From Bugula neritina (Eukaryota > Animalia > Bryozoa): 64,000 nt of DNA. The notes below the pieces were generated by a model. It had not been told where the DNA came from and made no database searches. It worked only from the letters and a program-made list of their open reading frames with translations. A program made the position numbers and the translations under genes. Below, piece by piece: positions 1 through 64,000 of this stretch. Each line of letters starts with the position of its first letter. Position 1 is the stretch's first letter. The stretch covers positions 9,704,741 to 9,768,740 of the forward strand of contig OZ037768.1 in NCBI GenBank assembly GCA_964035545.1, written 5' to 3'.

Positions 1-469
1 CTAAGTTCTAAAGCTATTTTTTTAGCATTGTTGAGGTCGCCAGGGCTTCTTGCTGCTCACCAGAACTGTGACTATACATAATATATGTGTAAGGTATTTA
101 TGGAAATATTTATTACTATTGTTTACAATGCAATAGCACTTCTCAAAATTCACAAATATTAGTCACATATCATAAGAGTTTGAGCATGTTGTTTAGTTTA
201 AACCACCACAGCACTGACTTGCCTAGCAATATGGAATGAACATTTTCCAACCAAGAAGAACACATAAAACCATATAAAAATACATTTGAAGCTATGTATG
301 TATTTCAACCATTTTTAAAAGTCATGTAAAATTATGTATGTGAAACAGAACGTAGCTTCTGTTGTAATGCTGATATTAATCTAATGTTTACAATCACATT
401 TGCTAACATTATAGTTTACAATATCTATCATTAAATTAGAGTTGAACAGTGTTGCCACAGTCAAATATT

Positions 470-13430
<12,961 letters not shown>

Positions 13431-16050
13431 CACTCTAGTTACATCAACATGGCAGCGTGACTAGAAGTGATGCTCATTACATTCTGTAAGCAAAGCTAAT
13501 TAATCTTGTTTTCGGCTTCAAGTGCTGCAGGCTACAAAACTTTAAAGTACAGAAATATTATTTTGACTAATTTCACAAGTGTTCAAGAGTGAGCGCTGCA
13601 AGTTGAGAAAATTATTATATAACTAACCATGCTTTGCTATGATTGGTTGCATAAAGTAACCAAACGCAGCAAATTATTTGCTATTTTACAGACAAAATCA
13701 ATGAGCAGCAGGATGAGCGTTATTAAACACACGTAGCAGTTGCTGTTCTATGCTATATCAGCGATATACTACAGTTGAGATCAAACAAATATTTTTAATG
13801 AATAAATCTTCAACATAATAGTGATGCAAATTATTTCATTTCACTATTTTGACGTAGGTGTAGAAATGCTGAAAATAAGAAAAGCGTGTTCTAGATCGAT
13901 CCACTGCCCCAAACCAAACCAAAATAATGAATTTAGACTATTGAAAGTTTCTACTATTGCATCTAAATACCTATTTTCAGCCTTTAATTAACCGCAACAT
14001 GAATATGCACCATAAGTTGAGTTATATAAAGAAAATTCTCAAAGATTTCCATTTGCACCAAAATTTTATACACATTTTTTAGTAATATGTCATCTGTAAT
14101 TTTATAATCAAACTTCTGGACTGCTGCTTGAATAATCCCTCAACATAATATAAGTACACACTACATAGCTGAATTTCTGAGCTTAGTTATATGTATATAG
14201 CTCTTCAGTGTACAGAGGTGAATAATTCAAAATTATTATGTAGCTCCAACCTATCAAAATTTTGATTTTATTCAGATCAATAAAATTATTTTCATTAGCA
14301 GCTTTAGGGCAATAATTTAAAAATTTTAAAATATCTGATCCATTCTCTTTAAGATGACTATTAGGAGTTGTCTGTGTTTGTAAGAATAAGCCTCCATTGA
14401 TAAAAATGCTTTTAATGCAATAAAATGGGATGTTTTACTCAGCTATAATTTCTAATTTGAAGCTATCCTACACCAACAATGTAAGTACCTAATCAATGAG
14501 AAAGTTTTGTATAAGAGTAATCAGTTACTTGAAATTTTCACAATTGATTTGTTTTTAAGCCTTCATAATAATTTAGTCATTGTTTTTACCTTATAAAATT
14601 TGCCTCAAGCTTTTAGCATCGTTAGATTTGGCAAGTTAGTTATCTTCCGAGTCGATTGCATTCCATTTTGGAAATTATAAGACAACTCCTAACAACTAAT
14701 GCAAATTCAAAATACAAGCAGGCAATTTAAACCCTGAACTGCAACTCCTTCAGTTCCTGGTTAGTACACATTATATGATGTTACCCAAGAAATATATGGT
14801 TACCACACAAGTGCAAGCATAGTATGACTAATGATAATTCATTGCAAGCCTAACTGCATGACTAAACTTTTAAAATATGGTCACAGGCCTTTTGCAACTT
14901 TTCAACATTCCAATGTGCAAATGAAATAACTATAGTTGACAGTCATGCTAAAATTCTGTATTTTTGAATATGCATTATATCTTGAATATGTTTTATATCT
15001 TCAGATTTTATGACTGGCTATACATAACTTATATCAAAACACCATATTGGCATAATAACTAGAATGCCTTTAAATTTGATAATTTAATGTATTGCGATTT
15101 GCACTAATACTAGCAATAAAACAGTATTATTGTCATCTATGGAAATTTGCACTAATTTGATTTTTATGCAATCTTTAAGTAGACTAGACGAGGGTGAAGC
15201 AACAGCTTTGTTAACAAAGTTAGAAATACCACAAAACAAAACTATTTTGGCAATCATTATTATTTTATTATTATTTTGAGTCAAAAGTGAACATGAGCCA
15301 TTACCTATGTAAATCGGATGATAAATAGATGAAACAATAATTAGGTAAAATTTTGAAAACTACAAAACAAAAGTATTTGATCCACAAAATATTTAATAAT
15401 GAATTATACAATAGTGGATAGTTACATATAGTTATTCATAGTTTTTATCTAATAAATCTCATAATTATGATAAAAACAGCTATTTAATGTAATAGAGGAA
15501 AATTTACTGTAGAAACATTTGATATTCAACTGCAGTAGAATTGCAGAAAATTAGCACAATTGTTCAAGCATCCACTAAACACAAAAACTCAAACCATTTA
15601 TTTTTAAATTTGGAACTAATTGAGGATTAAAAATATTGTTTTAAAGAGCATAGCATATTTTAGCAGCTGCTTAGTTCAACATAGTAAACACATTTTTTGC
15701 AGTAGATTGAAAGTGATTGGTTCATAAGTTACAAAGGCATTACACCATTTATACTAAATGTTTACATTAGAGGATGTTCTATTTCTATGGAACAATTGGC
15801 CAGTGACCAACTCTAAGATCAATGGCTGATTCCTAAGCAAGAAGACACAGCCAAGCTGAATGGTCCGTTGTATATGATACTAGGGAGAGATTTCTGCAGC
15901 AGTTTACAAAGTAACATGGCAACAGTGTTCCTGATTGAAAACTATATAGCAAAATAAGTTATCAACTCTATAGCTGGATAGCTGTAGAGTATCAAGAATG
16001 AACAGATAAGTGCATCGACTATACAGTTACTGACATGTTACAGACTTTTA

Positions 16051-16137
16051 CATTGGTTGGCTATACAGTGCATTGGTATGCCATTGGTTACCACACTGGT
16101 TGGCTATACAGTGTACTGGTATGCCATTGGTTTACCA
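16051..16137. repeat. Two-copy ~43-bp tandem duplication spanning the ZDHHC stop codon
   Basis: cattggttggctatacagtgcattggtatgccattggttacca followed by cactggttggctatacagtgtactggtatgccattggtttacca. Confidence 0.85.
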
Positions 16138-19100
16138 CTGAATGTTGGCGAGTGAAAAGGAGAAAACCATTTCCACCCAAAGTTGTGGCCAAACACTGAT
16201 TTCATATTTAACCACCCGGAACCTTTTTTCCATGTTGCTTCTTCTCCTTTCAGTGATTCTATGGCCTGCAAGATAAAAAAAATTAGAAGTTATTTTGAAT
16301 AATATATCAAAGTTTACTACCAACACTTTGTATGCAAAGTACTCCTGGCACAACAAACATTACAAAACTACAGCTAATACTGACTATGAGTTGGTTAAAT
16401 TACATTAGCCAAGAAAAGATAACTTCTATAAAAAAATGCAATAACACACTCCAAGTTTCACCACAAATTCAGTTGCTCGCTAGCATATTATTGGTAAATT
16501 TTCATCAATATTAAAATATTTGATGAAGCATTTTAAGTCTCACACTTACCATTAAACAAGTCACTTAACAAAATATGACATCTGATTAAAAAATACATAC
16601 AAAAAACAACACACTCTGTAAGAACTAGAAACTGAAACAACTGCATTTTAATAGAGCAAAACTAAACAACTCTACCATTTACTCTCTTGTGTCTCCAGAA
16701 TTAGTGAAAAGAAAATGGGTGAACTGTATAGGTGGTAATTCAACTCACCGTTTCATCACTGCATACAGCCTGTATTTGTGTACCAAACATAATGGCAGTG
16801 AATATACCAAATAGCAGTCCTTCGAATATCAGGAAAATGAGAAATACAGTTTGGGCAGGTGCTGAGTATGCTGGGCAAGCTAAAACATATTTTTATATGG
16901 ATGAAATGTATGTTCCCTTACTTATTATGTAATAAGTCTATAAATGAATCAAATAAATGTCTTTTAAATAAATAAAAATGAATGATTTGGATATTGTTTC
17001 ACAGATACATAAAATTTGTTGAAAATATTGTAAAACCTCTGGGCTAACATAACAAAATACTTATTGAACAATAAGCAACCTACCAGTCCAATTGTCTTTT
17101 ACGCAGTGAACAAAATGTATCACAGCCATCACCAGTGAATGGGTCGATATGAGACAGATATAAAGCTAAAGCATAAAAATAAAACAAATAGTGAGTAGTT
17201 GAATAACATGAAAAATATGCTACAAAACGCAAAATTCTAACATAAACCTAAAACAGTTTTTATTATTAGTTGTTGTAGAAAGTGGAATGAAACTTGGTAG
17301 CCATGAGGCACTTTTAATTTTTTATTATAGGAGTTGTTCCACCAGTGAAGGAGGGGATAACTCTATATAAGTAAATTTGAAACTAAAATGAACACCTAGC
17401 GATAATGTTAATCATAAGAAGCTGACAAATTTCATTTTACATAATTTTTTAATGCATGACATCAAAAGAGTTTATGAAATAATAGTTAGGCTTCTTCACT
17501 AAACACTGATTCGTATTAAAATAAACCATAACATGTAAACTCTTCCCGCTACCCGAAGAGGACAAAGCGGAGATCGGTGAGAAAAAATAACACGTAAATT
17601 CTTGAGAGGATAAATAAACTTACAGTAAATAAAGCAAAATACTTTTGGTTGCCTTCTCCTACACAGTTGTTCACCCACGGGCAGTGGTGGTCCATCTTTT
17701 TTATACATCGGCCACACACACTGAAACACAAATCATCAAATATCTAAGATGACTTAAACTTTTCGCAGTTTGAATTTAAATGTAATGAACAACATTCACG
17801 ATAAGATATTCATAACTTTAAAAACTCCCTAATGTAACAAGACGTAAGTAAAATTGCCCAGACTTAAAAGAATAGCGCAATAGGCTGAAAATATCATGTA
17901 GAAGACTTGGTATTTCACATCTCAGCAGCAGTATTGATAAATTCACATAAAGAGCATAAACAGCTGTAATTACCATATCTTGATTGGGGAGTACCACCAA
18001 ATCAACAGCATAGCAAAATTATTCCAGCAAAAGTGTTGAAAATTTATTATCTTATTCAAGGGTGAAGCAAAATGTAAAACACATTGATTTGAAAAAAATC
18101 TATTAAGTTGATAGAACCCACTTACAAACAACTACAACATAGAAATCAGTATACTCTAACACTAATGCTACTCGTTCTACAACAGTCCAACAAAATCAAT
18201 AAGAATACCTGCAGTGATGGGCTCTGTCTGGCTTAATACACACACATTTTGGACACTTGTATACTATCTGCCCTTGCTTGAGACCTAATCGTATAATATT
18301 TTCTTTTGTTGCATTACCTTTTGGAACTGCTCCCTACATGAAGGGATACAATAAATCAGTATATAATGTGACCTGTCACAGATTTATTATGTCGAATTTT
18401 ACTATAATAAAAAACTATTACCCACTGAATTTTGACATAATTTACGTATTACACTGAAAACTTGGTAAATTTAAAAAAAACAGGCATCTGTAATTCAGAG
18501 AGTTTGCATAGACCCACACACTCCATCCAGTGTATCATATGAAGCAAGGCAGCACGTATGAAGCTAACAAATGAAACTGCTTTTACTATGTATATTAAAG
18601 CTCAGAATAAAATATGAAATGCTGACTCAAGCAACAGTTTCACCAAGCAGTGAGTCATTATTAGATACTTTTCCAATCAACGGCAGTGGTAATGCTGACA
18701 AGGTTTAACCTAATGAACCTTTTAGCCACAGATGAGTAGAGATATAATTAAACTATTTAATGGCTTATGGAGTATCACGATTAGTGAGTAAGTTAGACTA
18801 CATGAATACTTACTGGGTCGCTGAGCATAGCTCGTACATGGGAGGAGAATGCGAGAAGAGACATGATGTTATAGATGACGCCATTGATCCACTTGTAGCT
18901 GACATACCCCTCGAGTGGGACGATGAGCACATTGTTAACCACAAAAAATGCATAAAATATCAGCAGATAAGTGAAAACGGCACAGACAATACCACAACAG
19001 TCCTTCACCAGCCAAGCTTGGGATGGAAGACAAGTAGTAAACCTGCTAATACCCAGTTTCCTACAAAAAGAAAGTAAGTTATAGCAGGAAACTAAATTTA

Positions 19101-20289
19101 AAATTCAGACAGTAAACACAACGAGGAGCTTAGACAAATACACAGTGACCGCCATAAGCAACTCAACAAAATTTGATGGTTTTGATAAAAAGGAACTATA
19201 AAATACATTACATGCTTTATAAGACAAAAAGTGCTTACACCAAATTAATCATTTTTTAAAAAAATACTATACATACAGGAATTATAAAAAGCCATGGTAG
19301 CTGCTTCAAAAATATGTCAACTGTATTAATTAGCTCATGATTCATGGAATTGTAAGAAATTCTGTTTAAAAAAATGCTAAATATACTATTTACAAAAAAA
19401 TAACCTACCTGTAGCACTGCTTGAGCTCAATGATGGCAATGCCATCATGCACAGGACCTTTTGGCTGCTTGCCTTTAACAATAATTCTTGGACCAACATA
19501 GTTTTCTGCTTGTCCTACATTTTCTGATTGATTCCCTATAATACCTTCTGAATGGCCAAGTAGTGGCTCTCTCCTACAAAGAATTAAATTTGACAATAGT
19601 AATCACTAAGAGCAACTGTAAATATAGCATAAAACAGTAGAAGTATTATGCTGTTGCTTACATCAATGATCATACCTAGAGCCTATAGGCTTACAACCAG
19701 CATCACCATATGACATGAAATTGAATCTTAACATATATATTTTATTATTCATAACTTTTATTTTATATTCTAATTTCTAGATAAATTAAAATAACACTTA
19801 TACTACATACTAGACAATAAACTACACCAAGAACAAAAACCTATAGTATAGGCCATAGTCTAAAAGTAAAGAGTAATACTAATTACATGTACTAATATAA
19901 ATAACTAATTAAAAATTATTAATATTTATTATCATTAAAAAAATTGAATATGAGTAATACTAATACTAATACTAATAGTAATTCACTAATACTAATACTA
20001 ATAGTAACTGTAATACTAATACTATTAGTATTACTATTAGTAATAGTAATACTAATAGTAATACTAATAGTAATACTAATAGTAATACTCTAATAGTAAT
20101 TAGTAATAGGTACTAATACTAGTACTAGTAGCGTTAGTGATAATCCAAAATGTATCGTTTGCATGTAGTAATAGTCATCGAGTCCTTGTCGCCAATAGTA
20201 ATGACCATATTTATAATTATAGTGAAGTGATACCCATAAACTCATACTCACATGTTAACAATTTGATGTCGGCGAGATATATTTTCCAT
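16104..20289 (-). CDS. ZDHHC3: DHHC palmitoyltransferase ZDHHC3/7 (GODZ-like), 8 coding exons, ~348 aa
   Basis: Exons (-): 20289-20252, 19573-19409, 19060-18814, 18333-18209, 17720-17624, 17165-17084, 16879-16749, 16265-16104. Motifs: [88 protein letters not shown] and C-terminal YQYTV. First exon inferred from phase fit. Confidence 0.92.
19950..20135. repeat. Degenerate (TAA/TAG/TAC)n low-complexity tract in the first ZDHHC coding intron
   Basis: Repeated tagtaatactaa units. Confidence 0.85.
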
Positions 20290-21842
20290 TCATCAGTTCA
20301 ACTTCAAGTAAATGCAGAAGTAGAACAGTGAATTACAGATCTAAACACAACCCAATTGACTAAATTATATATTAACTAACCTAAAAAATCTGCTTTAACA
20401 AGTAAGGCGGAGCTGGGCAGTAGTAGTATTAGTAAGTAATAATTATTACATAAAGTTATTCGCAACTCAGCCATAAAATACTTGAGAATAAAAACATAAA
20501 ATTATTGCAGTGGTTTCCGGCTGAGGCCGAATTAATTAATGTAGGTGTAATCGCTGTTTAAAAATAACCAAAGAAGACAAATCCTTCGAATAACGGTGGG
20601 TTATTAGATTCATATGGATATAAATTTTACGTACCATTATTAATTATTATATATCTATATTATATAATTATATGTAGCACTATGCAGTTAAAGCAGCCCA
20701 GTACATAATAGTTCTTATTTATTTAGAATCACACACCTTGGGCAAATCACAAGTGGCCCAATTTGTTCCTGTAGCAATTTCACTCCTCTCAGACAAATGT
20801 CATGTTACTTGCATGGCCTGAGGCAAAATTTCTGACTTTCCGGGTAATTTTCCTGAAGCCTATAGGCCTATATGCTATTCATGAATTTTCTTATTTTTAG
20901 TTGTATAAAGTTTATACAAACAATGTTTAACAGTTTAGTACCTATCAATAAGTCATTTTTATTGTATGAAGCCTCAACAATAGGGCCTGATTTATGCTGG
21001 TACAGTGACTATATTTGTTTCAAAATTCTAAAATTGATAGTAAGTTTACTCCAATAGTCCATTTTTTATTCTACTACACTTTGTCCTAAAATGGTTGAAA
21101 TGGCAACCTAAAAAGAAAAAAATTATCTTTTTCCAATTGTACAAGAAGGTACTTTCCTGGCTTTCTCCTGGCTTCTAGCAATCTCGAGCGTGCTAAGGAT
21201 ACAGATCTCTTTTCATGATCATGAGATCGAGAAACCTGTGGCCTTTTTGCATTTTGGACGTTATAGTAGGATACCACACAATTTTCTTTAGGCTTTGGCT
21301 ACTGAATATAGAGCTAAAGCTAAATTTGGGCATTCGGCTCACATTATTTACAAACATGATTTAGATTATTTTTACAGAGATTTAATTTTGAAACTTGCAA
21401 CACTGCTTCTTTCTATGTTTCATGACCAGGACACTTATTTGTAGAGTAGAATGCAAAAAGAAAAAACAGAGAACAGCCCAGGTAACTGTAGCATGAGAAG
21501 TTGTCTATCTTGCTTCCAACCTCAACTCTAATTAACCAATTACTAATCACATATGTAATTGAAAACTAATAGCTTTGTATTTACTAGCATGTAAAACTAG
21601 TTTTGCAATTAAAAACTAAAAATTATGAGATGTATAATCCATAGTAAGTTAGTATTGTATCAATATCACAGTAAAAGTTATACCATAACTATACATATAC
21701 TATTTTGAATGAATTGCATTAAAAATGTCACAAATAATTTAACTAGTATGACAAGAAAATCTCAGCAACCAATAGGAAACTTTGCCAAAAGTGTGTGTTT
21801 AGTGACAGTGCTGTAGGAGACAACTTCCTTTGGCTGGTCAAC

Positions 21843-24800
21843 TCAGCTTAGTTCAAACCCAGCGCCAGATTCAATGGCATATAGAAGCTTTGATCTCATT
21901 ATTTCTATATCAGAATATTCCGGTAGCTTTAAAAAGTTCATACAAGTGCTTGCAGTAGGCAGTCTATCCTCTTCACCTCCATGATGCACACAAAATGCAG
22001 GATATAAGTTCTAAAATAAAATATCTCATATGAGGGCAAAGCAATACACATATAACTCATTGCAAAGCTAACAATGCCAGCATAAAATCAAACTGTCAAA
22101 CACAATAATTAACATCATAGCTTCATAAACATGACCTAGTGATATGCGATAAAAGACACAATATAATATGTCAATCAAGCACTAACAGATTTCATAACAA
22201 AAGTTTTTACAATGTAGAGGAAAAAGAGTTTAACCTTAAAACCAAGAAGGGGAGGTCTGGAGCAGCTGGTCACAAACTTGAGCAAAGAGCTTCTCTGGGC
22301 TGGAGTGAACTTATTTACTACCTCCCAAAACAGAAGAATAGTCGGGTGGTCAGATGAATATGAACCTATAACAAGACATAGTAGTACAAGCAATGAAAAA
22401 TGCTGTCTAATTGATTTAGTGTAGTTAGAGTTAGCAAACCATTTTTTGATCCTTTGTTCTAATTGATAGAACTGACAGAATATTATTATTCATAGAGAAT
22501 TAAACTGCAGCACTGTACCATTAAGAAAACATATAAACATTGGGACAAAACATAAAATGGATGAATAAAATATCGAACTCATACAATATTTACAAGCATA
22601 AAATACCACACAATATTTGAAAACTGTGTTAAACATGTCAACCTCATAAAAATGGTGGAAGATATAACGCATATAGGCCATAAGTGTGTGTCACACCCGG
22701 AACTCCCAAACTCTGCCGTATACTCACCAGAATACTGAGTGTGAACTCTGAGGTCATTGACATCTATGGGTGACGTGGCACCTGATATCACTACATTCAG
22801 TTCATGTTGATTGAACATTCTCAGCCACTCCAGTTTGATGACATCTTCCAGACCTTGCGTGAAGGCCTGACATTGCGGGCGAATCTGACAAAATATTACA
22901 CCACCATATATAGAGAAGAGAGCCTATAGTTTGCTATATATACATTTCGTGTGTGTGCGTGTGTGCTGATGCGTGCGTGTGTGTGCATATGCGTGTGTGT
23001 GTGTGTGTGCATGTGCGTGGGATAAACTATTATAATAGTCACAGCACCATATAATAAATACAGTGTAATTATAAACATTATGAAACTTAAAATAAAAGTT
23101 ATTTCTAAAAGATACAACTTTTATGTGATTGTGTAGAATTATCTTCTACTTCAATATGAAGAGCATAAGGTTGTAGAAAATCCTTGATTTTCTAATGTTA
23201 TATATCAAACACTACATAGCAGAAGATCTTCAACAGTTATTTTACTTTTTAAATTAACTTCATATGTATATCATACAATGTAACAATTTTTATTTCTACT
23301 TTTACCTTTCACTCAATTATAAGTGGGCATAAAAAACAACACTAATTTTTAAATTATATGCAGAAAGACAACATAATACAATGTGGGATTATTACCTGCT
23401 TGTTCAGTTTATAGTCAGCCATTAGATGTACATATTCTATGCAGTTGTTTTTATTTACACTAATCTGCTTGCCGTTTGGCTTTAGTTCAACATGAGATGT
23501 GGTTCCCAGCACTTCGTTAACGACACTAAAGTCAAGTCCTAGCTCATTGACATCCCCAGTGTAGTTCTTGACAAACAGTAGACTCCTGAAACCAGTTGCC
23601 CATAAACATTTGAATATTTTCCAAGAAGAGTTTGTAGTGATTTCCACATTACAAAATAATGTAATATTATAGTTACAACCTTACCTATATAGTGTAGGAT
23701 CAAGAGAAGACAACTGATGAAAGTCACTATCCAGTTTACCAAGAATCTTGGTTAAAAAAAATCCAGCAAATGGAAGTTCGATCAGCATGTTTTCAAATAG
23801 AGCCTAAAAGATCAATCATATGCAAACATACATTATACAAAAGGAGCAAGTGATAAAACAAATATAAAGCTTACATTCATATTACACATCTATAACACTA
23901 AAAATCAAAATTATTGTAGAGCAAAGGCATTTAAACAGAATAGTTTGCATCTATAATTTAGAAACTAATATGAAGTGGGCATTGATCAAAATTAAATTCA
24001 TATTCATTGTCAATCTCATATTAGTCACTGGACGAATTTGCTACATGTGAATTGCACAAAATTTTATAATTTTTCTAAACTTGAAAAACCATACCCGGAC
24101 AGGTAGTCATGCATTGCAGAAGAGTAAAAATTAAAATTGCTACTTGATGTCATCTTGAATATTTACTGTCATAAATTTTGCTACTGACAATAATGTATAA
24201 TAGAACTTCAACGTCACCTTTCCCAGCATTCTACCCAGGAAAAAGAAATGTTTCTCAGAACCCTCGATAACAGCTGGAGCCTCAGGGTTAGGATAAAGTA
24301 GCTTGTCATTAGATGAGGTCAGCTTGAAGAACCCTCTGTTCGGGTCAAACCCTGTCTTTAAAAGCTCAGAGAGAAATTCTCTAAAAATTCCACCTCCATC
24401 AATGCCAGCTTCTTCTAGGCCAGCATTGTTCCTCATATTCACTCTGATTTTTGGCTTCACAGTAGACTCTACAGAAATTTGCTATTTTTAATGAACTAAT
24501 AACATATATGACAGGCTGAGGGTACTGCAAAGTTAAAGAATATTGCCAAATGAGACTGCTCCATCATGTAAAAAGATAAACAACTACTGTCCTATTACAT
24601 TAGTCTTGCTGTTGAGCTGGTAAATAAAGACAGAATACAACATCCAATTAACTTCTCAAATGAGTGTAACCTGTTAAGACTAAACAACCTAAGCATACCG
24701 TTGTCAGTGGATAACTTCTCAAAAGCATCCTCGTAGATATAATCTCTACGGATGTTAATGTCAATTGTCGCTTGGCTCATTTGCCCGAACCCATCAAAAC

Positions 24801-27800
24801 CGGACTGAAAATTTTCTTTATCTGCTTCAATGAGGTTGTGAAATATCTACAAAATGTAAATGAAAAACTTAAGAGACAAAGCAACTGTACATAGCCTTAA
24901 TAAATATAATATGATAGAAATTAAAGTGAGTTAAAACTTTTGCATTCGCATTAACATTTATGCTACAATAATTACAAATTTGTTTAAAGGATTACTATAA
25001 AACTTCTTTGCTGCAAGAAACATTTAGATAGGATTAAAACAACAATCAAGGTATATTAGCTCAACGATTTAGGTAGGATAGGCCTGAGTTAAATGAACTA
25101 TTCTTTTAAAGAAAAGTAGCACTTGTTTTATTGAACTCACTTGAAGCATTTAAAAATTCTACGAAATTCCAATGTTATTCTTCCAGTCCACATATATTAT
25201 TACAAGATATCAAAGCAGAAATATAACAAATTGAAATCATGTTTTATTAACACAAATACATCTTCAAAAACTCTAATTGAAAATCTGTAAACACAGAAAA
25301 TTTGAGGAACATAAAACATTGCATGACTCTCAATATACTGTTGAGTTGAATTATAACAAACATCTCCAGTGTGTTATTTACCTGAACCCTTTCTTCAAAA
25401 GGAATAACAAATGGTAACTCAGTTAGAACAATCAACCTCCTAGTATCAGTGACTGACAAATGAATACCATCATCATCGTCTACAATCAATTTTACCAACT
25501 GTAATTGCCTTTTATAAGAAACTATTCTTGGTAAAACATATGGTAAGATAAAGGCAGTTGAAAAACTTATAATGAATCCAACTAAACCAAGCATACTAAA
25601 ATACAAGATCTAATAATATTTTGATCATTGAAACATCTTCAGCGCTATGAAATTAATTTGTATGACACTATGCTGTTAACCATTTATTACTGTAACTCTC
25701 TCTTACACTCAGTCATTTGAGAAAACTGATAAAGATTTGCAAATTTTCTAGTAAAGTGTTGTTATGGAAAATATGTACATAAACACAAGAATATACTCAA
25801 GTGATACACAGAATAATAAAATTAAACTAATACCGTTCACCGATGTGCTACAAGACTAATTACAGCTGTCATAAATGAATGAATTCGAACCTTCGTCTCC
25901 AATGCCAGGTTTTAAGAGGTCTTTGTTATAGACATCACTGTGATTCTGGTATATAGTTTTCAGGTCAGATGCATAAAATGCAATTTGCTTCGACAACCAA
26001 TGATTCTTTGGACAGAAATGAGTTCTTGTATCCCTGATGTACAGATGTTTAGTGAGGCGTGACGTCACCTGTGCGAGATATGATGTGTATGCATAGGAAT
26101 GTCAATACTAACTGAATGATGCAATGCATACATCCTCTGCTAGAAAGACATACTTTCAATTGCAATCAAAAGGATTGTAATATAGTTTGAATGCAACTAT
26201 ATTATTGACTCACAAAGGTTTGAAAATTCAGAATAATTGATAATAATTTTGTTGTTGCACATGGTGCAGCATCATACAACATATAAAAGTTTTTCTGCAT
26301 TTCAAGTTAAATATTAATAAGATGAAAGAAATGCTTCTAATTTTATATTTTATAATTACTTGCCTATAATGATTCTACGAAAAACAGTAGCACACGTAAA
26401 ACACTTAATACCTTGAACAAATAAATCCATGCAGTTCGTTGTTTAGCATAACTTTCTTTTGAGATTGTCAAATTCGAGGCAGTTTTGAAGCCAATTTCTT
26501 CCAGGAATTTTCTTCTCTCGTCAAAGACTGGCTTACTATCAGGAACTGCCAAGTATATGATACCAAGACAAGCGTCTCTTAAAGTAGCCACCATAGAGAT
26601 GATCTCTTCCCTCGTAAATGGATTAGAGCTGCCACTGGGTATTGAAGCTTCTGCTAAAATACCGAATCCAAAACTGGTAGAACTATTGTTCTCAGAGTCG
26701 GCAGCACACAACTATATAGATGCTGCTAAGTGTTTAGTGAAACATAAGAATTACTTATATTATGTGTTATTTTTATGTTTTATCAGCAAGTATAGATGTA
26801 AATTATACAAGTAGAAATGCACTGGCTATAAAATGCAATAATATCACTATATATATAATTGACTTAGAAATTTGACAACACTTACAGTTTAATATTAGGT
26901 AATAACTTTTTCAACTCAATCAAATAATATCAAAATAGCAGAAGAATTAGTTAAAATCAAATATCATTAAAACTTTTGGTTATAAACATCTTTTCACTAG
27001 CATATTATGCATGCACTGACTGAGCAATGTTTACCTTGATGACTTGATGACTTAGACTTAAAGTCATCATCATGAAGGGTCAACACAGAATGATAGTAGA
27101 GAGAACTAAAAGCTGACAGTAAACACATAAGCTTATCGATAGAGCCTCTCACAGCCGAGTATAACGAATCACCAAGACCTCTGGCTAAGATCTGCATAAC
27201 GGGCACAGTGTTTCTACAAACAGTCATAGAACTTCAACACATACATGTCTCAACACAGCCTATCCGATGTATTTCCTGTCAGATTACCAAACACTTGACT
27301 ACAATTATTATACTTGCATCATAAAACCTACATAACACAATTGCATAAATATAAAGGCTGACACAACACAATCAATGAATAGGTTGCTTCTCTAAGGAAT
27401 ATTCTATTGTCAAGTTTAAAAATTTTTTTGTCACTGTGAGCAAATCTTTTTAAATCAAGAAGGTGATGCATATACACAAGTATCAATAAATAGAAACCAC
27501 GGAAAGCATGTCATTCAAAAGTTGAAGACTTACTCAAGTCAGTTTTTGTGAGCAAATAAAAATAAAGTCTGTGTTACAAGAGGAACAAAATCTACACAGT
27601 AAAAAACATCATTGAAATATGCACAATGTCAAAAAGTTTGGCTGTAGTCCTGCACGGGTAGCCACTGTCAGCATAGTATAAAAAGGCAGACTTACCCAGC
27701 AGAGTTTACTATTGATATAGAGAGACATTCATCCCATATCCGTCTGATTGAAGCATTGTCAAACGCCATCATATATAGCAACCTACAAAATATTCACCAG

Positions 27801-30800
27801 TATAAGTAAGACTTTACAACGATGGGACACAAAACATATCTATGTAAAACATAATTTCTATTTGTAACTATTGAAGACTTTTGTTGAATGAATTCTAACA
27901 ACAAAAGGACATTTCATCATCTGAAATTCCACTTCACTTGTTTGAATAGATATTTCTATACAACTGCGTGTAACTCTGACAACACTCTGTAGGAAAGTGT
28001 GGCAGCGTAGGAAAGTGTGATAGGAATCTACCTATTAGAATGGACCATCTGGCCCATCTGAGAAGTGAGTATATGACAGAGTCGGGCAACTTGGAGTAGC
28101 GTCTCGTCTGAACTTCTAGATCTCACGATTCCCAGAAATCTGTTCACATGAGCCGGAGAATTCACAATTCTTACACATTCAGCCCTCATTTGTGAGAGAG
28201 AAAGAACATCGTTTACTTGTGTGTCTTCACTCCACTCCATCTCGCAGGAGGCCTCATCAAATGTTAGGGTGTCTTTTTCAGACAGATCAGGAAATATGCT
28301 AGTGATGATGCTAATATATTCAGTTATCGTGTTGTCATCGCATACACCTACATCAATAGATAGGGAACATCATCCGATGCATAGCAGATGCAATAGAATT
28401 ACTTTAATGCACACTCCTCAAAATGAAAAATAAAATACAAACACCGACAGTTGATAATTAGAAAATTGGCGACTTGCAAAATAATTCATGAGAAAACATT
28501 AAAGAAACCTCTAAAATATGATGTACTATATCATATAACAAATATTACATCAATACAACAATTTAATTAAATTTCACTAAGTTTTTTAATTCATTTAAAA
28601 ACTAGAAAGGTTACTATTGTTTTCTTAAACCAACAGTGATTGTCTACAATGAGCCAACATCAAAAAGAAGTACAAAAAGTCGATTTTACACATTTATTTG
28701 CTAAATCTAAATGTTACATAATATATTCACTTACCAATCTCGTGCTCCAGCATAACCATAAGAGAATGGAGGAGGGTTGAGCTGTGTGTGAATGTCGAAC
28801 TTTCAAGGTCAAGGTTGATTGAATGAATGAGGTTCACCATCTCCCTGCTGCATTTCTCTTTTATACTCGGTAGAATATAATTACACACTGGTGATGTATA
28901 AGCAGCATTCATAAAGGAAGCGCTGAATTTTCTCAAAACAACCAATCTACCAACAAAAGAAAAATACGGAGTAGTTATAAACGTTACTTCTGGTCGCAGC
29001 GAAATTGTCATTAAATATAACACCGGCACTCCTGCGCGTGCGCACACATGCACATACACACACGCGCGCATGCACACACACTGATAACATGTTGTATCAA
29101 AATGCTACAATATGCAGCAACCGATGAATGCATTTAGAACACTGTAATTGATATATGCATTATATTGCAGCGATATCCCAAGTTTGCAAGAAATTGACCA
29201 TCAGAAAGTATTGAGAAAAGTAAAAACTAGATATTTGCTGTGTTTATATTACACAACACCACAAATATAAAATACTGTCAAAAGTTACTGGTGTAGATAA
29301 AGAGGAATCCGTGTCTACAGATAGACCACAGTAAGCAAACATGTGTTCCTTTACCTGAAGGTCTCATCATCTGACACATCATAGAGTAGGGGTTTGAGAA
29401 CTAGAGCTAAAAGACTAGAGGACAGAGGGGTAGGTGCTGTTGTACCCTTCTCAATACCACTGGGTATCTTGAAATCACAGAGAGCTCGCATAGTTTGGAA
29501 ATACCCTACAAGATAAAAGTTATATGTAATGATAGTGGGCGGCTAGAATTGAATATAGATTCCGTCAATGAAATAGTTTAGCATTTCCTGACTAACCATG
29601 CTGTACAAGGCTCCGATACACATCAGTTAATGTGAAGACATCCGAGTTTGATTCAGAATCAAACAATTCTTTATCTAGAAATATTTCCAGGACTCTCAAC
29701 GCCATAGAAATATTCTCAGAAGTTGGAGCCAAATGCTCTAGAACCCTGTTTAAATAAAACAAAAATGAACTATGGAACAAACTATAAATAAAAAACATTT
29801 CTAATAGTCAGTGAAAGCTTCACAAACACTGTTCAGATGTTGACACGATCAAAGCAATGCAGTAAAATAAATATAACATAAAATGCAGATTTATGCAAAC
29901 TATCATGCTACCTTGTATAAAGGACAGACACCTAATAGTATAACAACTATGACATTACTTACCCAATTACGTGTGTTAGCCACCTTTTAAATTGACAATG
30001 GTGAGCAAATGTATGCATTCTTACATAATCTTTGAATAACGACTGATGTTGAACAGCTAGTGTGCACATGGACATCTACAGTACGGAAAAATAACATATA
30101 CTTGCAATGCATAGTTTTCTAAAAACTGATAAACAACAAAGAACTCGGTTGGCCTATACATTGAACATGTCGGCCGTTTATTTGAAATTATCAATTCAAA
30201 ACAAATACAGTATAATATAATTATTATACTAAATGGAAAAAATAAAATATTTTAAACAACACACAACTGATATTACATAAAAATATAAGAAAACCCAAAT
30301 AATATGTACCAAAAATTACGCCCACAAAAGCATAGAAAGTAAAGCTTTTTCTTGAATATAATGATTTACTATAGAGACTTACGACAGCCACGTGGTCTAT
30401 TTCCTTCGTAAAAAAGAAGTTGAGTGACTTGAATAAGTAGGCGATATCTTCTTGACGTAGAAACTGAGATTTTCTGTCATGGATACGATGATGAAATACT
30501 GCACGTTCTTTAGAAAACTATAAGTATATATACAAGTTAGCAGAGTATAATAGTACTGCTAGATACAGAAATCACTACAAATCCAACTACAGCAATATGG
30601 TAATATGCTATGAAACTGCAATATATGAAATCTTATCCTGATGAATATCTAATAATAATTGGAGCTCAGGTACCAAAGGCTTAAAATCTATTTTCTTATT
30701 CACCAAATTCCAGGGTTTCACAAATTTAATTTTAGAAGATTGGAATAGCCAGTCATACCGCTCCTTTTCTGACTTGGTAACTTCTATAGCATGCTTGTAT

Positions 30801-31791
30801 TTTGACCGCACTTTTACTTTTTAATCTAAACTGCTCTCGTTGCAGTCTCTTTTGTTGGGCATCAGCAAGCAGTTCATCTTTTTTCTTCTATATCATATAA
30901 ATAACAAAAAAAAAAAATCCATTTTGAGAAAAAAATCGTAAAGAATAACCAATATTTATTTGATACGTGTATGAAGCCAATCAAGGAAACTATTACTAGA
31001 AAAAACCTAAATATTTTTATAAAATATACAAAAAAATACATATTTAGCTAAAAATGATAAACAATATTTATCACTTGCAACTCAACTCATGTCAACTTTT
31101 ACACTAAACTTCAATTCAAGTGATCAATAACCATAGAGCTATAGATTATCTATAACTATAAATGGTATAACTATTATATTTATTAGGTAAGTAGTAGGTG
31201 GTAGGCCTATAGTATTATAATTATAAAACTCTCATATTATTATTATAATTTATACTAACTTTACTAACAATAACACAGCTACTGTTAGTGTAAGTGTAGC
31301 GTTAATACTCATACTACTACTAGTACTAGCAGCTGGTAGTGGTACTATAGTTATATTATAATTATCATCATAAATAATATTTACATTAAATGATTAATAC
31401 TCATACTTTAACTTTAACTCAGGTATACTATTGAAGATAATCTCAATTATTATAAATATAAACACATTATTATCAGTATCACAATCACTACTCAGCTCTT
31501 ATTCTTATTCTTCCAGTTTAAGTCCTGACTCTAAAGTCTCAACCAATACAATCGAATCAGACTAACTATTAATATTATTATGAGTATAAGTATTACAACA
31601 GTTTCACTTTCTTTTTTGCCGGCTAGCAGTATTACAATTTCTTTATATTCTTTGAGTGTTCTAATTTTAGTACATGAATGTAAATACAAAAGACAAAATA
31701 AAATTAAAATGATATATTTATAACTTACAAGTTGTTTTTTTCCAAGCGATTGCATGAGGCCTGCTTTATAGGCTCCTTCGAAGCTATACAT
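21843..31791 (-). CDS. UBE3C: HECT E3 ubiquitin ligase UBE3C, 20 coding exons, ~1071 aa
   Basis: Exons (-): 31791-31729, 30887-30759, 30517-30383, 30075-29963, 29745-29597, 29505-29355, 28946-28735, 28347-28032, 27782-27696, 27213-27035, 26653-26412, 26068-25891, 25479-25382, 24846-24699, 24468-24218, 23803-23685, 23585-23396, 22884-22728, 22365-22235, 22010-21843. Start MYSFEG; IQ motif [12 protein letters not shown]; RDTRTHFCP; [14 protein letters not shown]; [14 protein letters not shown]; [14 protein letters not shown]; catalytic [10 protein letters not shown]; ends AGFELS. Confidence 0.95.
22948..23018. repeat. Degenerate (GT)n microsatellite in a UBE3C intron
   Basis: gtgtgtgtgcgtgtgtg...; a similar short tract lies at 29035-29081. 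Confidence 0.85.
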
Positions 31792-33957
31792 TTTTATTTT
31801 ATATTATACTTTTATTACACTCACAATAATTACAACTTTTAAAAAATGAAATTACTAGTTTTTAACTCTTTCCATAGCAAACTCCATGATAATGACTGCA
31901 ATTATATAACATTAACTGGATACTGTAATTTCAATAATTCCAGTCATGCACTCTGGCAAATATGAAACAAGCTAGAATACAGCTAGAAACAGCACCAATT
32001 TGAGAGTGACTGAATACAGTATTAGTATTCACGTTTTGTTTTCCTCACTTCAAACATGTGACCCCAAAACAAATGCACTTAATGACTACTAACTTGGTGC
32101 TGCTTCAGACGATTTACCACTATCATACTTGTGATTTAGCCTTGGATTTTGTTTTTCTCCTAGTATCCATTGGTATTTGTCAACTCTCAGGTTACGTCTT
32201 TTCGATCTCTCGACTAATGCATGATCATATTATTATTGTTTTGTCGTGTAACGAAAGATCTCTAAAGTACACATGGGTTTCCATTTGCAAAATTATAAGT
32301 TACTTAGTATTTAGTACACGTTTACTTTATACAAGATGCAATTTTTATTTAATTATACGGTCACAGTGGCTTTAGCTTCTTATATAAATGCATGGAAATA
32401 TGAATAAAGCTTTGTAAAAACTAAAAAAGGCAGCCAGTGCCACTTTGACTTTCATTTTGAGTTTCAGTTTGACTTTCATTTTGAATTTGACTTTGCAATT
32501 GGCATTGCTGATTGCATTAGTATTAAAAATGAATTTATTCTTAAATATTGATATTCTTTCACTTTGACTTGGCTTTAGCCCACTGAAGTAATATTAATAT
32601 AAGTATAATATAATGATAAACATTCGCCTTGCCCTTAGGCATTAACAATCACAATGTCTGAGTTTAAGTTAAAGTTTCATTTCAATTAATATTATCATTA
32701 TCATTATTATTCATTGAATCAATTATTGGGCTCAGTTTCATAATGATAGTAATTTGCTGTATTACATTAGTAATTTGCTATTAGTATTACTATTAGTATT
32801 AGTATTGTTGTAGTTTTATGCACTACTCAGTGAGGTGTTATTCACTTATTGTATGCACGAGTAATTACAGCATGTCCACTAGGAGGTTATGTGAAGAACT
32901 GAAATAGTTGATGTTTAAAGAAAGAACTGTATTGAGTTTCTAATTACATACAATCAAAGTCATATAGAAATCAGTAAAAGAGTACAAGATAGAAAACAAT
33001 TACACAAGGTTAGCTTATCTAGCTGATAGTTATCCTTTGACTGAGGCTGGGAAGGTGCTGTTTATATCCACGAGGTTGGTCCTTATAGAATGACACTCTT
33101 TACTGTGATTCTTGCTTTAGAGTGACACTCTAGCTTATACAGCCTGACTAGGAATAGGGAGGGTTTTATACGTGATCAGAGTTTATTTAAATCACCAACG
33201 TTGATCAAATACTGACCGTAAAAACTAAAATAATAATGGTACAACATAAGGCATATAATGATAATGATGCAAACGAAATGTATGTAACACAATATAGTAT
33301 GTATGTAACGGCACTAACAATGTATATAATAAATTGTAGATAGCAGCATAAAATAACAATTCAACGTAGCATGTAACTACAGCCCATATTATTGAAACTT
33401 TATAACATAAAAATGTAAGCACAATATATAATTGCAAATAGAAGTTTATTACCTCTTTTCTCTCTCTCCTAGTCTACTGTTATGTTGATGCTGTGGCTTT
33501 GCACAGTCTTTCAAATAATGCTACTCTTTGGCAGTCTTACATAAACTTAATAATGCTGTCTAAACTGACAGCATGACTCTAACAATATTGAAACTACTAA
33601 AAATGGTTTTGTCTAATCTACTAATCCATTTGATAGACATTATTGTGTTGCAAGAAGTATGATTTCACATTTTAGCTATTTTGGAGTAGGATCTTACTAT
33701 TTCAAAGAAGTGGGCTGAATTAAACAAACATCGTGTGACATCACAGTTGATGCAAGCATAACTGTTGACTATGAATAATTCTACATACGTAGCTACTGTT
33801 TTGGGATAGTAATTAAACAAGCATTAGGTTGACTACTGAGGCTAGTGGTTGGGTTAATTTTAGGTTGATGATGTTGTGAATGATTTTACTATGAATAATA
33901 ATTCCTGTAAACATCATGCATCCTATTTCGTAACATTACAGTCCTAATTAGTTAGTA

Positions 33958-34676
33958 TAGGGTTCCGGCAGCATTGCCGTAGGGAGTGGTGCAGTGCCGC
34001 ACGGAACTGCGGCATCGCTAACGGAGTTGTAGTCCCTTGGAACTTTTATGCCTCGTAATATAATACAAGTACTTAGGTAGGGGGTACTGAGGGTATACTT
34101 ACCACAGCCACTACAGCATATAGGTATCCTTATGTCATAGTCACATACGGGTACTCAGTCTTATATACTTATAGTGATATAGTAATAATAATAGTTACTG
34201 TTAGTATTACTATTAGTATTAGTGTATGTGGTAAGAATGCAGTATGGCTGCTGTATTTGATCTTATATTCAAGTCTCTAATTGTCTGTGATGGAAAACTA
34301 TTGTAATATTTATTTTGTTTCTAATTGAGTAGAGATTCCTGGAGCCTGAGACCTAGTATGAGTTGTTGATAATGTTTTTTTGATCAGGTGATCATATGAT
34401 TCAGTGAGTGCTGTTTTAGTAACTTTGCGGGTTGAATGAAACTAAATGCTGAACATATCTCTTTGTAAGAGAGAACAAGAGGCAGGGTATTCTTCAGTGA
34501 TAGCAATCTTTATTGTAGAGTAATAGAGTGGTCTTCAACAGGGGAGCTCCAGTGGTAGACTGTCTCTACCCTGGAAACTCGCCTGCTTTTATACACACAA
34601 GACAAAAGAACACGCATACAAAAGAATCAAGAGCCCGAAATGCCGATCCTCAGGATTTCGGCATTTCGGAACCCTG
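33958..34676. mobile_element. Putative decayed hAT-like non-autonomous DNA transposon
   Basis: TIR-like ends TAGGGTTCCG / CGGAACCCTG (9/10). Both subterminal regions carry GC-rich TGCCG/CGGCA motifs forming hairpins, e.g. ccgaaatgccga...tcggcatttcgg at 34635-34669. TSD matches only 5/8. Confidence 0.5.
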
Positions 34677-34929
34677 ACTTTCTAACAGCACAATTTTAGT
34701 ATTAGTGTTATTACATAACTTCGAAATTCGTATTCAGTGCAATTACATTATGCTAAAAGCTTTAACAACAATCACAATACTTAGGCGTTAGAAAGCTACC
34801 TCAACTTAGTTATAATTACAGGATTCAAAACAATACACAACAAGTAATTACAATACTGAAGCATGCACGCAGTTACTAGAACTTTCCAAAACAATAGGGG
34901 ATGAAAATCCATTACACTGTGTGATATTC

Positions 34930-35665
34930 CTCGTTGAATAAAAGCTGGAGAAGCAGACAAATGCATTAATTTCTTCTTCTGGATGCTAGTGGTTTTATCC
35001 CAAGTTTGTCCATAGTCAAGTTCAAACCTTTCTGTTCTTTAACACTGTTAATGAAATGAACAGCATCTGACTGAACACCTGGTAATGTCACTTTTACAGT
35101 CTGTGTCCTAGACAGCACAAGCGTATTCTAGATGCAGTAGACACAGAGGCTTATACTTGAGCAAACATTCATGCTGTGGCATCCAGTGCAGTGCTCTTCT
35201 AATCATTCCAAGTTGTTTCGTTGCTCTTAGGACTTTCTCGTGAATATACGTATCAAACTTACAACCAGATTTAATCAACACTCCAAGATATTTGGCGCTA
35301 TTTACAGGGTTGGGGTCAATTACACATGAATGTGATTAATTAAAATTACATGAGAATTTGTCAATTACAATTATAATTACAGTTAAAATAAATGTAATTA
35401 ATTACAATTACATTTTTATATATCAGTTACAATTTACATTCAATTACTTGAAAAAATGTAATTAATTGCAACCAATTACAATTGCAAATTACAATTACCC
35501 CAACCCTGGCCATTTATCAATTTGAGCTGAGAACTATTCAGAGTGTATTTTGGTTGGTCTTGGATTAAAAACCATTTTTTGCTTTTGACAATGCTCAACA
35601 ACCTGCCCATTTATCTGCCCATTTTCCTAAGCTATTAAGATTTTGTTGAATCCGTTTAGTGTTAC
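34930..35665 (-). mobile_element. Decayed non-LTR retrotransposon (CR1/L2-like) reverse transcriptase C-terminal remnant
   Basis: Minus-strand translation: RIQQNLNSLGKWADKW...YTLNSSQLKLIN[MITE]SAKYLGVLIKSGCKFDTYIHEKVLRATKQLGMIRRAL...HLEYACAV*...VQSDAVHFI...LGIKPLASRRR. Matches the KYLGV / LEYA..VW / L..RR thumb pattern; contains stops and frameshifts. Confidence 0.8.
35305..35508. mobile_element. hAT-type MITE (204 bp) inserted in the LINE remnant
   Basis: TIRs CAGGGTTGGGGT / ACCCCAACCCTG. 8-bp TSD GCTATTTA / GCCATTTA (7/8). Interior built of repeated AATTAC motifs. Confidence 0.88.
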
Positions 35666-35913
35666 CAGCAGAGTGTCCAATTTAATACCACATAATTATA
35701 AGGATGCATTTATTGTCAAAATTATAAGTTATACTTATAGTTATACTGTTCTATTTATATTTACAAGGCTTTAATATTCAGCATATGATAATTTTTTGAC
35801 TGGTATCATTATGATTATCCAATATAGATATGAATAATTGCTAAAAGTGAAATAAGCACTCTTCTATAAATAATAGGCTATATAAACTCTTGCCTTTTTA
35901 TTTGAAGATCAAG

Positions 35914-38900
35914 ATGAACTCTAGCTTCAGTTTGATAATAAAAGCCCCAAAGAGAAAGCAAAGGAAAGTAATAAAACTTTCACCAAATTTATCCTCAGAC
36001 TCATGTTCAAAAGAGAGTGTAGATCAAAACAATTTCACAAATAATACAGATTGGTTATTAGTACTAAAGAGGGTTGAAGAAGAATTTGTTTTGCACAGGT
36101 ATGTGCCACAACTACATGTTTTAATATTATTAATATTAGTATTAATAATATTAATTTGTACCATTATTATTAGTATAATTGATAAATTTATATATGCAAC
36201 TTTAAGAAATGAAACACGTGAATTTATATTTTGAAAATTTAATGCTAACATTAATGGCCTAATTTGTAGTTATGGAATACCCTACCTCTGTTGATATCAT
36301 ACCAGGCCCATCTTTTTTTCTTTTATGATGAAAGAAGAGAAACATTCAATTTATAATTTTTAATTTATGATGTTCTTTTTATTTGGCAAGATCCAACTTT
36401 TGGCATACAATTGTGCTTTTTACATTAGAGATATCACAATTTTGATTCTATCATTAAATTTGTTTTCAATTTGAATCCTCTGTTTTATTAGGTAAACAAG
36501 TTCCATTTATTTCTAAATATTTTTTTACTGCTTAAATAACAGAGTAGTTTTGAATTTAATATTTTTAGCAATTTGTAGAACAGAGTTTCAACTGAGCCTA
36601 AATTATGGTAAAACATACATTGATTCAGCACCTAGTACAAAGCTCTCAGAGTTGGGCATAGTGAATGGAGACATACTGACATTGAATATACTCACTAGTA
36701 GAGCTGATGAACACTCACCAACTGCTGCTCCTACAAATCGGTTTTCTGACACTAAAAGTGTGGAACAGAAGCTAATAGCAGATTCATTTCCTGAAACCTC
36801 TAGAGACACAGCAGAGAGTTCCATCAATGTAATTAGAAGCTGCCTTAATATACATGATGATAATTTGTACTATACTTTATACAATAGCTGCCTAATACTT
36901 AGGTATTGCCAGGTGTTCAGTGACTTGAAGGTGCTCATACTTTTTGATCTTTTATAAGGACTCAGCTATCAAATGTTGTCTGGTTCACCCAAAAAAGTGT
37001 TAGCATAATTGATAGAGTTCATATCTTTTTTTTTGTACGAAAATAAACTAATGCAGTTAATACAATATCAGATCACTCTATTGTTTGAATTTTTTTAGGT
37101 GAATCCTCTAGCTTCATATAGCCCTGGGACCTTTAGTTTAGTACCCCTGTTTTATATGTTATGCTAGTATCATGAACCTTTAGCTATTCTCTATAACATA
37201 CATTTAATATTCTGCAACACAACATAATCAACTGTGCAAATACTTACTTATATTCCCATTATACTTTCAAAACTTAAGTTTGGAAAGTACTAAAGCTTTG
37301 TATGGAGTCTTCAGACAGATGGAATATTTCATGCTAATCTTTGTTTATCTAATCATTTTCAAGATGGAGGTATCACCTGATAGTACGGGTGCTGCGGTTG
37401 TCAACCGGTATCTACTCAACCCAATGTTGCTCAGAGATGTCACATCATCCAGTTTATACCCTGCAGAGTTTCACCAACTAATCCTGGAGAACAGCACGTC
37501 AAACTCATGTGAACTTTTGCTTTTCACTCTTCACACTTTGCTGCTTGAAGGTGGCTTCACATCTTTAATCTGCAAATCGGCTGAGGTATTTCTTAGAAAA
37601 ATTGATATTGACAGTTGAGGTTTTTACTTTGTATTTTTTGCACAGTTTGTTAGCAAAATTTTTGAATAGTGCGTTGTTTTTTAAGATTAGTTTAAAAGAG
37701 CGGTGATGAAGTTTGATTTTTAGTTGCTTGTAACATAAAATAGTAAATTCCACTGATTTTAGGCAAGAAATTATTTGGTAAAAATCTCATCTTGTTTTAA
37801 GTAGCCAGTAGTTTATTTAACAATTGTATGTTAACCTGATTCTTCAACTCTCACACTTGCTTTTTGCTTACTTTGGGTTGTTTACAGATATATAAAGTTG
37901 AGCTAATTGACTCATAGAGGTTTATGCAAGCATGGATCTATATTATGACTTTCCTTTTTTTCACAGCAGCTTATTTAAAATATGTTGTAAAGTATCTATC
38001 TGGAAAAATTCTACATTATTTTCCCTTTATACAGATATTGATATTGCTCTAGATTATTGATGGTCATTAGTTGCTTTTTCAGTATTTTTTAATAATTCGA
38101 TGACTGGGAAAAATTGCAGCTATGATTTTGGTTACTTCATGTTCACTCTGTTACATTGCAGGCAAGTTTTCTAAAGCAGATTACTAGATCTCCTGACGTC
38201 TATCAAATCAAATACTGTCACAAGTTTTACCCAGAAGGAAAAATAACTGTGGCATTTGTTAAAATGGATCAGAAACTGGCTGTTCACGGTAATTCAATAT
38301 ACAATGTAGTTTGTAAGATTTAGCCTAATCCTAATTGGTTAGTTAATTGTAATTGATAAATATTACTTTATATTTTGTTCACTTTTAGTAAATACAATGC
38401 TTCAAGTACCACATTAATATTTAAAATTGCTAGAGTTGGATCATGCTATGGTTTCTATATACCTCAGCCTTTTGCATCGATGTTTACAAGTAATTATGAA
38501 TTTCAGGGATGGAGGGGGGGGGGAGAAGGGTTAAAGTACTGCTACTGACAGAGTTTTTTAAAATAAGAGGCAATTTGATTAAATGTTTTGTTCTTTAGAA
38601 TTGTAAAGCACATGTTTTGTATTCCTACTTAGGGTTTAATTAACTCCGATATAAATGAAAATGATTTTAGTGTTATAAATTTTTTGTATTGATTCATTCT
38701 GTAAATTGCAAAAAGTGCCTTTCTTCAGCTGTTTTGGGTATAAATTATTTTGGTCGAATCACACCGTCTGTTTGGTATATCAACTTTGCTCACAACCATT
38801 CATTACATTTTGTCAAGTATGATTAATCAAGAGCTACTTTATACAGCTAAGAACTAAAGTGGTTTCAACTCAAATACATTTGTTTATTTGCAACTAGTAG

Positions 38901-41900
38901 TTCAGTCCGAAATTGTATGCTCTTGCTGACAATGTATAATAACTCCTAATTATATACATTCATTATCTACTTTACTTTAATCATTGTGCCTATTAAATTT
39001 GAAATAAAAATAACAAGGCAATAATGATTTTTGATAGCCCTCTAACCAACTTTCACTCACATTTAAATTTTACGTCAAAGCATTAATGATTAAAGTATGT
39101 GCCATATAGCCAAATGAGCCAAGACCTGTGTAGGGTTACATAACTACAAGTTTGTGATTCAAGATATTTAGTAGCTATTTGCATATTTTCAGGAATAGTC
39201 CAACCTTCCGGGAACATCAGCATGACTCTATCTATCACAAATTATACCAATCAATGTAAGTCTACTAGATATTAGAGTATATGACTATTATAGTAACTAC
39301 TGTGACTAAAGTATTATATGGTTATCTACTTGCGAATAGATAGATAACTCCTTAGATGTTATAATTTTGAAAGCTACTGCATTATGCACATGAGTTAGAA
39401 AAATGTATAACTTTGATGATGTTTTGCTATCCTAAGATAAAGAAAATATAATTCAAAGGTGTATTTTATAACTATGGCTATATATATGCTACACGTGACT
39501 GATGTATAATTCAGCTGGTATTACATATTAAAAAACTAAATTATTTTCTTCATCTAACAAAATGTAGCTAAGGTTATGTTAAGTATTATGTATTGCATGT
39601 ACAAAGAATTTATCTGACTTGTGTTGCAGCTGGTCTCTTAGGTGCTAAACTGTTGGAGTTGTCACGTCAATTTAAGGACCTGTTTGTAACGCCACTTGTT
39701 ATAAAACTGAGAGAAGGTATTTTCTTATCTCAGATTTTTTTCTCACCATTGGTTAGTTGGTTTTAATGCTTTTTTCGTAGATTATTGCGAACTCTATCAG
39801 TGTTTCTGTAACTAGACTAGGAGCCGAAGTTGATGACAAATTTAAAAAAATGGAGTAATTGATTGAAATTGTTTGTGTCACCAAAAAGCATTACTTGTTA
39901 GCATAAGTATATAACTCAGTAATATGTAAGCAGCCTATCTTCACAACAGTTATTGGTATTACAATGCATAAATTCATATATTTTTTACAGCTTTAGGCAT
40001 GGATGCTTACCCACCCCTGTTGAATCTGCCTCATGAAATGCTAGTAAGTTTAGCTGTTGAGTTTTACTGCTGACATAGTCATTAATAATAACAGCCTTTT
40101 GTAAATAAAGCCTGCAATATTCAAAAACAAGCTTTTTTGGCCCATACATTTGAAATGATTTTGTAAAATTATAAATTTCGAAAGATATCTTTCAACTTTT
40201 AAATTAGCTGCTGTAGTTGTAAAATTAAAATTAGGATTTTATGAAATGAAGGTTCTGTGTGTTGCTAACTTGATACAGTCGAGAGCTTGCTGATAACTGC
40301 TGGCTCTGTAATTTTGCAGTTATAAAGAATAAGGTCTAGTTCAGCTGATGGTTTATTTAAGTTAGGTTTGACTGCATTTTATTATGAAAGAACTTGATAA
40401 GTCTATGAATTATAATATAATGTATGTTATTTTCAGAAATTTATGAAGTGCTTAGCTTTACTATTAGACTGTAGCAGGTTGTATGTTATATAAATATAAT
40501 ATTTTTATATAGATGGTAATTCTTGATAAGCTAGATCCTAGATCCCTCTGTTACTTGGGACAAACATGCAGTCAATTATCTCAAGTCTACAAAAGCAACG
40601 CAATTTGGAAACGATTTTATCTCAGATTTGTTGGTAAGTTTTGTTTTATACAAAAGTAATATAAGTTGCATTGTGCCACATAGTTTGTATTACCTGTTTA
40701 TTATATTCAGGGACATTAGGTGTGGCATCTGTTGATGAGGAAGACTTCTGGTATAAAAAATATAAAGAAAAGGTTCTGCATAAGTCAAGAGTTCCATTTC
40801 ATCCCACACCAGACATACTGCCCTATTTTCCATGTAAGTCACTAATCATATTAATTCTATTTTTCAACTAAACTTACTTCTGCGTCTAAGCTATTTAGCC
40901 ATGTTGTTAATACAGTGCTATTCAGACCCGACTGCTGTGCTACCCAGGCCCTACTGCTGTGCTACCCAGGCCCTACTGCTGTGCTACCCAGGCCCTACTG
41001 CTGTGCCACTCAGGTCATACTACTGTGCTACTCAAGCCCTACTGTTGTGTTACTTAGGCTCTACTGCTGTGTTACTCAACCCCTAGTGCTATGCTTATGC
41101 CTTTTGAGACATCATCAAACTTGACAGAGCAGCTTGCTGTTATGACCAGTGATAATAAAACTTTGGAGTACCGATTTCCAACGTCCATTTTCTCAGAATC
41201 GTGATTTCAGAAACGTTCAAGAGGGCTTATTGAAAACAGATGATAACTTGAATTATATTAATGCTAAAAACATAAAACCAACACTAATTTGTCTAGAAGA
41301 AATTATTCTATGCATTAAAATCATAAAATCAATTTTCATACGTTCATCAACGTTCCTGGTTTTGTGGTGATTAGTCACATATATTAGTAGTTTTTACATA
41401 GTTGATTTGAGATTTTAGAATTGAAACTCGCTTGTTCACTATTTTAGTTATTGTGAAACTGAGTGACTGCTTACATTGCTAGATTCTATACAGAAATATT
41501 TGTTTTCTTAGTTTCTGTGAAATTTTTGGGTACTTCGAGAATTGTTTAGCTATGCATGTCATAGATATCCCTATAAACTGTTGACAATTAAGTTAGCTAA
41601 ACATCTATGACTATAACCAATCTTGAATGATTTATTTATGTTTAGGAGCTCATATTGTTATGCTGGATGCTTTTCCAGAGTTTTTGCTGCCAACTCTTCA
41701 CCAACTAGTGTTATGGAATTTGAAAGGTGTGCTAATTACTGCACCTGTATGGTTTCCTAAAATTGTAGGTTTGCGTATTTTTATTATTGATGTATCTGAA
41801 GTTTCTTGCTGTTTCACTTCATCTTGTAGTTACTCATTTCCCCAGACCGATATTTTGGGAACCACCACCCTTGCCCCCTCCTATACAAGACGATCCTCTC

Positions 41901-42038
41901 AACCGCCACATCAGACACCCTATGGCAAGAGACTTTGACTTTCAATACCAACCCCATACTTGGAACTCTAGTGTCGTACATCATTTACCTCGAGCTTCCT
42001 CTCACAGGAACACACGTATTTCAAATATTATGTTTTAA
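35914..42038 (+). CDS. FBXO7: F-box only protein 7 (Ubl - FP domain - F-box - Pro-rich tail), 10 coding exons, ~479 aa
   Basis: Exons (+): 35914-36098, 36579-36828, 37364-37585, 38162-38288, 39193-39255, 39630-39716, 39991-40043, 40513-40633, 40711-40833, 41830-42038. Ubl FQLSLNY...KLSELGIVNGDIL; FP domain LHTLLLEGGF and LSRQFKDLFVTPL; F-box LLNLPHEMLMVILDKLDPRSLCYLGQTC...IWK; FWYKKYKE; Pro-rich C-terminus. Confidence 0.85.
40925..41090. repeat. 22-bp minisatellite (~7 copies, decaying 3') in the last FBXO7 intron
   Basis: Unit gccctactgctgtgctacccag. Confidence 0.9.
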
Positions 42039-43164
42039 TATGCTGAATCATCATTTCCCTTATATTTGGCAGTTTGTAGATAATGATTTATGTAACTTAA
42101 TTAACAATTGCAATATCTTTTATTTCAAGGTTTTGTGCATATTATGCCTTTATCAAAAATTATAAATAATATACTGTATGCTTTGTTTAGATGTTTGTTT
42201 TTGTCTTAAAAATCAGGTTGTATATTATAAAAAAAAACATTAATATTGAACTGGAGAGTGTAGATGTTAATTAATGAGATATGTATGGGACCAGCATAGA
42301 AAGTCCACTACACTGCAGTGTAGTGGTTTTACTTCATGTCAATAAATCTAACTAAAGTAATGTAAACTGTTCAGAACGTTAGATTAAAGGCTATTTATGA
42401 CAAAAATTAAATGAATTGATTAGGAGTGATTGAGCCCACGGAATTTGACTTGGCTTTGCTATTGGTCAACTATAAAATATTATTATATACGTATAACATG
42501 ATCTGTGTACAACCGCTGCTTCAAGTTCTGTTCTCCCATCAGCACAGCACAGAGTACTATTATGAAAATCTTTGCAGCAGAAAAGAAACTAATGTTTCTG
42601 GCTAACCATATTTGAAAGTTGTTCAGTTAGCTCAAGTAACTCGAGCAATTACTATATTATGTATATAATTTCCCAGGATTCAAAGCCTGTTATTCAGAGC
42701 AAATCACCGATTCAACTTTTGAAACTTTATTATGGGGCACTGTACAATACAGTAACAAAGATAAAAACATATTTTACACAAAGCACAAAACATGAAATTA
42801 CATATTGCAAGAAAGCTGCATAAACATAAGCTAACATTATTAACATAGGGTTTTCAGTAAAGGTTCATTAAAATGCATATAGTATGTTGAAATTGAAAAA
42901 TAAATGCAAACAGCTAAATAAAGGCGCAGAGATCAATAATGAGGTTATAAGATCAGAGCTGCACAGTATTGCGACTAGCTTTTTCAATAGAACACAACTG
43001 CATAGCATCTATAGGTATGTTAAAGTGATAACAATCACAGACATATGCTGAACATGCACCACACTCAGTGGAGTACATTGTGTATGTTTGTGTACATCAT
43101 GCACATGTATTTATCATGTCATGTCTATTTAACGCTCTCATTCGTCAATAGTTATGGTCAGCAC

Positions 43165-46100
43165 TTATGTATCACCAGCTCCACCCACATCAGAACCAGA
43201 CTGAACGAATTTTATACCAGGAACACCGCTTGGCGCATCTTCAGGGACCTTCCAGTTTAGTTCCCGGCCTGCAATAAAAATTCCAATTCATTTCCGTCAT
43301 AAAATTATATTCGTTAACCGAAAAAATGTTGTATACTACACAACAAGTTTCAAATTTTGGGAGAAATAAAATTAGCACTTTAGGTAAAGGGAACTTTCAA
43401 ACCAACACTGCTTCTCTAGCTACATTTTAATATTATGCTTTATTGCCATTCATCTTGTAGAACTGCCTTTCTTGTGCATAATTAACTAAAATAATTTGTA
43501 GACACAATACAATGGGAACATTATATTACAAACTATATTGTAAAGTTTAGCAAAATATTTGAACATAAATGTCAACAAAAATAAAATAAATATTTACAAG
43601 GTGTGTCTTGTAAATTGTGTGCTGGGGTAAAAACTATGGAAATAATTAGTTGCGTATAACCTTTTAAAAAATATAGATACTGCAGATATGTAGCATGTAA
43701 TCTCCACTGATTTCTATACAATAACATTACTAAGAAAAATAGAATGCTGCTTCTCCTTTTATTGCTAACTTATTCCTCATTAAATTTATTGCTGTATGTA
43801 TGGTTTGTCAAACCCACAGTTACCTGATTTTAAGTATCAACCTCGAAAAATGTTTTTTAAATTTCCTATAGACTGCCCTGCTATTGCACGGCTAACTAAT
43901 AGCTGGTAAGTTCTCTCAACTATTTATATATATTCTTGTCCCCAGGCACCACTATTATTCACCATCAGTATGAACAATTGGACATTTTAAAAATAATATC
44001 ACTAGCATTGAGTTATATAATAATATTATTAAAAGCTGTTGAATAAAAGAAAAAGAAAATTTGTGCACATTTCAAATATTGTTACATGTTGCAACTCAAA
44101 CAATCGGGTTTTCAAAGAAATGAAATAAAATAAAGTTAGATGACATGCCGCCAATACAACATTTACCTTTCTCATACAGATCAATAACTTCAATCTTGGC
44201 TTTCTTATCTACATTGAGTTCTTTGTACTTGAAGTAAAGCTTGAGAGCTGCTTGAGCATCTTCAGTAGAATCATGAGTGTCGGATTGGATAGTCTCACCT
44301 AACAGATACACAATCAACTAATGTGTTATGTAAATATCAAGATTACAGATCTGCCCAAGTGTGCTACTTCCCTAATGCAAGAAAGTTATTTCGTCTTCTA
44401 GATTACTTAGATTATATGTGAAAAGACAGTAGTTCAAACATAAAAATGGCCATTATCAATCTACTTGGAAAATTAAATTTCAGGAAATAAAATTTACAAA
44501 CCTAGGAAGTACCAAGCAAGAAACTTCAACGATATCCTTCTTTGGCGTTGGAGGTAAAATAGCTCTGCAGTATCACAAACTTGCTTTGGTGGAATCTGAA
44601 AATATAAAATAGCTCAATAAATAAACATGCTATGATCAAACAGCCTTCAATCAATATCTAATACTTATGGGAGCTGCTTGCTATCTATTACTTACCACAA
44701 TGTTGATAACTCGGAAATCTTTCTTCAAACCATGTCCAACAAAGATGACACCTTTATCCACCATATACCGCAGTCGTATGTACATAGATTTGAGGGTGGT
44801 TAAATGCTTTGATGAAAGAGCAACATCGAGATCGCCAGGCTTGATTCCAGAAAACTAGAATATATACAGTAAAGTAAATAAAATGAAACAAATAGACCAT
44901 CAGTGGGCAAATGCATGCAATATCAGGTAGAGCAACAAGTTTGTTGATGTTTTAAATACTCTATATAAGCATTTGAAAGGAGCATCGATAATACGCAAAG
45001 AGTGAAAATTTTGTTGCGATGATTTATATACTATGCAATATTATATTATACAGCCGTTTTATTTAAATATAACGTAACAGAATGAGTGCCATCAGTGATT
45101 ATTACAATATAGAAAATTAAATTATATTCATTGGTTGAAACTTTTACTGCAAGCGAGATTACTAGAAGCATAGTGAAATGTTGAGCATATCAAATACTAA
45201 AAATGAGTCAACTTTAAAGTAGAACATATCAGTAACTATGTCAATGGTGCAAATAGCATGAAAACTTGAATTGAAACATCATGAGTACAAATTAAATACT
45301 TGCATCACACATTTTATTATGCTCCGAGGGGGGAATTGATTTGTAACAAAAAATTACTTGGAAGTGTTAATAATGCACAGCTATGAAGTTTCCACAAAAC
45401 ATGAGAAACCTGCACATTAAATTGACTGAACAAACAAGACTGTTTGGGAATGTCGATTAAGCTCATGTAACACAACAGTATCAAGTGAAATCTGCTAATA
45501 AAATATACAGTCAAAGTTTTGATGAACAAATAAGGATCAAACATTCCTATGTTTTCTTCAAGTTAAGATAATATTGACTTACTTCTGGTGTTAACAACAG
45601 CCCATTAGAAACAATTAAAAGCCACATTTAACAGAACTAGGTGTATAATAAATATAATTACTTGATAAGTGAGAGTATATATATTTACCCGATAGTATAT
45701 AATATAATTACCTGAGAGTATATAATATAATTCCTATGTTTTCTTCAAGTTAAGATAATATTGACTTACTTCTGGTGTTAACAACAGCCCATTAGAAACA
45801 ATTGAAAGCCTTCCGATTCATAAAGGCTGCCACAATTAACAGAACTAGGTGTATAATAAATATAATTACCTGAGTATATAATATATTTACCTGAGAGTAT
45901 ATAATATATTTACCTGAGAGTACATAATATATTTACCTGAGAGTATATAATATAATTACCTGAGAGTATAGAATATAATTACCTGAGAGTATAGAATATA
46001 TTTACCTGAGAGTATATAATATAATTACCTGAGAGTATAGAATATAATTACCTGAGAGTATATAATACAATTACTTGAGAGTATATAATATAATTACCTG

Positions 46101-49100
46101 AGAGTATAGAATATAATTACCTGAGAGTATATATAATTACCTGAGAGTATAGAATATATTTACCTGAGAGTATATAATATAATTACCTGAGAGTATATAA
46201 TATAATTACCTGAGAGTATATAACAGAATTACCTGAGAGTATATAATATAATTACCTGAGAGTATAGAATATATTTACCTGAGAGTATATAATATATTTA
46301 CCTGAGAGTATATAATATAATTACCTGAGAGTATATAATATAATTACCTGGGTGAGATAATCTACCACTTCCTCCTGAGTGCTGATATAGTCATCCATGA
46401 AAGGTTTAAATAGTAGATCAGTATCTAGCTTTTCACCTTTCCTAAAAAGGCACAAAGAGATGTGTTGTGTGTTGTGTGATGGGCGGTGTGTGGTGTGACA
46501 TGTGTAAGAACAATAGTTTGACTTCATAATGAATATAATATATACAGCATAAGTAGAAATAAAGAGCATGTAGTTTCATCCTTCCTATTAAAATCACACC
46601 AGTCCTAAATGCATACCCTCTGATACAAGTGACTCTAGCGACAGACATCTGCGGTGGTTTAATAGTGGATCTGGTGCCATCACTTCTCAGCTCTGACTCC
46701 TCCTACAAGCCAGACAGGATTACATGAACAGGTGCTCAGTTGACACTTAATCTCTGCTATACTGGTTCAGTAGTTCAATCAACAGTCTGTGATTATTGTC
46801 TTTTAGATAAAAAAGATAGGACGTTCAACTTTTTGCAACACCTTGTTTATTCTATTATGTATTGTCTGGCTTCAGGGAAGTTCTAAATTGACTCACTCAA
46901 CTAATATATGAGAAACTTTTAATATTTCACATGAAGTTATCTGGGTTTGGTGATATACTACAAAGCTTGATCAGTTGCAGCCTAATGTTTATTTATATTA
47001 GCTTTAAGCCAATGATAATGCATATTTGCATTCCCAGTTGGCCAATGAAATAGAAGTGGTCAAAACAACCTATATAAAACACACTTCGATTGAGGCCAAG
47101 CTATCGAGGTATTCAATGCAGATCACAAAGTTATGCTAATAATCAATACTATGTCGATATCACATCACTAGCAACTACTACAATGGGATATAAGAACCAA
47201 CTAAGCAGACAGACAGATGGATACGATGTACTGGGAATACTCCATAACAACTGTGAAGTTGAAATTCCTTCCATAGAGCTGAATACAAGGAGATTCTCTG
47301 TACCGGCAAATGATGAGGGTAAGATGCTTCAGGTTGAAGTTGAAGAATGTTTTACAGATGACTTTAGACCCAGAGCCTACAGTCTACCAGCAAAACTAAA
47401 GAGAGAAGACAAACCCTGTGCACCAGATGACCAATATTTTATGAGTGACAGGAAACTATTTGCCATTCTGACAAACGTAGTTCACATTATTATTGGCATA
47501 GCCATGATTCAGCTAGGAATTGTGGGAACGTGGTACCAGAGATACATGAACTTTGAGAGAGACCAGCTACGCCATGTATTGTACATGTGCATAATGTTCA
47601 TCGTACTCGGTGTGTATGGACTATGTGTGGTAACAAAGAACCTAGGCAAGAACAGGTCTCACCAACTTTTATATTTATCTATATCTCTGTTAAGTATTGT
47701 AGCTAGTAGTTTTATCATGACCAATGGTGCTCTTGTAGTTATATCAGACACTTACAGAACAAACCAGAGGGTTATCGTGATGTTTGACTTACTAATAATA
47801 ATTTTATCTGGACTAGAAATTCCAGTTGCTATTGTGGGACTTTGCACTATAGTAAAACCAGCAGACCTAAACTCAACAATTCCACGGAAAGAGAACACAG
47901 AGAACAAGAACATTTCCTCTACTTCCTGGAATCCTATATTCAACTTGATACTCAACATTTCGCACATTGTGCTGGGATTGTGTATAGCCGAGCTGTCGGT
48001 CGTTGGCCTTCTGTATAGAAGGTTCATGAACATTGACCATAATAACCTGTTGGCCATAATTATTATTAGTTTTAGTTTCATTTCTATTGGAGCAACAGGC
48101 ATATACAACTACGCCTCAGGAAAAAAGAACAAGCTGCAAAAGCAGTCCACTTATACTTGTGGCCCTATACTAGCAGTAGGCAGTGCTGCCTCTATTATGA
48201 TAGTCATATCCATAGCCATGACAAACAAACAATATTACGTGGAAGTTGAAGCTATAAAAGCCTTTGATACTTTGATACTGAGCATCAGTGGGATGGAGCT
48301 GGTGGTGGGGACATTAGCTACAATCCTGTGTTTTATTCCTTGTCTTTTAACCAAGCTAGAGATGAACCAGAAAGCCCGAAAATGGAGAATAAAATTAATG
48401 AAACTACCGTAGAAATAAAGGTGACGCATATTTTTATATTTTAATGTCCAAACACAATATTAGTAAAAATATAACAACATTGTAATATCTTCAATTGGGT
48501 GTGTGTTGTTTTGCTGTATACACAGTCAAGAGACATTTTGTATAAACATGTTTATTAGCTGATGACAATGCTTGGTGTTGATGATGAGCAGTGTTTATGT
48601 ACCCTGTACAAACAAACAATCATGTAACTTGACCCTGTAGTAAAACTTGCATTATCTGGTCCACTGAAATTGGAACAGAGCTAAGAGTAGGGCCACATGG
48701 AAGGGGTATCACTACAGTGAGCTTCAGTGGCTAATCTGATTGTTTTAATTCTAATTACTTTTCATTATTGCAAATATGAAGCAAGATTTCAGAATGAAAT
48801 AGTTTATGAGAGGGGAGTTAAACCATCAGCAAATTATACAAATGGCCGCTGTACTGTGAGAAGTAGTCTGCTCAATGTGGCCCTAGCCTAACTGAGTAAA
48901 TGAATTGCCTTTCAAATAATTGCATTCGGTATTTAATAAATTTTATCAGTGAGGATGAAAATAAATTGACCCATCAACTCTACCTAATAAGTAAAAACCA
49001 ACAGAAGACTTCTTAAAAAGAAACTCAGCACCACTTTATGCAGTAGAGCCTCACGAAGTGAACCAGGGGCTTTATTATGGCTCGGGTTAGCATATGTAGC

Positions 49101-52100
49101 ATCACTTGATATCATATATCTTAGCAATGTTGATTTAGTGTTTTATTCTATTAACATAATAGTAGGAATTTGTCTATCACATTTCACCTACAGTCATCCG
49201 TGAAAGTTTTGACACCCCATTATAGTTTTTGAAGCTTCATGGCTGACCGAGCTTGCTAAACTCATACTATATGTATCTCATCTAAATTAATTAAGGACTA
49301 TATTGTTGCAAACGGTTTGTAACTCTTCTCATAGTTTAACTGTATCTCACTGAAATAATGGGTAAGCTATATTTGCTCTAGTAATTCCTATGCCAAGGCA
49401 AAGTTTAGAGTGTTGTGCAGTTTCATACTCTATCATTCTAACACTATAATCTATTTAGAATGCATGACTTAGGACTTTACAACTTCAAAACCCACTGGAC
49501 CTATTATATTGAGCAGTTTATTGTTGGACAACCACTGAATAGAAAACAAACTATGCGCTTTTTTATCACATTTAACCAACACTTAACAAACTGAAACCTT
49601 ATTAAAAACCCATGTATACCCATAACCATGATTACAATGCAAGACTCCAACTTTTGAGTGAGCAACACTGACCGGTAACAATACACCAGGCATTGAGACT
49701 CTTGTCTACTAGCATAATACAAGTTGAGGTGTGAAGCCAGGTAAGATTGTTGACAAGAGAGATTAATAACTTACTTGGAGCTGATGATCTAAATTGGGCC
49801 ACGTAAGAAACATGCTAAATTGAAAAACTAAGCTAAACCTTACATTATTCTTAGCCTATCATAACTATGGTCACATGGTTGGAGAGGCAGAAAATTTGAG
49901 GAATTACCAGAATTTAATTTTTTAATAATGAGAGACATATGATTATTAATGGTACTGTCAAACTGGTGAAACCCACCATTCGCTTTCTGTGATTAAAGTC
50001 AGCGAGAGTTGAGTTGTTAACCGTAAGTCTTAAGAAGTGCAAAGCAACCAGAAACCCCAAATACTTTTTAGATGACCAAGCTGGTATAACAGTATCTTTC
50101 ATCAGTTTATCACAGACTGTGCATAGATGAATAATAAACTCATTTGGCCAAACCAAAATACACTAACAGAAATATCTGTTGTCAAATAGTAACAAAAACT
50201 TTGAGAGACTAAAAACTAGATCAACAGTTAACTGAGGTTTCAGCACAGTCTTCATGGAGCTTATTAAAGAAAACAGGTGATCAATATGAGTCACCGAGGA
50301 ACACTGAGATATATGGTGTACCTGGTTGAGGGAGACAAACTCAGCATCAATGCCAATGACATCTCCGGCTTCAAGCTTTTCATCACCACTGAGAGGGATG
50401 TTAGTGAAGGAGCGGACTCTATCACTGGCCAGCACAGCTTCAGAGAAGAGTGACTCATAGTTCTCAAACGGACTCTTCACTAAACAAACAGAAGATCGCA
50501 TCAGTATGCAATGATATAAGTGTTATGAGTTAAGTAGATATCTCATATTTGCAGCCCTTTCATGCCACGTCTTATGCATTACAGACTTTCGGCTGTCGAA
50601 AACACTCTTTAAGCTGGCATCTACAGTATAATATATATTTGACTGCAGTGCGTTTGCAAGCATTATTAAGCATTACTATAGTTGCATCATTAAACTCTAC
50701 CCCTACCATTTAATAAAAATAATGACAACTAAAAACATTTCCTGTAGTATTAAATTACTTATTTTGCAATATCACTAGCACTACTTAAATTGTAAAAAAC
50801 AATAGAGCAAGTGAAATGACTTGTTTATCATTGTAATGGTTGACCTACTCAGCAATACAATCTCTCCCACTTGACCTATTGAGGTTGCACTTGTCAATGC
50901 ATTATATTGTTATTTTCTTTTTATGCATGAACAGTGGAAAAACTAGTAGAGAAAACAAAGTATTTCACAATGTTATTATTGAGATTTGATCCCTTAAGTA
51001 TTAAGTAGCTTGTCCTAATACCACGAGAGTCTTAAACAAATTTATTAACTATCATGGGATTTATCGTGTGATAAGATAGGAACCAGATATAAAAGAAGTA
51101 ATGTAGTCATTAGACACAACTCTTATTTAGCAATTGAACCAGGAACTTCAAATACGATTTTATTTCAAATTTGTGTATTAATCAGCAATTTGATGGGAAT
51201 GGCAATTTGCATATCAATGTGAAAAAAGTTATCAATTATCAAAAAAGTCATCAATAATTGGAAAACTCAAAGTGGTTAGTGAATTTTAGTTGGTACATGC
51301 TCCTTGCAGTAGTCAAGGCCAAGAATGTAGAAGCAACAAGTAAAAATATTGATTACATCTTGTGAAATGCTTACCATCACAAAACCCATAGAGTCAAGGG
51401 TAAACTATGGCATAGATCTATATCTTTCAGAAAATAACTTGGCAAGACCTACTCTTGGTGGTTTAGAAAACCCTATTTATGTGTCAATAAATATGTTTTG
51501 AATGAAATTTTCAAACTAAATAACGCTTGAAACATAGCCTAGCTTTCGTTTTGCATGAGTCTATTGATTATGAAAACTGTGAATGCAATATTTCAATCAA
51601 ATGCTTTAAGACCTTAGCTGAACAAAAAATTCAAAATCAACTAGGGTTTTTAGCATGTGATATATCTCTCAAGAGATATACCATCAGACTGTTCCTATTT
51701 GTTTGATTGGGACATGTATGGAAAGCTGGACATATTTTGTGATCACTTTATAGAAAATGCAATATTTACTGAGACAATTAAATTGATGATTTTTCAAGAC
51801 TTATAAAGAATTTCAACTCTCCACCACACTAATTGCACTTTATTTCCTTTATATTTTTGTTTGAATAACTTGGAAGATATGATAGTGATAATCACTTGCG
51901 GAATGACTTTAGATAAGCTACCTTCTATTTTATACGCATCATTGTAATTCTTTCTGATGTAGAACAGAGCACAAGGCCATTTCCAATCCATGTTAAACTT
52001 CACTGCATCTTCCTGCAATATTATACTAAGTGAGACAATTTGTAAACAATTGTATCGTATTTTCAACCCTATCATTACTTAAAAGAGTTACTGCATATAC

Positions 52101-55100
52101 TAAAAAAGTGCAAAATACAGTATATACCTTCTTGAAACTTTCTAAAACAATCTGACAAATGAAATTACTAATTTTAGCTCAAAATACAGCAGCAAATGCA
52201 AATTGTTATTAAAACAGAGACAAGTGGCTGTTTGCTTGTTATGGCACATGGTCAGATGTTATTCCAAAGCAACTTGAATAGTAATGACTGTTGGTTGTCC
52301 AGTCGATGGGGGACACAAAATCTATCATTATTATTCCTTTAATTTTTGGCCATTCTTGATAGAGACATGTGCTAATGAATAATACTTTATATTCATCTGA
52401 AAATACTTAAACTCTCCTTCCCTGTTAGAGCCCTGATGGTGAAGTGTTGTTATGTGGCCCAATTACCCCGGTACCTTACCCGTGGCCCTGCTGGGGTTTG
52501 ACCCCACGCCCCGGGGTCTAGTACACACTAGGCCAGTGTTCCAACCACTAGACCACCACTGCTCCCTAGCACAATGATCTCCAACCATACTTCAGGACAG
52601 ATTAGACAACTCTGTATTGAATTAATCTCTTCCACAAAATATTACACATATTACGTATTAGTAACTATTACTTGTAGTAAGTTTCAATGGTTATCATAAA
52701 TTGAGCAAGATAGTTCAAATGAAACTCATGTATATTCAATGCACTCCAGAAAAATGACTATGAATAGGATGCAAGCTAATTGGCAGCCTGCACATAATAT
52801 GTAACAGATATGCCTTTATTATTAGACTATGCGTAATATAATAACTTATTATTTCATAATTCAATTTATAGCATGAATCAGGCGTAATAATGCTAATTTA
52901 TATTGAATTAGTTGTTATGTTGACCATGTTTTGAGGTGAATGACTGCAGCTGCTACATTATTTATCATGACATCAAATGTGTTCTGTATACGTGCATTAT
53001 GTATTACAGCTAGCTACCAGCACATCAAGTTATTAACTATACTTACTTTTTCAATATCTACTATAGAAAAATCATTGAATAGATAGAACTGTGTGGTTGT
53101 AACGCCTTCTTTTCTCTGATGATATGTTTCCCCGACATGTATGTGCGACACCAAGTTGTTTCCTAACTTATTGTCTCTTATATGAGCAACGCTGGCCATT
53201 AGCTCATAGGTGACGGCACCATCTTCACTGCCAGAAGACTTCGGCTGCAAAAAGATTACACCTCGTTTCATTTATCCAGACATAATAATTTCTAGACAAA
53301 AATCGGCATATTTGTTACTATTTTAATTATAAGCATAGAAACAGCATGAACGATTTTAAAAAACGAACAGGTATGGATTAGAAAGGCCTGAAATAAATTA
53401 GGTTTACTTACACCATATGGGTCACCTATGTTGCTAACGGACACGTGGCCATTGTCTAGCAGCTTCACTGAAAGTCCGAGTGGAACCCAAGCTGGTGGAT
53501 CCCCTTTAGACGCATGTCCTCCCAAGGCGCCAACTTCACTGTTCACACAATATAACTGGCATAAGTAAACCTGATATCTATGTCAAGGCAAGGATAAACA
53601 AGGACAATTGTCTACTGCCAACATAAAACCAGGGGCTTGGAAGCATACGTTGATGTTTCAACTTTTTTGTGTAAATATTGATATCAAACAAAACAGGAGT
53701 ATTTTATGTTGTGTTGAAATATTGTTCTTTTATTGGAACAGCTAGCAAAACCTAAAATAAGCCACTCCTCTAACATGATTAATGAGAAAAATTTTGCATT
53801 CTGCTCAGAATTATATTCAACAGCAACACTCACTCTCTTCCTTCATGAAAGAAGTAACAGTCATTTCTAGTACATCCCGAGCCATAGCGACAAGCCTTTT
53901 TCGTTCTGCTAAAAAATTAAAAACACATTAATAAAATCATGTACTCTATTCTATATATAAGATGCTTAAATTTGAGACAACTGAATTTAATACATATAGT
54001 TGAGACATTTTAGCCTCAGCCTTACAGCAAATAATTTGAAAAAAGCTATTGAAATGTTATTTCTCTTATTGACACAAGGATTGTGACATGTTGCCCATTT
54101 TTTGAAAAATTTGGAGAAAAAATGGCATTTCCCTAAATAAGAAGCAAGAGTTTTGGTAGATCAAAATATTTTCATAGCACATGTGGCTATCAGTACACAA
54201 CAGTGTGCAACTCCTGATGAGAAGTCAACAGATTGTTCTGGTTTAATGCATCACTGCTAATTTATGACTGTATAGTCACACACAGAAACACACATTTGCT
54301 TTCAGATAGCGATTTTGCAATTTACAATGCTAAAATTCTTATACACACATCACCATCACCTACCTGTGGTCAACAGAACTTGCGTTACTGGTAGGTTTAC
54401 GCTCATGTTCTTCGGCCAATAGCTCAAGCTGTCTTTTCCAAAAATCAAGTGTCGTGTCATTATCTACTTGACAATTCAGTCCTATAACGTCAGGCACGTT
54501 CTTGAGTAAACGTTGCTGCGTCTAAAAGCAGTAGACATGGAATTTGAAAGAAATCTTTATAGTGCAAGTTTGCAACTATGATGAAGAAACATAGAAAATA
54601 GTATTTAGAGCTGGCTAATCTAATCTCACAACCCTCTACTATGATTTTTATTGAGTTTATAGAATATAAAATTCTAGCAGTTGTATATTGAGAGCCCTTA
54701 GACTCAGCTAGAAGTTATATATAGATGAGAGAAGTGTCTCACATGAAGCTGATAGCCATCACATTTCTGGCAGAAGGACTGCTGACTCTGAGCAGCATTC
54801 ATACTTCTTGCTATCACTTCTGAAAATGGTACTTTGGAGAAAGCAAAGTGGGGAACTAAAAGTATACAAAACTAATTACTTGAAAGCAGCAGAGTTCAAT
54901 GCAACACTGTCTACTATAAATTTACTCTCAGCTTATGCAAACTAATTAGTCAATAGAGTAGGAAATGGATGAACACACCATCTACTGGTGCTTCCGGATA
55001 GTCCATGTTGAACATGAAGGTCTCCGATTCACGGCTGGACAAGTGCCCACATTTACTGCAGGATAGGTTGGTAGCAGTTGACGTTCCGAAGAGTTTTTGT

Positions 55101-58100
55101 ACGACTGTCTGAACATTCGCGCTACAAATAACTTAAAATCATTAGCAAAATATCCAAAACTAAAATCATTAGCATGTTCAAAATTGCAACATGGATAGCC
55201 CATAAGTTTTTGTTAACTTTTATATCACACTTGATGGCAGAGATTTAAATTACCCAAATATGTGTTATGCAAGTACAAACATCTACTACATGCACTGATG
55301 GGCAAATAACTCATAAGTGTGTGCCTTTTGAATAATATTAAACAGCAGAATCTTGCCAAGAAGACAGCTGTATAAAGAGAAGCGCTAACAAACTGAACAT
55401 TCACCTAGTCTCAGAAGATGGAGTAGAATCTTTTGGATTTCTGCCAATTTCCTAAAATTTCCAAAAACTTTTGACTTTTGTGCAGAAAATACAGTAAATA
55501 TGGTTGAAAGAATAAAAAAAGGGAAGTCAAAGCCAGACTTTCCCAGCCAGAATCACAAGCATACATGTATACGCTGGCAAAGGATTATGTTAACTGACTG
55601 AAACCATTAATATATCAACGCATACTCACAGTGTGTATTTGCTGCATCACAAATCTGCTCCAATTTTGTATAATTCTAGCAAGGTTTTTCTTGCTAGCTT
55701 CATCATCATCTCCGAGATTGAGTCCAAGTGCTGAAGCTTCAGGAATAGTCCTAAAGGCTCTCAGGAAATTGCTTGCCTGTGTTATTCAACAGACATATTT
55801 ACTCTCACTTTATGCAACAAATAGTGGGTCACCTTCCCCCATTCTAAGAGCTGTTGCAATTCACACAAAGTTTAGCCCTAGAATTTTGACATTTTTAAGC
55901 AGATATGCACGATGTGTAATAACCATTTTAATTTTTAATTATTCTCCAATATCCTTAAATTAAATTTGAATATTTACAAAACATTATCATTTGATGTAAT
56001 GATTCTGCCAATTTAATAAGTCAGTAACTGATTATTTTAAAATGCATGTCTGCATACAACCTGCATTTATCTATCTGTGATCGAAACCAGTCATATTTTT
56101 CCACATAAAAATCCAGGACTCCAAGCAGAAAAATACTCCAAATCATGATTTTTTAATATTACTCTTATAAAAACTCACAAAATTCCAACGACACAATGAG
56201 AAGTCATCAAAGATGTTACCTTCTAGTGAACTATAACCATACACCGAACCAGCCAGGCAACATGTAGCATATATTGAACAGTTAACTTAAAGGTAAATGT
56301 TACGATACTCAGTAAAATAAGGAGATTGGATAGAACACTGCAGGCATGCTTACCTGACAAGTCATTCCTTTGGAAACATCCAACATATGGAACAAAAAAC
56401 CGAGTTCACAGGCTAGGCAGAACTCTTGCTGGCATAAATGGTTGAGAAGAGTAGCTCTCAACGGTTCAATAAAGTACAGCACCTGCAACAGAGCATAGAT
56501 TAAGTTACAACCAAAACAATGTGGTAAACGAAAAAGTGAGAAAGTAAAATTTACTGGCAAGAAAATTCGAAAATTTGACTTCAGTGAATGCTGCTATCAT
56601 CGCATCAGCAAAGACACGTTTTCTCAACAAGACAGCTGGATGGGAAAACAACTTCTGGAACTGGCAGATATAGCAGACGTAGAAGAATACACAAGAAACT
56701 GTTAATTAATTAAGGAGAGACAATTACCTGCAGCATGCTATTGCAGTATGCGTTGGGAATATGAGTTTCCAATCCGGCAAAATGAGTCTTGTTATAGTGC
56801 CTGAAGTCAAAGTCTTCAACACCAAGTTTCGAGTACTTGATTTCCACTTTACGATATTGTTTAGGGACGGACAAGAACGGATCTTCTTCACGACCAATTG
56901 GTGACGCAGGAACGTGGCTAAAAATAGCAATGTAACTATAACAAAAAATTTAAGCTACTAAATACATGAATCAAAATAATTGTGAAAAAATCGAAAGGTT
57001 ACCATCAAAAGTACCAAGAATTGCCTTTCAATCCCATGCTACTTTTTTTCATAAATAATGGGAAATTTTTTATCAATTTTTGTGACAGTTTATCAGTTTA
57101 TCACCTTTTAGATCTTCCTCCACGAGTAGAATGAGTGCCACCACCTCGCTGTTTACCTCCTCTGTAGCCAGGCTCAGACTTGAGCTGATAAGGAAACGGC
57201 CTGGCTACACCATCAGGCATCTTCCCGTAACCAAGGTTACCAGTCATCTTCACATTGTTGAGTATAGCAGGATCAATGGGGGCAGGTGCTCTGTATACTC
57301 TCTGGGTGTAGGCTGGAGGCCAGTCTGAAAACAGAGATCCTTGGCCTGGATATGGCATTGGTACCGAGGCGTAGTTAGCCATCGGGTCATCGATATTCAT
57401 ATGGGGCAATCTCTCAGTCTAAAGAAAACAACAATGCACTGGAAGCAAACACCAAAGCCTTTGTTTCTAACAAAAATGATTAATCAGCACAGCCATGGCT
57501 TTTTAAATATAATGCTGAAGGTGTTTGGTTAAGAACAAAACTTCCATGTCACTAGAAAGCTTGCGATTTGCTGAATCTATTCTACATAAAAATACTGTAA
57601 TAGAAAAAAAAATGAATTCCATGTAATAAGAGGCCAAAGGCCTCGGATGTTGGTTAACCTCAACAAGTTTTAGGGTTTCTACTAACACGAAGAAGTGCTA
57701 GGTGTCAGAAAACTTTTATAAACTACTCATTTATATTATCGATTAAGTCACTATTAGAGCATACAAACTTTTACTTATATGCAGCAGTAAATTCAACTGA
57801 AAGAGACAAATTTGACACATAGTTTAAACATGCCAACAACCCACACATAAGAACTGCTGTGTTATGTAACAAAATGTGGCAGGGTGATGATGAGGCTTTA
57901 TAAGTTTTGGTACTTTTGGTAGCAAACCCCTGGTATGAATAAAAAATTACACTTGGCTTTATAAAGGTTGATGATTTACAGTTATTCTAGCATGTATTAA
58001 CAATTAAACGCAGCATAGAAGTAATTTCACTATAAAACTGATGTACAAACTACTGGATTTAAAAAATCACTTCATTTATATTAAATAAATTGTAAATAAT

Positions 58101-60674
58101 AAATGATGGCAAATTGCAAGCAAATAGCTGAAAAATACCCATGAAATGGATGTCTGGTAACCAAAAATTATATTACAGTATGAATGACACCCAATTAGGA
58201 GATGGCGGTGAAAGGTGAGAAAAAAATGAATGACACTTGCCCAACCAATATAATAGCTAGACAAGCAGAGGGAAAATTCAATACATATTAACAGATAAGA
58301 AGAGGCCCACACTCACCACATCAGCAAACTGGGTCTCTTGTGAATAAGGGTTGAAAGCAGCATGAGATCCTTCAACATTAGGGGCGTTACTATACAGATG
58401 ACAACAGCCAGCCTCGTCCCCAAAGGACACAGACTGGTGAGACGAGGAGACATCAAATGCAGATATAGGTCCAGTAGCTGCTTGGATTGGATGGCTTAGT
58501 AGCGGGGCGGACATCATGGCCCCCGTAGTGTCTATGATTTGGTACTGGCCAGACTGGCAAGTAGAACAGTACATCATAATATATTCTAGAAAGTTCTAAA
58601 ATGAAACTTGGCAGTGTTGCCGTGAATGATACTTAATGCAGCTATACTTTAACATTAACAAACTTTGACAAGTTAATCTGAAGGTGAGAAACCAGTTCAT
58701 AACAGACACTTACGTGAGCAACAACAAATACTCGGCTTGTGTAGCTCGGTACAAATTTAAGGTAGTATGGCTCTATCGCACATTGTATAGTTGATACAAT
58801 ACGCATCATTCTTACATCATACACCATGAGAAATCTGCAAATACCAGAAACACATTCAACATAATGAAACTACGTTTATTGTTTATTGCTAAAATCATTG
58901 CATGGCATCAATTTTGTGAAAATTTAGTGAAAATATAAAACTTTGCTAAATATTAAAACAATTGCTCTAAGTTGAGATTATAGCTTCCTTTCAATTGATG
59001 ATATGATAAACAGGAATCTTAGCATAGAATATAAGCATCAACATATTGAAGTGATTTACCTGTCAATTTGATTACCGCCACGCATCGGTGCAACATTTGA
59101 GAATCCGCATGTAACTATTTGGTTCTCATATGCATCAAAATCTGAGAGAGTGAAACTATGAGCTTGAAACTGGTTCTCGATTTTCAAGGTTTGTGGGTCT
59201 CTTATAGTGATCTAGTTACACACCACATCATATTACTTTACATTTAGGAAGCATAGTACATCAGCAGGAAGGATATATGATATATTCTACTAACACAAAA
59301 TTAGTAGTCAACATGTTACTTAAACTTTACATCTGTTTCATTAAACTTTTCATATTCAAACTGGCAAAGCCACTTTTTGAGAGGTTTATGCTATTACCTG
59401 GCCACTGGTATCTCCAAATATCGTAAATCTGTTGTTTGATTTCATTATAGCCACACCTGGATCCTCTATTTGATACTACAGATATAAACCAAAGAAAGTG
59501 TCAAAAAACTAAACGATAATATAAGTTGGAATTCAGCCACTAGTTAGTGTTTAGACCAAGAGACAAGTGCCGGTTACCAGTTTTTATTCTAAAGATGCAA
59601 ACGATGCTCAACAACTGGCTACAAGTTGCTAACCAACTCAGAGAAGCAAACAGACTTACTTCTGGTGACTAGATATGCTCAAACAAAACTTAAGTTAAAA
59701 TTGAATGATTCTTTAGACTTTACCTTCTTGATAAGTGCCAACCTATCTATGTCTAGTTCAAATACGGACTGTTGATGGCCTCCGACCAGGATACTGTTGT
59801 TGACAGTATGAAGCATGCATTGCATGTTGTGAAAACCCTCAGACCTAACAATGATATCAACAGCTACACAAGAAGCCATAAAGTACTGCAAGTAATCATA
59901 TTTACAATAGATGTCATTGTGAAATTTGTGAATCTTAATATTAAATTCTGTTTACGACTGCCGAAGCCAGCAGTACTTCAGTCAAACTTCTTACATGAAT
60001 AAAGGTAGTGTGCTAAAATCAATTAGCATTAAACGTTTCCATTGAATAGGCACATTATGTCACATGATGAAACATATCAACTACAGACAAAACCAAAATT
60101 TACAGCTAAATAAAAAAATTGGAAACTTACATGAAATCAGCAGTGCATCTACCGAACCTGGCATAACAGCGCACATTTTCTTGAGTCAAGGTGAAAATAC
60201 CTTGATGAGAGGGCATCAGTTGTATCACAGGATTACTTGAATGAACTCTAAAGGCAGTGTACTTTTGCAGGTTGGGACCATAATATGATGAAACATATCC
60301 CTGGAATACACAAGCATTCACCATTTATTTTCTACAGTTTACATAACTATAACTAACCAACAAGAATTCCAAATATTTAACATTAAGTATGTAGAAACAC
60401 TCACAGCTCTTGTTCCAACCCACAATAGTTCTTCCACGCTGTCGAATGCTGTTGAGGTAACAGCATTCCCAGGTTGACCGCCGAGCACACTGCTTACATG
60501 GCGGTACTCAGACTCTCCCATTTGACCCATTTCAGGTGCATTCATAGGAGGAGCCATATGCATAGAGTTTTGTTGCATGCCTTGCATGTCTGGAGGCATG
60601 GCGTAAGGTGGTTGTGAGTAAGGATTATTCCCACCACCATATTGTGGGGGTATCATACCATTCTGGAAGTTCAT
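43165..60674 (-). CDS. PAN2: PAN2 poly(A) nuclease catalytic subunit (WD40 - pseudo-USP - DEDD RNase), 26 coding exons, ~1235 aa
   Basis: Exons (-): 60674-60405, 60300-60131, 59844-59724, 59475-59398, 59211-59060, 58834-58714, 58553-58317, 57418-57105, 56917-56728, 56482-56354, 55776-55630, 55451-55405, 55121-54979, 54855-54743, 54521-54364, 53908-53834, 53538-53412, 53244-53047, 52012-51922, 50479-50322, 46702-46617, 46441-46348, 44854-44696, 44595-44502, 44298-44167, 43268-43165. Motifs: [101 protein letters not shown]. Possible extra in-frame first exon at 62437-62394. Confidence 0.95.
45544..45870. repeat. Local tandem duplication of a ~120-140-bp intronic segment
   Basis: ttcctatgttttcttcaagttaagataatattgacttacttctgg... 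at 45544 and again at 45731. The first copy lacks ~21 bp bounded by GCC microhomology. Confidence 0.9.
45860..46350 (-). repeat. 23-bp minisatellite (~21 copies) starting at a PAN2 5' splice site
   Basis: Sense-strand unit GTAA(T/A)TATATT(A/C)TATACTCTCAG; a few degenerate units also at 45650-45730. Confidence 0.95.
47009..47079 (+). promoter_or_regulatory. Putative promoter of the nested gene: CCAAT - octamer - CCAAT - TATA
   Basis: CCAAT 47009-47013, ATTTGCAT 47024-47031, CCAAT 47042-47046, TATATAAAA 47071-47079, ~100 bp before the ATG at 47183. Confidence 0.6.
47183..48412 (+). CDS. Nested intronless multi-pass membrane protein with two tandem 4-TM (MS4A/CD20-like) modules, ~409 aa
   Basis: Uninterrupted ORF in AT-rich DNA, antisense within PAN2 intron 46703-50321. 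First in-frame ATG at 47183 (acaATGG context). Eight hydrophobic segments in two homologous blocks 160 codons apart. AATAAA at 48414-48419. Confidence 0.82.
   Translation: MGYKNQLSRQTDGYDVLGILHNNCEVEIPSIELNTRRFSVPANDEGKMLQVEVEECFTDDFRPRAYSLPAKLKREDKPCAPDDQYFMSDRKLFAILTNVVHIIIGIAMIQLGIVGTWYQRYMNFERDQLRHVLYMCIMFIVLGVYGLCVVTKNLGKNRSHQLLYLSISLLSIVASSFIMTNGALVVISDTYRTNQRVIVMFDLLIIILSGLEIPVAIVGLCTIVKPADLNSTIPRKENTENKNISSTSWNPIFNLILNISHIVLGLCIAELSVVGLLYRRFMNIDHNNLLAIIIISFSFISIGATGIYNYASGKKNKLQKQSTYTCGPILAVGSAASIMIVISIAMTNKQYYVEVEAIKAFDTLILSISGMELVVGTLATILCFIPCLLTKLEMNQKARKWRIKLMKLP
49189..49220 (+). mobile_element. Possible isolated Tc1/mariner-type TIR remnant
   Basis: TA+CAGTCATCCGTGAAAGTTTTGACACCCC resembles Tc1 ends (TA-CAGT...AAAGT...CACCC); no partner end seen. 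Confidence 0.3.
52430..52566 (-). mobile_element. tRNA-derived SINE 5' head
   Basis: GC-rich island; minus strand GGGAGCAGTGGTGGTCTAGTGGTTGG... with A box TGGTCTAGTGG (52555-52545) and B-box-like GGTCAAACC (52503-52495). No complete cloverleaf. Confidence 0.65.
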
Positions 60675-63119
60675 TCTGAATATCAATACACTCCAACAAC
60701 CATGTGTAGCTAGAAAAACAAATTATATCACCCATGTACTTGATAAAAAATGTGCAGAGATGAAAAAATATTTTATTTTGTAAGCATCAACCATGTTTGT
60801 TTTGAAGAATTGCTTTAAAATTAGTCGACTTATTAGTTGACATATTTTCAAAAGAACTCATATGAAAATATTTAAAAGTTATGATAGACAAGGTAGCGTA
60901 AGAGACTGATGCATTATGCTCTACATTTGTAATTATTGTGCTAAGACTCTACAGGGTGCCAGTTCAAAGCAGCCACAAGATGAAAGGAAGGGACATAATT
61001 TGGTTTAATTGAGAACAGGACTTGACTACTTTTGTTAATTATTAGAAAAAGATACTACAGCAGTTTTTGTCCTTGCAGCCATAATTGTGCAGTATGTAAC
61101 ATTGTGGTCTCATTTACTTCACCACTAAATGACAAGTTTCAGTACAGATTGTATTGAGGCCAGCGTTAAGCATTTCATTGCACAGACTTTATTGAGTTGA
61201 GAGCCGAGCTAATGCACTGTAGTAAGCGAGTTCTAAATAACTAGAATGCAAAACTATTAGAGCAGAATTCAAAACATCCCAAGAGATAGCTCTAAATGAA
61301 AATTATAAACATCATACAGTACCCGTTTGGTGGTTTCTAACCACACTAAAATCTTCAATAACCAACAAAAATCATTTTATACCTTTTTAAACTGAAGTAA
61401 ATTGAAAATACCAAAATGATATTTTAATGTAGACTAAGCAAAAAAGTTGTAATAAGTTACATTATATAGCTACTATCTATTATTTTTGTAATTCTCATAT
61501 AATACAACTCTTACTAGTATTTAATATACTTTTAGGTATGCTACATAAATAGAATGTTTTTAATTATTTCATTAGAAAATTGGTTTAAGCAAGAAATTAA
61601 TCATAAAATGCAGAAATTTATTACTATGAACTAAGTTAAAAATCGAATGAATAAGTTACTAAATAGGTATTGACAATTACCTGCTTTTTTTCATAATAAC
61701 GGAGATATTAGTTACCAATTACTTACTAGTAAAAACTACTTGGAGTTACTGACTTACAATTATCAAAAGCTGTTCAAATTACAATAAAAATCTTTGAAAA
61801 ATGGAATCTTTACGGCTTTAAAAAGTTTTGAGAGACTAACTCTGATGAACATAGTATGTTGGGAGCATTGAACTATAACCCCTATGATATAAGAAGCTTT
61901 AGTTCATTGGTTGGGAGTGCACTGGACTAATTATCTCATTTGTTTACACAAATTTCATAAAATAATCAAGACCAAATTGACATTATATTTATTATTAATT
62001 ATGATATGCATAAAAACCAAAGGAAACTGACTGAGAAGCAACATTATTATAGTAGTATTAATATAATCACAACTACTATTAGTAATTTAGTAATAATAGT
62101 AACACCATTCGTTACGTTCACTATAACTATTACCATTAGTATTAGGAAAATTTACAGTAATAGCATTAGCGAATTACAATAGAGTAAACATAGCATTAAT
62201 ATTTAGACTATAGCCACAATGAGTAGACATCACATGTAATTCTAATTCAGTAATTCACCATGGACATCAGTAACTATTCAGTAACTAAGAGCTGGTCAAC
62301 CTATAAGAGTAAGTTTATAATGAACAATTACTAATAGTAATTGTCAACTACTGATTGTTATTACAATTATTATTATATTGATTTAAGTTTAACCTCCAGG
62401 ATTGGCCCGTCAGCTTTTTGGCGTTAGAATTGGTCATGGTGACTTTTACTTCGACTTTCAGTAATTGTGAAACTAAATATAATTAAAATATCAATGTGAA
62501 TGTATAATACATTCACATTGGGCTTGGCATTCTAATTGTAATTACATTTACATTCTTATAGTTATTGTATTAATTATTAATATTTATAATTTTAAAGCGA
62601 CTGATAGTAAAAACTCAAACTAGAAGTGAAATTAAAACTATTAGTAAATGGGATGAGTGAGGTAGAAAGACTAACAGCAACTCTAAGTTCCACTTGCTGT
62701 CTAAGAGTAAGAGTAAGACCAGGAGGCAATAGCAACCAAAAGTCTAAAGACTAAAAGTAAAAGTAAGACTTTTTCTGTGACTAAGGGTAAGAGTAAGTGT
62801 AACACTAACAGTAACACTAACTGTAATTGCAAGACTCACACCTCACACTCACTTTTCAGGCCAATAAAATTAATTTAATTTTAAAATCCAAATGATACAA
62901 AGTTAAATAACAAATTTATTAGCAAAACTTGAAGTTATTAATAATTAATATTAATTATTGAAATAATTATTATAATTACAATAGAAACATTACTCATTAG
63001 CAATTGTAAGTGCAGCAATCATTATGATAAACTGGTGAAGTGATTATGATCATTATTATGATTATATTACAGTTATATTAATAGAAATTTAGTTATTTTC
63101 ATTTTATAGTTTTACTTTT

Positions 63120-63600
63120 AAGCTTACTACTAGTAATAGTAATACTAAGTCTAATACTAATAGTGATACTAAAAGTCAAACTTAAAGCCAATTCCAATGA
63201 CAACAAGTGAGCTTTAATGACAATCACAATTACAATACTTTGTCACAATCACGATGAGTATGACATATTCGATCTCATAGTCATAGTAAGCATCATGATC
63301 ACCATCACTATCAACTATGAGTATGACTATCAAATTCAATATTATACTTATAGCCATACTCACACTCATACTCACATAGTCACTATCAGTATCATAGTGA
63401 CGGATCATAGTCGTAGTGATATTGATAGTGAAACTGACTATAAATCACAATCACAATGTGGTAGTGGTATTCATACTCATACTCATAGTCATACTGATTG
63501 ATAGTGACATTGACTGTGGTATCATAATCATTATCATTACGAAAACAGTCAGCAGCACAAAAATATTTATTAATTACCATCATAGAAATAATGATATTAA
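63120..63600. repeat. Degenerate tri/hexanucleotide low-complexity region upstream of PAN2
   Basis: Runs of actcat/atcaca/atagtc/tagtaa-type hexamers. Confidence 0.75.
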
Positions 63601-64000
63601 TAAATAATATAACTATAATTTGCGGTAACAGTGAATGTGGTCAACTTCAAGCCTCAATTTTACTGGGGTATCGAACGAGATCCACGCACTCAAATTCTTT
63701 AGCGAAGAAGACATTTTCAAGTGTCCAAAGCTGATCTATTGCCTGAAATCCAAACTAACTTTACCTTGTTTTAAAAATTTCAAACTAGAGTAGTGAAATA
63801 ATCAAGTCACCGAAATACTTGCAAATCTAAGGCTTTTACAGTCACATGACCCGCAATCTCGCCATTGGCCAACAAATCTCATGCTTGAACCGCCAACCTT
63901 TGATTGTCAATATTGACTATTCTGGGGAGAAATCGGCTAATAGTAATGCCTAATTTCGCTGATCACTTCGTGCTTATTTATGAATAATTCAATGTTTTTC

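Follow-up and report, generated by a model that had tools for sequence, protein, structure and literature searches.

We find that the 64,000-nucleotide window of Bugula neritina contig OZ037768.1 contains a real gene that is nested in PAN2 and transcribed as its own unit. Our overall reading, which we hold to be likely, is that this is a functional, independently transcribed, antisense single-exon gene encoding a tandem CD20-like protein of eight helices with N-in/C-in topology, and that the protein would act within the bilayer as a small scaffold that conducts ions or regulates channels. The gene and its surroundings in PAN2 are arranged as follows:

47183-48412, plus strand: single-exon coding sequence, 409 codons plus TAG, encoding an eight-TM protein (ORF list, sister-lineage protein, dN/dS, RNA contigs).
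46702-50320, minus strand: PAN2 host intron, 3,619 nt, minus-strand GT..AG, with the joint 46701->50321 (CT..AC ends) present in runs X14, X11, X1 and X4.
46616-46701, minus strand: PAN2 exon directly downstream (in PAN2 sense) of the host intron, from spliced contigs.
50321-50481, minus strand: PAN2 exon directly upstream (in PAN2 sense) of the host intron, from spliced contigs.

The open reading frame list places the ATG at 47183 and the TAG stop at 48410-48412 on the plus strand, and no splice joints were found in the RNA contigs within 47183-48412, confirming the 409-codon single-exon frame of the initial annotation with its coding sequence unspliced. A longer, 440-aa version of the frame was also listed, but was rejected because its TTG start does not apply in a eukaryote. 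The identity of the host gene as PAN2, on the minus strand, was established by searching its exons one by one rather than as a joined spliced model; these include UCH_1 exons at 53014-53271 and 54387-54521 and an RNase_T exon at 44687-44854, and the host orthologue in Watersipora is a 1,234-aa protein with PAN2_N, UCH, UCH_1 and RNase_T domains. The splice joint 46701->50321, seen in contigs of four RNA runs from four studies, spans the whole of the nested gene, so that the gene lies wholly within one opposite-strand intron, as had been claimed. This intron had further been called the largest in the coding region of PAN2, which holds for the introns in the part of PAN2 that was mapped, approximately 43.2 to 57 kb.

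The same nesting is present in other species. Three further species (L002-4, L026-28 and Watersipora subatra OY755160.1, L029) carry an orthologue of the gene in the homologous intron of PAN2, which makes at least four bryozoan-like species in all, among them W. subatra, a named bryozoan, and the NCBI annotation of Watersipora shows the same nested arrangement. The flanking exons of the host are conserved as well: the exon at 46616-46701 is 93-97% identical at the protein level in three other species, and the exon at 50321-50481 is conserved in L002-L004 and L029. No PAN2 exons were found on the contigs of the P0011-P0013 subfamily, and the nesting is therefore seen only outside that branch. 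The nested gene is single-copy in its own genome. The origin by retroposition or insertion that had been proposed is neither supported nor refuted, since neither a parent copy nor a paralogue was found in the genome and the arrangement is old, four species sharing it at this intron.

Unspliced contigs that are separate from PAN2 cover the reading frame in four runs from four studies, one of which is an oligo-dT RNA run, and these runs also contain the PAN2 joint that splices over the nested gene. For example, run X1 contains a contig extending from 47050 to 48388, X4 one from 47118 to 48458, and X14 two, from 47190 to 47561 and from 47822 to 48134, with run X11 showing a longer form at 46730-48691. 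No RNA contigs covered the remainder of this intron, at 48849-49439, or the intron that follows it. The transcript and the signals around it are as follows:

47050-48458 (approximate), plus strand: short unspliced transcript of ~1.35-1.4 kb, its strand taken from the ORF, the TATA motif and AATAAA, since the RNA contigs carry no strand information.
47009-47077, plus strand: candidate own promoter, read from sequence, with CCAAT at 47009 and 47042, the octamer ATTTGCAT at 47024 and TATATAA at 47071.
48414-48419, plus strand: AATAAA polyadenylation signal, 2 nt past the stop, with the X4 contig ending at 48458.

The TATA motif and AATAAA are both suitably placed for a plus-strand transcript. RNA contigs start near the candidate promoter, at 47050 and 47118, and its motifs recur in the sister lineage; its assignment to the nested gene is tentative, because the motifs are absent from the distant orthologues. 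In the sister lineage, a MITE of ~155 nt, present in at least 12 genomic copies, is inserted just upstream of the gene, and the 42 unmatched 5′ bases of a sister-lineage contig, considered as a spliced leader or 5′ exon, are actually the terminal inverted repeat of this MITE.

Comparison with the sister lineage, which holds a 95%-identical protein, gave a dN/dS of 0.21 (Fisher p 2.5e-7), far from 1, and this bears out the purifying selection proposed in the initial annotation. Nucleotide identity to the same lineage is 96% in the coding sequence vs 86-89% in the flanks. More widely, the TM core shows 39-49% identity among orthologues and members of the family. An exhaustive phmmer search of 1.84e9 proteins returned 11 proteins at E <= 1e-3, two of them named, a word-index profile search gained no further relatives, and 15 family members in all were scanned. 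All occurrences of the family so far are in bryozoan-type genomes or in metagenomes associated with them, and its sole named member is annotated "uncharacterized". These findings bear on whether the frame is functional at all, or is a chance intronic ORF, a decaying retrocopy or a transposon ORF, as an intronless gene within an intron, with a MITE just upstream in the sister lineage, might lead one to suspect. We give such an origin almost no credence: the dN/dS, the intact orthologues in the same intron of four species at 39-49% identity, the separate transcription unit and the single-copy state all stand against it, and the Pfam search of the protein returned no transposase-like or other family match, with sub-threshold noise only. 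The selection and synteny results effectively refute a non-functional ORF.

The protein is built from two homologous halves, which, with a motif in its N-terminal tail, are located as follows:

47438-47866, plus strand: repeat 1 (residues 86-228, TM1-TM4), a divergent CD20-like unit (halves alignment, AlphaFold model, PDB matches).
47918-48358, plus strand: repeat 2 (residues 246-392, TM5-TM8), the more conserved copy (halves alignment, profile comparison).
47366-47389, plus strand: N-terminal cytoplasmic motif R-x-R-x-x-S-x-P (residues 62-69, with Ser67), from the alignment.

A BLASTP comparison of 47432-47911 with 47912-48409 gave 26% identity at E 2e-13, with the halves in register at a 480-nt offset, no internal indel and gaps solely at the far C-terminal end, and hhalign of the orthologue profiles of repeat 1 and repeat 2 gave E 3.3e-19. 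Both results confirm the two modules described previously as lying 480 nt apart with no net indel, and the motif pairs quoted for them (HIIIG/HIVLG and others) are found in the translation. The proposed tandem architecture of four plus four TM segments is thus upheld, with eight helices in homologous halves. The topology is predicted to be N-in/C-in, with ectoloops of 3-8 residues in both repeats. Each repeat also carries intramembrane polar residues, the first helix having Asn/His and Gln/Glu and the fourth Asp and Glu. In the N-terminal tail, Ser67 is invariant in an eight-sequence alignment and R-x-R-x-x-S-x-P occurs in 11 of 15 family members; by its consensus, this motif is a candidate basophilic-kinase and 14-3-3 site.

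The kinship of these repeats with CD20 and MS4A proteins is remote, and is supported at the superfamily level only. The protein is not a Pfam CD20: neither the whole protein nor either half matched PF04103 (gathering cut-off 27.9 bits) at E <= 10, and none of the 15 family members did so even at E up to 1. A whole-genome PF04103 scan found other loci, with the nested gene not among them, and the genome's PF04103-like exons are on other contigs. Pfam searches of the protein, its halves and the family members gave sub-threshold noise only (YgaP-like_TM, Tetraspanin, DUF981), and neither the protein nor a half-repeat profile matched any PDB sequence at E <= 10. The phmmer search does reach the crinoid protein XP_033112411 of Anneissia japonica, at E 8e-4, and both halves of this protein pass PF04103, at 29.1 and 39.6 bits. 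Using hhalign, the family profile matched XP_033112411 with 95.7% probability (E 1e-8, 214 collinear columns) and a crinoid profile with 94.8% (E 5e-8), vs E 0.088 and 0.12 or worse for reversed and shuffled controls. The alignment pairs the TM1 His/Gly/Leu-Gly, TM2 Gly-x-x-Gly and TM4 Asp...Glu residues of the two. An hhalign match to the CD20-like first exons of the bryozoan's own genome (P 0.0033) was discarded because its reversed control was nearly equal (P 0.0045). Tetraspanin membership was also rejected, with the best PF00335 match at E 0.0096 and 16 bits vs a cut-off of 32.1, and with the large Cys-containing EC2 ectodomain absent.

Structure comparison, which had been suggested as a check, gave a concordant result by a modest margin. 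An AlphaFold model of one repeat forms four helices (pLDDT 87.5, pTM 0.80), and the top three Foldseek matches to it are FcεRIβ (MS4A2) chains. When 48,161 chains were searched exhaustively with VIA, the repeat was best matched by sarcospan (Z 16.2 and 15.4), MS4A2 (15.2 and 14.4) and CD20 (13.7), vs Z <= 13.6 for generic helix bundles, a margin of just ~1.5-2.6 Z where bundles commonly score ~13-14. These matches cover 131-139 of 143 residues, and their sequence identities, 12-17%, are the highest. Similarity to tetraspanins (Z 13.7-14.4) is limited to the helix bundle. For the whole chain, AlphaFold gave a poor model (pLDDT 59), and Foldseek PDB and Atlas searches with it yielded nothing informative; a complex prediction of repeat 1 with repeat 2 scored 0.08, below the mark, and bears neither way on packing. 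The packing of the two repeats as a pseudo-dimer is thus inferred.

An unrelated, lineage-specific family of four-helix membrane proteins could have converged on the packing and small-residue motifs of CD20, and the lack of any Pfam or PDB sequence match, the high scores of four-helix bundles against many unrelated folds, and the possible inflation of profile scores by TM segments are all compatible with this. Against it, hhalign aligns the family collinearly with PF04103-positive proteins at an E-value 6-7 orders of magnitude better than that of the reversed and shuffled controls, the motif residues of TM1, TM2 and TM4 align, and the top structural matches are specifically of the CD20 clan and have the highest identities. 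We therefore regard convergence as unlikely and retain the reading of the repeats as divergent CD20-like units. In the description "MS4A-like", what stands is remote superfamily kinship, supported by hhalign and structure, and what does not are the Pfam CD20 domain, the long second loop, the multi-exon structure and the clustering.

Several known proteins resemble the bryozoan protein in part. The crinoid double CD20 proteins (A. japonica XP_033112411 and paralogues, and Antedon mediterranea; annotated uncharacterized) likewise contain tandem four-helix units in one chain, are collinear with the bryozoan family over TM1-TM6, and share its His in TM1, its Gly motifs and its Asp...Glu in TM4. 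Unlike the bryozoan protein, they have PF04103-positive halves, second ectoloops that are long and rich in Cys, and a long tail rich in Gln, Pro and Met, and the crinoid and bryozoan duplications appear to be independent. Tandem MS4A proteins have been described in chicken, opossum and platypus, where the authors read them as hard-wired dimers (Zuccolo et al. 2010, PMC2826416). Like the bryozoan protein, these are covalent fusions of two MS4A-type units, but they are recent fusions of recognisable paralogues, multi-exon and located inside MS4A clusters, whereas the bryozoan family is old, single-copy, intronless and unrecognised by PF04103. CD20 (MS4A1), FcεRIβ (MS4A2) and sarcospan have the N-in/C-in topology predicted here, but consist of a single 4-TM unit and form non-covalent oligomers, in contrast to two units in one chain. 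In addition, CD20 carries its epitopes on a large second ectoloop, whereas the bryozoan ectoloops have at most 8 residues, and MS4A genes are multi-exon and form paralogue clusters, unlike the single-exon, single-copy gene studied here.

A further resemblance in overall architecture is to MLC1 (modulator of VRAC current 1), a 377-aa protein whose eight TMs form an internal 4+4 repeat (PMC4381631, PMC9144339). In these reviews it is described only in human, mouse and zebrafish, with an appearance tied to myelin-developing animals (PMC4381631), and with GlialCAM as its partner (PMC9144339). MLC1 is similar in size to the bryozoan protein and, like it, has short loops and a cytoplasmic N-terminus, a likeness drawn from published descriptions; in the Atlas feature scores it is a weak protein-language-model neighbour. 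The human MLC1 gene is multi-exon. We considered it doubtful that the nested gene is a bryozoan counterpart of this vertebrate astrocyte protein and likewise modulates volume-regulated ion fluxes. The shared 4+4 architecture and similar length favour such a counterpart, as do the Atlas searches, in which the nearest named clusters for repeat 2 are MS4A/CD20 and then MLC1 (a lead only), with the MLC1 clusters at 0.80-0.85 and one of them also CD20-annotated; these scores are under the tool's threshold of 0.9. Neither named protein among the 11 phmmer matches at E <= 1e-3 is MLC1, and a search seeded with the crinoid bridge protein returned crinoid paralogues alone, with MLC1 absent. Moreover, the match between the two bryozoan repeats (E 3e-19) is much closer than that of the repeats to either of the crinoid CD20 domains, and this speaks for a duplication specific to the lineage, not for an ancient 4+4 ancestor held in common.

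On our preferred reading, the two tandem CD20-like (MS4A/sarcospan superfamily) units would be a covalent form of the normal CD20-type dimer. The covalent pseudo-dimer of the initial annotation is thus reasonable but not new, given the tandem MS4A proteins (PMC2826416) and the 4+4 protein MLC1 (PMC9144339). A role as chemosensor or receptor, raised at the same time, is unlikely, since the outward loops have at most 8 residues. Short loops and intramembrane polar residues in both repeats instead point to a role within the bilayer, and by analogy and residue pattern the protein may be a small scaffold for conducting ions or regulating channels, not a ligand receptor, with R-x-R-x-x-S-x-P on its cytoplasmic N-terminal tail as a probable control point. 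Whether CD20, MS4As, TMEM176 and MLC1 act in transport or as scaffolds is itself still debated. A bolder proposal, to which we assign a low probability, is that the protein is a bryozoan-restricted, single-chain equivalent of the CD20 dimer that forms or gates a proton or divalent-cation pathway via buried His/Asp/Glu, and that its residence of ~100 million years antisense in one PAN2 intron reflects regulation coupled to that of the host deadenylase gene, not chance.

Vertebrate tandem MS4A proteins were known before, as was MLC1 with its 4+4 repeat, and what is new is a lineage-restricted variant. Current understanding is not overturned, and the main value of the finding is in annotation and as a comparative handle. 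The nested gene cleanly illustrates how long such nesting can last, having stayed in one PAN2 intron in four species at a protein identity of just 39-49%. The CD20/MS4A/sarcospan superfamily gains a branch unseen by Pfam (0 of 15 members), and with it a natural single-chain, minimal-loop version of the fold, compact and thus well suited to structural and electrophysiological study.

Our analysis confirmed a 409-codon open frame on the + strand of the window, extending from ATG 47183 to TAG 48410-48412, with no in-frame ATG upstream of 47183 and with a concordant start in P0001, a 409-aa protein from a public assembly that is 95% identical. BLASTP of the encoded residues demonstrated that the halves (47432-47911 and 47912-48409) are homologous (26% identity, E 2e-13), aligning in register with an offset of 480 nt and gapped only at the extreme end, and profiles of repeat 1 (residues 86-228, TM1-TM4) and repeat 2 (residues 246-392, TM5-TM8), drawn from 14 orthologues, align with an hhalign E of 3.3e-19. 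The coordinates, motifs and offset in the initial annotation are therefore correct. The ORF had also been described as lying antisense within PAN2, and Pfam matches together with Logan contigs of four RNA runs from four studies, placed on window 45500-51400, identify these host features:

44687-44854, - strand, PAN2 RNase_T exon (Pfam)
46441-46615, - strand, second PAN2 intron, 175 nt (splice joints, three runs)
53014-53271, - strand, PAN2 UCH_1 exon (Pfam, E 1.3e-12)
54387-54521, - strand, PAN2 UCH_1 exon (Pfam)

All four runs, which include a confirmed oligo-dT RNA library, contain a joint 46701->50321 across 3,619 nt bounded by CT..AC, i.e., a minus-strand GT..AG intron, and one 4,170-nt contig with this joint resembles PAN2 mRNA. 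The joint spans the ORF, which lies entirely within this intron on the opposite strand, and the antisense nesting thus stands. A short PAN2 exon (53834-53908; window 53794-53916, - strand) shows 55-79% protein identity in the other-species contigs L002 and L003 and in Watersipora L029, which makes it a conserved, constitutive PAN2 exon in this lineage. HECT-domain exons (21846-22348, - strand) have collinear counterparts where L002 begins, so that synteny with that species reaches at least 25 kb past PAN2.

Comparison of the CDS with L001, a sister-lineage contig, identified 27 synonymous and 21 non-synonymous differences (dS 0.105, dN 0.022, dN/dS 0.21, Fisher p 2.5e-7), with flanks 86-89% identical, which bears out the proposed selection on the ORF. 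Orthologues in three further species are single ORFs of 39-49% identity in the homologous PAN2 intron, flanked by exons matching 46616-46701 and 50321-50481:

L002-L004, orthologue in homologous PAN2 intron
L026-L028, orthologue in homologous PAN2 intron
W. subatra OY755160.1, orthologue in homologous PAN2 intron (NCBI host product: PAN2_N, UCH, UCH_1, RNase_T)

The nesting is thus conserved, and the arrangement is older than the split of the four species. In all four genomic contexts the nested CDS is intronless, and PAN2 is rich in introns. The gene is single-copy in the window genome (216 Mb), where a half-repeat profile matches only its two repeats and no parent copy or paralogue was found; given this and the age of the arrangement, retroposition is neither supported nor refuted. 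P0011-P0013 form a more distant branch (27-29% identity in alignment), with no PAN2 exons on their contigs, which are short. Directly upstream of another distant family member, P0017, a 390-aa multi-TM ORF (L022:318-1490, + strand) has no Pfam match, resembles the family only marginally (E 0.18), and may represent an additional, diverged tandem paralogue.

The same four runs contain contigs that cover the ORF, are separate from those with the PAN2 joint, and have no internal joints:

47050-48388, strand not given, unspliced contig, X1
47118-48458, strand not given, unspliced contig, X4
46730-48691, strand not given, unspliced contig, X11
47190-47561 and 47822-48134, strand not given, unspliced contigs, X14

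Genomic DNA contamination or an even pre-mRNA signal does not fit the coverage pattern, in which none of the four runs covers 48849-49439 of the host intron or the neighbouring intron at 50622-51400; the pattern fits an independent transcript of the nested gene of ~1.35 kb. The contigs carry no strand, and we assign the transcript to the + strand because of the ORF, its conservation, and + strand signals: TATATAA at 47071, CCAAT at 47009 and 47042, the octamer ATTTGCAT at 47024, and an AATAAA that starts 2 nt past the stop. The CDS in the runs differs by ~4.5% from the window, and the runs therefore represent its sister lineage. Two short uORFs, 47116-47139 (7 codons) and 47133-47171 (12 codons), would lie in the leader if transcription begins upstream of 47116; of the RNA contigs, X1 begins at 47050 and X4 at 47118. 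At 49445-50350 the host intron is also covered by contigs of X11, X14 and X1, two of which extend ~30 nt into the PAN2 exon at 50321; they may reflect partial retention of the intron, an alternative 5′ extension of a PAN2 exon, or a further small transcript. Collinearity of L001 with the window extends as far as 49596. A MITE-like element (~155 nt, terminal inverted repeats of ~50 nt, at least 12 genomic copies) is inserted in the sister lineage just upstream of window position 46730, ~28 nt from a PAN2 exon, and is absent from the window. Its copies include:

L001:1-42, MITE-like copy of the sister lineage
Window genome C1:16248422-16248467, C9:4136847-4136888 and C7:1221208-1221248, among others (loci L015-L021), MITE-like copies

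Membership in MS4A/CD20 proper was overstated, since Pfam, including CD20 (PF04103), gave nothing above noise for the whole protein, its halves, or any of the 15 family members; PDB sequences gave no match either. An exhaustive phmmer search of 1.84 billion representatives returned 11 proteins in total at E <= 1e-3, the sole named close relative, from the bryozoan Watersipora subatra, being annotated "uncharacterized protein", and the weakest match (E 8e-4) being XP_033112411 of Anneissia japonica, a tandem CD20 protein (halves 29.1 and 39.6 bits, whole 52.7 bits versus PF04103, cut-off 27.9 bits). Using hhalign, the family profile aligned with XP_033112411 over 214 columns collinear across both repeats (probability 95.7%, E 1e-8), and with a profile of five crinoid paralogues (94.8%, E 5e-8), versus 0.088 for reversed and 0.12 for column-shuffled controls, or worse. 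This alignment pairs the TM1 His-Ile-x-x-Gly...Leu-Gly, TM2 Gly-x-x-Gly and TM4 Asp...Glu positions.

Structure was compared using a confident repeat 1 model of four helices (28 half-sequences; pLDDT 87.5, pTM 0.80). The best three PDB chains in Foldseek were all FcεRIβ, i.e., MS4A2 (probability 0.99-1.0, but E ~0.1). Exhaustive VIA-align comparison with 48,161 chains ranked sarcospan (Z 16.2, 15.4), MS4A2 (15.2, 14.4), two tetraspanins (14.4, 13.7) and then generic helix bundles (<=13.6); CD20 scored 13.7 in a second-look alignment of the Foldseek matches and 11.6-11.9 in the exhaustive search. This margin is modest for a helical bundle, but the top matches form one clan with the highest identities (12-17%). 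The full-length model (pLDDT 59) is too weak for repeat packing, and complex prediction of the two repeats returned no verdict. Among the language-model neighbours of repeat 2, taken as leads only, MS4A/CD20 clusters rank first, followed by MLC1 (0.80-0.83). Three independent lines (bridging protein, structure and language-model neighbours) place the predicted protein in the CD20-like superfamily. The outline of the initial annotation, a nested, antisense, selected, tandem CD20-like tetraspan, is thus retained.

The window genome also contains several exons whose matches cover the N-terminal portion of Pfam CD20, the highest at 27.3 bits, slightly below cut-off:

C7:7364841-7367097, CD20-like exons
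C7:8175747-8175956, CD20-like exons
C5:17105032-17134997, CD20-like exons
C6:7765349-7765501, CD20-like exons

These are ordinary multi-exon CD20/MS4A-like genes, clustered and away from the nested locus. Alignment of these first exons with the nested gene was no better than a reversed control, and is therefore not counted for kinship. A 2010 study described invertebrates as lacking CD20/MS4A-like genes (PMC2826416).

Likeness is far greater within lineages (bryozoan repeat versus repeat E 3e-19, crinoid domain versus domain E 4e-13) than between them (8e-5 to 5e-3; all hhalign), so that separate origins of the tandem architecture in bryozoans and crinoids are probable. Tandem architecture also arose in the "long MS4A" genes of vertebrates (chicken, opossum and platypus; PMC2826416), and MLC1 shares the 4+4 plan (PMC9144339, PMC4381631). 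The crinoid double-CD20 proteins (P0015, P0021-P0024; Anneissia japonica, Antedon mediterranea) are a small family, all annotated uncharacterized, and are set apart by Cys-rich ectoloops and a long repetitive Gln/Pro/Met-rich C-terminal tail.

The model and hydropathy give the nested-ORF protein eight helices, and Lys/Arg-rich segments in the TM2-3 loop, TM6-7 loop, inter-repeat linker and C-terminal tail suggest that both termini are cytoplasmic. The four outward loops are predicted at just 3-8 residues each, too short for the kind of ligand-binding ectodomain that MS4A chemoreceptors carry, and the earlier receptor idea went too far. Conserved polar residues lie within the helices of repeat 1 (N98, H101, Q110, D202, E212) and repeat 2 (N258, H261, E270, D362, E372). 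Within the otherwise variable N-terminal tail (85 residues), R-x-R-x-x-S-x-P around Ser67 is present in 11 of 15 family members and fits basophilic-kinase and 14-3-3 mode-1 consensus sequences. We propose that the protein would be the single-chain equivalent of a CD20-type dimer, serving within the plane of the membrane as either an ion pathway or a channel-associated scaffold, with phosphorylation controlling this action. The concept of a covalent dimer is already published, and the family that would embody it here is apparently lineage-restricted.
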